NCBI GenBank assembly: GCA_964559475.1 | Contig: CAZLHX010000001.1 | Location: forward strand, 49-64,048 | Direction: 5' to 3' | Length of the DNA: 64,000 bases | Origin: an uncultured Candidatus Bathyarchaeia archaeon | GTDB taxonomy: Archaea; Thermoproteota; Bathyarchaeia; TCS64 | Part shown: piece by piece, positions 1 through 64,000 of the stretch | Layout: every line of letters begins with the position of its first letter | How positions within the stretch are numbered: the first letter of the stretch is position 1 | Position numbers and translations under genes: made by a program | Notes under the pieces: generated by a model | What the model was told of the DNA's origin: nothing | The model's input: the letters and a program-made list of their open reading frames with translations, nothing else | Databases searched by the model: none

Positions 1-133
1 GAGGCTTTTCAAGAAAAACGTCTGATTCTAGAACCAATCCCTTAATACATAATCTTGAGCTCATTTTTTATGTCTTCCAAAAGTTTTAGAAATGTTGTTA
101 ATATCGTCAATTTTTATTTAAAAAAAGGGGAAG

Positions 134-295
134 TTAAGATTTTGGTACTGTGTGACTCAATTTTCCTTCAGAGTAATAAGCGCTGAAAATTTTTTCACAT
201 TTAGAGCATTTAGAGGATTTGGCATCAAACTTGCCAAATTTCCAGGTTTTACCTGTTTCTTCTGCTTTCCCACCACATCTAGGACATTCTAACAT
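134..295 (-). CDS. Small zinc-ribbon protein, 53 aa, below the ORF-track cutoff
   Basis: Hand translation of the minus strand gives MLECPRCGGKAEETGKTWKFGKFDAKSSKCSKCEKIFSAYYSEGKLSHTVPKS. It has two CxxC pairs (CPRC, CSKC). ATG is at 293-295 and TAA at 134-136. Confidence 0.45.
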   Translation of the reverse strand: MLECPRCGGKAEETGKTWKFGKFDAKSSKCSKCEKIFSAYYSEGKLSHTVPKS

Positions 296-773
296 TGTGG
301 TTCATCTATTTATTGTATATATATTACTTAAACTTTTAGGATAAATATAAAAAAATGAGACAATTTTCCCTCTTTCAAATTATTCTACATATAATTACAA
401 TCATGAATAAGGGCAACTTAAACAAATCCCTGAACAAAGTGAACTACTGCTACCACTGGTGCTATCAGATATCATTTTATTTCTATCAAAAAGCTCAACC
501 CAGCAATCTAAATAAACCAATTTTCTTAAGTTCTTTATGATTTGCCTGAAGAAGACTTAGTCCTTCTTCACTTCTATTACATAATTCACATGATCCCGTG
601 TTTATACCTAAATTAGAATAACATAATAATCTTTAGAGAAAATAGAAGCCTTTTAATGCATTTTAAAAACCTAAAATCAAAAAAGTCACAAATTTATTTA
701 TCAGAAATTCAAATAGTGAATTTGTAACATCAATGATTTCAAATTATGTTTGCTCTGAAAGATAATCTACCAC

Positions 774-1844
774 TTAATAATATTTTTCCAGAACTGAAAA
801 CAGAATTCCTATTGTCCCTGTCATCATCACATCCCCTCCTGGAGCTGCTTGAACATACTCAATTGAACTGCCTTTAAGAATACCACGTCTGGGACCTGTA
901 ACTGCAATTTTATCGATATTTGAAAATCCGGGCATATCTTCGAGAATTACAGCTCCATGACCTCCATCCTCGAAGACTTCTTTATGAGTTATATTACCCT
1001 CAGCTAGCCCTATTATCAAGTCTTCAAGCTTCTTTCCTGTTAAACCTCCAGTATGGTGCTCAAAGAACCCTAGTACTTGATTATTTCGTATAATTGCTGC
1101 CATGGTGTGTCCATTACCTACATTTACCGCGAGGACATCATCATGATCTTTTACATTTTCGTCTTCGAGACATCCTCTAACTGCACTGGAAGATGTATCC
1201 ATCACATAGACGGGGGTATTTGGTAGGAATGATTTTACAGATGATATACCAGAGTTCATACGGATAAAATAATCCGGCACATCATTTGTTGAGAATAGAA
1301 AGGTATCAATGCTCGGATTCTTTAATAGGAATTCTCTATACTTCCTTATTCTAAACTCCCGGTTACTCATTTCCTCTTCTGGAGCACCATGATCTTTTAC
1401 CGAGAGGGCTACAAAATCAACATCCTTTACCGTCTCTCCAAATCCCCTCAAGAATTTGTCGTATTTATCTAATTGAATCTCATCAAGGAAAATGGGTTCT
1501 CCACTGAATTTTTCAGTTTCATCAATTATTGTAACCCCAATTTTTCTTACTTGATCAAGGTTATTTCTTATACTGTAAGCGGCTGTCGGAGTCATATATA
1601 CCTTAAGCCCCCTCAAGATATGGGTTCTAATCTTAGACATAAGTGGTCCCCCTCCTATGGTATAACCCGAGAGAATTACGTCTAAGTTTTTACTTGTCGC
1701 CGACCTCAACTGCTCGGCATAATATCGAGGAGGGGAGGGGAGAACGAGTTTTATCGAGTTCTCTATAGCCTGCCCCTCTTGGTATAATAGAAAATCTGCT
1801 GTGCCTGCACCGATATCGATGGCTAGAGCTTTCATGATTAACAC
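774..1844 (-). CDS. ASKHA-fold (actin/Hsp70/sugar-kinase-like) ATPase family protein, DUF1786-like
   Basis: 356-aa ORF. The N-terminal phosphate-1 motif is LAIDIGAGTADFLLY and a later motif is AVNVGNGHT. The first codon is GTG; an alternative ATG lies at 1835. Confidence 0.55.
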   Translation of the reverse strand: MLIMKALAIDIGAGTADFLLYQEGQAIENSIKLVLPSPPRYYAEQLRSATSKNLDVILSGYTIGGGPLMSKIRTHILRGLKVYMTPTAAYSIRNNLDQVRKIGVTIIDETEKFSGEPIFLDEIQLDKYDKFLRGFGETVKDVDFVALSVKDHGAPEEEMSNREFRIRKYREFLLKNPSIDTFLFSTNDVPDYFIRMNSGISSVKSFLPNTPVYVMDTSSSAVRGCLEDENVKDHDDVLAVNVGNGHTMAAIIRNNQVLGFFEHHTGGLTGKKLEDLIIGLAEGNITHKEVFEDGGHGAVILEDMPGFSNIDKIAVTGPRRGILKGSSIEYVQAAPGGDVMMTGTIGILFSVLEKYY

Positions 1845-1853
1845 AGAATAGAG

Positions 1854-3041
1854 TTATGAGTTATTAGATTCTTCCCAGATTATTTCATCTGCTCTATTAA
1901 ATAATGCAAAGCTCTCAAGGTTTTCCCAGAGTTCATTCGTATAATCTTCTGAAGGCTTAAACCCGTCTTCTAACCAGTATCCAATGATTACCAGTTTTCT
2001 GTTTTCTCGGTCCATTTTTGGTTCAATCCTAGAAACCAGTCTTTCCCCATAGAGTACAGGAAAATGATAGTATCCATAGGTTCTATCTTTTTGAGGGACG
2101 TATATCTCGAGCTTGGGTTCAAAGTCGAATAGTAAACTGATCCTTTCCCTGTTCCACATGAAATTGTCAAAGTAACCTATCAGTTGAACACCATGGAAAA
2201 CTGGTTCAACACGTTCTTCTATAAGATTAAGGTCCTCTGTTAGACAGTAGTAAGGATCTTTATCCCAGTCTACCTCATATTTACTAACATCTCCTTCACT
2301 AACTAGACGGTCTAGAAGCTCTTGAATTTCTCTTGCAGTCCTCTCCAGTTTTACGGAACGATCATAATAATAACTTCTGATCTCCTGAGATTTGGCAAGT
2401 CCTAGGCAGCTTAACGTCTTTTTTATGAAGAAAAGGACTCTTTCTTTCTCATCAGGTGGATTTGTATCAACCCAATCTGGAATAATTTTTTCAGCTAAAT
2501 CATAATATTTCTGAAAGTTCTCTCTACGATCTATAAGAAGAATCCCAGCACCGAAAAAAAGCTCTAGAGCAAGCTTCGCGGGTTTCCAGTTCCACCAACC
2601 CCCTGTCCTTGTGGGGCCGTCAAAGTCTTTAGAAGAAATTGGTCCTTCCTCCTTTACCCGGTCCAAGACTATATCTAGTAATTCTGGGTCAGTCTTTCCC
2701 CACTTCTTAAAATTTGATTTAATTTCCTTTTCTCTAACTTCCATGGCGTGCTTGTAAAATCTGAAGTCCTTGAAAGGGATATAGCAGGCTGCATGTGCAT
2801 TATACTCGAATAATCGCCTCTCTTTGTATGTTAATTCCCAGAGACGCTTTTTGTCATACTTCCCTAACCTAGTCCAGAGGGTAATAAAATGAGCTCTCTC
2901 TACTACATTTATTGTATCAATCTGTACACACCCTAATTTATCAACAGTTTTATAGACGTTATAACTGTCCAAATTAAAGGAATCGGTTATCCCCTGTTTT
3001 TTCATCATCAGACGGCGGGCAGCTTCTTTGCTAATAGTCAA
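1854..3041 (-). CDS. Winged-helix DNA-binding protein, YcaQ/AlkZ-like (DUF1006) DNA glycosylase family
   Basis: 395 aa. The N-terminus ISKEAARRLMMKKQGI is typical of the family, as are the QIDTINVVERAH motif and the overall length. TTG start. Confidence 0.65.
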   Translation of the reverse strand: MTISKEAARRLMMKKQGITDSFNLDSYNVYKTVDKLGCVQIDTINVVERAHFITLWTRLGKYDKKRLWELTYKERRLFEYNAHAACYIPFKDFRFYKHAMEVREKEIKSNFKKWGKTDPELLDIVLDRVKEEGPISSKDFDGPTRTGGWWNWKPAKLALELFFGAGILLIDRRENFQKYYDLAEKIIPDWVDTNPPDEKERVLFFIKKTLSCLGLAKSQEIRSYYYDRSVKLERTAREIQELLDRLVSEGDVSKYEVDWDKDPYYCLTEDLNLIEERVEPVFHGVQLIGYFDNFMWNRERISLLFDFEPKLEIYVPQKDRTYGYYHFPVLYGERLVSRIEPKMDRENRKLVIIGYWLEDGFKPSEDYTNELWENLESFALFNRADEIIWEESNNS

Positions 3042-3060
3042 ATCAATGATAATGATATTG

Positions 3061-4302
3061 TTAGGGCTTTAATGTTTTGAAGGAGTATAAATAACCTAAA
3101 TGATCAAATACGTAAAGATGATCCCCGACAGTAACAGGGACTCCCGATATCCCTGAATTGAGTAATATTTTCTCCTTTAAGGTTCCTTTAAGTGAGTCTA
3201 AAATATAGATATACCCATCACGTGAACCTATGATAATGGTCTTGGTAGAATTTACAAGGGTTGGAGAGGAAATTATCTTACCCTCAGTTGAGTATCTCCA
3301 GAGCATCTTACCCGTCGTCATGTTAATTGCATAAAACATTCCGTAATGGTTTCCAAAGTAGACGATTTTATTCCAGATATCAAGAGTTGGAGAAGACATG
3401 CTAGCTGAGTTTGATTTAAATGACCATATCGCTTTACCACTGTAGACATCGATGGCGTAAAGGTAACTATCCCAGGAAGTTATGTAGACAACCCCATTGT
3501 ATACTGATGCAGTCGATTTTATGTCCCCCTGAGTCTTGAACACCCACCTCTCAGAATAATCGATAATAGAGTAACAGTATAGACAGCCATCATTTGCACC
3601 TATTATGATGCTTCCACTCTCAGGATCTATCGTTGGGGTACTATGAGGGTGGCTTCCCAGTTTACTGCTTCTGAATAACTCCAAACCAGTTTCAGCAGCA
3701 ACCCCCACCAAATAACCAGCTGGCTCCCTCGTCTCAACTCCAATATAAACTACCCCGTTGTATAGAACTGGGGAGGACCCAATATAACCTCCAAGTTTGT
3801 TCTCCCATACAAATTTTCCTGAAATTTTATCAACCGCATAGATCCAGCCATCATAAGCTCCAATATATACGAGACTCAAATCAGGATTTACAGTTGGAGA
3901 ACCATGGATCCCATTTTTTGAATTACGTGTATAGAAATTCCAAATAATCTTACCAGATAGCCGATCAACTGCAATTAACTCACCAGTATCCAAGCCAAGA
4001 TATATCTTATAATCATCAACAGCTGGAGAAGATTTCGAGGCCCCATATTCACCAATGTTTAACCTCTTAGTCTTCCACTCCAGCATGAGTCCCTCATCAA
4101 CCTTACAATCAATGGGAGCAACTCCTCTATGGGTTACATCAAATCTATATGTCAACCAAGGTGTGCTCGAATTAATAATAGCCTCTTTGAACACTAATAC
4201 AGATGGCTCAGGTTCATACTGTACCCCGTAAATTATGATCAAAGATAGAAAAATAACTAAAGTTGGTAGAATCTTACCTTTAATTACAAATTTTTGGTTC
4301 AA
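3061..4302 (-). CDS. Membrane-anchored PQQ-like / BamB-like beta-propeller repeat protein
   Basis: 413 aa with an N-terminal TM segment (ILPTLVIFLSLIIIYGV). Repeated G-x-hydrophobic-YA-hydrophobic-D-x-x-(S/T)GK-x-hydrophobic-W blades occur (IYAVDKISGKFVW, LYAIDVYSGKAIW, FYAINMTTGKMLW). Confidence 0.75.
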   Translation of the reverse strand: MNQKFVIKGKILPTLVIFLSLIIIYGVQYEPEPSVLVFKEAIINSSTPWLTYRFDVTHRGVAPIDCKVDEGLMLEWKTKRLNIGEYGASKSSPAVDDYKIYLGLDTGELIAVDRLSGKIIWNFYTRNSKNGIHGSPTVNPDLSLVYIGAYDGWIYAVDKISGKFVWENKLGGYIGSSPVLYNGVVYIGVETREPAGYLVGVAAETGLELFRSSKLGSHPHSTPTIDPESGSIIIGANDGCLYCYSIIDYSERWVFKTQGDIKSTASVYNGVVYITSWDSYLYAIDVYSGKAIWSFKSNSASMSSPTLDIWNKIVYFGNHYGMFYAINMTTGKMLWRYSTEGKIISSPTLVNSTKTIIIGSRDGYIYILDSLKGTLKEKILLNSGISGVPVTVGDHLYVFDHLGYLYSFKTLKP

Positions 4303-4457
4303 GATTACCTAAGAAAACTCGTATTTGATAGTAATAAGATATTAGATGGATCTCTAATTTAATAGAGAGTATTTATTTTGTATTTCTGAAATTCTTTTGA
4401 TTTAATTAAATAGGATAAAGAGGAGCAGGATAAGAGAGATACTTTAGTACTTTTTAC

Positions 4458-5240
4458 TTATTTAATCGCTATAAAAACAATGTATTTTGATCTCTTATCT
4501 ATTTCATTAAAACTAAAATCAGAGTAAGATTCTTTATAGTTCCAACCAGCGGATGCAGTTAACACCTTTAGCTCCTCAAAACTATATAACCTATTATTGA
4601 AATCTATGCTTCCAATTTTCTTTAAGCTATTATCATCCTCTTTATAAAAAGTCCAACGCGCCTTAAGCCTAGAATTATTGAAATCAAAAAAGGATTCCTG
4701 CAATCTGATAAAGCCATTAATCCTTCGAATTTTTTTATCTTTATCAAGCATTGCACCATAATCTTTTCTCATCATGTGTAAAATAAGGATCCCATTATCT
4801 TTTGATAGTTCATGTAACTGATTTAGAATACTCAAATCAGTATCTACATCATAGTAACCCAGTGATGTGAAAAGACTCAGAGCAGAATTAAAAAACGTTC
4901 CTTCTAAAAAAAAGCCTATTTTTCGCATATCTCCTTCTATAAACCTACACCTGTTTGAGAATCCTTTTTTCACTGATTCTTTTTTGGCTATTGTGAGAAA
5001 ATCACTGGAAATATCTACTCCCAACACATTAAATCCTCTCGATGCAAGTTCAATAGAGTGTCTTCCTATACCACATGCGAGATCTAGAATATGTGAATCC
5101 ACAGGAACACTATATTTATCGAATATGTTTACTATCCCATCAACTTGAAACTCAGCTTTACTAATTCTTTCTTCAAGTAATGGTAGAAACAGTTCAGGAT
5201 TTTTAATGAAAACTTGACTAGTCCAGTGATCTTTACTCAT
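4458..5240 (-). CDS. Class I SAM-dependent methyltransferase
   Basis: 260 aa. Motif I is ILDLACGIGRHSIELASRGFNVLGVDIS, followed by an acidic post-I residue. Confidence 0.8.
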   Translation of the reverse strand: MSKDHWTSQVFIKNPELFLPLLEERISKAEFQVDGIVNIFDKYSVPVDSHILDLACGIGRHSIELASRGFNVLGVDISSDFLTIAKKESVKKGFSNRCRFIEGDMRKIGFFLEGTFFNSALSLFTSLGYYDVDTDLSILNQLHELSKDNGILILHMMRKDYGAMLDKDKKIRRINGFIRLQESFFDFNNSRLKARWTFYKEDDNSLKKIGSIDFNNRLYSFEELKVLTASAGWNYKESYSDFSFNEIDKRSKYIVFIAIK

Positions 5241-5408
5241 CTGATCTATATGTTCAAATTATGTTATGAAAATATTTCCAGTAAAAATTTACAGATATCA
5301 AAATTATCCACATCTTCTTCAACAATAAAACAAGAATCTCTTAATCAACTCAATAATTTTTAACATAAAAGAAGGTTTTTAACCTATTATTATTCACCAA
5401 GAAGAATA

Positions 5409-5714
5409 ATGGCAAGTATCCCCCTAAATGAACAAATAAAGTGGCTTAAAACAAGACAAGAAGCATTACTCGATGATGTAATCAGCAACTTGGATGACAT
5501 TCCTGAAAAAATTCAGAAAGAAATAATAAGCGATCTCATAAAATATGTAAGAATAAGTCAAGAAATACAAAATCTAGGTTTTTTAGCAATACTAACACAT
5601 ATGGTTGAGACTCAATCAGCCATTGATGATGAACTTATGGACATATCTGACTACATGGCCACGATTCTAAGTATTCATAGAAAAGAAGCAGAAAACCTTG
5701 AGAAGCTAATTTAA
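5409..5714 (+). CDS. Hypothetical small helical protein
   Basis: 101-aa ORF in an otherwise non-coding gap. No recognisable motif. Confidence 0.35.
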   Translation: MASIPLNEQIKWLKTRQEALLDDVISNLDDIPEKIQKEIISDLIKYVRISQEIQNLGFLAILTHMVETQSAIDDELMDISDYMATILSIHRKEAENLEKLI

Positions 5715-5748
5715 TCATAATTCTAAAATAAAAAATCTAAATACTGAA

Positions 5749-5764
5749 CTATCAATATTGATAG
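5749..5764. promoter_or_regulatory. Perfect 16-nt palindrome ctatcaatattgatag, directly followed by the TATA-like ctataaata, upstream of tfb
   Basis: Read directly from the sequence. It lies between the stop of 5409..5714 and the tfb start. Confidence 0.3.
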
Positions 5765-5911
5765 CTATAAATACATTCGTAGTATATTCTATACAAGTTT
5801 TTACAAGAATAGTATAAAATAAATCACTGGGATTAATCTTCATCATGTAAATTACTTGATAAACAATTATAAGTGAAAACCCCATGTCATTACTTGACTC
5901 TGAGGGGTTAA

Positions 5912-6835
5912 GTGGTTATTTTACAGAAAAGCTCGGAAAAATGCTCAGTTTGCGAGTCAAAAAATATTATCATGGATATGGAAACTGGGGAAATAGTATG
6001 TAGAGACTGCGGTTATGTACACGCGGATAATTCAATAGATACTGGCCCCGAATGGAGGGCCTTTAATCTTCAACAGAGAGAAAATAGAACCAGAACCGGA
6101 GCCCCCATTAAACTTACTATACACGACCACGGATTAAGCACATCAATAAGCAGAAGAAATAGAGACTATGCTGGTAGAAACCTAAAACCAGATGTAAGAA
6201 GCCAGTTCTACAGACTTCGAAAATGGAATAGGAGAACCAAGGTAACTGATAGTACCCAGAGAAACTTAGCCAAAGCATTAAGCTACATGACGCACCTGGC
6301 AAATGAGTTAAGTTTACCCCAAAATATCTCGGAGACGGGAGCAATAATTTATAGACAGGTTCTCAAGAAAGGTGCTACGCGAGGAAGAACTATCAGGAAT
6401 CTAGTAGTCGCATCATTGTATATTGCTTGTAGAATCTGTGGTGTATCTAGGTCTCTAAAGACTTTTGCTGAGGAGGCTAATATTACAAAGAAAGAGGCAG
6501 CTCGAAATTACCGATATTTACATAATCTTTTAGATAAAGATATACCAGGGATTAGCACAGGAAAGGTAATTTCAAAACTGGTCAAACAACTAAAACTATC
6601 TGGAAATGTAGAGAGAGTTGCATTGGATCTTCTGAATACTGCGACTGATATGAAACTTACTTCAGGTAAAAGTCCTACTGGAATAGCTGCTGCTTGTATA
6701 TATGTTGGTTGTAGAATTACTGGGGAGAAAATAACTCAACATAAAATTGCCGCGAAAGGGAAGATTACTGAGGTTACTATAAGAAACAGGTATAAAGAGC
6801 TAGTCAAACGGATGGATATTAAGACGGCTATTTAG
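5912..6835 (+). CDS. tfb: Transcription initiation factor IIB (TFB)
   Basis: 307 aa. The N-terminal Zn ribbon is CSVCES..x..CRDCGYV. A B-reader motif (GPEWRAF) and two cyclin-fold repeats follow. GTG start is preceded by GAGGGG. Confidence 0.95.
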   Translation: MVILQKSSEKCSVCESKNIIMDMETGEIVCRDCGYVHADNSIDTGPEWRAFNLQQRENRTRTGAPIKLTIHDHGLSTSISRRNRDYAGRNLKPDVRSQFYRLRKWNRRTKVTDSTQRNLAKALSYMTHLANELSLPQNISETGAIIYRQVLKKGATRGRTIRNLVVASLYIACRICGVSRSLKTFAEEANITKKEAARNYRYLHNLLDKDIPGISTGKVISKLVKQLKLSGNVERVALDLLNTATDMKLTSGKSPTGIAAACIYVGCRITGEKITQHKIAAKGKITEVTIRNRYKELVKRMDIKTAI

Positions 6836-7016
6836 AGGAAGTCTGTTCAACACTCATTTTTATCATCCAATTTATGGGAGTATCTAGTTTACGATTACGC
6901 TTAGCAAAGTGTTTACATTTGTGATATTCTTTGAGGCAGAGGGATACAAAGAAGAACTTTGTAACTCTGAATTTGCAATTCTTTAGATAAGGGCACCCAT
7001 CTGACCTTTTACTCAT
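6828..7016 (-). CDS. Hypothetical small basic Cys-rich protein
   Basis: 62 aa with the pattern C-x5-C-x12-C-x6-C (GCPYLKNC...CLKEYHKC). It converges on tfb and overlaps it by 8 nt. Confidence 0.3.
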   Translation of the reverse strand: MSKRSDGCPYLKNCKFRVTKFFFVSLCLKEYHKCKHFAKRNRKLDTPINWMIKMSVEQTSSK

Positions 7017-7131
7017 TAAGGCAACTCATAGAGTATAAGTAATCAATGATTAAAAATATTCATCATTTTGAAGATATTTCTTGGTTTGATTTATTAACAC
7101 AATATCATTCGTAAAAAAGGTGTAAGGAAAA

Positions 7132-8061
7132 TTAGGGAGTCTCGTCAACTAGGCTTTTAATGTCTAATATGAAGCTTTGACCTTCACCTGACATAACAAG
7201 TGGAAGCTTACCATCCCACTGGTTTAACCAGAGATACTGGGCGTATTCATCAGTCATCTGTGTGGTGATTAACTGTATGGCTTCGGCTGTTGCATTGGCT
7301 GAGATAATCTGAGCGCTTGCTTCACCTTGTGCTCGTGTAATAGTCGCATTCTTCGCTGCTTCAGCTTGAATTATCTGTTGCTGAGCCTCGTAACGTATCC
7401 TCTCCAACTCGTTCTTAGCTTTAAGAGCCTCTTGCTCAGCCGTCACTTTAGCCTCTATTGCATCAGAAAAAGAGGCGCTAAACTGAAAATCAGTAAGACT
7501 TACTGAAACAACATTGATGTTAAATACGCTTAGTCTCTCAGCAAGAATTTCATCAAAAGTTGACTTTACTTCTGCACGTTTAGTGATGAGCTCTTCTGCT
7601 TTGTAAGTAGCAGTTGTTGCTTTTAGAGTCTCCTCAATGTTTGGTTTAATGACTCTTGAGACGTAGTCCTGTCGTAAATCCTTATAAATTATATTGACTT
7701 TGCTTTGATCTAATCGATAATTTACCGCGACTGTTGTCGATACTTCTTGGAGGTCCTTTGTGGCAGTGGATTCAGTAGACTCAGCTTTCTGTATCTGAAC
7801 ATCCATGAAAATTACTCGTTGAGTAACAGGGTTCTTGAAATTGAGACCTTCACTTAGAATTCTGTCCTCCACCTTTCCCAAAGTGATCAAGACGCCTCTT
7901 GTACCAGAAGGCACCTGTACTATAGCCAAGGAGCCCAGACTTACTACAATCAGTATCAAAACAATACCAACAACAATTATACCCCCAGCTCTACTTCCTC
8001 GAGGCATATCAGGGAAATCACGCCCAAACCTGTTTTCAAATTCTCTAAACATAAATTCCAA
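7132..8061 (-). CDS. SPFH/Band 7 (prohibitin/stomatin-like) membrane protein
   Basis: 309 aa. An N-terminal TM segment (GIIVVGIVLILIVVSLGSLAIV) is followed by an SPFH core and an Ala/Glu/Gln-rich coiled-coil tail. Confidence 0.85.
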   Translation of the reverse strand: MEFMFREFENRFGRDFPDMPRGSRAGGIIVVGIVLILIVVSLGSLAIVQVPSGTRGVLITLGKVEDRILSEGLNFKNPVTQRVIFMDVQIQKAESTESTATKDLQEVSTTVAVNYRLDQSKVNIIYKDLRQDYVSRVIKPNIEETLKATTATYKAEELITKRAEVKSTFDEILAERLSVFNINVVSVSLTDFQFSASFSDAIEAKVTAEQEALKAKNELERIRYEAQQQIIQAEAAKNATITRAQGEASAQIISANATAEAIQLITTQMTDEYAQYLWLNQWDGKLPLVMSGEGQSFILDIKSLVDETP

Positions 8062-8202
8062 TTATCACCACTTCCTTTTCTATGTTACTAAAAACTACTA
8101 ATCCAGAACTTTAGCAATTGAGTAATAGAGCACTAAACAATACCAGTGGTGAAGAATCGCTATAAACTCAAAAATCGATTCAATTAAATCAAGTGGGATA
8201 TA

Positions 8203-8727
8203 ATGAGTTTCTCTTCAAAAATTGATGTGCTCGAGCTCCTCATCAGCATAATAAAAGAACACGAACTAAAAATGGACAATTTAATCGAGCGGCTTGAGAT
8301 AGTAAATAACACTATTAAAAACACACCTGAGCTGAGCGTAAGATACCAACCAGGTAAGCTAACCCAAGATAAAGATCTCAGTAGCATTCTCATAGTAGAT
8401 GATGATAAGAATCTAGCTGAGAGCTTTAAGATCGTCCTCCAGAGCGTAGGGTTCGATGTAGATGTAGCGAGAACCGGTATGCAGGCTATTTACCACACAA
8501 GGATAAAAAATTATGACTTGGTTTTATTGGACGTTAATCTGCCTGATATGATGGGGGATGAGGTAGCTGAGAGATTATATGAGGAAGATGATGATCTTAA
8601 TATCATCTTTATAACAGGATACAAACAGTTTCAGGATGAAATGCAAGATTATCACAGCGTTCTTATGAAACCAATACCTCCCGAAGAACTAGTCAATATC
8701 ACCAAGAACTCTGTGAAAAACTCCTAA
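8203..8727 (+). CDS. Single-domain response regulator (receiver) with an N-terminal coiled-coil extension
   Basis: 174 aa. Receiver motifs are ILIVDDD, DLVLLDVNLPDMMG, IIFITGY and LMKP. There is no output domain. Confidence 0.8.
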   Translation: MSFSSKIDVLELLISIIKEHELKMDNLIERLEIVNNTIKNTPELSVRYQPGKLTQDKDLSSILIVDDDKNLAESFKIVLQSVGFDVDVARTGMQAIYHTRIKNYDLVLLDVNLPDMMGDEVAERLYEEDDDLNIIFITGYKQFQDEMQDYHSVLMKPIPPEELVNITKNSVKNS

Positions 8728-8787
8728 TTTATACAATTTTTCTGTAGAACTTGATATATCATTGAGGACATATTATATTTACTCGAT

Positions 8788-9840
8788 ATGAGAGATTTAA
8801 CAGAAGAGGAATTACAAAGAGCTGAGAAAATTCATAAATCATCTACAGTTGTGGATACTCATAATGATACAATTCTGCATCTAATTGATTCGCCTCCATT
8901 TATAGCTAATCCAGGGGAGCAAATACCCCCTAGACGGAGACTTGGTGAGAGATCAGAACACGGACAGATAGATATTCCCCGAATAATCGAGGGAGGGGTT
9001 AACTGCCTTATTTTTGCAATGTACGTAAACCCACATTACTCCTCAAGACTTCTACGCTTACTCCAAATGCTAGATACTTTTCAAAAAGAAACAGAAGAAA
9101 ACAAAGACACGATAGCCATAGTAAAAAACTATAACGAGATAACTGAGACCATAAAAAAAGGAAAAATAGCAGCCCTAATATCAGTCGAAGGAGGAGAGCC
9201 TCTTGAAGGCAAAATTGAGACCCTCAGAACGATATGTCGACTGGGAGTTAGATCACTGACGCTAACTCACTTTCCAAGAAACCAGTTGGGGGATGGCTCA
9301 GGAGCAGATAGTGGGTCACATCTGACCGAATTTGGTAAAGAGGTTGTTCAGGAAATGAACAAGCTGGGAATGATCATCGATATAAGTCATCTAAATGAGG
9401 CTGGGTTCTGGGATGTAATAGAATTAACAAAAGAACCTATACTAGCCACACACTCCAACTGTAAAGCCCTTTGCAGTCATCATAGAAACCTTACAGACGA
9501 GCAGATTAAGGCAGTTTCTGATACTGGTGGAGTACTTAATCTAAGCTTCTGTGGTTCATTTTTAAAGAATGGAATTGATTTCGGTGACAAGGCATCTCTT
9601 GAAGAGCTCCAAGTCGATGATTGGCTTGATCATTTAGATCATGCTGTAAATCTAGTGGGCTCAGAATATGTAGGAATTGGGTCGGATCTCGATGGAGGCT
9701 GTGGTTTCCCCGATCTCGAGGACATTACAAAGTTTCCCAGACTAACCCAGGGGATGGTTTACCGGGGGTACTCTGAGAAGGAGATAAAAAGAATTCTGGG
9801 AGAAAATAACATGAGAGTATTCAAAGAGGTATTGAATTAA
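8788..9840 (+). CDS. Membrane (renal-type) dipeptidase, peptidase family M19
   Basis: 350 aa with VVDTHNDT near the N-terminus, plus SLTLTHF, IIDISHL, ATHSN and GIGSDLDG. Confidence 0.85.
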   Translation: MRDLTEEELQRAEKIHKSSTVVDTHNDTILHLIDSPPFIANPGEQIPPRRRLGERSEHGQIDIPRIIEGGVNCLIFAMYVNPHYSSRLLRLLQMLDTFQKETEENKDTIAIVKNYNEITETIKKGKIAALISVEGGEPLEGKIETLRTICRLGVRSLTLTHFPRNQLGDGSGADSGSHLTEFGKEVVQEMNKLGMIIDISHLNEAGFWDVIELTKEPILATHSNCKALCSHHRNLTDEQIKAVSDTGGVLNLSFCGSFLKNGIDFGDKASLEELQVDDWLDHLDHAVNLVGSEYVGIGSDLDGGCGFPDLEDITKFPRLTQGMVYRGYSEKEIKRILGENNMRVFKEVLN

Positions 9841-9897
9841 ATTTCTGGCATTAATTAATACCTTAATTTTATCTACGTAAACCCCCATCAATAAACT

Positions 9898-11208
9898 ATG
9901 AATATTATAGAGAAATATTTTGAACAGAACGAAAAATCCAGACAGCAATTTGAACAGGCAAAAAAAATCCTACCATCAGGCAATACTCGAAGTGCTCTCT
10001 ATTGGCCTCCTTTCCCCGTTTATCTTGATAAAGGGAGGAGCAACACAGTGTATGATATTGATGGTAATAAAAGGATAGACTTCAACTACAACAACACCAC
10101 TCTAATTCACGGTCATAACCACCCAGACGTAATGAGAGCAGCACAGGCGCAAATAAGAAATGGAACCGTATTAGGCACTCCAACTGAAGCAGAGGTAAAA
10201 CTTGCAGAGGAGTTGACTTCAAGACTCCAGGGAGCAGATCAAATAAGATTTACACCTTCTGGTACTGAAGCAAATATGCAGGCCATAAGACTTGCGAGGG
10301 CTTATACCGGTAAGCCCATCATCGCTAAATGCATGGGAGCATACCATGGAAGCTGGGATGCGGTTCCTTTAACTCCCGATACAGTTGGTATACCAGACGG
10401 TGTTGAAAAAAATACCATTTATTTCCCTTATAATAACTCAGTGGAGGCTGAGAAGAAGATAAAGGAACATAGTGAAAACCTGGCTGCTGTTATTGTTGAG
10501 CCAACAATGAGGGATATGACTCCAGAACCAGGATTCCTCGAAACTATAAGAGAGGTAACCGAAAAGACCAACACCCTCCTCATTTTTGATGAGGTTATCA
10601 GTTTCAGATTGAGTCATGGAGGTGCCCAAGAATATTACGGAGTTACTCCAGATATAACAACCCTCGGTAAGATTATTGGAGGCGGGTTCGCCGTAGGAGC
10701 TTACGCTTCCACCGAAGAAACATTCGAGCCTATAATGATACCTCAAAAAGAACTACCTGAAGTATCATTCCCAGAACTTGGCTTCTCAGGAACATTCAAT
10801 GCACACCCTGTTTCAATGGCAGCTGGTTTAGCGGTCTTAAGAATGCTACGTCCTTCGGTATATGATGAGCTTGAAAGAATGGGACACCAGATTCGAACAG
10901 GTCTAAAAAAAGCTCTAGAAGAGGAGGAAGTATTAGCACATATTGGAGGAGCAGGCTCCCTATTTCATATAAACTGGACTGACAAGGAAGTAAAGGATCA
11001 TAACTCATCAAAAACAGGGGACAGAGCATTACATCATTATTTCAATCTTGGAATGATGAACAGGGGCGTATTCATACTCGGGCACCCCAACATATCAACT
11101 GCCCAGACACCAAGTGATATAAACTATCTAGTAAATTCCGCTCAAGAAACGATACAGGAAATGAAACCATTAATTGAGAAGAAAGCTCCACATCTTTTAA
11201 GAACCTAA
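9898..11208 (+). CDS. Class III PLP aminotransferase, glutamate-1-semialdehyde 2,1-aminomutase (HemL)-like
   Basis: 436 aa with FDEVISFRLSHGGAQEYYGVTPDITTLGKIIGGGFAVGAY, which includes the PLP lysine in TLGK. The N-terminal fold has GSA-AM-like length. Confidence 0.8.
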   Translation: MNIIEKYFEQNEKSRQQFEQAKKILPSGNTRSALYWPPFPVYLDKGRSNTVYDIDGNKRIDFNYNNTTLIHGHNHPDVMRAAQAQIRNGTVLGTPTEAEVKLAEELTSRLQGADQIRFTPSGTEANMQAIRLARAYTGKPIIAKCMGAYHGSWDAVPLTPDTVGIPDGVEKNTIYFPYNNSVEAEKKIKEHSENLAAVIVEPTMRDMTPEPGFLETIREVTEKTNTLLIFDEVISFRLSHGGAQEYYGVTPDITTLGKIIGGGFAVGAYASTEETFEPIMIPQKELPEVSFPELGFSGTFNAHPVSMAAGLAVLRMLRPSVYDELERMGHQIRTGLKKALEEEEVLAHIGGAGSLFHINWTDKEVKDHNSSKTGDRALHHYFNLGMMNRGVFILGHPNISTAQTPSDINYLVNSAQETIQEMKPLIEKKAPHLLRT

Positions 11209-11284
11209 AATTCTAAAAAAACTATTTTATCAAACAAGAAGTCTACAGAAAATGAAAGAAATAAGATGTAAAACTATTGAGTAC

Positions 11285-12130
11285 TTAAAGGTTAGTCTCC
11301 ATGACTATGAAATCTGATGGCTCAAGATCAAATCCATAATCAATAAATTTTTTCTCAATACTACCTGAAGAAGAAGGAAACAAACAGTTAATTGTTTCAA
11401 CATTTCTGCTTAATCCTTTTGCCATAGCAAAAGGAATAGACCTGAATCCGTCACCAGCAAATAAACCAATATGAAGCTGTTTCCAAGGCATAAAACGAGC
11501 TCCTAGGACGATTATACTATCAGTATCAATATCTCGATAAACCATACACCGCTCAATAAGATACTTCGCTAGTTCAAGGCTAATCTTGTAAAAAGTCCTA
11601 TTCATGACAATAAATCCACCCCACTTGGTAGAGTTTTTCATCATTAATTCGTAAGCTTCTATTTGATCGGTTACCTCTTGAAATTCAACATCAAAATCCT
11701 TTAAGCGGTCATTAGAGAGGCGGACACCTCTGAAGGACTCATCAAGTTTAAAGCCGTAACGCTCAGCGAGTCCTTTACTTACAACGTTATTTACACCGGT
11801 ATACATACGCATCGTTCTAACCCCATGACTACGCGCAATATCATAAAAATGCTCATAGAAGCGTTTACCAACACCTAATCCTTGTTTACTGGGTATTACT
11901 CTTAGAGTCTCCAGCCAGGCAGATCTATCAGGAAGTATTGTGAACTTACCACACCCTACTATTTCTCCATCTATCTCAGCTACACTGAATTCTCCTTTAT
12001 CATCAGAAACGAACATATCAAACACGTATGGGATGTATCTCAAATTTGGTGTTGATTTCGATTCAACCCAGATAACTTTCTCTCTATCTGCTGGTCTTGC
12101 TTTTCTCAATTTTATATCCAACAAATCCAC
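11285..12130 (-). CDS. GNAT-family N-acetyltransferase with an extra C-terminal domain
   Basis: 281 aa. The acetyl-CoA motif is RVIPSKQGLGVGKRFYEH. Confidence 0.7.
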   Translation of the reverse strand: MDLLDIKLRKARPADREKVIWVESKSTPNLRYIPYVFDMFVSDDKGEFSVAEIDGEIVGCGKFTILPDRSAWLETLRVIPSKQGLGVGKRFYEHFYDIARSHGVRTMRMYTGVNNVVSKGLAERYGFKLDESFRGVRLSNDRLKDFDVEFQEVTDQIEAYELMMKNSTKWGGFIVMNRTFYKISLELAKYLIERCMVYRDIDTDSIIVLGARFMPWKQLHIGLFAGDGFRSIPFAMAKGLSRNVETINCLFPSSSGSIEKKFIDYGFDLEPSDFIVMETNL

Positions 12131-12265
12131 CTGATATTAACCCGCAACATATGGATATTCTATTTTTTATTGTTTACCCATAAACCAGAGTTTACTACAC
12201 GTAGCTGTAGCACTACAATTATATTTAACAATGTTTTCTATAGCCTCTATAACCGAGGACACAAG

Positions 12266-13459
12266 ATGATGGAAAGAGAACTAGAAGAAACAAAGCAATC
12301 AAGATCTCTTGTATGGTCTGTAATACTTCTTCATATGCTAAACCACGTCATAAGCGGAGCTTTACCAATACTTTACCCAGACATTATGGAAGAATTCAAT
12401 TTATCATACTCCAGACTGGGTATCCTCCGTTCTGCTGCAACCTTTGCAGCAGGTTTCCCCCAGTTATTTGTAGGTATATTAAGAAGATGGTTTAGCGGAA
12501 GAATTCTGGTAGGGATAGGAAACGTCATAAACTCTATAATGAACATAGCTGCTGCCTTGAGCAGAGGTTTTTTCCAGTTCTTTGGACTTACGGTCATTGC
12601 TGGAATTGGTAGCAGTGCCCAGCATCCAGTAGGTGCATCAATTGTTTCAGCTGGAACGGATCCAGCAGAAAGGGGAAAAATGCTAGGATTAAACCAAGCA
12701 ATTCCCTCACTTGCATTCACCTTCACGCCCCTAGTAGCAGCTTATCTATTAACACAAATGGGATGGAGAACAGCGCTCGCATTACTCTCCTTACCTGCAC
12801 TGGCCCTATCAATGGTTATACTTTTCTTCATTAAAGGTAGCAAGACAATAGAGGCAACTACCAGAGATGCCTTAAATTTCAGTAAACTGAGAGAAGCGAT
12901 GCAAGACCGTAATGTTCTCTCAATAAGCCTGCTAAGGAGTGTAATGGCGTTCCGTCTGGGAGTAAGAACCTTCCTTCCTTTATATTTCATAGATATACTT
13001 GGATTTACATCAGAACAGAGCAGCATATTATACTCAATATTGCTTTTCGGTGGTGTTCTTGGGCCTTTTTTCTGGGGATGGCTATCCGACAGACTTAACA
13101 GAAAACCATTGATAATTGGGATAATGACTGCCAGCAGCTTTGGTTACTTTATGCTCAATTATATTACTGGTTATTGGTCACTGGCAATACTCTTATTTAT
13201 CATAGGATTTCTGGTTCAAACAGTAATTGTCCAGAGCGTATTATCAGACAGCGTTGAGAGCACACAGCTTGACCAGATCTTCGGGTTATACTTTACAATA
13301 GGATTCACAATTGCATCATTTTCTAGTGTTATCTTTGGATACATAGTAGAGATATTCAGCTTCAACCTAGGATTCACCTATATCGCAGCTGTAACCGGAA
13401 TATCAATAATTCCAGCTTTCTTCATTAGGGAACCAAGAAAACATCCAGAATATAGATAG
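12266..13459 (+). CDS. Major facilitator superfamily transporter
   Basis: About 12 predicted TM segments throughout. I place the start at the ATG at 12266 (MMERELEE), preceded by GAGGAC. The ORF-track extension from a TTG at 12170 looks non-coding. Confidence 0.8.
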   Translation: MMERELEETKQSRSLVWSVILLHMLNHVISGALPILYPDIMEEFNLSYSRLGILRSAATFAAGFPQLFVGILRRWFSGRILVGIGNVINSIMNIAAALSRGFFQFFGLTVIAGIGSSAQHPVGASIVSAGTDPAERGKMLGLNQAIPSLAFTFTPLVAAYLLTQMGWRTALALLSLPALALSMVILFFIKGSKTIEATTRDALNFSKLREAMQDRNVLSISLLRSVMAFRLGVRTFLPLYFIDILGFTSEQSSILYSILLFGGVLGPFFWGWLSDRLNRKPLIIGIMTASSFGYFMLNYITGYWSLAILLFIIGFLVQTVIVQSVLSDSVESTQLDQIFGLYFTIGFTIASFSSVIFGYIVEIFSFNLGFTYIAAVTGISIIPAFFIREPRKHPEYR

Positions 13460-13581
13460 AAATCAATAAATCATACATTTTCAAAGCATAATGAGACAGT
13501 TAATAATCTATTAAAACAAGAATTTTTATTTCAATTATTGATAGAACCCATAAATTTTTAGAAAAGACACTCCGTTAAGAA

Positions 13582-14442
13582 TCAAATACCTAGTATCTTC
13601 CTTGCTTCATCGGGAGAGGCTATAGGTCGCTCCAACTCTTTAGAAATATTTACCACTTTTCTAACAAGATGCGCATTACTCTCTGCAAGAACCCCTCTTC
13701 TGAGATATATGTTATCTTCAAAGCCTACACGTACATGTCCGCCCATAACCATCCCCACAGCAGCCATAGGAATCTCGTTACGACCAAGGGCACAAACACT
13801 CCAAGTCCAGTCATCTGGGATCTGATCTACGCTATACTGTAACATTCTCGGGTTTGGAAGAAATCCGGTTCTACCAACCATAACAAACTGTACGTGTAGA
13901 GGCCCAGGTACTATATCCTTGTCATTCAGCATCTTACAGACGTTTATCATTCCGGTATCATAAATCTCATGTTCAGGCTTGATGCCGTTCTCCACCATGT
14001 AGCTACACCACCTCTCAATCATTTTTACTGTGTTGAGAAAAATATCACCAGTAGGATGCTCTGCCCACCTATTCATAGTACCCATGTTTAAGCTCATCAT
14101 GTCAGCCCCTATCTTACAGCGCTCTTGAACAAGCCTATCCCAGACTTCGGGTGGATTTCCAACACGCCCACCCCCTGTTGTGACGTTTATCACCACATCA
14201 ACCTCATCCCTAATAGCCTCAATATAATTCTTTAAAACAGGATTGGGATCCCCCCTCCAAGGCTCACCCGTCTCAGGATCCTTGGCATGTAAATGAACAA
14301 TGCTTGCACCTTCATTCACACATGCATTAACTTCATCCGCGATCTCATCAACAGTACTAGGAACATGAGGAGTACTGGACTTAGATACGTATTCGCCACC
14401 TGTAACTGCAGCAGTTATAATCAACTTGTCCATAATAATCAT
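13582..14442 (-). CDS. Beta-keto acid cleavage enzyme (BKACE/DUF849, 3-keto-5-aminohexanoate cleavage enzyme family)
   Basis: 286 aa. LIITAAVTG at the N-terminus, IVHLHAKDPETG and the TIM-barrel length are typical of Kce/BKACE. Confidence 0.8.
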   Translation of the reverse strand: MIIMDKLIITAAVTGGEYVSKSSTPHVPSTVDEIADEVNACVNEGASIVHLHAKDPETGEPWRGDPNPVLKNYIEAIRDEVDVVINVTTGGGRVGNPPEVWDRLVQERCKIGADMMSLNMGTMNRWAEHPTGDIFLNTVKMIERWCSYMVENGIKPEHEIYDTGMINVCKMLNDKDIVPGPLHVQFVMVGRTGFLPNPRMLQYSVDQIPDDWTWSVCALGRNEIPMAAVGMVMGGHVRVGFEDNIYLRRGVLAESNAHLVRKVVNISKELERPIASPDEARKILGI

Positions 14443-14538
14443 ACTATATTGACGCCTGAACAGATAACATTTTACAACATTGGGATGTATATTTTCGCTA
14501 ATGTTTTATGAGCCCATTAACCAATTCTAGCCAACACA

Positions 14539-16386
14539 TTGTCGATAAAAATACTATTCAATCCCATTAACAGGGAGATAATGGCTGAAAAAGGGGACAA
14601 TCTACTCGAAAAAATGCGTGAGGAAGACATAAGAATTGAAGCACTCTGCGGGGGAAAAGGACAGTGCGGAAAATGCAAAGTTATATTAGATTCAGGCAGA
14701 GTAAAAAAGAAATCTACAACTCCAGACAAGTTCCTCTCCCCAGAAGAACTGAAACAAGGATATTATCTGGCATGCATGGTTGAACTCTTAGAGGACTGCG
14801 AGTTTACCATTCCAGCTGAGAGTAGGATAGAGAATCCAAAGATACTTCTAAGCAGTAAAATGGAGCTACCGGAGCCAAAGACTGCTATTAAAAAATACCT
14901 GATAGAGCCCATGAGAAAGACAAGTACCAGTCTTTTGCTTCAAAGCAGAGGAGTAAGGCTCCGAGAGTATAATGGACCATCACCCAGAATATCAGAGGGG
15001 ATCAATACTCAAATTAACAAGATCGGGGAAGGAGAGATTGCTACCGCTACGATTAGCCGAACTAGGGGATTTCCAGAGATAATTAATGTTGAGAAAGGGG
15101 ATACAAGAGATGAAAAATATGGATTAGCTATAGATATCGGTACTACTACAGTGGTGGTTATGCTCGTAGCCTTAGATACGGGTGATATCCTTGAATACGG
15201 GTCCGGGATGAACAAACAGATCACATACGGAGAGGACTTAGTAACTAGGATCGCATATACTAGAAGACCTGATGGTCTAAATAAATTGCAAAGCGCTGTT
15301 GTAGAGACTATTAATGGTATCATAAAAGATGTAAAGGATAAAACAAGTTTAGACATTCTGCAGATTCTCGATGTATCAGTTGGTGGTAACACAGTCATGA
15401 ACCACCTATTCGCAGGACTTGAGTCCACCTACTTAGAGTTAGCAAACATAGAAGTCCCGCGGGATCCCATCATTGTGAAAGCCAGAGATGTGGGATTAGA
15501 GATTAATCCAGAGACTTACATATACTGTCTTCCGAATGTAAGCAGATTCCTAGGGGGGGATGCTATAGGTGATGTCCTTGCGGGCAACATGCACAATCGT
15601 GATGAAATGAGCTTAATGGTGGACTTGGGTACCAATGGTGAGGTGATCTTTGGAAATAGGGAGTGGTTATTCTCTGCATCTTGTGCATCTGGACCAGCTT
15701 TTGAGGGAGAGGGTGTACGTCATGGTATGCGTGCATCGGTTGGAGGGATCGATCATATAAAGATTGACGATGAGAAATTGGAATCAGAGATATCTGTAAT
15801 TGGAGACGCTAAACCCAAAGGGATCTGTGGCTCAGGGCTTATCGACCTAGTGGCTGAGCTATTTAGAGTAGGCATCTTGGACTTTGCCGGTAAACTTGTT
15901 CCAGATAAGCCTCACGTCAGGGAGGGCAAGTGGGGGCTAGAGTACGTCGTAGTCCGCGAGGAGAAGACTTCCATTGGTAAAGACATAGTGCTTACTCAAC
16001 ATGACTTAGATTATGTTATAGATTCTAAGGCAGCAGCTTGTGGAGCCATAACGGTCCTGATGAAGAAACTCAAGATAGGAATAGAGGATGTAAAAAACAT
16101 CTTCTTGGCTGGTGCTTTCGGTACCTTCACAGATCTGGAAAACGCGAAACGTCTGGGGATATTCCCAGAGTTCCCCAACGGGATCATTATTCCTATAGGG
16201 AATGGGTCACTCTCAGGAGCATATGCAACACTTATGTCAACTGATAAGAGAGAAGAGGCAAAAGAAGTCGCAAAAAGGATGGTGTATATCGACCTGCTTG
16301 TAGACATTGAGTTTATTGATGAGTACAGTAAAGCCCTTTACCTTCCTGGAGATAAGGAATATTTCCCAACTCTTAGCCAAGCTTAA
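14539..16386 (+). CDS. Reductive activator of corrinoid Fe-S protein (RACo; ASKHA ATPase with an N-terminal 2Fe-2S ferredoxin domain)
   Basis: 615 aa. It has a plant-type ferredoxin motif (CGGKGQCGKCKV...C) and ASKHA motifs LAIDIGTTTV and VDLGTNGE. TTG start. Confidence 0.85.
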   Translation: MSIKILFNPINREIMAEKGDNLLEKMREEDIRIEALCGGKGQCGKCKVILDSGRVKKKSTTPDKFLSPEELKQGYYLACMVELLEDCEFTIPAESRIENPKILLSSKMELPEPKTAIKKYLIEPMRKTSTSLLLQSRGVRLREYNGPSPRISEGINTQINKIGEGEIATATISRTRGFPEIINVEKGDTRDEKYGLAIDIGTTTVVVMLVALDTGDILEYGSGMNKQITYGEDLVTRIAYTRRPDGLNKLQSAVVETINGIIKDVKDKTSLDILQILDVSVGGNTVMNHLFAGLESTYLELANIEVPRDPIIVKARDVGLEINPETYIYCLPNVSRFLGGDAIGDVLAGNMHNRDEMSLMVDLGTNGEVIFGNREWLFSASCASGPAFEGEGVRHGMRASVGGIDHIKIDDEKLESEISVIGDAKPKGICGSGLIDLVAELFRVGILDFAGKLVPDKPHVREGKWGLEYVVVREEKTSIGKDIVLTQHDLDYVIDSKAAACGAITVLMKKLKIGIEDVKNIFLAGAFGTFTDLENAKRLGIFPEFPNGIIIPIGNGSLSGAYATLMSTDKREEAKEVAKRMVYIDLLVDIEFIDEYSKALYLPGDKEYFPTLSQA

Positions 16387-16451
16387 CCTTTAACTTATCC
16401 GATATCAGTATATCCATATTAAAATAGCACACGCAAGGTAACGATGGCAAA

Positions 16452-17222
16452 ATGGGAGAAACAATCGTAATTACAGGCAGAGGAGGAACAGGAAAAAGTA
16501 CTTTCACTTCCTTATTTTCAAGGACTTTAGGAGAGAATGGTATAGAACCTCTACTAATGATAGATTCTGATCCAGATGAGAGTCTAGCAGATATGATGGG
16601 TATTAATCTCAAAAGCAATGGTAAGAAATCTATCGCAGAAGTTCTCGGTGAAATACTTAAAGAAAGAAAAATGTCCCAGATGGTAGGAATGTCCCCTACA
16701 GATAAGATAGAACCCTTCCTCTTTCAAGAGACTCTATGGGAGGGGAGAAGTTATTTCGATTTCCTTAAGGTAGGAGTTAAGTGGATAGAAGGGTGTTATT
16801 GTTTACCAGACAGGGCTCTAAGCCAGATTATGGATAGGTGGAGTGAAAACTATGTCTACCTGATCGTGGATAGCCCTGCAGGTGTGGAACATCTTAACAG
16901 ACGTATAACTAAAAAGGTGAAGGATGTCTTCAATATACTTGATCCATCAAAAAAGAGTTTTGATAATGCATTTAGAACTCATAAACTAATGAATGAAGTA
17001 GACATCGAGTTCGATAACTATTACTTGGTTGGCGGGTATAGATTCCCAGAATCTCTAGTTAAAGAAGCGAAAAAACAGCCCTTCAAATTCCTGGGAAAAA
17101 TTGAAGATAATGAAAAAGTTATGAGCTACAACCTTGAAGGAAAGCCATTACTAGATCTACCGAAAGATAACCCCACTTATCAATCAGTGATCAGTATTGC
17201 AAGAAAAGCTGGATACCCCTGA
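16452..17222 (+). CDS. CooC/AcsF-type Ni-insertion ATPase, paralog 1
   Basis: 256 aa. The deviant Walker A is GRGGTGKST and the CxC metal motif is EGCYCLP. Confidence 0.8.
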   Translation: MGETIVITGRGGTGKSTFTSLFSRTLGENGIEPLLMIDSDPDESLADMMGINLKSNGKKSIAEVLGEILKERKMSQMVGMSPTDKIEPFLFQETLWEGRSYFDFLKVGVKWIEGCYCLPDRALSQIMDRWSENYVYLIVDSPAGVEHLNRRITKKVKDVFNILDPSKKSFDNAFRTHKLMNEVDIEFDNYYLVGGYRFPESLVKEAKKQPFKFLGKIEDNEKVMSYNLEGKPLLDLPKDNPTYQSVISIARKAGYP

Positions 17223-18029
17223 GTGAAATATATGAAATTAGCTATAGCAGGCAAAGGCGGTGTAGGAAAAACTTTCACTTCAGCAACTCTATCGAGATTA
17301 TTAGCCAGAGAGGGTTATAGTGTACTGGCAGTTGACGCTGATCCTAACTTCAACCTCGCTTATGCCCTCGGTATTGAGAGAGAAAAAGCTGACGAGATCA
17401 CTCCCCTAACGGATAATGATGAATTAATTAAAGAAAAAACAGGGGTCTCATCAGAGGAGTCATATTCTCCAGTATTCAATATGACTCCAACCGTAGATGA
17501 TATTGTAGACAGGTTCGGAGTAAATACCCCCGGCGGTGTTAAACTTCTAGTAATGGGAACAGTGAAAGGGGGTGGAACAGGTTGTATGTGTGGAGCCAAC
17601 GCACTATTACGGGTTCTGATTCAGCATATCTTGATACAGAGAGGAGAGATTCTTGTTATGGATATGGTTGCAGGGCTTGAGCACCTTGGTCGAGGTACAG
17701 CGAGAAGAATGGATGCCATGCTTGTGGTTGTTGAGCCGCGAATGAAGTCAATGGACACCATCAGAAGGATCCTAAAACTATCTGATGAGATTGAAATTAA
17801 AGAAATAATGGCTATTGGAAACAAGATATCCAATAAAAATGAAGAAGAATTCATCAAGAACCATATGAAAAAACTAGGAATACCCATAGTTGCAATGATA
17901 CCTTATGATGAATCAGTCGGTGAAGCTGATATGGAGGGAATACCTGCAGTTGAACATAATCCTGAGTCCCCCGCAATAAAAGCTGTGGAAAACCTAATGT
18001 ATACACTCATTGAGAGATTTAATCCATAA
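17223..18029 (+). CDS. CooC/AcsF-type Ni-insertion ATPase, paralog 2
   Basis: 268 aa. Walker A is GKGGVGKTF and the CxC motif is GTGCMCGA. Start is GTG at 17223 or ATG at 17232. Confidence 0.85.
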   Translation: MKYMKLAIAGKGGVGKTFTSATLSRLLAREGYSVLAVDADPNFNLAYALGIEREKADEITPLTDNDELIKEKTGVSSEESYSPVFNMTPTVDDIVDRFGVNTPGGVKLLVMGTVKGGGTGCMCGANALLRVLIQHILIQRGEILVMDMVAGLEHLGRGTARRMDAMLVVVEPRMKSMDTIRRILKLSDEIEIKEIMAIGNKISNKNEEEFIKNHMKKLGIPIVAMIPYDESVGEADMEGIPAVEHNPESPAIKAVENLMYTLIERFNP

Positions 18030-18038
18030 AGATCCTCA

Positions 18039-18878
18039 ATGAAGATTAAGACCATCACCTTTCAAACCAAATACTGGAGACCAGGAACAGATTATGTAAA
18101 TGAAATAATCAAAAAAATTTCTCCTCATCTACAACATGGGGACATTATATCGGTATCAGAAAAAGCAATATCAACTGCTACTGGCAATATAGTAGATGAA
18201 GCTAAAATAAAACCAGGAAAAATGGCAAAACTTCTCGCCAATATATGGACGAGGAAAATGTGGGTGAAATTCTTAGGAAAAATTTGCAGATTAAAAACCC
18301 AAACACTAGAAAATCTAAAAAATTACCCTGATATAGAAGGCTCTCGTCACAAAGAGGTAGCGTTACGTTATGCTGGTCTCTTACAGAGCTTAAGACATTA
18401 TTCAGAAGGGGGTATTGATGCAAGCAACTTGCCTTATTCCTATGTTAGCCTTCCTTTGTATGATTCAGAAAAAATCGCGAAAAAAATCAAAGAGAAAATA
18501 GACAATTCTTGTAAGAAAAAAGTGACTGTCATGATATGCGATGGCGATACCACCCATAGTTGGAGAAATCTGCATCTCGCACCTAGAAAGGTATCTACCC
18601 CAGGTTTGATACATTTCGGAGGATTCTTGACTTTCGTAATAGGAAGAGCCTTAAGGCTAAAAGAAAGACAAACTCCGATAACAATTTCTGGAGAAGGTAT
18701 AAATCCTGACCGTCTTTTATGGCTGGCTCAACTCTTTCACAAACTATCTGGAGGTGGAGCAGGGAGAACTGTTTGGAGTATGGCAGAAAAAATGGAAACC
18801 GAGCTTACTGGGATCACATATGAAATGCTCGAGTCTGTACCTCATTTTCCTATTACAATAATTAGAATACTCAACTGA
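18039..18878 (+). CDS. CofE-like (F420-0:gamma-glutamyl ligase family) protein
   Basis: 279 aa. VSEKAISTATGNIV and EGGIDASNLP resemble the CofE/F420_ligase core. The specific substrate is unknown. Confidence 0.55.
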   Translation: MKIKTITFQTKYWRPGTDYVNEIIKKISPHLQHGDIISVSEKAISTATGNIVDEAKIKPGKMAKLLANIWTRKMWVKFLGKICRLKTQTLENLKNYPDIEGSRHKEVALRYAGLLQSLRHYSEGGIDASNLPYSYVSLPLYDSEKIAKKIKEKIDNSCKKKVTVMICDGDTTHSWRNLHLAPRKVSTPGLIHFGGFLTFVIGRALRLKERQTPITISGEGINPDRLLWLAQLFHKLSGGGAGRTVWSMAEKMETELTGITYEMLESVPHFPITIIRILN

Positions 18879-20439
18879 ATAAGGAGTCATCCTGTACATA
18901 ACTTCTACCCAGTTTTAAGGCGATGAAAGCTTTCTCTAGTTCCTTGCCAAGATAAGCAGCGTGGTCAAATTTGCTTATTAGGTTTTCTCGTATAATTGTT
19001 TGATAGATTTCTCTGGAATTAGACCCCTTAATGATAATGTCGGGTTCTTCTTCCCCTATATTGTAATGTATGGCTGCTATGCTATTGGTCTCCCTATCAA
19101 TAAGGATCTTAAACCATCCTTCGGGGTCCATAATAAACTCGTCCTCTGGATATCCCCTTATAACATCGTAATTTATCTCTAAATCACTATTATAATCTGG
19201 TTCTACTTTGCGTTTCTCTTTTAGAACTAATAGATCTATTCCTAGATCTTTAGGGATTGCCCCTTTCATCTGTGCTAGCCACATCATCTTTGAAGCTGTA
19301 ACAGCCTCTTTTACGCTTCCATATGCTTTGTCACTGTACTCTGGAATATGGAGCATGTTTGCACCTACTTCAGAAGCAAGAGCTGTTAATGAGGCATTTA
19401 CTCCCACAGAGTCAGCGTCTATTAGCTCCGTTACATTTCCCATTCCGAATAGAATGGGCATATCTGAGTATTTTTTCTTGAACATTCTGTAGGAGTCTAG
19501 AGAGTCCATTAATCCAGGGTTTATCAAAGGCTCTACCACGAGATCGGCTATTATTTTCTTTACCCCTCGCTCTTTAGCAAGTACAATATTAGTTTCCATT
19601 TTTCGAACTCTTTGTTCTGGTTTACGAGGTAAATATCCTTCTTTCATATTTGTGGGGAGAAGGACGATCGCTGTTTCCGCTATGCTTGATGTTATTTCAG
19701 ACATGTTTCCTGCATCTAAGCTTAGGATCAAGTCGACATCCAAGTCTAATGCCGTGTTAATCTCATCGGGATCAAGTGAGTCTATACTTATGGGTAGTCC
19801 TGTAACATTTCTAATAGTCTGAAAAATATTTTCTATAGAGTCAGGCATGGGGTTTCCTGCGAGCATCCCCACGTCAATTATATGAGCACCCTTGTTTTCA
19901 TAGTAGATAGCTTTCTGCTCAATCATTTCTAAATCCAGTAGAGGTGCATTAACAATCTCTGCGATAATCCTCATGGGAAACCCATTTCCGACTGGAACAC
20001 GAGCCCTTCCTTTACCAATTATAATTCCTCCCTTAGTCTTTAGGACTCTTTTCCAGTTTTCCTCTACTTTCCTGATCTCGGATAACGCTTTCTCTCTAAT
20101 CTGTTCTCTCAACATCAAATTTGCAGGCTGTTCCTTACTTAGAGAGACCTCTGGGTCAAGAGCTAGGAGAATCTCAGAAGCATGGATGGGTCCCTTGTAC
20201 GTAAGTATTCCTGTCGCCTTCTCTACCACTGTAACGTCCCCGCTGATAGTACCAGGAACTAGTATCATATCATAATTGGGAAGAGTTTGATTCTCTAGAT
20301 TTCTGGCAATCATCTCAGGGGTTAAGAATGCTGCGACAGTAACAGGCATTACAAATACATCTATCTCATGTTCTAAACCTGAAATACCCCTTCGAACCTC
20401 AGCTTCAGCTACTCTTCCGGTAACAACAAGAACCTTCAA
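18871..20439 (-). CDS. Dihydropteroate synthase-related protein of methanopterin biosynthesis (MJ0107-like, with a C-terminal DUF4346-like domain)
   Basis: 522 aa. The central pterin-binding TIM barrel carries AHIIDVG and ISIDS. The length and three-domain layout match the archaeal DHPS-related family. Confidence 0.75.
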   Translation of the reverse strand: MKVLVVTGRVAEAEVRRGISGLEHEIDVFVMPVTVAAFLTPEMIARNLENQTLPNYDMILVPGTISGDVTVVEKATGILTYKGPIHASEILLALDPEVSLSKEQPANLMLREQIREKALSEIRKVEENWKRVLKTKGGIIIGKGRARVPVGNGFPMRIIAEIVNAPLLDLEMIEQKAIYYENKGAHIIDVGMLAGNPMPDSIENIFQTIRNVTGLPISIDSLDPDEINTALDLDVDLILSLDAGNMSEITSSIAETAIVLLPTNMKEGYLPRKPEQRVRKMETNIVLAKERGVKKIIADLVVEPLINPGLMDSLDSYRMFKKKYSDMPILFGMGNVTELIDADSVGVNASLTALASEVGANMLHIPEYSDKAYGSVKEAVTASKMMWLAQMKGAIPKDLGIDLLVLKEKRKVEPDYNSDLEINYDVIRGYPEDEFIMDPEGWFKILIDRETNSIAAIHYNIGEEEPDIIIKGSNSREIYQTIIRENLISKFDHAAYLGKELEKAFIALKLGRSYVQDDSLFS

Positions 20440-20442
20440 TTT

Positions 20443-21420
20443 CTAATCCCCAGTAACTACAACATTTGCTCCAGAGTTTTTAGGTCTAGATACAAATGAA
20501 TAACCTGGTATTCCTTCCTCTTCAAAATAAACTTCTAGTTCAGCAGATAGTTTTTCCGCATGCTTCTGATCATGTGCAAGACCGTAGAAGGCTGGTCCCC
20601 ATGAACTCTGACCTGCACCATAAGCACCATTTTCCAATAAGAAATTAACCCCTTTGTAAATGAATGGATGACCGTATCGTCCTCCCTGCACCTTTACCCA
20701 GTAATCCCCAAATATAGAGTCCATCTTAGTCATGGCACTACCAAAAACCTGGATATCTTCTTCCAGTATTCCAGGTAACATGTTCAGAAGAACTGTGTGG
20801 GAGATCTTCCATACTAGTTTTTTAGGTGGAGGCTCTAAGCTTTTAAACGCGTTATTTTCATTTTTCCCGGCTACTCTTAAATTAATCTCTGGCACACCTA
20901 TTATGAAACGCCATTCTTCAGGAATGTCACATCTAAATAACATTGGTGGGATTACATCGGGTTCATCAGTCTTTCTTCCACCATCTAGAATAAAACCGCC
21001 GTGAAGGAAAAGGTAGGTTCCTATACCTGAGCGTCTACTCCTCTCAAGAATATGCGCTCCCTTTAATAAGTCAATATCTAGCCTGTATAACTTTTTGATG
21101 GCTGAGACGACTGCTAATGCTAGTTGAGTGCCTGAACCAAACCCATAATGTTCTGGTATATCGGATAAAACCTTGAATTTAACGCCACCCTGAATTCCAG
21201 TGTAATTAATTATTTCCTTTGCATTACTGATAACCCGTTCAGATCGATATCCTTCAGCAGCAATTTCATCAGACTTTTCAGCTTCCATTATTATACTAGG
21301 TTTATCTATAGCTACTCCAGCGCTCCCGTGTATTCTACCTGAATCACCCCTAAGATCGATTATCCCAAAGTGGAGCCTCGAAGGAGTAATTACTTTTACC
21401 CTCAATGTTCCCCACTCCAC
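20443..21420 (-). CDS. Beta-ribofuranosylaminobenzene 5'-phosphate (beta-RFAP) synthase, GHMP-kinase fold
   Basis: 325 aa. TPSRLHFGIIDL at the N-terminus and HYGFGSGTQLALA (GHMP motif II-like) match the MJ1427 family. Confidence 0.8.
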   Translation of the reverse strand: MEWGTLRVKVITPSRLHFGIIDLRGDSGRIHGSAGVAIDKPSIIMEAEKSDEIAAEGYRSERVISNAKEIINYTGIQGGVKFKVLSDIPEHYGFGSGTQLALAVVSAIKKLYRLDIDLLKGAHILERSRRSGIGTYLFLHGGFILDGGRKTDEPDVIPPMLFRCDIPEEWRFIIGVPEINLRVAGKNENNAFKSLEPPPKKLVWKISHTVLLNMLPGILEEDIQVFGSAMTKMDSIFGDYWVKVQGGRYGHPFIYKGVNFLLENGAYGAGQSSWGPAFYGLAHDQKHAEKLSAELEVYFEEEGIPGYSFVSRPKNSGANVVVTGD

Positions 21421-22043
21421 ACCTTCAACAGGCCCTCAATCTTATCTACAACTCTCATCTCGGGAGAATCCTCACCTGAAATTCTCTTAATCAGTCTTAT
21501 AGATTCCCAAATTTTTTCCTCTAATAGATCAGCCGTATCATACTTACCCTGTTCCTTATATGCTTTAACTCTAGTAGCATGGATCACAGCCTCAATGGCT
21601 TCCGATGTGCCTCTACTGAATACTCTTGGGTAACTGTGATATATCTTGATATCCTTCACTATATTGATAAAAGAAAAACGATCATCAGATAACTCAGAGC
21701 TTTCAAATTTCTCTAAGGATAAACTAGCCTCAGAATCCTTCAGATCGTGATCCACAAATTTAAAATCATAATTAAATTCATCTTTGAAAGCAGCAACCAG
21801 AAAAATATAGGGATCATTAATAATGTTAACGTATGAGACGTCACTACGTTGAAGGTTCTTATAAGTTCTTGATGACTTAAAGGGTTTGATCTCCATCAAA
21901 GAACCCCTAATCCATGATAATCCCATAGGCGCTGGATTAAGGGATTCATCCTCGTTTTTTGTTACCAGTATGGTTTCCACTATGCAATTCTCCCTAAATC
22001 CTAGGTCAATTATTGTATCGATTATTTGATTTTTCAAAGCCAT
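21402..22043 (-). CDS. DUF447 family protein (FMN-binding split-barrel-like), linked to the H4MPT cluster
   Basis: 213 aa. ETILVTKNEDESLNPAPMG is the characteristic DUF447 N-terminal motif. It overlaps the beta-RFAP synthase start by 19 nt. Confidence 0.6.
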   Translation of the reverse strand: MALKNQIIDTIIDLGFRENCIVETILVTKNEDESLNPAPMGLSWIRGSLMEIKPFKSSRTYKNLQRSDVSYVNIINDPYIFLVAAFKDEFNYDFKFVDHDLKDSEASLSLEKFESSELSDDRFSFINIVKDIKIYHSYPRVFSRGTSEAIEAVIHATRVKAYKEQGKYDTADLLEEKIWESIRLIKRISGEDSPEMRVVDKIEGLLKVWSGEH

Positions 22044-22087
22044 CAGCGAGCTGATTTATAACCAATTAACCATAGTTTATAAAATAT

Positions 22088-23077
22088 CTATTCATCCAAT
22101 AGACGTACAGGAAGAAGATAATCACCCTTTCTTCCCAAAACTAAACGATAGGCTATTTTATTTCCTTCCCAGACTTTCTCCAAAGTTCCTCGAGCTTCAA
22201 TAAGCTCCCCTTTTTTGACTTGCTCAGTAAATTTTCCTCTGTAACTTAATAATTCAATGGGCTCATTATCAGAGGAAATCTCCAGCATATATTTGCAGGG
22301 GGTAAATATTCCTTCACTATCATCTTTTATGGTTTTTCTAATTTTTACAACTTCAATAGGTTCACTCTTATCTGGAATATTTATGGGTTTTATTAGACGA
22401 ATAAAGTAGTCTTTATCCTCTACCCTACCGTGAAGTACTTTGTTTGTCTCAATTTCTAAGAAAAGTTTCAGATCCAGACCAGTATTAGACCATCTAGATT
22501 CTAGAACATTTTTTACCGTCTTTTTAGTATATGGTTTTAACCAATTTGAATCTAATCTAAGTTTCTTTAATGCATCATATACTCTTTTACTTTGTTCAAA
22601 CCCATACACGTTGATGTCTATATCGGAGTCTGGAGTATGCATGTCTATCAATATTGATCCTGTGATTCCAAAGCATTCTAGAGGAACCTCGCTTTCCTCG
22701 TTTAATGCATAAACAATTTTTCTTAAAATCTTGATTGGTTTTTGGTTGGAAGTATCAATTATTTCTTTTAACTTTTCTCTGGGCTTGTATATCTTCTTGA
22801 TATTGCTTATGGGAACTGATTGTGTGGTAATTCCAAGTCTTGGTATATAGGATAGGTAATGAGGATAATTTTTTTCAAGAAATCTTTTGGTTTTAACTAG
22901 GTTGTATACCCGTTTATACCTAGAAGTATTCTTGACTCTATCACCCCCTTTGTCTGGAATGTATCTAAGGACGGATAGAACTTTATCTTCTGGATGAAAC
23001 ATTCCTTTTACAGTGAAATATAATCCCTCAGAGGTTTCGATATAGTCTCCTTCTTGAAAATGGTTCGGGTCAGACAA
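22088..23077 (-). CDS. Pol-beta superfamily nucleotidyltransferase-like protein, paralog 1 (N-terminal domain, NTase core, beta-rich C-terminal domain)
   Basis: 329 aa. The intact NTase signature is GITGSILIDMHTPDSDIDINVYG. It is a clear paralog of 32566..33591, with shared DYIETSEGLYF/DFIETKEGLLF and KKIYKPREKL/KQYYKPKERL. Confidence 0.6.
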   Translation of the reverse strand: MSDPNHFQEGDYIETSEGLYFTVKGMFHPEDKVLSVLRYIPDKGGDRVKNTSRYKRVYNLVKTKRFLEKNYPHYLSYIPRLGITTQSVPISNIKKIYKPREKLKEIIDTSNQKPIKILRKIVYALNEESEVPLECFGITGSILIDMHTPDSDIDINVYGFEQSKRVYDALKKLRLDSNWLKPYTKKTVKNVLESRWSNTGLDLKLFLEIETNKVLHGRVEDKDYFIRLIKPINIPDKSEPIEVVKIRKTIKDDSEGIFTPCKYMLEISSDNEPIELLSYRGKFTEQVKKGELIEARGTLEKVWEGNKIAYRLVLGRKGDYLLPVRLLDE

Positions 23078-23153
23078 GCTGAGTAACTGAAATCTTTCCT
23101 GGTTTAATACGTTTATCCAAAATGTGATATTAATAGTAATATTAAGTTAGATC

Positions 23154-24089
23154 ATGCTGGCAATAGAGGCTGGAGATTATGTAAGTAGATGTCATAGTTT
23201 GGCATCATTACTAGAGGTATCAGCTTATCCTAAACCGGGGAACGTGCATCGAACCAGAGATTCTGAAGATACATTTTTTGAGCATTTCCTCGCAGGAAGT
23301 ATAGCTACAACCCCAGCGATCAGAGACCTTGCAACAAGAGCATACAAAGTAAATGATAGTCATTATGGTGAAATTTTCCTAGGAGAGGCTATTCTCAGAT
23401 CAGTACAAGAAATGATGAAATGGCAAAATGGGGGGAATGTACATCTTGGGATTATTCTACTTCATGCGCCCATAGCAGCAGCTGCGGGAGCCATATATAA
23501 GAAAAAGGGAGTTGAAACAGAACTTCGAAATAAAATAGGTGAAATAATTAGATATTCTCAACCTGAGGACTCGGTAAAGATCTATCAAGCTATAAGACTT
23601 GCAATGACAGCGAGAGTTCTTGGTACCATGCAGGAGATGGACGTCACAGACGTCTCTACAAATGAAAAGATAATTGAAGATAATATAGCTCCTCTAGAGG
23701 TATTTGAACTATGCTCGGAAAGAGATGATATTTGTAGTGAGTGGGTATCCAATTTTGAAATCACTTTTACAGAAGGATATTCTTACCTTTCTAATCTTTT
23801 AAATGATGGATTAAAAATAAATGAGGCGGTTATCAAGACTTTTCTATATATATTATCCAAGCATTCCGATTCTCTTATTATTAGGAAAAGTGGGGAAAAA
23901 GAAGCAAAAAGAATTTCGAGGAAAGCGGAAAAATTGTTGAAAATTTCGGATAAAGGAGAATTTCTTACTGAAATTTGGAAGATGGACGAGGAACTATGGA
24001 GAAGCAAGGGTAAATTAAATCCTGGTACTACTGCTGATCTAGTCTCAGCTGCGATCTTTGTCCTTCTTTTAAGGGGATGGAGACCCTGA
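23154..24089 (+). CDS. CitG/MdcB-like triphosphoribosyl-dephospho-CoA synthase family protein
   Basis: 311 aa. AYPKPGNVHR lies near the N-terminus and NPGTTADL near the C-terminus. Both are CitG-family hallmarks. Confidence 0.75.
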   Translation: MLAIEAGDYVSRCHSLASLLEVSAYPKPGNVHRTRDSEDTFFEHFLAGSIATTPAIRDLATRAYKVNDSHYGEIFLGEAILRSVQEMMKWQNGGNVHLGIILLHAPIAAAAGAIYKKKGVETELRNKIGEIIRYSQPEDSVKIYQAIRLAMTARVLGTMQEMDVTDVSTNEKIIEDNIAPLEVFELCSERDDICSEWVSNFEITFTEGYSYLSNLLNDGLKINEAVIKTFLYILSKHSDSLIIRKSGEKEAKRISRKAEKLLKISDKGEFLTEIWKMDEELWRSKGKLNPGTTADLVSAAIFVLLLRGWRP

Positions 24090-24578
24090 GCCAAAAATCT
24101 CTTCTATCAACTCACTACATTTACTCTGTTTAGTAGCTTGAACATATCTTAGATAATGAGGATACATACTCATCCACTCTTTCACACCTTTATCGGTGAT
24201 ATAGCCTTTGAGTTTCCCATTTTCGGTAACTGCTAGGCTATTGATATCGAATTTTGTCATGATGTCGAATGCTTCCTCGATTGTGTTCCCCATATTAATA
24301 GTTATCACCGGGGTGCAAATCAGATTCTCTACTTTAATCTTATCCCTGGGTAAGTCTGATTCTGCTAGCCATTTTAATACATCAAACATATTGAAACATC
24401 CAACAGGTTCACCGTCTTCCAGGGCAACGATATCTCCGTGATAGTTTTCCTGTACAGTTGTAATGACTTCTACTAAGTTCTGAGTAATTTCAGCGGTTGG
24501 AACAGTTTTATCCATAAGTACGCGGCATGGAAGCTTGCAGAACTCAGGATCTAACACCCGGTTTACCATTGAGATCAA
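24069..24578 (-). CDS. CBS-domain pair protein
   Basis: 169 aa with two CBS-like repeats (VALEDGEPVGCFNMFDVL, AVTENGKLKGYITDKGV). It converges on the CitG-like gene and overlaps it by 21 nt. Confidence 0.7.
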   Translation of the reverse strand: MISMVNRVLDPEFCKLPCRVLMDKTVPTAEITQNLVEVITTVQENYHGDIVALEDGEPVGCFNMFDVLKWLAESDLPRDKIKVENLICTPVITINMGNTIEEAFDIMTKFDINSLAVTENGKLKGYITDKGVKEWMSMYPHYLRYVQATKQSKCSELIEEIFGSGSPSP

Positions 24579-24697
24579 TATATAAAATATATATGTGAGT
24601 ATTTTAAGTTTTAAGTTACCCAGTTTCAGTACTTTTAAGTTACGAAAATTTTAATAAAATCTATTAAAAGGAAGATTTAGATATTAACTGATGGAAG

Positions 24698-25210
24698 ATG
24701 AGTTTTGAGAAAAAGATCCTTTACATCGAGAGTAAAGGTAATGAAAAGATAGCAGATTTGATTCTTGAACGTCTAGAGGAACATGATCTAAATACAGTTG
24801 TTATAGGTAGCGGTAAAGGAAAATCAGCATTAACTATCGCAGATGTGCTGAAAGACAGAGCAAAAATACTCAGTATAACAGAGTTCACATACAGTGACTC
24901 CTTAAAAAAAGATATGAAAAAGAAAAATGTAACACCTCTAGAAAAAGTAGACTTACCAATTCAGGACGAGCGGGAGATGAGGGAAACATTGCTGATGTTT
25001 GGCTCAGGGGTAAAAGCCGCACTGGAAGTTGCACGAATAGCGGTGATTCATGGATTGGAGGATGAAAAATTTATCACAGTAGCAGGAGCGGGACCGGGAC
25101 TTGACACAGCTCTCCTAGTAGATATGAATCACCCTGAAAAAGAGATGATAACAGATCCGAAGAAACAAATGCTCATTAAAGAAGTTATTGCCCTTAAAAG
25201 ATATGAGTAG
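24698..25210 (+). CDS. Hypothetical alpha/beta protein, possibly pyruvate-kinase C-terminal-domain-like
   Basis: 170-aa ORF. The resemblance to standalone PK_C-like proteins is only weak. It is a real gene by coding density. Confidence 0.3.
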   Translation: MSFEKKILYIESKGNEKIADLILERLEEHDLNTVVIGSGKGKSALTIADVLKDRAKILSITEFTYSDSLKKDMKKKNVTPLEKVDLPIQDEREMRETLLMFGSGVKAALEVARIAVIHGLEDEKFITVAGAGPGLDTALLVDMNHPEKEMITDPKKQMLIKEVIALKRYE

Positions 25211-25218
25211 GGAATTAA

Positions 25219-25515
25219 ATGTCAGATAAATTAAGTAAAACTATTTCAGACTCCTTAGAGGAGACGAAGGAACGGCACAAAAAGTATCTCAGAGCAATGA
25301 GCAACCCAATTAGAAGAGATATTATTCGCGCAATCAGAGAAGGATCAAACACAATCGACGAACTCGAAAAACAACTAGACACCGACTCAAAAACACTAAG
25401 ATGGCACATAAAGATACTTGAGGACGGTTACTGTCTAGAAATAAAACTGGTCGATGGCATTGAAAACTTTGTAGTAACAGAAGAAGGCGATGTAGTAGAT
25501 TACATTGAAGGTTAA
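25219..25515 (+). CDS. ArsR/SmtB-like winged-helix transcriptional regulator
   Basis: 98 aa. AMSNPIRRDIIRAIREGSNTIDELEKQLDTDSKTLRWHIKILEDG is a typical ArsR HTH. Confidence 0.65.
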   Translation: MSDKLSKTISDSLEETKERHKKYLRAMSNPIRRDIIRAIREGSNTIDELEKQLDTDSKTLRWHIKILEDGYCLEIKLVDGIENFVVTEEGDVVDYIEG

Positions 25516-25561
25516 CAATTTAGATCAATATTTTAAATAGTTTATTTACCGAATTGTAACC
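25510..25561. promoter_or_regulatory. Imperfect inverted repeat (ggttaacaatt ... aattgtaacc) bracketing the TATA-like ttttaaatag, just upstream of mch
   Basis: Read from the sequence. The arms are 25510-25520 and 25552-25561, with one bulged base. The repeat ends 10 nt before the mch ATG. Confidence 0.3.
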
Positions 25562-25571
25562 GTGTAGGGTT

Positions 25572-26522
25572 ATGTTAAGTATAAACAAGTTGTCTTATAA
25601 GATAGTTAAGAAATTAATCGATGCCCCTGAATATTACCGAGTTAATGTTGAGGAACTCTCCTCAGGCGCAACAATCATTGATACTGGTCTTGAAGCCCAT
25701 GGAGGATATGAGGCCGGATTGATGACTACAAAGATAGCAATGGGAGGAGCAGGAACAGCCACACTAGGTTACCATGAATATGATAAATTGAACCTTCCCA
25801 CAGTTGTAATATCCACCGACCACCCAGCAGTATCACTATTTGGAGCTCAGTTAGCAGGATGGAGAATAAAAGCTGGTGATTACCGAGCTGATGGATCGGG
25901 TCCCGCTAGAGCCTTGGCCTTGAAACCCAAAGAAGTGTATGAGAAAATCCAGTATCAAGATGAAGCGGATGTAGCAGTAATCTTACTGGAAACTGAGGAG
26001 AAACCACCAGACGAGGCTGCCTATTATATAGCAGATAGGTGTGGAGTCGAACCCAATAATGTCTACATGGTTCTTACAAACACAACATCCCTTGCAGGGA
26101 TGGTACAGATCTCAGGACGTATAGTGGAGACGGGTTTGTTCAGGTTAGATGTTCTAGGATTAGATCTTAAGAAGGTAAAGTATGGTGCAGGTTATGCGCC
26201 TGTTATGCCTGTTCATGTAGACTCAGGTAAAGCTATGGGTCGTGCTGAAGATGCTTTAACTTACGGAGGAGTAACCAGCTATATCATAGATGAATCAGAG
26301 TATAAACTGGAGGAAATAGCAAATAAAGCACCCTCAACAAACTGTGTAGATTATGGGAAGACGAGTTACGAGATATATAAAGCTGTAGACTTTGATTTTA
26401 CGAAAATTGATCCAGCCCTATTCGCTCCCGCTGCAATTTCAATAACGTGCTCTGAAACTGGAAAAACTTTCACTCGTGGAGAGGTAAATACAGAGATAAT
26501 CAAAAACTCAGCAAAGGAGTAA
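25572..26522 (+). CDS. mch: Methenyl-tetrahydromethanopterin cyclohydrolase
   Basis: 316 aa. The sequence is collinear with Mch (GATIIDTGLEAHGG, HPAVSLFGAQLAGW, DGSGPARALA). Confidence 0.9.
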   Translation: MLSINKLSYKIVKKLIDAPEYYRVNVEELSSGATIIDTGLEAHGGYEAGLMTTKIAMGGAGTATLGYHEYDKLNLPTVVISTDHPAVSLFGAQLAGWRIKAGDYRADGSGPARALALKPKEVYEKIQYQDEADVAVILLETEEKPPDEAAYYIADRCGVEPNNVYMVLTNTTSLAGMVQISGRIVETGLFRLDVLGLDLKKVKYGAGYAPVMPVHVDSGKAMGRAEDALTYGGVTSYIIDESEYKLEEIANKAPSTNCVDYGKTSYEIYKAVDFDFTKIDPALFAPAAISITCSETGKTFTRGEVNTEIIKNSAKE

Positions 26523-26536
26523 ACGGAGGATAATCT

Positions 26537-26932
26537 GTGAAAAAAATTGATGTAACATTAATTTCAGGAAGAACAACACAGCAAGGCGTAGGTCTTGAAG
26601 AGGGAAAAACATCTGAAGCGTATACAAAAAGTGTAGATTATATTGAATTGAACTCATCTGATGCTGAAAAACTTGGTTTAAAAGAAGAATACCTGGTCAA
26701 AGTATCGAATGAAAACGGCTCAGTAGTCCTAAAATGGAAAAAAACAGATGGACTAGACTCTGGGATAGCGTTTATCCCCTACGGTCCTTGGGCTAACCAG
26801 TTATTCGGTTACGAGACTGAGAGCACCGGTATGCCCTGGTTCAAAGGAATACCAGCGCTAATTGAAGGAGAATCCAAAGAAAATATGCTCACTCTACAAG
26901 AAATTGTAGAATCTTTCAGGAGTGGAAAATAG
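26537..26932 (+). CDS. fwdD: Formylmethanofuran dehydrogenase subunit D
   Basis: 131 aa with a molybdopterin-dinucleotide-binding beta-barrel (LISGRTTQQG...). GTG start. The stop overlaps the fwdB start (taGTG). Confidence 0.85.
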   Translation: MKKIDVTLISGRTTQQGVGLEEGKTSEAYTKSVDYIELNSSDAEKLGLKEEYLVKVSNENGSVVLKWKKTDGLDSGIAFIPYGPWANQLFGYETESTGMPWFKGIPALIEGESKENMLTLQEIVESFRSGK

Positions 26933-28209
26933 TGCAAATAGTAACAGATATTGTATGTCCTTTTTGTGGATGCCTTTGTGATGATCTTGAGGCTACAATA
27001 GAAAACAACCATATCTCTAAGATAAAGAACGCTTGTGCAATTTCACGTTCTAAATTCTTAAATCATAGTAAAAACAGGCTGAATTCACCGACAATCGATG
27101 GTGAAAAAGTCTCACTAGAAAAAGCGCTGGATGCAGCTGCTGATATATTATCCACGTCTAGACGTCCCTTGATATATGGTCTGAGTTCTACTGAGTGTGA
27201 AGCCATAGGGAAAGCCGTAGAAATCTCAGAATTAACAGGAGGAGTTATAGATAATACTTCTTCGGTTTGCCACGGTCCAACAATTTTAGCTCTACAACAG
27301 GTAGGCGAATCAAAGACTACTCTTGGGGAAGTCAAAAATCGGAGCGATCTTATTATCTTCTGGGGTAGCAACCCAACTCAAGCTCATCTACGTCATTTGC
27401 TTAGATATTCAGGTATTTCTAAGGGTCTCTATACCTCAGAGGGAAGAAAAAAACGCTTCATTATAGCTGTTGATATACGAGAAACTGCTACCGCAAAGAT
27501 GGCTGACCAGTTCATAAAGATCAAACCTAACAAAGACTTTGAATTATTACAGGCTCTCTCAGCAGCAGTGAGAGGATATGAAGTTCCTGATGTAGCAGGG
27601 GTAAGCAAAGATGAAATTATGGAACTAGCCGATAGAATGAAAAATGCAAAAGTTGGGATAGTTTTCTTCGGACTTGGTCTAACCCAAAGCAAGGGTAGAC
27701 ACATGAATATTGATGCAGCTGTTATGTTGGTTGCAGAGCTAAACCATCACACAAAGTTTCTGTTAACCCCCATGAGAGGTCATTATAACGTTGCGGGTGC
27801 AAACACAGTTACCACATGGCAGACGGGTTATCCGTATGCCGTGGATTTCAGTAGAGGATACCCGAGATACAATCCAGGAGAGTATACCTCGATAGATCTA
27901 TTGGCTAAGGGTGAAGTAGATGCTGCTTTAATAATAGCATCTGATCCAGTCTCAACTTTCCCAGCAAACGTAGTAAGGGAATTAGTCAAGATCCCAGTTA
28001 TTACATTGGATCATAAGATTTCCCCCACCACCATGTTAAGTAAAGTTGCTTTACCAGTAGCCACTGCGGGAATAGAAGGCGAAGGAACAGCTTACAGGAT
28101 GGATGGAGTCCCATTAAGATTGAGTAAATTATTGGAACCGGAAGAGGGAGTAAAAACTGATGCAGAGCTTCTTGATATGATCATTGAGAGAATTGGAGGA
28201 AAAAGATAA
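26932..28209 (+). CDS. fwdB: Formylmethanofuran dehydrogenase subunit B (Cys-type active site)
   Basis: 425 aa. The N-terminal cluster motif is CPFCGCLCDD. The active-site motif is SSVCHGP, with TGC at 27268-27270. Confidence 0.9.
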   Translation: MQIVTDIVCPFCGCLCDDLEATIENNHISKIKNACAISRSKFLNHSKNRLNSPTIDGEKVSLEKALDAAADILSTSRRPLIYGLSSTECEAIGKAVEISELTGGVIDNTSSVCHGPTILALQQVGESKTTLGEVKNRSDLIIFWGSNPTQAHLRHLLRYSGISKGLYTSEGRKKRFIIAVDIRETATAKMADQFIKIKPNKDFELLQALSAAVRGYEVPDVAGVSKDEIMELADRMKNAKVGIVFFGLGLTQSKGRHMNIDAAVMLVAELNHHTKFLLTPMRGHYNVAGANTVTTWQTGYPYAVDFSRGYPRYNPGEYTSIDLLAKGEVDAALIIASDPVSTFPANVVRELVKIPVITLDHKISPTTMLSKVALPVATAGIEGEGTAYRMDGVPLRLSKLLEPEEGVKTDAELLDMIIERIGGKR

Positions 28210-29915
28210 TGTCAGATATTATAATCAAAGGGGGAGTGGTCTTCGATCCCTTAAATAATGTAAACGGAGAGTTAAAAGAAATTTACATAAAAGAGGGAAA
28301 AGTAGCAGAGGAATTTCCAGAAAATAAGGCGAAGGTCATCGACGCTAAAGGTATGACGGTTATGCCTGGAGGAGTAGATCTCCATAGCCACATAGCGGGT
28401 AGTAAGATTAACATCGGGAGATTGATGAGACCCGAAGACCACCGAAAGGACCCTGTTCCAAGAAGCATAAATACAAGATCCGGGGTCGGATACAGCTGTC
28501 CCTCCACATTCGTAACCGGCTACAGGTATGCTCAAATGGGTTACACCACCGTGATGGAGGCAGCAATGCCGCCCCTAGGAGCGAGACATGTACATGAGGA
28601 ATTAAATGATACACCAATTATTGATAAGGCAGCCTTTACCCTGTTTGGGAACAATTACTTCGTATTAAAATACATTAAAGAAGGAGACAAAGATAAACTC
28701 AAAGCATTCATCGCCTGGCTTCTCCGAGCCACCCGCGGCTATGCAGTGAAAATTGTAAACCCTGGAGGGGTAGAACACTGGAAATGGGGACGGAACGTCG
28801 AGGGATTAGATACACCCATAGAGAACTATGAGATAACCCCTAGAGAAGTAATAACAAGTTTAGCTGAATCAAACGAAGAGCTAGGGCTGCCTCACACAAT
28901 ACATCTACACTGTAATAATCTGGGTGTACCTGGCAATTATGAAACAACCATTGAGACAATTGACACAGTGAAAGGTATAAAACCGAAAAAAGGTCGTGAG
29001 GCCAGTGTTCATATTGTCCACTGCCAGTTCAACGCCTTAGATGGAGAAAACTGGATGAATCTCAAATCTGGAGCATCGAAAATTTCAAAATACGTGAACG
29101 GAAAATCCCATGTTACGCTGGATCTGGGTCAGGTTATTTTCACAGACACAACCACAATGACTGGAGATGGACCTTGGCAGTTCAGATTATGGGAACTTAC
29201 AGGAAATAAATGGGTAAACAGCGACGTCGAAATGGAGGCCGGTGCAGGCGTGGTACCCTATACCTTCAAGAAAAACAATCCAGCGAACGCAATCCAGTGG
29301 GCAATAGGCTTGGAACTCGCTTTACTAATAAAAGATCCATGGAAAGTATACATGACTACAGATCACCCCAATGGTGGACCCTTCTACTATTATCCAAAGG
29401 TTATCTCCTGGCTCATGAGCCGTAAATCAAGAACGGAGACTATGCTTGAATCAAATAAAGCTTGTATAAGAAAAACAACACTAGATGGAAGTTACAGAGA
29501 ATACACATTTAATGATATAGCGATCGTGACGAGAGCAGCCACAGCAAAAGTACTTGGACTTGTAAACAAAGGACATTTAGGAATAGGAGCAGACGGGGAC
29601 GTTAGTATTTACAAGATTAACCCAAAAACATGGAGACCAAGTAAATTTAAGGAGCTTGAGAAGGCTTTCAGTAGCGCAGCTTACACAATTAAAAATGGAG
29701 ACATTGTGGTAAAGGATGGTGAAGTTTATTCAACTTCTCTTGGGTCAACCTTCTGGGCAGACGCGGAGATTCCCGAAGGGCTAGAAAGTGAATTAGTCAA
29801 AGAACTTGAGGAGGATTTCAGCAAGTATTATACCGTGAACTTCAGGAATTACCCTGTGGAGGAGGCTTACTTACCGACTCAGATACCTGTTGAAGCTAAG
29901 GGAGGTAAATGGTGA
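28209..29915 (+). CDS. fwdA: Formylmethanofuran dehydrogenase subunit A (amidohydrolase)
   Basis: 568 aa. GGVDLHSHI is the metal motif. Length and context fit. The start overlaps the fwdB stop (taATG). Confidence 0.9.
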   Translation: MSDIIIKGGVVFDPLNNVNGELKEIYIKEGKVAEEFPENKAKVIDAKGMTVMPGGVDLHSHIAGSKINIGRLMRPEDHRKDPVPRSINTRSGVGYSCPSTFVTGYRYAQMGYTTVMEAAMPPLGARHVHEELNDTPIIDKAAFTLFGNNYFVLKYIKEGDKDKLKAFIAWLLRATRGYAVKIVNPGGVEHWKWGRNVEGLDTPIENYEITPREVITSLAESNEELGLPHTIHLHCNNLGVPGNYETTIETIDTVKGIKPKKGREASVHIVHCQFNALDGENWMNLKSGASKISKYVNGKSHVTLDLGQVIFTDTTTMTGDGPWQFRLWELTGNKWVNSDVEMEAGAGVVPYTFKKNNPANAIQWAIGLELALLIKDPWKVYMTTDHPNGGPFYYYPKVISWLMSRKSRTETMLESNKACIRKTTLDGSYREYTFNDIAIVTRAATAKVLGLVNKGHLGIGADGDVSIYKINPKTWRPSKFKELEKAFSSAAYTIKNGDIVVKDGEVYSTSLGSTFWADAEIPEGLESELVKELEEDFSKYYTVNFRNYPVEEAYLPTQIPVEAKGGKW

Positions 29916-30844
29916 TGAGCTTCAAGTATAATGGAGTTAATATTGAAGATACCTTCGCCGAAGGTTTCAGCATGTGGGGAAGCAGAATAATTATCACAGC
30001 TACAAATAGAAAATGGGCGAATACAGCAGCAAACAACATGTGTGGCTTCGCTACAAGCGTCATCGCCTGTGATTGTGAGGCAGGAATAGAAAGAGAGCTT
30101 ACTCCAGAAGAAACACCAGATGGAAGACCGGGGACAGCGGTTATGGTGTTTGGGTTCAGTAGAAGCAAATTATCAGAGCCAATGCTAAACCGTATAGGCC
30201 AATGTGTGCTAACCTGCCCAACAACAGCAATCTATAATGGATTATCAGAGGAAAAAGCCGATGAAATGTTAGATGTAGGAAAAAGTGTACGTTTCTTTGG
30301 TGATGGTTATCAGGTAAAAATGAGGCTGGGAGATGGATATGGGAAACGGCAGAGGTATTGGAGAATACCCGTGATGGAAGGAGAGTTCATGATCGAGGAT
30401 AAATTCGGTGCCAAAAAAGCCGTTGCAGGAGGAAACTTCCTCATAATGGGTGAATCAGAAAAAGCTACATTAGAAGCATCCGAAAAAGCCATAGAGGCAA
30501 TAGATAAAGTTCCTATGGTTATAACCCCCTTCCCCGGTGGTTTATGCAGGAGCGGCAGCAAAGTAGGTTCAAGGTATAGTTTCCTGAGAGCTTCCACCAA
30601 CACCCCCTTTTGTCCTGCTATCAAGAATAGTTATCCAAATAGCAAGATACCTGACGGAGTAAATTCTGTTATTGAGATAGTAATAAACGGGCTTGATGAA
30701 CCCTCGGTGATGAATGCAATGGGTGAGGGAATTAAAGCAGCAACAAGCGTCAAAGGGATAAAATGGATTACAGCTGTAAATTTTGATGGAAAACTAGGGA
30801 AATATCAGATGTCTCTAAAGGATAGTCTTGGAGGTGAATGCTAG
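29909..30844 (+). CDS. ftr: Formylmethanofuran:tetrahydromethanopterin formyltransferase
   Basis: 311 aa. NGVNIEDTFAEGF, PEETPDGRPG, RIGQCVLT, FFGDGYQ, IPVMEGEF and EIVINGL all match Ftr. Confidence 0.93.
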   Translation: MVMSFKYNGVNIEDTFAEGFSMWGSRIIITATNRKWANTAANNMCGFATSVIACDCEAGIERELTPEETPDGRPGTAVMVFGFSRSKLSEPMLNRIGQCVLTCPTTAIYNGLSEEKADEMLDVGKSVRFFGDGYQVKMRLGDGYGKRQRYWRIPVMEGEFMIEDKFGAKKAVAGGNFLIMGESEKATLEASEKAIEAIDKVPMVITPFPGGLCRSGSKVGSRYSFLRASTNTPFCPAIKNSYPNSKIPDGVNSVIEIVINGLDEPSVMNAMGEGIKAATSVKGIKWITAVNFDGKLGKYQMSLKDSLGGEC

Positions 30845-31680
30845 TGAAAACCCTAGTCTTTACACCAAAGAGAATAACAAAGATACCCATCGAAGCAGAA
30901 ATAATCTCACCACCAAGAATTAGCGGAAAAAGTCTAGAAGATGTAAAGGAAATACTAGTCTATCAAGGAAACAAGAGACACAGACTCACTGACTTCTTTA
31001 CAATCGAAGGAGAAGTTGCAGAAAATCCAAGCAAAGTACGCATAGTAATAGATGATGACATTCCTCACGTCAAATACGTTGGAGCTGAAATGAATACAGG
31101 AGAGATACTAATCCGAGGTGACGCGGGAATGCATACAGGGTCTCAAATGGCTGGTGGAAAGATCACAATACAAGGTAATGTTTCTGATTGGGCAGGGGCA
31201 GAGATGAGCGGGGGGTTACTAAAAATCGAAGGAAACGCGGGTCACCAACTTGGTTCAGCTTACAGAGGAAGCAGTGAGGGTATGACGGGCGGAGTTATAA
31301 TAGTTGACGGAAAAGCTGGTTCAGAGGCAGCTGGATTCATGAGAAGAGGCATGTTGGTAATCGGAGAAGATACGGGACCATTTACTGGAGTACATATGAA
31401 TGGAGGAGAAATATTCGTTTTCGGAAAGACAGGGATAAGAGCAGGTGCACAAGCAAGAGGAAACGGGGGGTTCATAGCCTGTCTAGGAGGTATAGAGGAG
31501 GTTCTACCAACCTATAGATATGATACCACCTATAGCCCAGTCATGATGAAGCTATATCTAAAGGAGATGGCTGAAAAACTAGGAATCAAGAAAGCTTCCA
31601 AATTCAAGGATACCCGGTTTATACGATACAGGGGGGACCTCGCAGTAGGAGGCAACTCTGAGATCTTAGTTGCTAAGTGA
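30838..31680 (+). CDS. fwdC: Formylmethanofuran dehydrogenase subunit C
   Basis: 280 aa with tandem G-rich beta-helix repeats (GDAGMHTGSQMAGGKITIQGN, AGAEMSGGLLKIEGNAG). Confidence 0.9.
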   Translation: MLVKTLVFTPKRITKIPIEAEIISPPRISGKSLEDVKEILVYQGNKRHRLTDFFTIEGEVAENPSKVRIVIDDDIPHVKYVGAEMNTGEILIRGDAGMHTGSQMAGGKITIQGNVSDWAGAEMSGGLLKIEGNAGHQLGSAYRGSSEGMTGGVIIVDGKAGSEAAGFMRRGMLVIGEDTGPFTGVHMNGGEIFVFGKTGIRAGAQARGNGGFIACLGGIEEVLPTYRYDTTYSPVMMKLYLKEMAEKLGIKKASKFKDTRFIRYRGDLAVGGNSEILVAK

Positions 31681-32569
31681 TAACACTTTGAAATTCGGGA
31701 TACTATCCTCAGATAGGGAAGAATGGCATGTACTAAGGCTATCTAAAGAGCTTAAAAAAAGAGATAACGAGGTCTACATTTTCCCCGTCGCAAGGTTAGT
31801 ATCCAAGATAGCACTTGAGCCAAGCATATCCATACGTGGTTATCCTGTAGAGGATTATGACGCTGTTATAGTAAGACGTGTACCAGGAGGATCGGTAGAA
31901 CAGGTATTCTACAGAATGGATGTCCTTCACGTGTTAGAGGAATACGGGGTGAAGGTATTCAATCCTCCCCTTAGTATCGAAAAATCAGTTAACAAATACT
32001 ACACGTCAGCCCTCCTAGAGAAACATGGACTAAAATCCCCAAAAACCATAGTAGCTGAAAGCTTCAGAGATGCAATGAAAGGCTTCAAAGAGTTAAAAGA
32101 AGATGTAATAGTCAAACCATTATTTGGATCACTGGGCTCCGGGATGATTAGAGTAACTGATCAAGATATCGCGTACAGAGTTTTCAGAGCCCTGGAATCA
32201 ATAAATAGTGTATTTTATCTTCAAGAATATATTCCACATAAAAATACTGATATAAGAATATTTGTTGTTGGAGGAAGCGCAATATCTGCAATGAAAAGAG
32301 AGGGTGAAAGCTGGAAGACGAATATATCCTCTGGAGGTAAACCCATTCCATATGAGCCCTCAGAGGAAGAGACCAGAGTCAGCATTAAAGCAGCTGAAAT
32401 TTTTAATTTGGAATATACTGGAGTTGACCTTCTCCAATCTGAGGATGGAGAACTATACGTATTAGAAGTAAACAGCACACCAGGGTGGGAGGGGCTCCAA
32501 AAAGTGACGGAAAAAAATATCTCGAATGAAATTATCGAGCATATTCTTTCAAAGTTGAAGAAATCTTGA
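31670..32569 (+). CDS. RimK-type ATP-grasp ligase, MptN-like (tetrahydromethanopterin:alpha-L-glutamate ligase) or CofF-like
   Basis: 299 aa. ATP-grasp motifs are VIVKPLFGSLGSGM, YLQEYI and GVDLLQSEDGELYVLEVNSTPGW. The substrate assignment rests on context only. Confidence 0.7.
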   Translation: MLSDNTLKFGILSSDREEWHVLRLSKELKKRDNEVYIFPVARLVSKIALEPSISIRGYPVEDYDAVIVRRVPGGSVEQVFYRMDVLHVLEEYGVKVFNPPLSIEKSVNKYYTSALLEKHGLKSPKTIVAESFRDAMKGFKELKEDVIVKPLFGSLGSGMIRVTDQDIAYRVFRALESINSVFYLQEYIPHKNTDIRIFVVGGSAISAMKREGESWKTNISSGGKPIPYEPSEEETRVSIKAAEIFNLEYTGVDLLQSEDGELYVLEVNSTPGWEGLQKVTEKNISNEIIEHILSKLKKS

Positions 32570-33591
32570 AACCAAAAGATAGGGACTTTATCGAAACAAA
32601 GGAAGGATTACTGTTCTGTGTGGTCGGTTATCTTCACCCACCAGACAGAGTTACAGCTTACTTGAAATATATTCCATCTATAGACGGAAAATGGAGTAGA
32701 GGGGAGATTCATTATAATCGGACTTTACAGTTTTATCACGTAGCACAAGTCGAGAAGACGTATAATTACTTAGAAAAAATTTATCCAGACTATCTTTTCA
32801 AAGACCCTGTTAGAAATATAACCATCTCAGCAGTCCCAAAAAATAAGATTAAGCAATATTACAAACCTAAAGAGAGATTACAAGAAATCCTCGAAAAACC
32901 AAAGGATATCCTGGAAAAAAGGATATGTGAAATTATTAAAAAAATTAAAAAATACGTAAATATTGAGGGAAACATTGGAGTAACAGGATCTGTTCTTACA
33001 TGTTCTCATAACCCAAATTTCTCAGACTTAGATTTTACTGTTTATGGATTGAAAAATGTACTGGATCTCAAAAAATCGATACTTTCACTAAAATCAGAAG
33101 GAGAAATTAGGTTCTTATCTTCTGAAGAGCTTGAGACTTGGTGCCACGAACGTGGCAAGAAATTTCCTTTATCGGTAGCTGAATTAAAAAGAATTGCTTC
33201 TAAAAGATGGAATTTCGGGTACTATAAAGATACTTACATCTCATTTCACGCTACAAGAAATGATGAAGAAATCCAAGAAAAGTACGGTGATAATATTTAC
33301 ACACAGATAGGAGAAGTGAAAGGTACCGGGAGAGTAAATGATATATCTGAATCTATGTTTAATCCTGCTATTTATGAAATAAGAGACTCAGAACTCTTGG
33401 ATACTAATAGGAAGGTATCAGAGATTATTTCATTTGAAAGCTTATATGGAGGTCTATTTGAGGTTGATGAAAAGATTGAATTTAAGGGAAAACTTGAGAA
33501 AGTAGAAGGAAAAAAGAAATATTATCGTGTAGTTCTAGGTGGGTCAGGTTCCACTGATAGTTTTATGAAATGGTTTACTCCTCAGGATTAG
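32566..33591 (+). CDS. Pol-beta superfamily nucleotidyltransferase-like protein, paralog 2
   Basis: 341 aa. The NTase signature is GVTGSVLTCSHNPNFSDLDFTVYG. The TTG start overlaps the TGA of the ATP-grasp gene (cTTGA). The 3' end overlaps cdhE by 17 nt. Confidence 0.6.
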   Translation: MKPKDRDFIETKEGLLFCVVGYLHPPDRVTAYLKYIPSIDGKWSRGEIHYNRTLQFYHVAQVEKTYNYLEKIYPDYLFKDPVRNITISAVPKNKIKQYYKPKERLQEILEKPKDILEKRICEIIKKIKKYVNIEGNIGVTGSVLTCSHNPNFSDLDFTVYGLKNVLDLKKSILSLKSEGEIRFLSSEELETWCHERGKKFPLSVAELKRIASKRWNFGYYKDTYISFHATRNDEEIQEKYGDNIYTQIGEVKGTGRVNDISESMFNPAIYEIRDSELLDTNRKVSEIISFESLYGGLFEVDEKIEFKGKLEKVEGKKKYYRVVLGGSGSTDSFMKWFTPQD

Positions 33592-34990
33592 GCACCCATT
33601 TTTCGTCAAGGTACTTAGATATACCCGAGGAATCCATCGGTCCAACCGATACACTCCAACCTGAAAGCTCTCTGATCTCACCACTTAATCTTGCTGATCT
33701 ACCAGGTATTACTAAATGTCTATGGGATACTTTATCTCCGACTTTGTAGTTCGCCAATGCTTCCGCTACTGTATCGGCAGTCATCTTCCTACCAGCTACA
33801 GCACTCTCAACTGACATTCCCTCGCTGTCTATCACCAAAAGATAGCAGTCTATTTTAGCCGATTCAATGTCTGAAGCAACGGTATAGTAAGTTAATGCAA
33901 AGTTTGTCGTGAGTAAAACAGGCGACATTTCATCCGGTTCACCCATGACCTCCAATCCAGGTTCAACCGAGACAGGCTTTCTTGGATCCGTGTAAATGTT
34001 TGAGCGAAGTATTACTTGGGGTAGTAAAGCCCATCCACTTATACCATGAACCACCAAGGCATCAGTGAATCTGGTTATACATAATGCTGCAAGAGCGGCT
34101 TCATTCCATTCATTTATCAAAGGATCTTCCTCTTCTATTGCCCAGGCAGCCATGGGGGCACTCAATATTGGGTAGCCTAAGTGTTCCTCTTCATCATTTA
34201 TCGACTGCCATCTAAGTACCGTGAAGTTTTCTACGTTTGCTGACTGGTACATGTTAGGTTCAGTACCTGGGTCAAGAATTATATCCTCTATACCGTATTC
34301 TTCCAGTGTATGGGCTATGCTTTTCAGAGTATCTCTATCTTGAGGAGCATATGCTACTAAGGGACAGTTGAACTCAACTGCGAGTTCTGCCATATCACTC
34401 CAATTCGTGGTCGTGGCTCCATGTATTAAGGGACGTTTGTCTCCAACTATTTCTAGTGCTTTCCTCATACCTGCTGGTTCATGATTACAGAGGATCAATG
34501 GTTTTCTGGTTAATTCGCTAGCTCTCTCAACTGCTTTTGAAAAGATTTCAGGATCTTCACTGGTGCTGGTTATTGCTAGCATATCCAAGGTTAATTCCAT
34601 TCCAATGTATTCGTATCTAAAGTCATTTAGTATATTTATTCGTAACTCAAATTCATCGTCACTCATCTCATCACTGACATGGACCGCGATAGCAGGCTCA
34701 TGGAAGTAGGTGAACTCATGTCTATAAAGCACATATTCTCCACCGAGGGTTACTGTATCTTCTCCAGTGCCTACTTCGATGGCTTTGACTGCTGGTTTTA
34801 ATAAATTCCATAAGTCCTCATATTTATCATTATTTTCGGGGGTAAGCAGTGGTTCACATTCATCAAGTAATGCTTCCCTGTTTACTAGTTTAGCGGCGAA
34901 TGCCATGCAGTTTGCTTCTCCGCATTCTTTGCAGTTAGTCCTAGGAAGTTTCTGGTAGATCTCTATGGGGCTTAATTCTTTGGCTGGCAT
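33575..34990 (-). CDS. cdhE: CODH/ACS gamma subunit (corrinoid Fe-S protein large subunit)
   Basis: 471 aa. The N-terminal 4Fe-4S motif is LPRTNCKECGEANCMAFA. Confidence 0.9.
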   Translation of the reverse strand: MPAKELSPIEIYQKLPRTNCKECGEANCMAFAAKLVNREALLDECEPLLTPENNDKYEDLWNLLKPAVKAIEVGTGEDTVTLGGEYVLYRHEFTYFHEPAIAVHVSDEMSDDEFELRINILNDFRYEYIGMELTLDMLAITSTSEDPEIFSKAVERASELTRKPLILCNHEPAGMRKALEIVGDKRPLIHGATTTNWSDMAELAVEFNCPLVAYAPQDRDTLKSIAHTLEEYGIEDIILDPGTEPNMYQSANVENFTVLRWQSINDEEEHLGYPILSAPMAAWAIEEEDPLINEWNEAALAALCITRFTDALVVHGISGWALLPQVILRSNIYTDPRKPVSVEPGLEVMGEPDEMSPVLLTTNFALTYYTVASDIESAKIDCYLLVIDSEGMSVESAVAGRKMTADTVAEALANYKVGDKVSHRHLVIPGRSARLSGEIRELSGWSVSVGPMDSSGISKYLDEKWVPNPEE

Positions 34991-35001
34991 ACCATTTCCT
35001 C

Positions 35002-36327
35002 CTATACTTTTATCCTAACCCAGTCCGTGGGCTCGGGGGGTCTCTCTCCTTTCATAAGATTGTCTATTGTATTGCTGATGCTGTTAACTGCAGCTGGATG
35101 CATCATCATGAAGTAATCAACTCCTGCTAACAACAACGTTTGTGCTGTCACGGTTTCCCATATAGGTCCTCTGAGTTCACGGGGGGCAAATTCTGGGCCC
35201 ATTTTCATCCATGCTTCTCTTGCTGCCCAAGCATTAGTTGAACCAGATGATAGTGGGTGGTTTAACTCTGGATCTCCTTTAAGTGCTGCTAGTCTACATC
35301 GTTCCATCACGGTAAAAGCATAATCTAGACCGTATCCGAGGGCTGCCGTTGTGGTGTCCATTAATATCTGTTCTTTTTCTACGAAATCGTATAGTTTCCG
35401 GTTTAACTCCCTTGCCTTGTTTACGTCCATGCTCGTGAAGGCAATTACTGTGTTATTATAATCCCTTACCAGTTTGGCTGTTTCCTCAATCTTCATGTCC
35501 AATGTTACTGAGTTGAATAATAGGTTCTCTCCTTGGACATTCTCTGATATTGCTTTGAAAACTTCAAAATCTTTCTGTGGGTCTCCACATCCTCCTATAC
35601 TTATGGGCACGTCAACTGCTTCAACGACCTGTTCTACTGTCTTTACAGCTTCTTTTGGTGGTGCATCTTCTATTAGTGGATCTATAGTTAGAAGGTGTAC
35701 GTTAACCATTTCTGCTCCGTATTTCTCCACACATACACGTGACCACTCAGCCACATCATCTTTATATTCATCAAAGTGATTACGCACTGCTCTCGCGAGA
35801 CTGATCTTAGGCCAATCGAATACGTCAAGAGCGATTACTGGCTTATTAGGAGTGAGCTGTATAAAATTATAGAAAGCTGGAACCTTTTCTCCCCCAATAA
35901 CATAGGAGACTGAGCGGGTTCCACCTTCAGAAGATGTTGCTCCTAGCTTTACCTCAACTACTTCTCCTGGATACTCAGGAGTGGGCATACTTGCTTCATC
36001 TTGAAGTAGTTTATCAGGTTTGACTCTTTCTGGTGCCCTGTGTTGAATTTGTGTTTGTTGAACCTGTTGAGACATTGGCATGGAGGGAGCGCCAAGGAGA
36101 CTTGCCATTCTATTGGCTGAATCTCTAATTAACGCAAACTCATATCCAAGTCTAGCAAGTATGGGAGAGGATATTCCTCCGCTTCCAGCTTGGACATCAA
36201 ACTCTATCTCCTCGAGTTCGACGTCAAATTCTTCGAGTTCTACTTCCTCAAATTTTGCTATTTTTTCTAGTAAATCCCTACTAATAACTAGGTCTAGTTT
36301 ATCTTTTTCAGTCAACCTGGTCCTCAC
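35002..36327 (-). CDS. cdhD: CODH/ACS delta subunit (corrinoid Fe-S protein small subunit)
   Basis: 441 aa with a TIM-barrel pterin-binding-like C-terminal part. It occupies the expected operon position between cdhC and cdhE. Confidence 0.88.
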   Translation of the reverse strand: MRTRLTEKDKLDLVISRDLLEKIAKFEEVELEEFDVELEEIEFDVQAGSGGISSPILARLGYEFALIRDSANRMASLLGAPSMPMSQQVQQTQIQHRAPERVKPDKLLQDEASMPTPEYPGEVVEVKLGATSSEGGTRSVSYVIGGEKVPAFYNFIQLTPNKPVIALDVFDWPKISLARAVRNHFDEYKDDVAEWSRVCVEKYGAEMVNVHLLTIDPLIEDAPPKEAVKTVEQVVEAVDVPISIGGCGDPQKDFEVFKAISENVQGENLLFNSVTLDMKIEETAKLVRDYNNTVIAFTSMDVNKARELNRKLYDFVEKEQILMDTTTAALGYGLDYAFTVMERCRLAALKGDPELNHPLSSGSTNAWAAREAWMKMGPEFAPRELRGPIWETVTAQTLLLAGVDYFMMMHPAAVNSISNTIDNLMKGERPPEPTDWVRIKV

Positions 36328-37760
36328 TCCTTAACTACTTTTATGATTACTTTCTCTGCTTTTATTTTGGCATTTTTTAGGGTAATGCGGATTTTCATAC
36401 CCGAAGGTAATCCAGGCATAGATTGAGCTGGTAGCTGCATCGTCGGCATTGTAAAAGTAGATGGCATCTGTTGCATTTGATGGAATTGTTGCATTTGTTG
36501 TGGGGCTGATGGTTCTTCTTTAAGGGCTTCTTCCGTTTCTTCTGGCCATCTGTCTACGATTGGGTGTTCCTTCTCCTGTAACCAGCTCTCTAAGGTATCG
36601 AGGTCCATGGCATCATCTTCAGTGGTGATCTTTGATTTAATCTCCTCGGGTATGAATTCTTCAACTCTGCTCATTATATCCTTAGGCATCCAGACTATTC
36701 GGTCCCATCCTCCATCTGCCTGTAAGAATTTTGGGCTTCTCATATACTCAATGCTGAGGCCGTGGAATCCATCGACCTGTCTACCTCCAGCTGTCAGATC
36801 ACTTATAGTAACGAATGTGAGGCCGTTTACAGTCTCACCTTTATAATTTCTATCAACTATTCCAAATCCATCTACCTCAGGAATATAGAAAGCGCAGCCT
36901 TCAAAGCAGCCACAGCTGGTATGTGGGTATCCGAATGCGGTGTATAGTTGTACTCTTTCGATCTCTCCCAAGCTCTTATCTTGAATAACTTGATTTACTT
37001 CAGCGTATTCACCCGTTAGATCATCTAAAAGCTCTCCCTTAGGTATAGAAAAGACTGGTCCTTTTGGATCAACTTTTTCAGTGGCTCTTCCGTCGAACCA
37101 GCTTATAGCTCCACAGTTAGCGTACCTCTGAGGTGTAATGACGCATAGATGGGTTGGTGCAAAGCTCTGGCATAGACTGCATCCGTAGAATACGTCCACC
37201 TCATCGTCGCTCATTCCTCGGGCGCGTGCATCTCTTGCCTCGTAGATCTCCATAGCTTCATCGTATAATTCTTTTAATTTGTCTAAATCTGTGATAAACG
37301 TGATCTGCATTTTCTCAATAAATGGCATCTCACTCTTGTACAGTCTCATTAAGACTTCTCCGAACATCTTGAAGCTGTTAAATCCCTTCTGATAGCTCTT
37401 TTTACTTAACCTCATCTGGATGTCATACCTTTGATTAAGGTGCATGAATCCTTCGATGAAGTTTACGTACTCATGAAGTCTTCTCTCAATGACTCCTTCC
37501 AGATCCTTTTCAATCTCTTCCCCTGCAACTTCAATTATCATACCGAAAGGAGAGTTGGTTCCTTCAGGTAGTTCTGAGATATCTTTTCCAACTATCTCGA
37601 ATTTACCATCCTCAATATCATCCATACCCTTGGCTGTAACAAGTTCAAACTTGTAATCCTCTCTTGGACCACCGAGTTCGACTTGCATGTCTCTTCCACG
37701 GATTCTCTCACCCTCATAAATAATTCCAACATCTACAGGGATATCATCAAATAAACTCAT
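36324..37760 (-). CDS. cdhC: CODH/ACS beta subunit (acetyl-CoA synthase, A-cluster)
   Basis: 478 aa. Cluster motifs are CSLCQSFAPTHLCVITP, ANCGAISW and TSCGCFE. An archaeal-type Q/M/P-rich C-terminal extension is present. Confidence 0.93.
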   Translation of the reverse strand: MSLFDDIPVDVGIIYEGERIRGRDMQVELGGPREDYKFELVTAKGMDDIEDGKFEIVGKDISELPEGTNSPFGMIIEVAGEEIEKDLEGVIERRLHEYVNFIEGFMHLNQRYDIQMRLSKKSYQKGFNSFKMFGEVLMRLYKSEMPFIEKMQITFITDLDKLKELYDEAMEIYEARDARARGMSDDEVDVFYGCSLCQSFAPTHLCVITPQRYANCGAISWFDGRATEKVDPKGPVFSIPKGELLDDLTGEYAEVNQVIQDKSLGEIERVQLYTAFGYPHTSCGCFEGCAFYIPEVDGFGIVDRNYKGETVNGLTFVTISDLTAGGRQVDGFHGLSIEYMRSPKFLQADGGWDRIVWMPKDIMSRVEEFIPEEIKSKITTEDDAMDLDTLESWLQEKEHPIVDRWPEETEEALKEEPSAPQQMQQFHQMQQMPSTFTMPTMQLPAQSMPGLPSGMKIRITLKNAKIKAEKVIIKVVKE

Positions 37761-38305
37761 TTCTTAGCCTCCTCTAAGTTTGTAATAATCTCATCTAATT
37801 CCTCTTGCCATTTTTTATTTGGCGTGGACCCCATTGACCATTGCGCATTAGGTTGATATGAATTACTTAACGACATGGTTTTAAGATCAGGAGCGAAGTT
37901 TTTTAGCCCTGATAGTACAAGCCACTCCATATAATAGGGTGCACCTGCAAATAGTATAAGGTCATATTGTCCGTTTCCATCAAAACCATTCCAAGTGGGA
38001 TCCCTTAAACGGTCTCCTAGATTCATCATGGGCATACTCTGAACCATTGTACCTCTTTCTTTAAAATCTTTGATCAGATGGCCTGTAGCTGCTACGGTAA
38101 TTTTTCCAATTTTCTGTAATCTTATAGCAGTATCTATCAAGTCTCCATCTTTGGTAGATATATTTGGTGATTCTGAGCCAATAACCAAGAGGGGTCGCTC
38201 TGATTTCTTGATCATGGAAGCTGCCACTTTAGGGTTTGGTATCACAAATGCTTTTTTTGGACCCGCTATTTCCGCAGTCTGACCTGTCCTCATTTTTGCA
38301 GACAT
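37757..38305 (-). CDS. cdhB: CODH/ACS epsilon subunit
   Basis: 182 aa. Its size and its position immediately after cdhA (1-nt overlap) fit. Confidence 0.85.
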   Translation of the reverse strand: MSAKMRTGQTAEIAGPKKAFVIPNPKVAASMIKKSERPLLVIGSESPNISTKDGDLIDTAIRLQKIGKITVAATGHLIKDFKERGTMVQSMPMMNLGDRLRDPTWNGFDGNGQYDLILFAGAPYYMEWLVLSGLKNFAPDLKTMSLSNSYQPNAQWSMGSTPNKKWQEELDEIITNLEEAKK

Positions 38306-40650
38306 TAATCCCGTCTCCTAATCATTCTATCGAGTAGGGTAGGATCAGGCATACCAATCTTTCCTTCTTCCCAACCAGTATCTTCGAGTATTCCAAGTAT
38401 TTCCTCTTTCATCGTGAATGGAAGATCAGCCTCTCTTCTAACATAAAGATGTAAGTCATCAGGCATAGTATCATAATATCTTTTGTGAAGATCGATGTAA
38501 TGGCTTATCTTGACAGCTCTGCCTTTTGAAGTATCATTAGGCCGCATAGTTAATTTAGCTGCCATAACCATTGCTTCCTCTAGAGTTTCAGCTGCGTAAA
38601 ATAGGTGTTCAGGGGAAGGCCCAACATACATTTCCTCACCCGTCCTAGCATCATAAGTTATCCAATCTTCATCTTTATCTTTTCTTCCAAGAAGGTTTCT
38701 TCGGTATTTTGACCCATGTGGACCGACGATAACAGGTATCCCGAGTCTCCAGCAACCCGCGGCTATACTTGCAGCTTTCTGTGACATCGCCCCCCAAGCT
38801 ATACCTACGGCTCCAACACGATTATAGACATAATCAGCAATTTCCTCATAGTTAGCTCTTAATGATCGCTTAGCAAAGATATTTGCTATCTTTATTGTTG
38901 CTCCAGTTATATGCGCATTTGATACACAGCTTCCGATATTCACGAGACCTCCCGCGTCGAAGTACCCAGGGAACTTCTCGTAGAGGTTTTGACCTTCCTC
39001 ATCTTTTGTTAACGCAATATCCATAGCTGAGCAACCTGTAGCCAATACAATGAACCTTCGTTTCAAGAACTCCTCGGCTATCTTCGCAACCTCTTCTCCT
39101 CCTTTAGGATAATTTGCACATCCTACAAGTGCAACCACTCCTGGAATCTCTCCGAAAACTATTGCCCTTCCTACTTCACGAATTTCAACATCTGTGACGG
39201 CTCCTCGTCCAACCCTAATTGGATATTTTTCTGCTGTTTTCAGTTCAGTTGACGCTCTATAAAGAAAACTAACTAGCGGTATTCCTTCCGGACATGCACT
39301 CTCACATCGTCCACATCCAACACAGTAATCCTGAAGCTCGGCTAATGGTGCTAAGTTTCCTTCTCTTGCAGCCTGTACAGCATCCATTATTGGTAGACTA
39401 TTTGGACAAGCTCTGACACATTCCATGCAGTTTCTACACGTCTCTGCCAGTTCGAAGAGTTGTTCTTTTGAGAATGCCTTGAATTCTTTTCTCTTAGGAG
39501 CCATTTTTAGTGCAGTTTTTACAACTACCTCTCCAACTTTCTTAGGTTCGATTATTAATACCCCTGGGGTTTTCCCTTCCACTAAATCGTTAACTATTTC
39601 ATCAGGTGGATCATGTGTTCTGTTGGGAAGCCCTAACATGCTTTTTTCGCTTGTTGCGATTACTGGGGCACCAATTTTCCTTGCCTCATCAACAATATCT
39701 GTTCTTAAACATTGTTCATCTACGACTACGACATCTGGTATTCCGGATCTTATGTATCTTAGTTGCCAAGATATTGGTCCCATTATTTTTGCTCTTTTAT
39801 CATATCTGCTATTATCATGGGCTGTACAACATAATCCACCTACTTCTACTTCTCCAAAAAGCCCATTTTCCATTAAATAGTCGATTATGTCAACGCTTGG
39901 AAGAACATTGTGACCAATACACATGATAACTGTTTTTGATGGATCAATCGCACCAAACCCGATATCAGTCATAGGTGGATCAGCCACACCTTTAGGCATA
40001 TTTAGTGTGGATATCTGACAAATATCGGCAACTTCCATTGCTACATGGTCAAGCATACCTGCATGGAAGGCTTTCGACTCAAAATCTATATTATCACCCT
40101 CCTGTCCAGTATGGGCTGCAGCGGTTAATTGTACAAGCTGTGTTTCAACATAATCCAGAGCATCTTCGAGGTCGCTTAGTGTTCTAGGACGTATTCCACA
40201 TACAAGTCTTGTATTTGGTGCTTCCACATTTGTATTAACCGCGATATCTAACACATGATCTCGACCGTATTCTTCTAACAGGTGTTCAAGCATATGTCTT
40301 GCATGGGCACAGTGTGTTGATGCTCCTATACAACATGCAAGTAGAACAATTCTGGATTGTTGTCCAGCCATTGTTATTCCACAAGCACCTTTCTTGTCTG
40401 CTGTTAAATCACATTTCCCGAAGGTACACAGACAACAAAGGTCACAGAAAGGCATGTAAAAGGGCTTATACCTGTTGAGAAGTTTTAGATCCCACTCTCT
40501 GAGAGTACCAACTGAAGGCATAGGAGTTGGCCCCATGGGTTCTTCCCATTCTTCATCAATTATTTTTCCGATCTGTATGTCAAGTCCTTTGAAGACACCT
40601 AAATCTGATTTAAGCTCATCAATTTTTAGTCTTAGATCTTTTTTAGCCAA
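38305..40650 (-). CDS. cdhA: CODH/ACS alpha subunit (Ni-CODH catalytic subunit with inserted 2x[4Fe-4S] ferredoxin domain)
   Basis: 781 aa with PMGPTPMPS, CDLCCLCTFGKCDL and a ferredoxin insert (CRNCMECVRACP...CVGCGRCESACP). TTG start with GGAG 8 nt upstream. Confidence 0.93.
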   Translation of the reverse strand: MAKKDLRLKIDELKSDLGVFKGLDIQIGKIIDEEWEEPMGPTPMPSVGTLREWDLKLLNRYKPFYMPFCDLCCLCTFGKCDLTADKKGACGITMAGQQSRIVLLACCIGASTHCAHARHMLEHLLEEYGRDHVLDIAVNTNVEAPNTRLVCGIRPRTLSDLEDALDYVETQLVQLTAAAHTGQEGDNIDFESKAFHAGMLDHVAMEVADICQISTLNMPKGVADPPMTDIGFGAIDPSKTVIMCIGHNVLPSVDIIDYLMENGLFGEVEVGGLCCTAHDNSRYDKRAKIMGPISWQLRYIRSGIPDVVVVDEQCLRTDIVDEARKIGAPVIATSEKSMLGLPNRTHDPPDEIVNDLVEGKTPGVLIIEPKKVGEVVVKTALKMAPKRKEFKAFSKEQLFELAETCRNCMECVRACPNSLPIMDAVQAAREGNLAPLAELQDYCVGCGRCESACPEGIPLVSFLYRASTELKTAEKYPIRVGRGAVTDVEIREVGRAIVFGEIPGVVALVGCANYPKGGEEVAKIAEEFLKRRFIVLATGCSAMDIALTKDEEGQNLYEKFPGYFDAGGLVNIGSCVSNAHITGATIKIANIFAKRSLRANYEEIADYVYNRVGAVGIAWGAMSQKAASIAAGCWRLGIPVIVGPHGSKYRRNLLGRKDKDEDWITYDARTGEEMYVGPSPEHLFYAAETLEEAMVMAAKLTMRPNDTSKGRAVKISHYIDLHKRYYDTMPDDLHLYVRREADLPFTMKEEILGILEDTGWEEGKIGMPDPTLLDRMIRRRD

Positions 40651-40664
40651 AATTCCATCTCCTT

Positions 40665-40681
40665 ATCACGTTTAACGTGAT
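40665..40681. promoter_or_regulatory. 17-nt palindrome atcacgtt-t-aacgtgat between a TATA-like element and the cdhA ribosome-binding site (candidate operator or 5' UTR hairpin)
   Basis: Read from the sequence in the 146-bp divergent cdhA/metF intergenic region. On the cdhA strand the order is ctataaat, then the palindrome, then aaGGAGatgg, then TTG. Confidence 0.35.
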
Positions 40682-40796
40682 TTATAGCATTTGTTATTTA
40701 TAATATGTATGAAACCTTTGATTCATATATTTTTCAATAAAAAAATAAACAAATAATTCTAAAAACCACCGTGTATCTAAGAGTGTGTGATGTCAA

Positions 40797-41720
40797 ATGA
40801 CTCAAAGACCGGCTTATAGTCAGTTAGTAAAGGATATTCGGAAGGGTAAATTTGTTCTAACAGGTGAACTTGAGCCAGAGAAGGTAACTAGCCTAGAAGA
40901 AATTATTCACAGTGCTAAAGCAATGAAACCTTACGTAGTCGCTGCAAACGTAACAGATAACCCATTAGCATATGCCTACATGAACAGTCTAATACCATCT
41001 TGGAAAGTTCAAGAAGAAGTAGGACTCGAGACAGTCTATCAAGTGACTGTAAGAGACCGTAATCGCCTAGCATTAACTTCTGATATTCTTGCAGCAGCTC
41101 ATCTTGGTATTAAAAATGTTCTCGCGCTTTCTGGAGATCATACAGTACTGGGAGATAACAGACAAGCTAATTCAGTGTACGATATTGATTCGGCTCAGTT
41201 CGTATACTTATTAGGTAAAATGATTGACGAAGGTGAAGATCTCGCAGGCAACGAAATTCATGGAGATGTAAATATTAACGTGGGTATTGCGGCAAACCCT
41301 AACGCCAATCCTTTGATGCCTGAAGTCCTTAAAATTGGTAGGAAGACGAAGATTGGATCAGATTTTATACAAACCCAGACCATGTTCGATATCGATAGGA
41401 CAAAAGAATTTCTGAAAGAAATGGAGAAGTATAAAACACCAGTATTGGTAGGTATATTCCCACTCAAAGGATTCACCATCGCTGACTTTTTTGATAAGTA
41501 TATACCTGGAGTGTCTGTTCCTCAGGAGTTAATGGAGAACATGTATAAAGCCAAACAAGAACCTGACTCTGAGATTCGTAAACAAAAATATGATGAGGTA
41601 AACCTAGAATTCTTCAGGCCATTCATTAAAGAGATACATAAAACAACTCATGCAGCTGGTATACACGTAATGGCTGTATTATATGAAAGAATCTTTGACC
41701 CGTTATTGGAGGCTTTCTAA
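40797..41720 (+). CDS. metF: Methylenetetrahydrofolate reductase-like protein (acetogen-type MetF)
   Basis: 307 aa with a TIM-barrel MTHFR fold (VLTGELEP, VTDNP, LALSGDH, FIQTQ). Confidence 0.85.
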   Translation: MTQRPAYSQLVKDIRKGKFVLTGELEPEKVTSLEEIIHSAKAMKPYVVAANVTDNPLAYAYMNSLIPSWKVQEEVGLETVYQVTVRDRNRLALTSDILAAAHLGIKNVLALSGDHTVLGDNRQANSVYDIDSAQFVYLLGKMIDEGEDLAGNEIHGDVNINVGIAANPNANPLMPEVLKIGRKTKIGSDFIQTQTMFDIDRTKEFLKEMEKYKTPVLVGIFPLKGFTIADFFDKYIPGVSVPQELMENMYKAKQEPDSEIRKQKYDEVNLEFFRPFIKEIHKTTHAAGIHVMAVLYERIFDPLLEAF

Positions 41721-41721
41721 G

Positions 41722-42357
41722 ATGATAATTACTGAGCAAAAACCCTTTGAAAAAGTCTCAGAGATGATTGATCAATACAAAAAGATCTTCATCGTGGGAT
41801 GTGGAACCTGCAGCACCAGTTGTCAGACTGGTGGAGAAGAAGAAGTCAAAGAGATGGCTGAAAAACTAGGAGACAGAGTAAACGGATGGGCCATGGTAGA
41901 GGACCCATGTGACTTAAGGCTTGACCGCAGAGATCTAAGAGACTATAAAAAGGAGATTGCTGAATCTGATGCAGTCTTAGTTATGGCATGTGGTGCAGGC
42001 GTTCAGACTGTAAGTGATTTCACTAAAAAGATAACATTACCGGCTCTAAATACGCTATTCATCGGTCAGACTGAGAGACTTGGAAAATTCCATGATACCT
42101 GTAAGGCTTGTGGAGACTGTATCCTCGATGAAACAGGGGGAGTCTGCCCCATTACCAGGTGCGCTAAAGGTCTGTTGAATGGTCCCTGTGGAGGACAGGT
42201 AGATGGAAAATGCGAGGTAGGGGACTATGAGAACGAGTGCGCGTGGATACAGATCTATGATAGATTGGAAGAACAAGGTAGACTGGATCTTTTCACAACA
42301 TTCAGACCACCAAGAGACTTCTCTAAAAAGACTCTGAAAATGCACCACTATTTCTAA
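41722..42357 (+). CDS. metV: MetV-like Cys-rich MTHFR-associated subunit
   Basis: About 211 aa from the ATG at 41722, 1 nt after the metF stop. Cys clusters are GCGTCSTSC, CKACGDC, CPITRCAKGLLNGPCGG and KCE..x..ECAW. Confidence 0.8.
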   Translation: MIITEQKPFEKVSEMIDQYKKIFIVGCGTCSTSCQTGGEEEVKEMAEKLGDRVNGWAMVEDPCDLRLDRRDLRDYKKEIAESDAVLVMACGAGVQTVSDFTKKITLPALNTLFIGQTERLGKFHDTCKACGDCILDETGGVCPITRCAKGLLNGPCGGQVDGKCEVGDYENECAWIQIYDRLEEQGRLDLFTTFRPPRDFSKKTLKMHHYF

Positions 42358-42899
42358 TCCACTAATATATTTTTTAGAGCTTTTTTTATCTTATCAGGAC
42401 TCTCTAATACAGATATTCCATCCATTTCTTCAAGTTTTCTGACATTCAGCACATCTTCTTTTCTTACTCTCAACCTCAAAGTTTTTCCGTTAGGAAGAAC
42501 TGTTACCGTTTCTCCTTCGCGGAAGTCAGTAGGCATAATATAAACAGGAACATATCCCTTTATGCCTTGTATAATAGCATTTGTAAGAAGAGTATCAGAT
42601 ATTCCAACAGCAATTTTTGCCACTGTATTGCTCGTTGCGGGGGCAATTAAAAGTAAGTCGAACTCCTTCATCTGTAGACGACCGGTTAGAAATGGTGTAT
42701 TTGCATCTTTTTCTATCCAAACCTTATCAAAAGAGGCCCCCAAATCCTCGTAAATTTTGTAGTATTTTGATACAAGGTAACCAGCTTCCGATAAATAAAT
42801 CTCTACAATTAATTGTTTTTCTTGTTTGATGCTCTTTAAAATTTCAACTGTTTCTAGAAGTTTATCTCCTCCGCCAGTTATCCCCCAAGCAATCTTCAT
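42354..42899 (-). CDS. Archaeal flavoprotein AfpA/DmrB-like (PF02441-type flavoprotein)
   Basis: 181 aa with KIAWGITGGGD and LLIAPATSNTVAKIAVGISDTLLTNA. Its stop codon overlaps the metV stop codon on the opposite strand. Confidence 0.7.
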   Translation of the reverse strand: MKIAWGITGGGDKLLETVEILKSIKQEKQLIVEIYLSEAGYLVSKYYKIYEDLGASFDKVWIEKDANTPFLTGRLQMKEFDLLLIAPATSNTVAKIAVGISDTLLTNAIIQGIKGYVPVYIMPTDFREGETVTVLPNGKTLRLRVRKEDVLNVRKLEEMDGISVLESPDKIKKALKNILVD

Positions 42900-43534
42900 C
42901 TACTATTCTCCAAGTATTCGATTAGATGTTTTACAGTTTTATTCACAGTTTTCATGCCATATTTATCCTGTTTTATTCCTTCCATGGAATCCTTTGACCA
43001 TAAGGATGCCCCAAGATTGGCGCCATATGCTCCACCGCTCAAGGGAATTGCCTCAGTTAGTAGGTAAAAAGAGTGGAGCTGAAGTAATGCTAATTCTTGT
43101 CCTCCTGCCCGGTCCCCGCCTACTGCAATTGCTATACATGGTTTATTTTTTAATGCCTCAGGGTTTTTGGAGAATAGTGCTCTGGTTCTATCTAAGACTG
43201 CTTTGAGTTGTGCACTTACTCCTCCGTTGTATACAGGGGTTGCCATTATTATGGCTTCAGCTTCCTCAATCATAGGATAAAGATCCTGTATATCATCTTT
43301 GATGATACATTTTTTCTCTTTTAGACAAAAATCACAATGTATACAAAACCCGATTTTTTTACCCTTTACACTCCAGAATACTGTATCATATCCTTCATCT
43401 TCAAGGGTGATCAATGATTTTTTAAGTACATATTCTGTTGTTCTTGCTCTGGGGCTACCACATAACCCGAGGATCATAAGAATTCTATCACTCCGGGAGG
43501 TAAAATATTTACTAAAATCAGGATTCAAATACAT
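42896..43534 (-). CDS. Iron-sulfur flavoprotein (Isf-like NADPH-dependent FMN reductase fold with a compact Cys cluster)
   Basis: 212 aa with ILGLCGSPR and the cluster motif CIHCDFCLKEKKC. Confidence 0.7.
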   Translation of the reverse strand: MYLNPDFSKYFTSRSDRILMILGLCGSPRARTTEYVLKKSLITLEDEGYDTVFWSVKGKKIGFCIHCDFCLKEKKCIIKDDIQDLYPMIEEAEAIIMATPVYNGGVSAQLKAVLDRTRALFSKNPEALKNKPCIAIAVGGDRAGGQELALLQLHSFYLLTEAIPLSGGAYGANLGASLWSKDSMEGIKQDKYGMKTVNKTVKHLIEYLENSR

Positions 43535-43592
43535 AAAATTTTTCTAAGAGCTTATTTTACTGCTATTTCAGCATTCAATTTTATATAATTAA

Positions 43593-43871
43593 ATGATAAT
43601 ATTTCTAGTGGTTAAGTTGACAGAGGAAAGCCCCAAAAAGGAAGAAAGAATTTACACTTGTCCTCTCTGTGGCTGTGAGAAAAACAGCAAGAAACAAATG
43701 GACTTTCATCTAAAGTATGGGCACTCCAGATACTATGAGCTTGTTACAACAGAGACACCTGTTGTGGATCTTGAAGCCAAACTACAGAATCTTCTAGAAG
43801 AAAAGGAAGAACTAGAAGAAGAGATAGATGTCATTCGCGCCATAATTCAAGAAAAAAGGACAACCAATTAG
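43593..43871 (+). CDS. Small C2H2-type zinc-finger protein with an acidic coiled-coil tail
   Basis: 92 aa. YTCPLCGCEKNSKKQMDFHLKYGH has C-x2-C-x12-H-x4-H spacing. The true start may lie a few codons inside the ORF. Confidence 0.5.
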   Translation: MIIFLVVKLTEESPKKEERIYTCPLCGCEKNSKKQMDFHLKYGHSRYYELVTTETPVVDLEAKLQNLLEEKEELEEEIDVIRAIIQEKRTTN

Positions 43872-43953
43872 CAATTTTTTTTTAAACCTCTCTAAAGTTA
43901 TCTTATTTCTTTAGGTTTATTATGCAGGGTTCCTTAATGAAAAATGGATTAAG

Positions 43954-44460
43954 ATGGATAAAAAAGAAATTATTGAGAGACTAAATAAGTTAGCAGATAT
44001 AGAAGAGGAATATGCTCTAAAACTTAATGACGTCACTGGTTTTGGAAATGAACAAGTTATGATGCTCATTAAATCGATTGGTTATGATAGTCAAAAACAT
44101 GCTGGACTTTACAGAGCTGCAGCAAATATCTTGGAAGGTAAGAGCATGAGCATTATGGGTTCAGAAATAGAGGACTTGGAAAATGACTTGAAGGATCATG
44201 TTCGTGTTGAAAAACAGATGATCAGACAGGTAAAAGAGATAAAAAATGAAATTAAGGATGATAGGGTTAAAGCTCTTTTAGAAGTTATCGAAACAGATGA
44301 AGAATATCATCATCCATTAATGGAAAAGATCCTAGAGATTGTTCTGAAGCCTGAGATATTAGAGGATGAAGAGGTCTGGAAGATGATGGTAGGATATCTA
44401 CCTCGACACGGGCACGTTCTAGATCCCTATGCTGATCTTGATTACAAGGGCACTAGTTAA
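43954..44460 (+). CDS. Hypothetical all-helical protein, possibly a ferritin-like four-helix bundle
   Basis: 168-aa ORF. EEEYA and DEEYHH motifs weakly suggest a di-metal bundle. Confidence 0.3.
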   Translation: MDKKEIIERLNKLADIEEEYALKLNDVTGFGNEQVMMLIKSIGYDSQKHAGLYRAAANILEGKSMSIMGSEIEDLENDLKDHVRVEKQMIRQVKEIKNEIKDDRVKALLEVIETDEEYHHPLMEKILEIVLKPEILEDEEVWKMMVGYLPRHGHVLDPYADLDYKGTS

Positions 44461-46025
44461 TTTTTTATTATTTTACCATTTTTTAAACCAGTAAATTTCC
44501 CATTTTTTACTGATAGTTCACCGGAAACTAGAATATGTTTTATACCTTCAGGAAATTGACGAGGTTCTTCAAATGTTGAGGTATCCTTGACTTTATTCGG
44601 ATCGAAAACCACTAAATCAGCTATATAATCTGATAAGATGTATCCTCTTTTCCCGAGATTGAATACTCTAGCGGGATAGCTTGTCATTCTTCTAACTGCC
44701 TCCTCTATTCTTAGGATTTTTTGTTCCCTAGCATAATGACTTAAGACTCTCGGGAAAGCACCATAAGCTCTTGGATGAGGTTTACCAAGTAATAATCCAT
44801 CTGTGCATACCATCCCCAAGGGATTTTTTATAATTCGTTTTACATCTTCTTCGCTCATTGTGAAGCTTGCCATTGAAGCCATGTTTTTTTCCTCAATTAT
44901 TAAGTCCATTAAAGTGTATATGGGGGACTTTTCGCGAATTTTAGATATTTCTTCCAGACTCTTCCCCTCAATATTTTTGTTTTTAGAAGACCCAACATAA
45001 GTAACTAGGACCTTGTCCCAGTTAGTAGCTCTACCACTTTCGAGTTTTTCCCCATATTCCTCTTTTATTTTCTCCCGGATACTTGGTTCCTCGAGTTTTT
45101 TAAGCATCTTTTCCACTCCGCCTTCATGGACCCAGGAGGGGAGGAGGCTACTAAGGAAGGTGCTGCCTGCCGTGTAAGGATACTGATCATATGAGATTTG
45201 GATGCCTTTAGCTTTCGCTTCTTCGAGCTTTTGTAAAGCTTGCTTTGATTTTCCCCAATTACTTTTCCCTCCAGCTTTAAAGTGACTAATATGTGCATGA
45301 ACTCCTGATTCCTCGGCTATCTGAATCACTTCATCTATACTTTCCAGAAGTCTATCTCCTTCATCTCTCATATGAATTACAAAAACACCAGCGTATTCAG
45401 CTACCAATTTACAAAGCTCAATTAATTCCCTTGTATCAGCGTAGACGCAGGGAGCGTAGATCATTCCTGTACTCATGCCTATTGCTCCATCTTCAAGGCT
45501 TTCTTTTAGAAGGCTTTTCATTTCTTCTAGTTCAGATACTGTAGGCTTTTTGTCATCCATTCCCATCGCTAATAGTCGAAGATTTCCATGCCCAACTAGA
45601 CTGGCGACGTTGACGGCTGGTTTTGATTCTTCAAGTACCTTTAAATAATCTCGAAATTTCTCCCAGCTCCATTTAATTGGAGGATCACCATTGAGCCCGG
45701 AGAGGTACTTTCTCCATTCTTCTAGATGTTCTTGGTTTATTGGTGCTTCTCCTAACCCGTCTTGTCCAATTATCTCTGTTGTTATACCCTGCATTATCTT
45801 TTGGAGAGATTCCGGTTCATGTATTAAATAGAGGTCTGAGTGGCTATGAGTGTCAATAAACCCAGGCGCTACTATAAGCCCCTCTATATCGAGAACTTCT
45901 TTTGCTTCAAGATTTAATTTACCAATTTTTACTATTTTGCAGTCTTCTATTGCAATATCGCTCTTATAGCTGGGATTACCTGTCCCATCAATAATTATTC
46001 CATTTTTTAGGACTATATCAAACAT
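44457..46025 (-). CDS. N-acyl-D-amino-acid deacylase (D-aminoacylase) family amidohydrolase
   Basis: 522 aa. FDIVLKNGIIIDGTG and GFIDTHSHSD match, and the C-terminal beta-sandwich is typical. Confidence 0.85.
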   Translation of the reverse strand: MFDIVLKNGIIIDGTGNPSYKSDIAIEDCKIVKIGKLNLEAKEVLDIEGLIVAPGFIDTHSHSDLYLIHEPESLQKIMQGITTEIIGQDGLGEAPINQEHLEEWRKYLSGLNGDPPIKWSWEKFRDYLKVLEESKPAVNVASLVGHGNLRLLAMGMDDKKPTVSELEEMKSLLKESLEDGAIGMSTGMIYAPCVYADTRELIELCKLVAEYAGVFVIHMRDEGDRLLESIDEVIQIAEESGVHAHISHFKAGGKSNWGKSKQALQKLEEAKAKGIQISYDQYPYTAGSTFLSSLLPSWVHEGGVEKMLKKLEEPSIREKIKEEYGEKLESGRATNWDKVLVTYVGSSKNKNIEGKSLEEISKIREKSPIYTLMDLIIEEKNMASMASFTMSEEDVKRIIKNPLGMVCTDGLLLGKPHPRAYGAFPRVLSHYAREQKILRIEEAVRRMTSYPARVFNLGKRGYILSDYIADLVVFDPNKVKDTSTFEEPRQFPEGIKHILVSGELSVKNGKFTGLKNGKIIKN

Positions 46026-46062
46026 AGATAATAATTGTATAAGGGATTAAAGAAATGTGAGA

Positions 46063-46911
46063 TCAGGAGTAACTTGGTAGAACCTCTGAGACGAAGTCTT
46101 CCATTGATTTCTCAATTGTTTCACGTGGAAAAGCTATTGTGAAGTAGGTTGCAACAAAGTTGAGTGCATCCTCGATCCTATTTATTATCTCTTGTCTTTT
46201 GTATTGTTGTGATCCCATATATCCGAGCATGAATTCTACATCGTTTACTCGATTGTATATCTCGGCTGACTCAAGTACAGTCTTTTTAATCTCGTCCCCC
46301 CTTTCTTCAGCCCATGGCGGAATAAAGCAAATATGTCCGTATTTTCCTGTTAGTTTTAGCATGCGTTTTCCCTGACTCCCAAACAGTAATTGAGGATACG
46401 GTTCCTGAACGGGTTTGGGTTGGAGCACGGCTTTTTTGATGTTATAGAATTTACTGCTGGAGGTTACTTCATCTTCAGCCCAGAGTCGGGTCATGATCTC
46501 TAATGCTTCTATAGTCTTATCTACTCGGTATTTTGCGTCTCCCCATTTGCTATATCCCTCGAATTCAACTTTTGACCAGCCAGCCCCAACCCCTAGAACC
46601 ACTCGACCTTTTGATAAAATATCTAAAGTGGATAATCGTTTAGCCAAGATTCCGGGGTGCCTAAAAGGCAAAGGAGATACAAGGGTACCTAATTTGATTT
46701 GGCTTGTTTTTCCTGCCAGATAGGAAAGTGTTGTCCAAGTCTCAAGAGTATTATATGGATTTTCCATACTATGACCGATCTCTGGACCCCACATATAGTG
46801 GTCGGGCATTAAGGCTCCATCCAGACATAGCTGGTCTGCCTTTATAACAGAGTTGATAATATGTTCTTTGTTTTCAGCTAGGTTTCCTAGCCCTGTTAAG
46901 AAGAAATTCAT
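46063..46911 (-). CDS. LLM-class (luciferase-like) flavin/F420-dependent oxidoreductase
   Basis: 282 aa with MPDHY, KLGTLVSPLPFRHP and LSTLDILSKGRVVLGVGAGW. Confidence 0.8.
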   Translation of the reverse strand: MNFFLTGLGNLAENKEHIINSVIKADQLCLDGALMPDHYMWGPEIGHSMENPYNTLETWTTLSYLAGKTSQIKLGTLVSPLPFRHPGILAKRLSTLDILSKGRVVLGVGAGWSKVEFEGYSKWGDAKYRVDKTIEALEIMTRLWAEDEVTSSSKFYNIKKAVLQPKPVQEPYPQLLFGSQGKRMLKLTGKYGHICFIPPWAEERGDEIKKTVLESAEIYNRVNDVEFMLGYMGSQQYKRQEIINRIEDALNFVATYFTIAFPRETIEKSMEDFVSEVLPSYS

Positions 46912-46997
46912 ATAATCGGATTAGAAGAGATTGGGTTATTTAAGGAGTGTAATCTTGAAGACATAAATATCATTAGACATGAATATTCTTGATTGAA

Positions 46998-47441
46998 ATG
47001 AAAAAAGCACTGGTATTGTTTCACTCGCAGCAGTATGGTAATACTGAGTTGATGGCTAGAGCTGTTGGGGAAGGCTTTAGGGAGGCTGGATTGGAGGTTG
47101 TGCTTCATAATACGAATGATCTGAGGTTCGATATAGAGGATTTTCCTCAATATGAATGCGTTGCCTTCGGTACTCCGGATTATTTCAGCTATATTGCGGG
47201 CACAATGAAAACTTTCATGGATGACTGGTATCTTAATAGGAATGAGCCTGGGTATACTGGTAAACCTTACGTCATATTTTACACCCACGGGGGCGGAGGA
47301 AGAGTCCGAGATCATCTTGACCTATTCAGTAGAGTTGGTGATCAAGTTGGACAGGCAGTTGAGTCCAGAGGAAAACCAACAAAAAGCGTCTTGGAAAAAT
47401 GCAGGGAATTAGGTAAAGAACTAGGAAAGACAGTTAGATAG
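46998..47441 (+). CDS. Flavodoxin-like protein
   Basis: The N-terminus KKALVLFHSQQYGNTE is an FMN phosphate loop. About 147 aa from the ATG at 46998. Confidence 0.8.
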   Translation: MKKALVLFHSQQYGNTELMARAVGEGFREAGLEVVLHNTNDLRFDIEDFPQYECVAFGTPDYFSYIAGTMKTFMDDWYLNRNEPGYTGKPYVIFYTHGGGGRVRDHLDLFSRVGDQVGQAVESRGKPTKSVLEKCRELGKELGKTVR

Positions 47442-47682
47442 TTTAACATTTCTTAAAATATTTACTGGCATACGCTACTTGAATAAATGGTGATTACTTT
47501 GAGGTGTTATTCATATTTTTTTAAGAGAAGGGAAGGAGGTTGGGCTTCTATACTTTCATGATTATATTAAACGCTCAGTAATGTAAGGAAGGGCTACTAG
47601 TTATGAAGCCCGGTTAGAGCTGATTGGAATCTGGCTGTTTAGTTATTATTAAGTCAATGATATAGGCTTCCTGCACTTACTC

Positions 47683-47730
47683 GTGGGCGGCTCGGGGGGA
47701 GGGGGGGGTTCATTTGTTCATTTGTTCGTT
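47683..47730. repeat. GC-rich block ending in G6-A-G8 (47694-47708), followed by the tandem octamer ttcatttg x2 (plus a degenerate third copy), inside a 470-bp non-coding gap
   Basis: Read directly: gtgggcggctcggggggaggggggggttcatttgttcatttgttcgttt. Confidence 0.6.
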
Positions 47731-47910
47731 TCTACATGTTTGTCCCCTTATAATTGCTTAATTAGATTAATGGATTCCTTAATTGTTATTAGATTGATAT
47801 ATTTCTAGTATCCATTTTTTGGTAGATAATTCTGGTTCTCATTGAGGAAAAATTCGATTTCATCATGTAACTACTATAAATAAGGTTTACTCTATTTTTA
47901 GTGAATTAAC

Positions 47911-48627
47911 TTGTTCGAAGGCAAAGTAGCTATCATAACGGGTTCAGCTGGATCTTTGGGGTCAGTCACTACAAAAGCATTCTTAAAGAAAAAGGCGAAA
48001 GTTGTAGCATTATATCATACAGAGGGAAAATTCAACAAGTTTGTTGATGCCCTCGGCGATTTGAGTGAAAATTTATATGGGGTTCAAGGGGATGCCACGT
48101 CCGCAGATGACTGTAAGAGGCTTGTAAAGGAGACCATCGATAGACATGGAAAAGTGGATATTCTGGTAAATATTGTAGGAGGGTGGAAAGGGGGAAAGAA
48201 TTTAGATAAAACCAGTGAAGAGACCTGGGACAAAATGATTAACCTTAACGCTAAAACTGTATTCCTCTGCAGTAGAGAGGTTCTCCCCCACATGATAGAT
48301 GAAAATTATGGGAGAATAGTTAACATCTCCGCTAAAAGTAGCACAAGGAAAGGTCGCATGAAGGACTCCTCTGCCTACGCTGCCAGTAAAGGAGCTGTAA
48401 GAACATTAACCTACGCCATGACTGAGGAGTTAAAGGATAAAAACATCAATGTTAACTGCATTATGCCCAGTACTATCGATACGGAGGACAATAGAAAGAT
48501 AATACCCAAAGCAGATTTCAGTAAATGGGTCCCCCCTGAACAAATAGCAGAGACTATATTATTCTTATGTAGTGATAAAGCAAAAGACATCAAAGGAGCC
48601 TGTGTCCCTATATATGGAAAATCTTAG
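47911..48627 (+). CDS. Short-chain dehydrogenase/reductase (FabG-like)
   Basis: 238 aa with TGSAGSLG (a TGxxxGxG variant), NIVGG and the YAASK catalytic motif. TTG start. Confidence 0.9.
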   Translation: MFEGKVAIITGSAGSLGSVTTKAFLKKKAKVVALYHTEGKFNKFVDALGDLSENLYGVQGDATSADDCKRLVKETIDRHGKVDILVNIVGGWKGGKNLDKTSEETWDKMINLNAKTVFLCSREVLPHMIDENYGRIVNISAKSSTRKGRMKDSSAYAASKGAVRTLTYAMTEELKDKNINVNCIMPSTIDTEDNRKIIPKADFSKWVPPEQIAETILFLCSDKAKDIKGACVPIYGKS

Positions 48628-48720
48628 ACCTTACTACACCATGCTTTCTGATATCCTTAGAAACTGCTTGTTTATATTAGTAACAAATAGATTATTTTAT
48701 TTAATAATCGAGGCTCAACA

Positions 48721-49143
48721 ATGAGTAAAGGATACGAGTATCTGGAACATACAGCTGATGTTTACATAAAGGCAGTTGGTAACACACTTGAGGAAGCTTT
48801 TGAGAATGCTGGTAGAGCCACAACCGATATAATGACTGATATAGAGAAAGTGGAATCAAAAAAGTCCATAGAAATTAGAGTTGAGGCTGAAAATCTTGAG
48901 GAGCTCCTTTATCTTTGGCTCGAGGAGATTATATTCAGATTTGATACAGAAGCTTTTCTATTCTCTGAGTTTGAGGTCAAAGAAATTGCAAATAGTGGAA
49001 CTTTACTCAAAGGGGAAGGGAGAGGAGAAGAGTTTAATCCAGATAAACATCCTCAACGTCTGGGTATAAAAGCAGTAACATACCATATGATGGATATCAG
49101 GAAGGATAAAGAAGTCATTTTAAAGTTCGTCTTGGATGTTTAG
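48721..49143 (+). CDS. Archease (RtcB activator)
   Basis: 140 aa. The N-terminus YEYLEHTADVYIKA and the C-terminus IKAVTYH are archease hallmarks. Confidence 0.9.
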   Translation: MSKGYEYLEHTADVYIKAVGNTLEEAFENAGRATTDIMTDIEKVESKKSIEIRVEAENLEELLYLWLEEIIFRFDTEAFLFSEFEVKEIANSGTLLKGEGRGEEFNPDKHPQRLGIKAVTYHMMDIRKDKEVILKFVLDV

Positions 49144-49182
49144 TGTTTATTAAAGACCTTTCATTATGTCTCTTAGATTCAT

Positions 49183-50643
49183 ATGGGTAACAACAGCGGA
49201 GACATAAAATTAAACAAGATAGCAGAAGATATCTGGGAGATCCCCCAAGAAAATCAAATGAGGGTCCCTGGCAGAGTTTATGCTGATGAGGAACTAATTC
49301 AAAAAATTCAGCAGGATAAGACGCTCTGGCAGTGTAAGAATGTAGCCCATCTACCGGGAATTTATAAGTATGCTATTACTCTTCCAGATGGGCATCAAGG
49401 ATACGGTTTTCCAATCGGCGGAGTAGCTGCAACCGATTATGAGGAAGGCGTGATAAGCCCCGGTGGAGTAGGATACGACATCAACTGTGGGGTTAGATTA
49501 CTGACCACCAGCATAGAGCTAAAAAATATACGCCCAAAACTATTAGATCTGACAGAGACACTTTTTAATAACATCCCCTCAGGTCTAGGAAGTAGCAGGA
49601 AAAAGTTCAAGTTAAGTAGAAAGGAGCTCGAGGATCTAGTAACAGAAGGAACTCCATGGTTAATCGAACGGGATATGGGGTGGACTGAGGACGCTGAACA
49701 CTGCGAGGAAAGTGGCTGCATGAAGAACGCAAACCCTGATAAGATATCTGAGAGAGCTAAACAGAGGGGGCTCTCACAGGTTGGAACACTAGGTTCAGGT
49801 AACCACTTCCTAGAAATACAGAGAGTTGACAAGATCTTCGATGAAAAAGCAGCAAAAACCTTCGGTGTGACTCATGAAGATCAAGTTACTGTAATGATTC
49901 ACACAGGATCAAGAGGGTTTGGCCACCAAATCTGTTCAGACTACTTAAAAGTAATGGAGAGAGCACTCAACAAACACAGTATACAAGTCCCAGACAAACA
50001 GCTAGCATGTACACCCGGGCATAGTAAGGAGGGAAAAGATTACTACGAAGCAATGGCTTGCGCAGTGAACTATGCCTTCAGCAACAGACAGGCAATAACC
50101 CACTGGACTAGAGAGAGCTTTAGCCAGGTTTTCAAAGAGCCAGCTGAGAATTTCGGTCTCAAACTAGTTTACGACGTCGCTCACAACATCGTAAAGAAGG
50201 AAGATCACGACGTAGGCGGAAAGACAAGGAAAGTATGGACCCATAGAAAAGGAGCAACCCGAGCATTCCCTCAAGGACATCCTGAAGTCCCCAGAGACTA
50301 TAGAGGTATCGGCCAACCAGTGATCATACCAGGAACTATGGGAACCGAATCATGGCTGATGGTAGGAAAACCCAAAGCCATGGAACTTAGTTTTGGTTCA
50401 ACACCTCATGGCGCCGGTAGGCTCCTGAGTAGATCTGCAGCTAAAAGAAGATTCTGGGGTGGAGACGTCAAGAAGGAACTTGAGGATAGAGGCATGGTTG
50501 TCAGGGCAGCCAGTCAGGTAGTTCTAGCAGAAGAGGCTTCTGGAGCCTATAAAAGAGTTGACCGTGTTATTGAGGTAGGTCACAGATTAGGATTTGCTGG
50601 TAAAGTGGCTCGTTTAAAGCCCCTTGCAGTAGTTAAGGGATAA
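49183..50643 (+). CDS. rtcB: RNA-splicing ligase RtcB
   Basis: 486 aa with GYDINCGVR, GSGNHF, HTGSRGFGHQ, PGTMGT and HGAGR. Confidence 0.95.
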   Translation: MGNNSGDIKLNKIAEDIWEIPQENQMRVPGRVYADEELIQKIQQDKTLWQCKNVAHLPGIYKYAITLPDGHQGYGFPIGGVAATDYEEGVISPGGVGYDINCGVRLLTTSIELKNIRPKLLDLTETLFNNIPSGLGSSRKKFKLSRKELEDLVTEGTPWLIERDMGWTEDAEHCEESGCMKNANPDKISERAKQRGLSQVGTLGSGNHFLEIQRVDKIFDEKAAKTFGVTHEDQVTVMIHTGSRGFGHQICSDYLKVMERALNKHSIQVPDKQLACTPGHSKEGKDYYEAMACAVNYAFSNRQAITHWTRESFSQVFKEPAENFGLKLVYDVAHNIVKKEDHDVGGKTRKVWTHRKGATRAFPQGHPEVPRDYRGIGQPVIIPGTMGTESWLMVGKPKAMELSFGSTPHGAGRLLSRSAAKRRFWGGDVKKELEDRGMVVRAASQVVLAEEASGAYKRVDRVIEVGHRLGFAGKVARLKPLAVVKG

Positions 50644-50742
50644 TCCTCCCTCCTTTTTAAGAACTCTATTATAATCAGTTCCATTTTATATTGTGTACAG
50701 TTACCCAAGGATTATATACATAGGCTGTTTGGGAGTTACGAT

Positions 50743-50982
50743 ATGCGGAGGAAAGCCTACGGTGTTAGTCGAATGCTTGAAAAAGCAAAAAAACTGGCTG
50801 AAAGCAACAGGATCGAGTATCTTGGGGATAAAAGATACAACGTAATCGGGGACCATGGAACATACATGGTAGTCGAGTCCCCTGAGGGCAAAATCAGCTG
50901 CAGTTGCCCAGGATATAGAAACCGTGGTAGATGCAGTCACAGCATAGCGGTTCTAATTAGAACTCATAAATACCGTAAATAG
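50743..50982 (+). CDS. Small SWIM zinc-finger protein
   Basis: 79 aa with the CxC-x(n)-CxH motif CSCPGYRNRGRCSHSIAV. Confidence 0.6.
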   Translation: MRRKAYGVSRMLEKAKKLAESNRIEYLGDKRYNVIGDHGTYMVVESPEGKISCSCPGYRNRGRCSHSIAVLIRTHKYRK

Positions 50983-51138
50983 GTTCAAAACTTGTACAAT
51001 GTATAATAACTCTAATTTCATAGTTGAAGAGCTCATTTATCAATTTAGTATATGTTTAAGTGGCTTTTAGAAATTCCATTAAGAGTAAGAAATTACTGGG
51101 GGTTTAAAAGATGCCCTTTCACGTCTAATTAAGGTACA

Positions 51139-51369
51139 GTGTCTCGAATAGAAGGGGAGTCTTTAGCGGAAATCAGCTTTAGAAATACAGTGCACTTTTA
51201 CAGAGAAGAGTTATTGAAGATAGACAGAGGAGAAAAAGCAACCAAAGTCTTCAAGGACAGGCAGAGAAAATCCCTTGTAAAAGCAGGCATACTAAATCGT
51301 GAATATGGGCAAGGCGGATGCAGGCTCAGACTGAGTAAAAAAACCAGACAAATACTGGAGAATAGTTAG
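51139..51369 (+). CDS. Hypothetical small basic protein, possibly wHTH
   Basis: 76-aa ORF with a GTG start. LVKAGILNREY...RLSKKTRQIL is loosely wHTH-like. Confidence 0.3.
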   Translation: MSRIEGESLAEISFRNTVHFYREELLKIDRGEKATKVFKDRQRKSLVKAGILNREYGQGGCRLRLSKKTRQILENS

Positions 51370-52703
51370 GGTAGTACCTTTTCTAGTTCTTTTTCAAGGC
51401 TTCCTTTCTCAATCTCTTCGAACTCATAGGTGACCCGGATTAGGGGTTTATCCACATCCATGAATCTTCTGATATCAGCAGGAGTTCCTAGGAGAACTAA
51501 GTCACATGGCACTTCATGTATAGTCTCACTTAGTTCATCGATCTGCTCCTTGCTGTATCCTATGGCAGGCAGTACCTTTCCAAGATGTGGCCAGAGATCA
51601 TAGACTTTCTTAATGCTACCTTTAGCGTACGGTCTGGGATCTACTATTTCAGCTCCAAGTTGCCTTGCCTTTATCGTTGCAGCACCATACTTCATCTCAC
51701 CATGAGTTAAGGTTGGACCATCCTCAACTACCAGTACCTTTTTTCCCTTAATTTGATCCTCTTTCTCTGCCTCTATCACTATGTTGGCTCTAATGATCTT
51801 TGCTTTCCTGTTGATTTTACGGACATTATCTTCTACCTGTTTCACATCCCGCGGTTCAGCAGTATTCACCTTCGAAACTATGATTAAATCCGCCAGTCTT
51901 ACATTTGTCTCTCCTGGATAATACTTTAGTTCGTGACCTACACGATGAGGATCGACGATTACTATATGAAGAGTTGGTTCATAGAATGGAAAATCATTGT
52001 TCCCCCCGTCCCAGATTATCACATCTGCTTCTTTTTCAGCTTCCTTTAATATTTTTTCATAGTCTACTCCACTAAATAGTATTGCACCTCTATCTATGTG
52101 TGGTTCATAATCTTCCCTCTCTTCTATGGTACAATTATAGCGATCAAGGTCATCGTAGTCCTCGAAGCGCTGAACCATCTGTTCCACCAAGTCTCCATAG
52201 GGCATTGGATGCCTTATTACGACTACATTATGCCCTTTATCGCGTAGTTTTGATACGATCCACCTACTAGTGGGACTTTTTCCGCTCCCAGTCCTAGCTG
52301 CACAGACTGAAATCAAAGGTTTATTACTTTTTAGCATAGTATCCGCTGGTCCTAATAACACAAAGGTAGCTCCAGCTCCTTGGACTCTGGACGCCTCATC
52401 ATGAAGATAATCGTCGGATACGTCACTATAGCTGAAGAAACATTCATCTACTTCAAATTCCTTGATCAACTCCTCTAGTTCATTTTCTGAATAGATTTTA
52501 ATGCCATCAGGATAGCGGGAACCGGAGAGTTCCGGTGGATATATTCTCTTCTCGATACCTGAACCAGTATCCAACTCACTTATCTGAGCCGCTGTAAAGG
52601 CTACAACCTCATAGTTATCATTATCCCTTAGATAGGTGTTAAAATTGTGAAAGTCCCTTCCCGCTGCTCCCATTACTATAGCTCGCCTAACCATCTCAAC
52701 CAT
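51366..52703 (-). CDS. P-loop protein of the cyclic 2,3-diphosphoglycerate synthetase-like / predicted GTPase family
   Basis: 445 aa. The N-terminus is IVMGAAGRDFHNFN and the P-loop is ARTGSGKSPT. Confidence 0.6.
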   Translation of the reverse strand: MVEMVRRAIVMGAAGRDFHNFNTYLRDNDNYEVVAFTAAQISELDTGSGIEKRIYPPELSGSRYPDGIKIYSENELEELIKEFEVDECFFSYSDVSDDYLHDEASRVQGAGATFVLLGPADTMLKSNKPLISVCAARTGSGKSPTSRWIVSKLRDKGHNVVVIRHPMPYGDLVEQMVQRFEDYDDLDRYNCTIEEREDYEPHIDRGAILFSGVDYEKILKEAEKEADVIIWDGGNNDFPFYEPTLHIVIVDPHRVGHELKYYPGETNVRLADLIIVSKVNTAEPRDVKQVEDNVRKINRKAKIIRANIVIEAEKEDQIKGKKVLVVEDGPTLTHGEMKYGAATIKARQLGAEIVDPRPYAKGSIKKVYDLWPHLGKVLPAIGYSKEQIDELSETIHEVPCDLVLLGTPADIRRFMDVDKPLIRVTYEFEEIEKGSLEKELEKVLP

Positions 52704-52922
52704 GTTGGGTTTGCAAGCTAAGAATAAAAACCCTCACTGGGGGGAGCATTATTCAAGTTAAACCAAAATACAGAAAGATGTAACAAATGATGTAATAGCG
52801 TAAATGATTTTGATTTGAATTCAAGTTTAAGTGGACCCACTTTTTTTGATCCTAACTTGTATAATTTAATTGCTGTCAGATTTTTATTTAATGTTACATA
52901 TCCTAGAGGGAGATGTGTTTAA

Positions 52923-53573
52923 TTGATTCCTATTGGCGATGAGAATCCTTCGAGAATTTTTCCAGTTATTAACTGGGTGATAATTTTATCCTGCATTGGA
53001 GTATTTATCTGGCAGACGAGTGGAAATACCCAGTTTTTCAGATATACTATAAATACATATGGTATTACTCCCGCCAAAATATTCAACGGTCAACAGATCT
53101 ACAGCTTAGGGACTAGTATGTTTCTTCATGGAGGAATCGTCCATTTACTTGGTAATATGCTATTTCTCTGGATCTTTGGTGACAATATCGAGGATAAATT
53201 AGGGCATATAAAATATCTAGGATTTTATCTCATCTCCGGAATTCTTGCCAGTTTAATCTGGATAATAGCAGCGCGAGGAAGCAGTCAACCTGTTGTTGGT
53301 GCCAGCGGGGCGATATCAGCGGTTATGGCTGCTTACCTCATAATGTTTCCGAGTGCCAAGATTCGCACACTTGTTACTCTGGGTCTATTCGTCTGGCCAT
53401 TGAAAGTACCTGCTTATGTAATGATAGGATTATGGATTGCCTTACAGGTTGCTATGAGTTTTTTAAACCCAAATACAGGAATCGCTTACCTGGCTCATAT
53501 AGGTGGATTTGTTGTTGGTTACATCTTGGCAAATTTTACGTCACCGAGGAAAGAATCTAGAGGCCAAGAATAA
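52923..53573 (+). CDS. Rhomboid-family intramembrane serine protease
   Basis: 216 aa with six TM segments, HLLGNMLFLWIFG, GASGAISAVMAAY (catalytic Ser) and AHIGGF (His). Confidence 0.85.
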   Translation: MIPIGDENPSRIFPVINWVIILSCIGVFIWQTSGNTQFFRYTINTYGITPAKIFNGQQIYSLGTSMFLHGGIVHLLGNMLFLWIFGDNIEDKLGHIKYLGFYLISGILASLIWIIAARGSSQPVVGASGAISAVMAAYLIMFPSAKIRTLVTLGLFVWPLKVPAYVMIGLWIALQVAMSFLNPNTGIAYLAHIGGFVVGYILANFTSPRKESRGQE

Positions 53574-54085
53574 GAACTATTTTTTTTGGTTATTACGTCT
53601 ATAAATATAGCCATTATTAGCTAGTACAATAAGAAGTATCAGTAATGCAGGTAGATCTAAATCTGTCCTTTAGATAAATTCATAATGATTCCAATCGTAA
53701 TTATTCGAAATATTGAAACATAGGTTATTTCTCTATTAATATTCATAAATCTTTCAGTTATAGAAGCTTCATTCCTTTCTATGAAGGGTTTAAACCTTTA
53801 ACACGGGTAACATTGAGGATTTATTGAAGAAGTTGACTCAGGAAGCATACATATCTTACCATTGAAATAGAGAGGAGTTGCACGCATGCAAATAAATCGA
53901 GTCCATAGACTCCTTGATTCTACAATACACCATAGTCTTGGAGATTTTAAAGGGAAGATGGCCTAGCATATCCAAGGTCTTTATTCAAGTCCAATATCTA
54001 TATTAAAGGCTGAGCGAGGGCGGGTAAAAGACTAGGAAAATTATTGAGTTGAAAAATAAATCGATAATGAAGATTAAAACCTTAA

Positions 54086-55342
54086 TTATACGAGTGATTG
54101 TTTTTGGGTTGCTTTTAGTAGGTCCATGAAGAGTAGTGCGTAGATTTTTGTGTTATCTATTAGTCCTGATATTGTAGAATATTCGTTATATCCATGTGAT
54201 GGACCTCCTCGACTGCACCCATAGCTGACTACAGGTCTCTCAAGATACCTCCACATATACCACCCCCAGTCACTGGAACCACCCCCAACTGTATCAGCTA
54301 TCCTTGGAACTGTTCCTAAGATCTTTTCTGCTGATCTTTGAAGCGATTTAATCAGCTCTGAATCAGGGAATGACCATGCAGGCTCCATGGATCTATCCAG
54401 TATTCTCGTTATCTCTGCTATAAACTCCGGATCCTCCTCTCCAAGTCTATCTATTACCTCTTGGATCTCCCTTTCACAACTTTCTGGCGTCTCTACCTGG
54501 GGGATGAACCTCCTGTCTATCTGAAGGATACATTCATCGGGGACATTGTTACCGGTCACAAACGCGTGGGCGTAGTTTATGGAGAACCTTGCCTTTCCTT
54601 TGATCATTAACCCGTGGGAGTCGAATTCATCTCTTCTTTCGTTGACGTCCTTCCCAAGTTCCTCGAGACGGTTTATCAGTTTTGCTGCCTTGTTTACAGC
54701 GTTTATTCCCTGGTCGTTGTTGCCAGTGTGAGCCGTCTTTCCCTTAACTTTTATCCTGTAATACTGCCTGCCATTGGAGGCTATTCCAATACTCTTACCA
54801 TCTCCGCCTCCACCAGAATAAAGCATCATATCCGTATCAAGTAAACCTCTATCCACCAGAAGCTTGGTCCCATGGTGTCCTCCCCTCTCCTCGTCGCATA
54901 CAAACGCAAATACGATGTCTCCTTCTAACTGTAATCCAGCTTCCTTTATCGCCTTAATAGCATAGAGTAGCGGGGGAATGGGAAACTTGTGATCCTTAGA
55001 GCCCCTACCATATATTCTGTCTCCAACTATCTCCCCGCTATAGGGACCATAATCCCATTTTGAGATATCTCCAGGAGGTACAGTATCATAGTGGGCATAG
55101 ACCGTAAGGGATGGCTTTCCTTTAGTTCCCCTATATCTAGCTATTACATTGGGTCTATCTGCTGTATCTTGCACAAGCTCAACATCCTCCAACCCAATCC
55201 GCTGTACCTCATCGTAGACAAAGGTTCCAATATCCTGCTCCTCCCCAGTGATGCTGGGAATCTGAACAAGCTTCTGCATCAAAGAGACTATTTTATCTCT
55301 ATCTTCGTCAATTATTTCCAGTATACGTTGATTAAAAGACAA
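54086..55342 (-). CDS. M20-family metallopeptidase (ArgE/DapE/acetylornithine deacetylase-like)
   Basis: 418 aa with AHYDTVP, RGSKDHK, DEERGG and HGYNEY. Confidence 0.85.
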   Translation of the reverse strand: MSFNQRILEIIDEDRDKIVSLMQKLVQIPSITGEEQDIGTFVYDEVQRIGLEDVELVQDTADRPNVIARYRGTKGKPSLTVYAHYDTVPPGDISKWDYGPYSGEIVGDRIYGRGSKDHKFPIPPLLYAIKAIKEAGLQLEGDIVFAFVCDEERGGHHGTKLLVDRGLLDTDMMLYSGGGGDGKSIGIASNGRQYYRIKVKGKTAHTGNNDQGINAVNKAAKLINRLEELGKDVNERRDEFDSHGLMIKGKARFSINYAHAFVTGNNVPDECILQIDRRFIPQVETPESCEREIQEVIDRLGEEDPEFIAEITRILDRSMEPAWSFPDSELIKSLQRSAEKILGTVPRIADTVGGGSSDWGWYMWRYLERPVVSYGCSRGGPSHGYNEYSTISGLIDNTKIYALLFMDLLKATQKQSLV

Positions 55343-55442
55343 CTTATTCGAAATAGAATCAGAAAATAATAAAAAATATTCGCGCGTCTAAAATCAGAGT
55401 CATTTCAATCGAAATTATTTTCTTATCAAAAAACAACGTATC

Positions 55443-57359
55443 TTGACCTCTATGCCTCTTCCTGAAGATGAAAATGGAACTTTATTAATAATTGATCTTA
55501 GCGATAAAAAAATCGAAGTTGAGGATATCCCCCCTGAAATCCATAGAAAATATCTCCTAGGCTTGGGATATAACACCTGGTTATTATATCAAAAAACAAA
55601 TAAGGAAACAGATCCTTTTGGCAAAGATAACGTAGTCATTATATCACCCGGTATTTTAACTGGTACGGATGCTCCTGCAAGTTGTAGGGTGGAAGTGACA
55701 ACTAAGTCACCTCTCACCGGTATACTTGGTACTGGGAACTCTGGAGGATACTGGGGTCCAAGGTTCAAAAGAGCAGGATATGACTCATTACTTATTCATG
55801 GAGCCTCCCATAAACCAGAATATATCGTAATTGAAGACCAAGAGATTCAGTTTTTTGATGCAGAACCCTACTGGGGGCTTGATGTTTATGAGACCTTTGA
55901 TCAGCTATCTAAGCAACATGGTTCAGAGTTTAGTCAGATGGTTATAGGACCAGCTGGAGAACGTCTGGTCCGGTTCGCTGCTCCAGTCTTTGATAAGCAG
56001 CATATGCCTGGCAGATGCCATGTTGGAGGAGTGCTTGGTAGCAAAAAGTTAAAGGCTGTACTTGTAAAAGGTTCGGGATCTGTAGAGCCAAGATATCCTC
56101 AAGTCTTCAAAGAGGCGTCAAGATCAGTTGAAGAAAGGATCCAAGATTATCCTGCTTGGAGAGCTCGTGCTAAAGCGGGCTCCATGGGAACAATTGGAAT
56201 GACGGAAAAAGGCATTGATTATGATGATATTGTGGGGCCCTATCTTAAACGTGGAAAACCTGGTATATACTGTCCCTGTTCCTTAGAGGCGTTATATGGA
56301 TGCAACTTAATCACAGACGTAAAAGAGGGCCCTTATAGCGGAGTTGAGGTTGCCTGTGCTGGATTGACTCTTTACTCTGGTACCGCTCAGAGGTATGGAG
56401 TGAGTATTCCAGCAGCCTTCTATATCAATGAACTATGCCAAAGATTAGGGATGGACATGTTTGGGCCCTTTTTCTATATCTATGAACTAGTCAAACGAGG
56501 AATAATAACAGAAAAACAACTGGGTTTCAGTCTTGAACCTGGAAATGAAGAGGACCTTATGAGACTCATAAAAATGGTTGGATATAGGGAAGGGTTTGGT
56601 GATGTTCTAGCTGAAGGTTCATCGAGGATAGCTGAAAGAATTGGTGATAAAGCAGCAAAATACTCTCCGGTAGTTAAAGGATTGGAGGTTATGACTCCTG
56701 ATCCTCGGACAGATCTTAAAGGAAACATTTTCACATCCATGAGTATTCTCACAAATCCTCGCGGTGGAGATGACCTGAAGGGGACTCACGGAGTCTCGAA
56801 TTATCCCGGTTATGCTAGCTGGGCGAAAAAAATTGAAGTACCCGAGGATGACTATTCTAAATGGATATATGAATGGTTGGATATTCCCCCTGAATATAAG
56901 AAAAGGGTATTCGGAGACCCACCGGATACATCCAATCCAGACGAGTTACTGATGACTATATGGTATAATCACCTAACAAGCGTATACAACAGTCTAGGCA
57001 TATGCATGTTCGCATCCAGCGTAGCTGAAGTAATAGGACCAACTCAATTAGCCAACCTCTATTCAGCAGCGACAGGAAATCATCTTACTGCAGAGGAGAT
57101 CATGGAGACGGGTGAGAGAATATTCAACCTAATGAGAGTATACATCAACAAACAGGGGATCACCGCAAAGGACGACCATTGGCCAGAAATCTACTATAAT
57201 GAACCCGGACTCGCGGGAAAGGATGAAGCACCACCCTTTAATAGAACCAGATTTCAAAAAGAACTCGAACGATATTACAAAATCAGAGGATGGGACCCAG
57301 ACACAGGCAAACCTCTGCCTGAAATACTAAAAAAATTAGGTATAAAAATAAATGAGTAA
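55443..57359 (+). CDS. Aldehyde:ferredoxin oxidoreductase family tungstoenzyme
   Basis: 638 aa with the AOR N-terminal domain (LLIIDLSDKKIEVEDI) and GNSGGYWG. Length and C-terminus (YYKIRGWDPDTGKP) are typical. Confidence 0.9.
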   Translation: MTSMPLPEDENGTLLIIDLSDKKIEVEDIPPEIHRKYLLGLGYNTWLLYQKTNKETDPFGKDNVVIISPGILTGTDAPASCRVEVTTKSPLTGILGTGNSGGYWGPRFKRAGYDSLLIHGASHKPEYIVIEDQEIQFFDAEPYWGLDVYETFDQLSKQHGSEFSQMVIGPAGERLVRFAAPVFDKQHMPGRCHVGGVLGSKKLKAVLVKGSGSVEPRYPQVFKEASRSVEERIQDYPAWRARAKAGSMGTIGMTEKGIDYDDIVGPYLKRGKPGIYCPCSLEALYGCNLITDVKEGPYSGVEVACAGLTLYSGTAQRYGVSIPAAFYINELCQRLGMDMFGPFFYIYELVKRGIITEKQLGFSLEPGNEEDLMRLIKMVGYREGFGDVLAEGSSRIAERIGDKAAKYSPVVKGLEVMTPDPRTDLKGNIFTSMSILTNPRGGDDLKGTHGVSNYPGYASWAKKIEVPEDDYSKWIYEWLDIPPEYKKRVFGDPPDTSNPDELLMTIWYNHLTSVYNSLGICMFASSVAEVIGPTQLANLYSAATGNHLTAEEIMETGERIFNLMRVYINKQGITAKDDHWPEIYYNEPGLAGKDEAPPFNRTRFQKELERYYKIRGWDPDTGKPLPEILKKLGIKINE

Positions 57360-57577
57360 ACTATTCGGTCTAAGATAAAGAAGAAACTATTTCGAATATA
57401 TCCATTATCTTTGGATCAGAGAGCTGATAAAATATTATACTATCTTTACGACTTTATTCTGCTTTATTTTCCTCAATTAATTGGATTTTAAGTTTTATTC
57501 AGGTAATTCACCTTTTAATGAAAGGTATATTTGAGCGGTATATTTCAGAACAAAGATATTATAGAAATATTCAATAA

Positions 57578-57964
57578 TTGTTGGTATTAATTGGCTATGG
57601 TGTTCTTGTGTTAAATGAGTTTCTATGGAAAAATAGAGTTTTAGTTGTCTTGGGTGATGCTGATACAAAATCTAAACAGAGATATATTCTTGATCAAGCA
57701 ATAGATGGTGTTATAGATAGAGATATGGTGATTCTTGGATTCAATAAACATGAAGAACCTTACTATAAGTGGAATGACACAAAGCTTGATATAATATCAG
57801 AAGAATTTAACCTAAACAGTGATGATAATATAATCTTGTTTGGTAAAGATGGAACAATAAAAGCAAAATGGAGGGAACCAGTCACTGTTGAAGAGATTTT
57901 CCAAATTATTGACGCGATGCCTATGAGGAGGGCGGAAATGCGTCGAAGAAAAGGCGGAGAATAG
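57578..57964 (+). CDS. DUF4174 domain protein (thioredoxin-like fold)
   Basis: 128 aa. WKNRVLVVL, ILFGKDGTIKAKW and IDAMPMRRAEM match the DUF4174 consensus. Confidence 0.7.
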   Translation: MLVLIGYGVLVLNEFLWKNRVLVVLGDADTKSKQRYILDQAIDGVIDRDMVILGFNKHEEPYYKWNDTKLDIISEEFNLNSDDNIILFGKDGTIKAKWREPVTVEEIFQIIDAMPMRRAEMRRRKGGE

Positions 57965-59422
57965 TTGGAAGCTACAGTAGTTTTCCCAAATCAGTTATTC
58001 AAAAATAACCCTCACCTAGAAAAAAACGTTCGAGTATACTTGGTAGAAGAGGACGCATACTTCAGGAGATATAGATTCCATAAGAAAAAACTCATATTAC
58101 ACAGAGCCTCCATGAAGTCTTTTAATGACGAGTTGAAAGACTTTGAAGTAACTTACATTCAAAACAAGAAAAATAAGACTCTTGATGAATTATTTAAACT
58201 TCTTACTAAAGATGAGGTAGCGCTGATTAACCTCACAGAAGTGCTTGATTATAGACTTGAGGATTTATTGGTAAAATATTCAGAGAAACACAATATTCGT
58301 CTAAATATTAAGGATAGTCCTGGTTTTCTAACAGATATTGACTGGATTAGAAATTTCTTCTCTTCAAAAAAGTATAGTATGACGAGTTTCTATATAGCTC
58401 AACGTAAAAGACTTGAGGTCCTAGTTGAGGGTGAGAAGCCTATTGGTGATAAGTGGAGCTTTGACCCTGAGAACAGAAGAAGATTACCAAAAGAGATAGA
58501 GTTACCTGATCTATGGGTCCCAGTTCCTGGTGATTACGTAAAAGAAGCAGAAGAGTATGTGAATACAAATTTTCCTGAAAACCCTGGAAGTGGTACTGAC
58601 TTTGAGTATCCAATAAACCAGAAGCAAGCTAAAAAATGTCTTGGGGACTTCATTGAGAACAGATTAGAGTTATTTGGTGATTACCAGGATGCGATATCAA
58701 AAAGAAGCCAATTTTTGTTTCATTCAGTACTATCTCCGAGTTTAAATATTGGCTTACTTACACCTCGACAGATATTAGAAAAAGTCCTTTCTTCTCATGA
58801 GGTTAAAGAATTTCCTATGAACAGCATTGAAGGCTTCATCCGCCAATTAATCGGGTGGAGAGAATACATGAGAGCAGTATATATTTTAAGACATGATGAA
58901 TTTATCAGTAGAAATTACTGGGATCATGATAAATCTTTGCCCGCTTCATTTTACGATGCTAGCACAGGTATAGAACCCTTGGATGATACTTTGAGGAAAG
59001 TGAACCAAACTGGGTACGCACAGCATATAGAAAGGTTGATGATCTTGGGTAACTTTTTTCTCTTAGCTAAGATTAAGCCAAGTGAAGTTTACAGGTGGTT
59101 TATGGAGATGTTCATCGACTCATATGAATGGGTCATGGAGCCCAACGTGTTAGGCATGAGTCAATACGCTGATGGCGGGGGAATTACCACTAAACCATAT
59201 GTGAGTTCAAGTAACTATATCAGACGTATGAGTGATTATGGTAAAGGAGATTGGAGCGATATCTGGGATGCCCTCTTCTGGAACTTTATTGCCGAAAATA
59301 AAGAAAAAATCTATGAGATACCCCGGATGAGAGTAATAATTTACAATCTGGAGAAAATGCCTGATAATAAAATTAAAAAATATAGCCAACTAGCAAAAGA
59401 GACCATAAAACTACTGCAATAA
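57965..59422 (+). CDS. Cryptochrome/photolyase family protein of the FeS-BCP / PhrB-CryB (prokaryotic 6-4 photolyase) lineage, without the Fe-S ligands
   Basis: 485 aa with EGFIRQLIGWREYMR, GYAQHIERLMILGNF, YEWVMEPNVLGMSQYADGG and KPYVSSSNYIRRMSDY. A TTG start is forced, because a TAG lies directly upstream in frame. Confidence 0.8.
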   Translation: MEATVVFPNQLFKNNPHLEKNVRVYLVEEDAYFRRYRFHKKKLILHRASMKSFNDELKDFEVTYIQNKKNKTLDELFKLLTKDEVALINLTEVLDYRLEDLLVKYSEKHNIRLNIKDSPGFLTDIDWIRNFFSSKKYSMTSFYIAQRKRLEVLVEGEKPIGDKWSFDPENRRRLPKEIELPDLWVPVPGDYVKEAEEYVNTNFPENPGSGTDFEYPINQKQAKKCLGDFIENRLELFGDYQDAISKRSQFLFHSVLSPSLNIGLLTPRQILEKVLSSHEVKEFPMNSIEGFIRQLIGWREYMRAVYILRHDEFISRNYWDHDKSLPASFYDASTGIEPLDDTLRKVNQTGYAQHIERLMILGNFFLLAKIKPSEVYRWFMEMFIDSYEWVMEPNVLGMSQYADGGGITTKPYVSSSNYIRRMSDYGKGDWSDIWDALFWNFIAENKEKIYEIPRMRVIIYNLEKMPDNKIKKYSQLAKETIKLLQ

Positions 59423-59541
59423 AGATTCATAAACGCGACTTTGTTCTAGGTATAAGTCAGAAAATTTGACTCCATTACTCTAGAAAACTAGGCTAATTGT
59501 CAGGTTAATATATTTTGAACTTAGATTATTAGAGTATTAAA

Positions 59542-60897
59542 ATGATCCAAGGGGAACGCATTAAAAAATTAAATACTAATGAGGTTCAAGACGGAGAATA
59601 TCTACTATACTGGATGCAATCTAGCGTCAGAACAACCTACAATCATGCCTTAGAGTATGCGGTAAGAGAGGCTAACAAGTCTAGTAAACCTCTGATAGTT
59701 TTCTTCGGAATCACGCCCACGTACCCAGAAGCAAACCTAAGGCATTTTACTTTCATGTTAGAGGGACTTAAAGATACGAAGAAAGCAATGTTAAGAAGAA
59801 ACATTGATCTGATCATAAATAAAATTTCACCTGACCTAGGAGCCGTAAAATTTGCTAAAAAAGCGTCCACCGTGCTAACAGATAGAGGGTATACAAGAAT
59901 TCTAAGAAAGTGGCGAGAAAACGTCGCAAGTAAAATTAAGTGCCCATTAATCCAGGTAGAGAGTGATATAATCGTACCAGTAGAGGAAGCTTCAGAGAAG
60001 GAAGAATACGCCGCTAGAACAATTAGACCAAAAATAAAGAAAAAACTCGATAAATTCCTAGTTCCATTGAAGGAAACTAAACTCAATGATCAATACGGGG
60101 AAGAATTTGATTCTCTTAATTTAAGTTCGCCAAAAGAATTAGCTAAAAAATTAAAGGTTGACCAAAGTGTTAGACCCGTCTCAAAATATAAGGGAGGACA
60201 AACGGAAGCTAAAAAACACCTCAAAACATTCCTTGATGAAAAACTTGACGATTACCATGAAATCAGAAACGATCCAACAAAGGACTTCCAATCTAATCTA
60301 AGCCCCTACCTCCATTTCGGTCAAATCAGTCCCCTTGAGATTGCCTTAAAAGTTCAGGGGACAGATAGCCCGGGGAAAGAAGCTTTTTTAGAGGAATTGA
60401 TCATAAGACGAGAGTTGGCTATTAATTACGTTTACTATAACTCCAAATATGATTCATATGATGGGATAACAGATTGGGCGAAAAAAACCCTGAGAGAACA
60501 TGAAGATGACCCCAGAGAATATATTTACAGTTTCAAAGATCTGGAATTAGCCAAGACTCATGACCCTTACTGGAACGCCGCTCAGATGGAGATGGTAATA
60601 ACCGGAAAGATGCATGGATACATGAGGATGTACTGGGGGAAAAAGATACTAGAATGGTCGAAAAATCCTGTTACCGCACTTAATACAGCACTTGAATTAA
60701 ATAATAAATATGAACTGGATGGAAGAGACCCCAACAGTTATACAGGTGTAGCATGGTGTTTTGGAAAACACGACAGACCCTGGAAAGAAAGACCCATCTT
60801 TGGCAAAACAAGATACATGAATAACAGAGGTCTGGAAAGAAAGTTCGACATAGAAAAATATGTAGAAAAAATTAATGAGTTATCAAAGACAATATAA
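59542..60897 (+). CDS. phr: Class II CPD photolyase
   Basis: 451 aa with YLLYWMQSSVR, RNDPTKDFQSNLSPYLHFGQIS, THDPYWNAAQMEMVITGKMHGYMRMYWGKKILEW and ELDGRDPNSYTG. Confidence 0.92.
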   Translation: MIQGERIKKLNTNEVQDGEYLLYWMQSSVRTTYNHALEYAVREANKSSKPLIVFFGITPTYPEANLRHFTFMLEGLKDTKKAMLRRNIDLIINKISPDLGAVKFAKKASTVLTDRGYTRILRKWRENVASKIKCPLIQVESDIIVPVEEASEKEEYAARTIRPKIKKKLDKFLVPLKETKLNDQYGEEFDSLNLSSPKELAKKLKVDQSVRPVSKYKGGQTEAKKHLKTFLDEKLDDYHEIRNDPTKDFQSNLSPYLHFGQISPLEIALKVQGTDSPGKEAFLEELIIRRELAINYVYYNSKYDSYDGITDWAKKTLREHEDDPREYIYSFKDLELAKTHDPYWNAAQMEMVITGKMHGYMRMYWGKKILEWSKNPVTALNTALELNNKYELDGRDPNSYTGVAWCFGKHDRPWKERPIFGKTRYMNNRGLERKFDIEKYVEKINELSKTI

Positions 60898-60992
60898 GAC
60901 CCTCAAGTTACAGAAGAAATTATTATTTTTATATTTGAGTATTCTTAAATCAAAAAACTATATTAGTGCATACTCCCCCGTAACCTGATTAA

Positions 60993-63950
60993 ATGTATAA
61001 AAGATTAAACCGGTTAATCATTCCTTTAACCCTATTTCTAATCGTTATAACAATCAAGTTCCCTGCAGTGCAAGCAGCACAGAGCACCATCACAGGATAT
61101 AATACCCAAACAGATTGGTTTGCAGGAGGAGTTGGCTTATCATCTGATAGAGCAACTATGACTATTAACCTACTTACTGGAACAACTTATGGAAAATTAA
61201 CCGGCAGAGGAGACCTAGTTCGTCTGAATGAAACAACTGAAGAATATTATAAAGCGGGATATGGGTTATGGAGTCTCACATTAACAGGTTCGTATACTGG
61301 AAAACTACAAGGAACTGGTACAGGTTCTGTGAGTGGAACAATCACCGGCATTAAAGATGGTGATGCTCTAAATATAGGGGTAGGTGGTACCTGGAGCCTA
61401 GAGTTAGATGCCACTCTCGGAGGCATGATTCTAGAGATATACCCTACTTATAGTAACAAGCCCTCTGATATCAGCTACACAAACTTCCTTCAAAGGGTTT
61501 TATTATTTCAGCCTATTAAAGAAGCTGGAAGTCTAAGTCTTGAAATATTCCCTGGACAGCTATATATCTCAGAACCAGGAACGTATCGATTACTTCTAAA
61601 AACAGAGCTATTTGATAAAAGTGGGATGCCGATCCCAGACCGTAAAATTCTGTTCGATGTGAACTCGCCAATCCCGGTAGTCCAATTGCCTTCAAGTTCC
61701 ACAAATCAGGATGGCGCGATATCAACTAGTCTTTATGTGACTGTACCTGACCTGAATTACCTTCCCCAAGATATCGTTGTTTCAGCAAGTGAACCACTAT
61801 CAGATGTCGGCGTTTCTAATCTGGTATCTATCGAACAGACTCAAGTGAAACTAGAAATTGAGAGTGTATCTCCAGCAAACCTTCAAGATAATATATGGAT
61901 TACGGACGCAAACAACATAGTTGTCACCGGAAAAGTACAAGGTCTCGAGATTGAATCCATAGAGATGGTAGCAGACGTTGACTCTGTTAATAGCTCCTAC
62001 GTCTATGATAATCGACCTGAAGTAGACCAGGAGGGTTCTTTTTCTGTGCCTATAAGCTTCTATACAGCTGGTTCAGAGTATAAGTTAACTGTTACAGCGA
62101 GTGATGATAAAGGGATAACAGTAAGCGATACCGTGACGGTCAAATATCTAGGGCCATCTCTTGTTAAGATAATCAGTGTGTCTGCCCCTGAGCGGGTAGA
62201 TCCTACCTTATATGATAGCTTTGATGTTGATATAACAGTAAGAACAGTAAGTGCAGAACCCACCAACCTCTACCTAGATTTAATAATAGTACCCTATAGT
62301 ACCCAGAAGGTCTTGCAAGTAGAGGCGGGGGACTTTATCCACCAAGTATCATTCAATGTACCGATCAGCCCCTTCCAAACAGTAGGATTCAAGCCATCCC
62401 AAGAAGGAACCCTTCATACTCTTTTGTATACCGGTGACTCTGAAAAACAGCAGGCTCAACAAACAGACAATCAGGGTGGCCTCGGAGAAATTATTGGAAA
62501 GACGGATAATGGAAGCGGGGATACGGAGACTTTTGATGTCCCAGAGATCAGTGAAGAGGATATCGGTATAACAGTGAATATTGATTATTCCCTTCCGTAC
62601 CCTGAAAACCGGGGCGTAGGAAATGACCGCTTCGAATGTGAAACAAAGCAGTGGACTAGATATAGCAGGCACAGTAATGTCCTCGATGACTTAAAAGCAG
62701 GGAAAAAAACCTTTCCTCAATGGGTCGAAGCCTTAGGTGTTGGAACAAATGTTCAATGGACTATGACTGGAAACATTGAATTTGAGATTATTTCAGCGAC
62801 AATTGAGGTTATAAGGTTACCGTACAACTTTCCTGAAGGAGATACTATCTATGTTACAAGTGAAGAAATAATAAAAGACGGCTTGGTACAGTCCCTGTCT
62901 AAGAGGTGGGGTAAAAATAGAGATATACCATCTGGGGAGTACAAGATCAGAGTAACATATCGCGTCCAATATACTTTGGAAAATGAAGTGATAGAACAAG
63001 AGTTCCAGAAGACAAGCAGAATATCTTTCCATATCAACCCTAAGAGGGTTGATCCATGTGGTGAAGATTTCGATCACCAACAACTCTATGAAGAAAAAAC
63101 CTACGAAGTAAATCGTGGTAGGACCGATTTAAACCTGAATAAACAGGGAGACAGATCAACAGGTTCATTCAACCCAGGTGCAACAACAAGCGGAGTACTA
63201 GGCGGATTAAGCAAACCAGAGATACATACAGTATCAATTACTGATGTGCAGATTAGTAAAGAACCCATTACACTATTTTTAGACTGGGATGACGAAGCTG
63301 CTGACTTAGACTTGACATTGATTGATCCATCAGGCAGGTCTTTAGGATATATTTACGGCGCAGGTATAGTGGTAAATGGGATACCGGGCACAGAGTATAG
63401 TGGTAATGATGTTAAACCTGAATGGATTAAGCTTTACAAGACTATTGAAGGTGAATACCTAATATCAGTATATTTGGCAAAGTCAGAAGGTCCTGTTGAT
63501 GCTTGGATCCAGTTAGGTGAAGCAGGCGGTTCTGGATTAACTGTAAATGAGCATAGTATCGGTAGAAGTATAGATGAGAACGGTTTCCTCGAAGAGGCTG
63601 GTTTCCTTTTCAGTCCAAAAGATCTTGTTTACAGCCATGTTAGCTTTTCCGGGATAGAGATAGGAGATATTGTAAGTTGGGTTTTCACAGGCCCCAATGG
63701 ACAAAGTTCTGAAGAAGCAATAGCCATGGAGTATGAAGGAGATGCTTTTGCTTATGCTCCTATAGATCTTCGTAATTATCCAAGTGAAGACGTTGTAGGG
63801 TCATGGAGTGTTGATGTATATGTAAACGATTCAATGGTTTCAACTGCTTCATTCGAAGTTAACCCTATTGGTGATTTAATACCCGGGTACCCGATGATAT
63901 CAATACTAATTGCGGTAATATTTCTAGTCTATTCAATTAATAAGCATTAA
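60993..63950 (+). CDS. Large secreted or surface-anchored protein with Ig-like repeats, a PPC (pre-peptidase C-terminal)-like domain and a C-terminal TM anchor
   Basis: 985 aa. The signal peptide is LIIPLTLFLIVITIKFPAVQA|AQ. A PPC-like motif is WDDEAADLDLTLIDPSGRSLGY. The C-terminus is IPGYPMISILIAVIFLVYSINKH. Confidence 0.7.
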   Translation: MYKRLNRLIIPLTLFLIVITIKFPAVQAAQSTITGYNTQTDWFAGGVGLSSDRATMTINLLTGTTYGKLTGRGDLVRLNETTEEYYKAGYGLWSLTLTGSYTGKLQGTGTGSVSGTITGIKDGDALNIGVGGTWSLELDATLGGMILEIYPTYSNKPSDISYTNFLQRVLLFQPIKEAGSLSLEIFPGQLYISEPGTYRLLLKTELFDKSGMPIPDRKILFDVNSPIPVVQLPSSSTNQDGAISTSLYVTVPDLNYLPQDIVVSASEPLSDVGVSNLVSIEQTQVKLEIESVSPANLQDNIWITDANNIVVTGKVQGLEIESIEMVADVDSVNSSYVYDNRPEVDQEGSFSVPISFYTAGSEYKLTVTASDDKGITVSDTVTVKYLGPSLVKIISVSAPERVDPTLYDSFDVDITVRTVSAEPTNLYLDLIIVPYSTQKVLQVEAGDFIHQVSFNVPISPFQTVGFKPSQEGTLHTLLYTGDSEKQQAQQTDNQGGLGEIIGKTDNGSGDTETFDVPEISEEDIGITVNIDYSLPYPENRGVGNDRFECETKQWTRYSRHSNVLDDLKAGKKTFPQWVEALGVGTNVQWTMTGNIEFEIISATIEVIRLPYNFPEGDTIYVTSEEIIKDGLVQSLSKRWGKNRDIPSGEYKIRVTYRVQYTLENEVIEQEFQKTSRISFHINPKRVDPCGEDFDHQQLYEEKTYEVNRGRTDLNLNKQGDRSTGSFNPGATTSGVLGGLSKPEIHTVSITDVQISKEPITLFLDWDDEAADLDLTLIDPSGRSLGYIYGAGIVVNGIPGTEYSGNDVKPEWIKLYKTIEGEYLISVYLAKSEGPVDAWIQLGEAGGSGLTVNEHSIGRSIDENGFLEEAGFLFSPKDLVYSHVSFSGIEIGDIVSWVFTGPNGQSSEEAIAMEYEGDAFAYAPIDLRNYPSEDVVGSWSVDVYVNDSMVSTASFEVNPIGDLIPGYPMISILIAVIFLVYSINKH

Positions 63951-64000
63951 TATCTTGAAGAGTTAATACTCCAATATTTATTTCACAAAAGATTATCAAA

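Follow-up and report, generated by a model that had tools for sequence, protein, structure and literature searches.

A two-subunit MetF-MetV reductase facing the CODH/ACS operon of a Bathyarchaeia genome: a candidate methylene-H4MPT reductase alongside Mer

Why should an MTHFR-type gene pair lie across a short divergent region from an archaeal CODH/ACS operon, in DNA otherwise rich in methanopterin and methanofuran genes? The question arises from the metF-metV locus in the window, by which we mean the whole 64,000-nucleotide stretch of Bathyarchaeia DNA analysed here. A preliminary description, made from the letters of the window, had reported an MTHFR-fold gene followed after 1 nt by a Cys-rich MetV-like gene, a divergent region of 146 bp shared with cdhABCDE, and mch, ftr and fwd nearby in the absence of mer or mtd; it called the pair bacterial or acetogen-type and suggested that it may reduce methylene-H4MPT. 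The observations are borne out: coordinates and the PF02219 and PF12225 matches agree with the gene pair, the gap was measured as described, and mch, fwd and ftr were all recovered in the window by search or self-match. The window itself lacks mer, mtd, hdrA and mvhD, whose whole-genome matches all lie on other contigs. The interpretation is altered in several respects. With moderate confidence, we propose that MetFV is an FeS-fed, ferredoxin-type methylene-H4MPT reductase that works alongside the F420-dependent Mer.

Table 1. Features of the metF-metV locus and its surroundings in the window
Feature	Position	Strand	Description	Evidence
cdhABCDE operon	33575-40650	-	archaeal CODH/ACS	ORFs and synteny with relatives
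cdhE	33575-34990	-		ORF, cdhABCDE operon
cdhD	35002-36327	-		ORF, cdhABCDE operon
cdhC	36324-37760	-		ORF, cdhABCDE operon
cdhB	37757-38305	-		ORF, cdhABCDE operon
cdhA	38305-40650	-		TIGR00314, 1166.7 bits
putative divergent control region cdhA/metF	40651-40796	.	146 bp	
metF	40797-41720	+	307 aa; MTHFR TIM-barrel domain, catalytic subunit	PF02219, 98.9 bits
metV	41722-42357	+	211 aa; Cys-rich electron-input subunit	PF12225/DUF5981, 119.8 bits
afpA-type archaeoflavoprotein	42354-42899	-		TIGR02699, 245.5 bits (cut-off 192.45)
Isf-like flavoprotein	42896-43534	-	FMN reductase fold	PF03358, 104 bits
LLM (luciferase-like) oxidoreductase	46063-46911	-	282 aa	best profile TIGR03560
short flavodoxin	46989-47441	+		PF00258, 41.5 bits

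Both metF and metV are real genes and are translationally coupled, the metV ATG at 41722 following the metF TAA (41718-41720) by one base, with a GGAGG at 41708-41712. The PF02219 match (cut-off 24 bits) spans MetF residues 13-297, and a profile search of all contigs identifies metF as the sole MTHFR gene of the genome. Against TIGR00676, the model of the E. coli-type NAD(P)H-dependent MetF, it scores 54.5 bits, below the equivalog cut-off of 293.7. An alignment of 12 diverse archaeal MetF sequences shows no variation at E24 and E26 (in TGELEP), D114 (in SGDH) or Q192-T193-Q194. Matching by motif, we take them to correspond to E. coli Glu28, Asp120 and Gln183. The E. coli numbering is that of PMC11094777. 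MetF would be a presumably flavin-bearing TIM-barrel subunit that carries out methylene reduction at the conserved Glu/Asp/Gln site. The part of the MetF sequence examined, namely the conserved catalytic residues, holds no feature that discriminates H4F from H4MPT binding, and a search for an archaeal MetF-pterin complex as a reference structure found none. MetV contains 13 cysteines, 12 of them invariant among 98 distinct archaeal MetV sequences and arranged as three four-Cys groups, and it may pass single electrons to MetF via metal centres ligated by these residues. An AlphaFold model of MetV (pLDDT 81.7) has as its best PDB matches generic Rossmann-like lobes at E ~6e-3, and no sequence relatives were found in the PDB. 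The idea that its N-terminal domain is an MvhD-like module is unsupported, since the model has no significant PDB fold match.

As for the label bacterial or acetogen-type, the two-subunit architecture warrants it and the sequence does not. The best 80 of 575 MetF relatives are archaeal apart from a few MAGs labelled bacterial; one of these (L115/L038) has archaeal cdhDCBA and afpA-isf beside metFV, and in the remainder the metFV or metVF genes are of archaeal type, accompanied in one case by hdrA and mtd. Outside Bathyarchaeia the closest MetF sequences come from Syntrophoarchaeum (55% identity to the window MetF), Asgard lineages and Altiarchaeota, within a range of 50-56% identity. The phylogenetic placement that the preliminary description had proposed was carried out, the root being set with the help of an E. 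coli-like MTHFR encoded in G137, a Bathyarchaeia genome, and of Chadwick et al. 2022. MetF sequences that precede metV and adjoin cdh form one clade (support 99 in FastTree, SH-aLRT 100 in IQ-TREE), and these trees place the window MetF within the archaeal MetVF clade, in a subclade whose gene order is inverted, metF preceding metV, and whose gene pair lies beside cdhA. The trees comprise neither characterised bacterial MetF nor ANME-1 sequences, and the link to ANME-1 is that of Chadwick et al. 2022 (PMC9012536), who grouped Bathyarchaeota MetF with ANME-1 and proposed H4MPT use.

The window had suggested an organism devoid of Mer and Mtd, and here the genome, which is 96% complete, gives a different answer. 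In a whole-genome profile search, which the preliminary description had also advised, mer, mtd, hdrA and mvhD all proved to be present outside the window. A canonical mer lies at C158:1458-2432 (414.8 bits versus a TIGR03555 cut-off of 348.7) and mtd on contig C39 (334 bits), and all mer and mtd profile matches fall on contigs C158, C23 and C39. Contamination was considered for the 4.5-kb contig C158 and rejected, its tetranucleotide composition fitting the genome. The same Mer is present in 7/11 genomes of the genus, and next to mer stand a small ORF and lrp, in conserved synteny with relatives whose mer adjoins metFV; by these comparisons mer is native to the genome. Given Mer, MetFV would supplement that enzyme instead of replacing it, and what survives of the H4MPT proposal, with comparative support, is an additional route of this kind. 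The 282-aa LLM protein of the window, which the preliminary description had described as shorter than Mer and away from the C1 genes, is not Mer: TIGR03555 gives ~67 bits against the cut-off of 348.7, over profile positions 34-170 only, and TIGR03560 gives 157 bits, short of its own cut-off.

The position of metFV opposite cdhA is not a matter of chance, judging from its recurrence: cdhDCBA facing metF-metV is found in ~25/34 related Bathyarchaeia loci, at 75-84% identity. Alignment of 18 distinct intergenic regions reveals two conserved A/T-rich, TATA-like boxes, one directed toward each gene, and the gap presumably acts as a promoter region. The palindrome ATCACGTT-T-AACGTGAT is confined to the window among the 18 aligned regions, and a sigma-70 promoter and terminator scan, whose model is uninformative for an archaeon, returned counts equal to those of shuffled sequence. 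Sister lineages that have only Mer carry small ORF-mer-cdhABCDE, in which mer is immediately upstream of cdhA, and in one genome (G132) mer, metV-metF and cdhA are consecutive. Relatives also carry co-directional fwdDBAC-mch-(polyferredoxin-MvhD)-metV-metF clusters, and the arrangement metVF-lrp-mer-mtd is found repeatedly in both Bathyarchaeia and Asgard. The phyletic pattern points the same way. Of 151 Bathyarchaeia genomes, 56 encode MetV, and 51 of those have Mch; both Fhs and FolD are missing from 33 of the 56, of which 30 retain Mch. Outside the family to which the window belongs, 40 MetV-bearing genomes include 37 with Mch, seven with FolD and one with Fhs. By presence and absence, then, MetV tracks Mch, not Fhs or FolD. 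The MetV/Mch pattern, the frequent placement of metVF in fwd-mch-mtd-mer clusters and the occupation of the cdhA slot by mer together make methylene-H4MPT the most likely substrate. The substrate pair would most likely be methylene-/methyl-H4MPT, and the methyl-pterin product would pass to the CODH/ACS whose genes lie on the other side of the common 146-bp region.

The strongest challenge comes from folate. Fhs, FolD and MetFV could turn formate into methyl-H4F for CODH/ACS or methionine, leaving H4MPT to Mer, and although we consider this doubtful, several observations speak for it. The genome encodes Fhs (759.9 bits, over the cut-off) and FolD in one operon on C39, as well as FolC (383.6 bits), and with MetFV added a folate-type methyl branch is formally complete; Fhs and FolD are also widespread in the family, in 25/27 and 26/27 genomes respectively. 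Canonical Mer already covers the H4MPT step and makes MetFV dispensable for that route. Every assayed MetVF enzyme uses H4F, the literature searched yielding no assay of any archaeal MetVF; acetogen metVF likewise lies within the acs cluster; and Fhs, FolD and MetF form the 'bacterial WL' set of Bathy-3, -8 and -17 (PMC7886697). Several observations nevertheless weigh against a folate-specific MetFV. The fhs-folD operon is on a separate contig, beside mtd and away from metFV. MetF and MetV are both absent from one genus (g3) and one family (f3) that retain Fhs and FolD, and conversely G006, sister to the window's subclade, has an identical cdh-facing metFV layout without Fhs or FolD. The majority of MetV-bearing Bathyarchaeia lack both of these enzymes. 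The CODH/ACS is of the archaeal CdhABCDE type. The preliminary description had held that canonical mer and mtd elsewhere in the genome, together with complete folate biosynthesis, would indicate an ordinary folate role: mer, mtd, Fhs, FolD and FolC are indeed there, but a search of 12 genomes of the genus recovered neither canonical FolP nor canonical DHFR, and by those markers folate biosynthesis is incomplete. The same 12 genomes contain no AcsE- or MetH-type pterin-binding domain and at most one weak MptH-like match each, which suggests that no methyl-H4F consumer of those types awaits the product and so supports H4MPT.

How electrons reach MetFV had been left open in the preliminary description, with the remark that hdrA and mvhD are not adjacent. 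None is adjacent, and no RnfC2, Hdr or MvhD gene lies next to metFV, but the literature on the two-subunit enzyme of C. ljungdahlii offers a guide. That enzyme contains FMN and two [4Fe-4S] clusters, reduces methylene-H4F in a ferredoxin-dependent manner, and accepts electrons from reduced ferredoxin (91 U/mg), flavodoxin and thioredoxin, not from NAD(P)H (PMC8515935, PMC8760232), although whether ferredoxin is the donor in the cell is contested even for acetogens (PMC8760232). By analogy, the two-subunit type and the lack of adjacent RnfC2, Hdr and MvhD make a ferredoxin-type donor most likely for the window pair, probably reduced ferredoxin, such as that reduced by CODH, or a flavodoxin-like carrier; neither NAD(P)H nor F420 would serve. 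The flavodoxin in the window is, by analogy with the C. ljungdahlii enzyme, a candidate low-potential donor, and its linkage to metFV is not conserved among relatives. The afpA gene converges on metV with overlapping stop codons and forms one operon with isf; it adjoins metV only in the closest relatives (7/32 metF-then-metV loci), which carry both genes. AfpA might be an electron partner of MetFV, a suggestion with weak support, and the case for AfpA-Isf as dedicated partners is weak given that confinement.

Alternatively, MetFV could dock in trans on an HdrA-MvhD fusion or Mvh-type hydrogenase instead of drawing on free ferredoxin, with bifurcation or H2 coupling as in Moorella. We regard this as unlikely. 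MvhD and HdrA matches are limited to contigs C7, C31 and C5, and the genome encodes three HdrA-MvhD fusions, one further HdrA and a NiFe hydrogenase at C7:21.8-33.8 kb. Relatives lend the idea further weight: hdrA directly flanks metVF in 15/66 metV-then-metF loci, polyferredoxin-MvhD or NiFe hydrogenase genes do so in others, and in sister genus g2 a 424-aa polyferredoxin-MvhD gene sits between metF and metV, near hydrogenase genes. The window's own genus, however, has no such genes linked to metFV, the MetV model resembles neither MvhD nor any solved protein fold, and the partner genes differ among lineages, suggesting that inputs to MetVF are interchangeable. It is less probable still that MetFV is purely anabolic, keeping up a small stock of methyl-pterin to feed methionine synthesis and SAM-dependent methylation, with its proximity to cdh incidental. 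Methanosarcinaceae MetFV has been assigned to H4F-dependent biosynthesis (PMC9012536), and an adenosylhomocysteinase gene lies ~4 kb from fhs-folD on C39. Against this stand the retention of the cdh-metFV layout, the occupation of the identical slot by mer in sister lineages and the lack of the folP-folD-glyA-purN context seen in Methanosarcinaceae.

A ferredoxin-type MetFV beside Mer would give the cell an F420-independent and more strongly driven route for the methylene-to-methyl step, with the two enzymes side by side and presumably dividing the labour. One form of this division, which we offer as a long shot, is that Mer and MetVF constitute a deliberate two-enzyme node on methylene-/methyl-H4MPT and not redundant alternatives. 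It is prompted by the Lrp-linked mer/metVF of Bathyarchaeia and several Asgard lineages, the common slot at cdhA, and the fact that CofH (F0 synthase) is mostly missing, being absent from most Mer-bearing Bathyarchaeia; CofH and CofD were not found in the source genome. The step could then be switched between F420 and ferredoxin/Hdr electrons according to F420 supply, F420 might be scavenged by the cell, and if both enzymes ran simultaneously the node could operate as a ferredoxin:F420 oxidoreductase with the pterin as shuttle. A simpler notion, that MetVF is a bypass that tracks the loss of F420 synthesis, gains no support from the distribution, CofH occurring in 15/151 Bathyarchaeia genomes, eight of which have MetV and three Mer.

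The known picture is unchanged, because the substitution of MetF for Mer and the membership of Bathyarchaeota in the clade are already in print. What is sharpened is the hypothesis itself, by the tracking of MetV with Mch, the common mer/metFV slot at cdhA and the cross-phylum metVF-lrp-mer clusters. Published maps ignore MetFV in Bathy-8-type genomes or place it in a 'bacterial' folate branch, and these comparisons correct them; in the published transcriptome and proteome tables for Bathy-8, mer and cdh appear and metFV does not. The Bathyarchaeia metFV, with two subunits and no Hdr module, is also the simplest version and suited to heterologous expression and assay.

Among known systems the pair most resembles in architecture the acetogen two-subunit (type II or '2S') MetVF of Clostridium ljungdahlii, C. 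formicoaceticum, Eubacterium callanderi and Thermoanaerobacter kivui, sharing an MTHFR-domain MetF coupled to an adjacent Cys-rich DUF5981 MetV, unlinked RnfC2/Hdr/MvhD and CODH/ACS genes alongside. It differs in its archaeal clade, in having metF before metV (acetogens have metV then metF), in its partner, an archaeal CdhABCDE within a methanopterin/methanofuran gene supercluster, and in a substrate that is probably H4MPT instead of H4F. With the MetFV of ANME-1 and Ca. Syntrophoarchaeum, which Chadwick et al. 2022 (PMC9012536) proposed as a substitute for Mer, it shares a common clade, constant pairing with MetV and association with H4MPT-pathway genes. That type is characterised by genomes that lack Mer and, MetFV apart, H4F-dependent enzymes, whereas the source genome has Mer, Fhs, FolD and FolC, and the window pair has no linked HdrA or MvhD, an inverted order and a position facing cdhA. 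Ca. Alkanophaga provides the precedent of an archaeon that transcribes both mer and metF (PMC10322722), and likewise combines canonical Mer with an archaeal-clade MetF in a single genome; it belongs to another phylum and to alkane oxidation with Acr, with no cdh linkage reported. The six-subunit MetFV-HdrABC-MvhD of Moorella thermoacetica has the same MetF/MetV core, and related Bathyarchaeia loci carry hdrA or MvhD-like genes, but the window pair has none adjacent, those genes being on C7. The anabolic H4F cluster of Methanosarcinaceae (metFV-folP-folD-glyA-purN) is unlike the window, where the neighbours are cdhA and afpA-isf, folD is on C39 and FolP was not found. Mer itself is of the unrelated luciferase-like family, uses F420H2 as its hydride donor and works without an FeS subunit; MetFV probably performs the same step, and in sister lineages the position next to the start of cdhA is taken by mer.

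The reductase genes of the window form a bare two-subunit pair, metF-metV, facing cdhA across a 146-bp gap. Open reading frames and Pfam profiles bear out the preliminary description, which had read an MTHFR-fold protein followed after 1 nt by a MetV-like protein and had noted the divergent gap. The metF stop codon TAA (41718-41720) is separated by one G from the metV ATG, with GGAGG at 41708-41712; the metV frame is open from 41683, and the internal ATG is the true start. The window was also said to lack mer and mtd, and to have neither hdrA nor mvhD beside metFV, and profile searches of the window indeed gave no match to mer, mtd, mvhD or hdrA. The LLM-family protein is not Mer, since it reaches only about 67 bits where the cut-off is 348.7.

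Features of the metF-metV locus and of related loci on other contigs (C) of the window's genome
Feature	Position	Strand	Length, score or content
metF	window 40797-41720	+	307 aa; PF02219 (MTHFR) 98.9 bits
metV	window, start ATG 41722	+	PF12225 (DUF5981, 'MTHFR C-terminal') 119.8 bits
cdhA	window 38305-40650	-	TIGR00314 1166.7 bits
AfpA-type flavoprotein	window, downstream of metV, convergent on it		TIGR02699 245.5 bits, above cut-off
Isf-like FMN_red protein	window, downstream of metV, convergent on it
LLM protein	window 46063-46911		282 aa
Palindrome	window 40665-40681		ATCACGTT-T-AACGTGAT, perfect; just upstream of cdhA start codon
Canonical mer	C158:1458-2432		414.8 bits (cut-off 348.7)
F420-type mtd	C39:9761-10600
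fhs-folD operon with mtd	C39:7121-10600		fhs-folD divergent from F420/H4MPT-dependent mtd; Fhs 759.9 bits, above cut-off
Hydrogenase region	C7:21800-33840		Mvh-like NiFe hydrogenase, three HdrA-MvhD fusion genes (765-798 aa), one further HdrA
Second cdhA/cdhC set	C12:18146-26629		63-67% identity to the window's; with RACo paralog, without metFV

The MetF protein is rejected by the NCBIfam model of the E. coli type (54.5 vs 293.7 bits) and its PDB relatives are distant MTHFR only; no relative of MetV was found in the PDB. Catalytic motifs of MetF are invariant in the alignment (TGELEP with E24/E26, SGDH with D114, and QTQ at 192-194), as are, in 98 distinct MetV sequences, 12 cysteines in three groups of four, a pattern that fits the two [4Fe-4S] clusters and the zinc of acetogen MetV (PMC8515935, PMC8760232). 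When one genome per species was scanned by alignment, 575 relatives of MetF emerged; the best 80 come first from Bathyarchaeia and next from Ca. Syntrophoarchaeum (55%), Asgard lineages (Atabey-, Borr-, Baldr-, Jord-, Frey-, Thor- and Promethearchaeota) and Altiarchaeota, with a few MAGs under bacterial labels; the nearest loci are all in Bathyarchaeia MAGs (MetF identity 75-84%). These relatives agree with the clade of uncultured archaea, including Bathyarchaeota, that holds the MetF of ANME-1 and Syntrophoarchaeum and always adjoins MetV (Chadwick et al. 2022, PMC9012536). In both trees all MetF encoded as metF-then-metV form one clade nested among metV-then-metF sequences (34 of 119 rows with support 99 in FastTree; 15 of 77 thinned rows with SH-aLRT 100 in IQ-TREE quick). 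The archaeal-clade pairs in MAGs labelled Krumholzibacteriaceae, Patescibacteria, Pirellulales and Nanopelagicaceae are probably binning errors; in the first, archaeal cdhDCBA and afpA-isf adjoin metFV, on the Pirellulales contig two metVF pairs have hdrA and mtd as neighbours, and on the remaining two only a metF-metV or metV-metF pair was seen. Three genomes of the same genus and family that have neither Mer nor MetV carry an MTHFR-like protein of ~290 aa that is only ~25% identical to MetF.

Because sequence features do not decide which pterin MetFV uses, comparative evidence was brought to the question, with markers counted in a fixed sample of 151 Bathyarchaeia genomes. Mch is present in 118, MTHFR in 74, FolD in 59, MetV in 56, canonical Mer in 44 and Fhs in 34, the last almost entirely within the window's family (f1) and one other (f3). 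The 118 Mch-bearing genomes divide into 17 with Mer and MetV, 20 with Mer only, 34 with MetV only and 47 with neither. Neither Fhs nor FolD occurs in 33 of the 56 MetV-bearing genomes, 30 of these 33 having Mch, and outside f1 the 40 MetV-bearing genomes include 37 with Mch, seven with FolD and one with Fhs. Across the class MetVF accompanies the methanopterin pathway rather than the folate enzymes, and gene context points the same way. Several families have co-directional fwdDBAC-mch-(polyferredoxin-MvhD)-metV-metF, 21 of the 66 metV-then-metF genes have mtd within 6 kb, and a cluster of metV-metF, lrp, small ORF and mer, in some cases with mtd, is found repeatedly, both in Bathyarchaeia and in Atabey-, Baldr-, Jord- and Freyarchaeia. 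Six loci besides those of Bathyarchaeia, and many in Bathyarchaeia (nine identified), join metV-metF with an Lrp/AsnC gene, a conserved ORF of ~100 aa, mer and often mtd; at some, two metVF pairs flank mer.

The proposal that MetFV acts on methylene-H4MPT is supported by the Mch distribution and gene context; the accompanying picture of an organism without Mer did not hold, as the window's genome (2.76 Mb, 197 contigs, 96% complete, 7.7% contaminated) has a canonical mer. Its contig, C158, is only 4.5 kb long and so was checked for contamination in three ways: the tetranucleotide profile falls inside the spread of the genome, the same Mer recurs in seven of the 11 further genomes from the genus, and the order mer, 103-aa ORF, lrp is that of L036 and L095, two loci where these genes directly adjoin metFV. 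A contaminant is ruled out, and the mer is native. The genome further encodes a Mer-like paralog on C23; mcrA was not found in it. Both the canonical Mer and the Fhs-FolD-FolC set of the genome (FolC, 383.6 bits) and its family speak for a folate-specific role of MetFV, which we nevertheless regard as rather unlikely. Two genera, g3 of f1 and g10 of f3, keep Fhs and FolD without any MetF, so that these two enzymes need no MetFV. The preliminary description would have read mer and mtd elsewhere in the genome, together with complete folate biosynthesis, as the sign of an ordinary folate role. Both genes are present, and the biosynthetic part did not materialize: canonical FolP and an AcsE- or MetH-type pterin-binding domain were not found in the window's genome and 12 genomes of its genus, where the sole PF00809 match is a weak MptH-like gene of the methanopterin cluster, and DHFR was found in none of the 12 genomes of the genus. 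Contig C39 places both C1-carrier systems side by side, with an adenosylhomocysteinase gene ~4 kb off.

For a role of MetFV on methylene-H4MPT, we consider the position beside cdhA the most telling result. Of the 32 distinct MetF sequences in the window's own subclade, 19 have cdhA no more than 6 kb away, and a sister genome (G006) has the same cdh-facing metFV layout without Fhs or FolD. In the Mer-only relatives of g3 and g10, mer immediately precedes cdhA on one strand (small ORF-mer-cdhABCDE) and appears to open the CODH/ACS operon as its first enzyme gene; this order was seen at five loci in five genomes. In one further genome (G132, at L095) lrp, the small ORF, mer and an inverted metV-metF precede cdhABC. 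Taken together, these arrangements indicate that the slot 5′ of cdhA holds mer, metFV or both, as would be expected of two enzymes for one step feeding CODH/ACS. A complete relative, CP070784, has two cdhA-metF loci ~20 kb apart. Alignment of 18 distinct cdhA-metF intergenic regions revealed two shared A/T-rich boxes, TTTATA(A) toward cdhA and (T)TCTAAAAA or CTTAAAA ~35-45 nt 5′ of the metF ATG, which look like back-to-back archaeal TATA boxes. The 17 related intergenic regions do not share the palindrome.

The two-subunit MetFV of C. ljungdahlii contains FMN and ~8 Fe per heterodimer, does not use NAD(P)H or bifurcate, and can be fed with electrons by reduced ferredoxin (91 U/mg), by flavodoxin (22 U/mg) or by thioredoxin (7 U/mg), its physiological donor being still under debate (PMC8515935, PMC8760232). 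The simplest donor here would be ferredoxin that the adjacent CODH has reduced; further candidates are the flavodoxin of the window and AfpA-Isf, a pair linked to metV in the closest relatives only (7/32). Relatives suggest that the electron-input module is exchangeable: hdrA adjoins metVF in some, and the sister genus g2 of f1 has a polyferredoxin-MvhD gene between metF and metV, beside hydrogenase genes, possibly a variant of the reductase linked to H2. At three g2 loci, in genomes without Mer, the intervening gene encodes 424 aa, and genes for both NiFe hydrogenase subunits, large and small, and for a RACo-like protein lie downstream. Other relatives have single-polypeptide MetV-MetF fusions (541-550 aa at seven loci) that make their own groups in the tree, several adjoining cdhE/cdhD. 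Structural comparison found no likeness of the N-terminal half of MetV to MvhD.

Both the idea of MetF in place of Mer and the archaeal MetVF clade, Bathyarchaeota members included, have been published before (PMC9012536). In the literature searched we found no description of the one metF-then-metV subclade and its tie to cdhA, the cdhA slot common to metFV and mer, the cross-phylum metVF-lrp-mer cluster or the association, across the class, of MetV with Mch rather than with Fhs/FolD; these refine a known hypothesis and open no new one.

As to why two enzymes are kept, the methylene/methyl-H4MPT couple lies near -320 mV, close to F420, so that Mer works near equilibrium. With ferredoxin as its donor, MetVF would drive the step toward methyl-H4MPT and acetyl-CoA, independently of F420; the corresponding H4F couple has an E0' of -200 mV (PMC8515935). 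The window's genome encodes F420-dependent Mer and Mtd, yet CofH (F0 synthase) and CofD were not found in it, and CofH was found in none of the 28 family genomes searched, 15 of the 151 Bathyarchaeia genomes and three of the 44 with Mer. Either F420 or F0 is scavenged, or Mer and Mtd take another cofactor; a Bathy-8 enrichment MAG without F420 synthesis depends on bacteria, yet expresses mer (PMC10989822). Missing F420 synthesis genes make an F420-independent second route attractive, but MetV presence does not follow CofH absence across the 151 genomes, and such a bypass by MetFV remains an idea only. Coexistence of mer and metF in the window's genome has a precedent in Ca. Alkanophaga, where both genes are present and transcribed (PMC10322722).

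Follow-up and report, generated by a model that had tools for sequence, protein, structure and literature searches.

A probable cluster-free (6-4) photolyase encoded beside a class II CPD photolyase in an uncultured Bathyarchaeia archaeon

The idea that a [4Fe-4S] cluster defines the FeS-BCP class of photolyases traces to Oberpichler et al. As reported by Ma et al. (2018, bioRxiv 10.1101/366252), about 30% of the family is without the four cysteines that hold the cluster, and the cluster-free PromaPL of Prochlorococcus marinus repairs (6-4) lesions in a Mg2+-dependent manner. PromaPL was expressed poorly, and in vitro it was poorly loaded with FAD and had very little activity (10.1101/366252). 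Chen et al. (2022, PMC9178010) sorted 110 prokaryotic (6-4) photolyases into seven subgroups, only one of which, subgroup M (20 members, PromaPL among them), is without the cysteines, and proposed that the name FeS-BCP be used only for the cluster-bearing subtype. The same statement on Cys-less members was made in 2025 (PMC12082625). The cluster-free branch is already described (2018, 2022 and 2025) with one member assayed, and the low activity of that member limits what can be claimed for the branch as a whole (10.1101/366252). A first-pass annotation of the DNA analysed here had treated the cluster as a defining feature of the class, a view that these three papers have made outdated. Our literature search found no paper on Bathyarchaeia photolyases.

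We analysed a stretch of 64,000 nucleotides (the window) from an uncultured Candidatus Bathyarchaeia archaeon. One of its genes encodes a 485-aa protein which, with a probability of about 0.85, is a working (6-4) photolyase that depends on FAD, is stimulated by Mg2+ and belongs to the described cluster-free branch (subgroup M, PromaPL type). This gene and its immediate surroundings are listed below.

57578..57964, plus strand: DUF4174 gene, 128 aa, no Cys (Pfam PF13778, 2.5e-19); its TAG stop abuts the photolyase TTG
57953..57967, plus strand: junction GGCGGAGaaTAGTTG, with GGCGGAG (Shine-Dalgarno-like), TAG (end of DUF4174) and TTG (start of the photolyase)
57965..59422, plus strand: putative cluster-free prokaryotic (6-4) photolyase gene, with a DPRP N-terminal and a FAD-binding helical domain (PF04244, PDB matches, AF2/Foldseek)
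59542..60897, plus strand: class II CPD photolyase gene, 451 aa (PF00875, 2.4e-24), 119 nt after the (6-4) photolyase gene

The photolyase reading frame is intact from its TTG start to its TAA stop. Pfam assigned residues 5-215 to PF04244 (DPRP; 1.8e-49, 169 bits with a cut-off of 22.1 bits), and PF03441 (FAD_binding_7) gave a weak match (1e-4, 22.2 bits) under its cut-off of 27. The best PDB sequence matches were prokaryotic (6-4) photolyases throughout, with Agrobacterium PhrB (4dja, 6.4e-81) at the top and Caulobacter Cc(6-4)PL (9hnk), Synechococcus SePhrB (8ijy), Rhodobacter CryB (3zxs) and Vibrio Vc(6-4)PL (7ykn) among the others; E-values for PhrB, Cc(6-4)PL, CryB and Vc(6-4)PL spanned 1e-60 to about 5e-81. 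Structure prediction, which the first-pass annotation had proposed as a check, gave an AF2 model with a mean pLDDT of 94.2 and a pTM of 0.94 from a 112-sequence alignment (A1), and the pLDDT was 89-98 over the roof region (residues 411-450). When compared by Foldseek, the model matched PhrB with a TM of 0.95 and an rmsd of 2.3 Å. The top 11 Foldseek matches were prokaryotic (6-4) photolyases only (query-normalised TM 0.89-0.95), and the next class reached at most 0.62. The protein is a member of the PhrB/CryB family (DPRP/CryPro), and its fold matches that family including the C-terminal roof subdomain.

The loss of all four ligands had been proposed from motifs in the protein and from a comparison with PhrB. 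All of these motifs were found in the intact frame, namely KKCLGDF at aa 223, EGFIRQLIGWREYMR at aa 289, IEPL at aa 336, GYAQHIERLMILGNF at aa 350, LGMSQYADGG at aa 396 and KPYVSSSNYIRRMSDY at aa 410. The Cys of KKCLGDF (C225) is the only one in the protein, as had been said, and is not conserved. The PhrB strings used in that comparison, MNCM and SDYCDTCRYD...CPFNALYWDF, also agree with the sequence of PDB 4dja. In a global MAFFT alignment of 269 sequences the Cys1 column was out of place, with PhrB C350 opposite a gap in the query; the ligands were therefore mapped from a HMMER pairwise alignment to 4dja, motif regular expressions and local segments. In the pairwise alignment Cys350 of PhrB faces Pro338, Cys438 and Cys441 fall into a gap (SDY-------GK...), and Cys454 faces Asp432, or Ser431 when close homologues guide the alignment. 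The predicted deletion of about 10 aa was borne out as well, since the distance from MSDY to (L/F)(Y/F)W is 11 residues in the 485-aa protein versus 21 in PhrB. The 21-aa linker is also present in Cc(6-4)PL and in two further relatives, P0244 and P0263. The two sites lie as follows.

58976..58978, plus strand: Pro338 codon, at the site of PhrB Cys350 (Fe-S ligand 1) by pairwise mapping
59240..59272, plus strand: 11-residue linker GKGDWSDIWDA, where PhrB has a 21-residue CxxC...C segment with ligands 2-4

The strict FeS-BCP pattern C-x86-89-C-x2-C-x12-15-C (C350, C438, C441 and C454 in PhrB) is absent from the protein. Because the whole protein has one, non-conserved Cys, a displacement of the ligands, for which an alignment check had been advised, is excluded. 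To judge from its sequence, the 485-aa protein cannot hold a Cys-ligated [4Fe-4S] cluster, and the earlier reading of it as a cluster-free variant stands. The purified protein would probably carry no metal cluster.

The frequency of Cys-less members, which the first-pass annotation had wished to see surveyed, was determined in 120 best 90%-identity clusters and 150 best 50%-identity representatives, the latter being the best 150 of 1001 clusters from an exhaustive HMMER search (E<=1e-30). The motif count was made on the 267 sequences that were at least 400 aa long. Among these nearest sequences, just two (P0244 and P0263) have the pattern C-x80-95-C-x2-C-x8-20-C, and 265 of 267 are cluster-free. 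The 11-residue linker was found in 170 of the 187 relatives that could be parsed; 120 of the 170 have a single Cys at the S431 position, and 49 have none, as in the query. With each prokaryotic species represented by a single genome, a scan found signature peptides of the clade in at least 595 species genomes. The best 80 loci belong to Bacteroidota, Verrucomicrobiota, Planctomycetota, Chlamydiota, Patescibacteria, Actinomycetota, Ignavibacteria, Methanosarcinales, Methanolinea and others, and none of the 77 ORFs that could be extracted from the best 80 loci (many phyla) has the four-Cys motif.

The former ligand sites carry conserved residues instead. Among the 265 cluster-free relatives, Pro338 is shared by 250, Asp340 by 254, Trp430 by 252, Trp434 by 225 and Asp435 by 237. 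The replacement motif of the cluster-free branch reads TG-I-x-P-x-D plus K-G-x-W-[C/S]-x-[IV]-W-D-x-L-[YF]-W, and the four cluster-bearing sequences have x-C-[MLV]-A and Y-C-x-x-C...A-C-P-F-N at the same sites. Since the cluster-free sequences have these replacement residues in common, the loss of the cluster is, as far as the compared relatives tell, old, shared and compensated rather than a recent lesion of the window gene. The conserved Pro, Asp and Trp residues would take over from the metal in keeping the C-terminal roof subdomain together.

A quick maximum-likelihood tree was rooted at its midpoint; its rows included PhrB and Cc(6-4)PL. The query fell in a clade of 117 rows with no FeS-motif member, set apart by a branch of 100% SH-aLRT from a 34-row side with PhrB, Cc(6-4)PL and the two other FeS-motif sequences (P0244 and P0263). 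Together with P0001, P0004, P0005 and P0006 the query formed a 100%-supported clade with P0010 as its sister, next to which stood Aminicenantes sequences and then Bacteroidota. To judge from the survey, the 485-aa protein is a typical member of a large cluster-free branch. It belongs to the family and has lost the four Cys, by which it is probably a member of subgroup M.

For the active site, the roles of the mapped residues were taken from published work, namely Mg2+ binding by D179 and D254, catalysis by H366 and contact with the lesion by Y424 (10.1101/366252), and the proximity of E403 to flavin N5 (PMC9178010). The window protein is 31-32% identical to the strict FeS-BCPs PhrB (4dja) and Cc(6-4)PL (9hnk), each with a TM of 0.95. 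Eight residues of these enzymes are kept: D179, D254, H366 and L370 as D167, D242, H354 and L358, and Q306, R183, W390 and Y424 as Q294, R171, W378 and Y412. All eight are invariant in A1, and a His is present at the His354 position in 263 of 265 relatives. Leu358 stands where eukaryotic (6-4) photolyases have a second His. Two codons of this region are given here.

59024..59026, plus strand: His354 codon, equivalent to the catalytic His366 of PhrB
59135..59137, plus strand: Met391 codon, flavin-N5-proximal, equivalent to PhrB Glu403 and SePhrB Met399 (significance from PMC9178010)

Compared with PhrB and Cc(6-4)PL, the window protein has no [4Fe-4S] ligands, a roof loop ten residues shorter and Met in place of Glu403. 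This Met391 is invariant in A1, and all 77 ORFs recovered from named genomes have Met there. The photoreduction chain is changed as well (W342 to Y330, Y391 to F379 and Y395 to F383), and the DMRL D-loop YVGH of PhrB (Y-V-x-H) is replaced by R35-Y36-R37-F38, which is not of the DMRL type. The residues M391, Y330, W378 and F379 thus give a Met near N5 and no intact W-W-Y chain, which is the majority state of subgroups Chl, HC, Ac and M (PMC9178010). Non-ABG subgroups have no intact electron-transfer chain, and 74% of their members have a Met close to N5 (PMC9178010). The altered chain was counted against a working photolyase, as it bears on how the flavin is kept reduced.

SePhrB (8ijy; 30% identity, TM 0.94) resembles the window protein in its Met at the N5-proximal site and its D-loop of non-DMRL type, but differs in having the four Cys with the cluster and an 8-HDF antenna. 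A CofG/CofH search of the 96%-complete host genome gave no match above cut-off; hence the host is unlikely to make an 8-HDF antenna itself. A close likeness is with PromaPL and subgroup M, which belong to the same family (DPRP/CryPro), are likewise without all four Fe-S cysteines, retain the catalytic His as well as the two Asp residues that bind Mg2+, and have a Met near flavin N5, as do most non-ABG subgroups, with no intact PhrB-type chain. The window protein differs from them in its host, a Bathyarchaeia archaeon versus a cyanobacterium for PromaPL, and in the DUF4174 gene coupled to it. The repair chemistry is predicted to be unchanged: photoexcited FADH- would give an electron to the lesion, with help from His354, Tyr412 and a Mg2+ ion that Asp167 and Asp242 coordinate.

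The gene downstream encodes a protein that matches the Methanosarcina mazei class II CPD photolyase 2xry with an E-value of 4.5e-111. The (6-4) and class II CPD photolyases would together form a small accessory photoreactivation island by which both major UV photoproducts are covered. The host genome, a 2.76-Mb MAG (96% complete, 7.7% contamination), carries archaeal ribosomal protein S8e; its only DPRP gene and its only PF00875 photolyase gene are the two adjoining genes of the window. A DPRP match was obtained in 3 of 401 genomes of the class Bathyarchaeia, all three of the window's genus, and in 2 of 41 close relatives, the window's own genome included. The other two genomes (G003 and G118) contain a different version of the (6-4) photolyase, about 52% identical, cluster-free and with a single Cys. 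In these (G003:C68 and G118:C32, loci L011 and L119) the class II CPD gene precedes the (6-4) photolyase gene, the reverse of the window's order, and the pair is about 52-58% identical; DUF4174 was not detected beside the (6-4) photolyase gene at either locus. Opposite order and low identity within one genus suggest two independent acquisitions of the photolyase pair.

The G+C content is 0.34-0.37 across 57.0-61.0 kb, which holds the DUF4174 and photolyase genes, versus 0.40-0.45 in the preceding 7 kb; the low value at 57000-61000 is consistent with a laterally acquired island. Lateral acquisition is inferred because of patchiness, composition and tree position, and the genus seems to have gained the photolyase pair, as an accessory module for photoreactivation, more than once. 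A search for an empty site by way of the flanking AFOR gene led to same-genus orthologues (72% identity) whose other neighbours all differ from those in the window, and it yielded no insertion site.

Contamination of the archaeal bin by a bacterial contig was considered and rejected, as archaeal Wood-Ljungdahl and methanopterin genes lie on the same contig, which exceeds 64 kb, and as the gene order of the locus recurs in an independent metagenome contig. This contig (L028), which encodes a 91%-identical protein, has AFOR, DUF4174, (6-4) photolyase, class II CPD photolyase and 985-aa surface protein genes arranged as in the window. The last of these is the ORF at 60993-63950 (plus strand) in the window; its 985-aa product has a signal-like segment at the N-terminus and ends in a hydrophobic tail (…PGYPMISILIAVIFLVYSINKH). 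It resembles archaeal surface proteins that are sorted or anchored by a C-terminal signal, and no Pfam match was recorded for it in L028.

The neighbourhoods of two more distant members of the query clade (L004 and L005, 57-60% identity) are rich in genes related to light and oxidative stress, including Redoxin/AhpC, Fe/Mn superoxide dismutase, carotenoid synthesis, amine-oxidase (phytoene-desaturase-like), tocopherol cyclase, DUF1722 with 2-thiouracil desulfurase, and a PF00875 photolyase. At the bacterial locus of P0010 (L025), a 470-aa gene with no Pfam match (5597-7009) sits between the cluster-free (6-4) photolyase and PF00875 photolyase genes, all on a single strand.

Upstream, the GGCGGAG lies 5 nt ahead of the photolyase TTG, and the junction GGCGGAGaaTAGTTG suggests translational coupling of DUF4174 and photolyase. 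A DUF4174 gene lies upstream of the photolyase gene in every readable locus of the query clade (57-91% identity). The loci besides the window are these.

L028, 5470-5853: Cys-less DUF4174 gene upstream of the photolyase gene
L004, 5585-5932: Cys-less DUF4174 gene upstream of the photolyase gene
L005, 5647-6000: Cys-less DUF4174 gene upstream of the photolyase gene
L006, 1284-1649: Cys-less DUF4174 gene upstream of the photolyase gene

The TAG abuts the photolyase start in L028, L005 and L006. Programmed read-through or fusion at an in-frame TAG was rejected as a general rule, because L004 has a TAA, an 11-nt spacer and another frame. When 80 other genome loci (flanks up to 3 kb) were searched by tblastn with the window's DUF4174 protein, none showed the pairing, and the called genes of three bacterial photolyase loci did not contain it either. 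As it has no Cys, the DUF4174 protein is not a redox-active thioredoxin. A PDB sequence search with it returned no relative, and a literature search found no link between DUF4174 and photolyases. In a scan for sigma-70 promoters and intrinsic terminators, which is unsuited to archaea, sites were no commoner than in shuffled sequence. It is a tentative and on balance unlikely proposal that, in the query clade (57-91%), the photolyase is always made together with the Cys-less DUF4174 protein (thioredoxin-like fold) as its dedicated partner. If so, DUF4174 could offset the missing cluster, for example by helping the photolyase to fold or to stay stable, or as a subunit that handles cofactor or DNA, and the two proteins would make up an undescribed two-component photolyase.

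Other readings of the gene were weighed against a repair enzyme. The first-pass annotation had suggested that the protein may have become a photoreceptor, and it is conceivable that it acts mainly as a blue-light photoreceptor or regulator of the cryptochrome type, as proposed for Rhodobacter CryB, instead of in repair. Regulatory roles are reported for RsCryB of the same family (PMC9178010); the canonical Trp/Tyr photoreduction chain is altered, and a Met beside flavin N5 could alter the flavin photochemistry. The host, moreover, is probably an anaerobic sediment archaeon: it appears anaerobic with a Wood-Ljungdahl pathway, so exposure to light is not obvious, and this too was counted against a working photolyase. 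However, the residues for lesion binding and catalysis, those for Mg2+ included, are all invariant across the clade, and the adjoining class II CPD partner, present in two gene orders within one genus, speaks for repair. The gene has no regulator or signalling gene beside it, and the sole cluster-free member assayed repairs (6-4) lesions (10.1101/366252). The suggestion thus found no support here, and we consider a photoreceptor improbable.

The missing cluster itself might be taken in two further ways. A metal centre could persist at the old cluster site through non-Cys ligands, e.g. Asp340 and Asp435, two near-invariant Asp residues which adjoin former ligand positions 1 and 4, where PhrB has Ala and Asn. 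Yet this site has no conserved His or Cys, the binding loop is ten residues shorter, and the conserved Trp430 and Trp434 fit a hydrophobic filling of the cavity. To our knowledge an all-carboxylate [4Fe-4S] site is without precedent, which also counts against such a centre, and we regard it as very improbable. Alternatively, the gene could be a decaying remnant whose protein became unstable or inactive after a recent loss of the cluster. Cys mutants of cluster-bearing enzymes are insoluble, no soluble protein having been obtained (PMC12082625), and the poor expression and low activity of PromaPL (10.1101/366252) point the same way. Against decay, the reading frame is intact here and in relatives at 82-91% identity, the roof is confidently modelled, and the loss is ancient, common to hundreds of species and accompanied by a conserved replacement motif, so decay seems extremely improbable. 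A functional cluster-free (6-4) photolyase is therefore the reading that we prefer.

The absence of the cluster, taken as such, matters little, as cluster-free prokaryotic (6-4) photolyases are already published and abundant in databases. All solved structures of the family among the Foldseek matches carry the cluster, and no cluster-free structure exists. Such a structure would show how the roof is stabilised without metal, for which the replacement motif provides a testable hypothesis, and would bear on what the cluster does. Few of the Bathyarchaeia genomes searched have the photolyase pair (3 of 401), and its presence suggests that some of the mostly sediment-dwelling, anaerobic Bathyarchaeia live within reach of light and UV.
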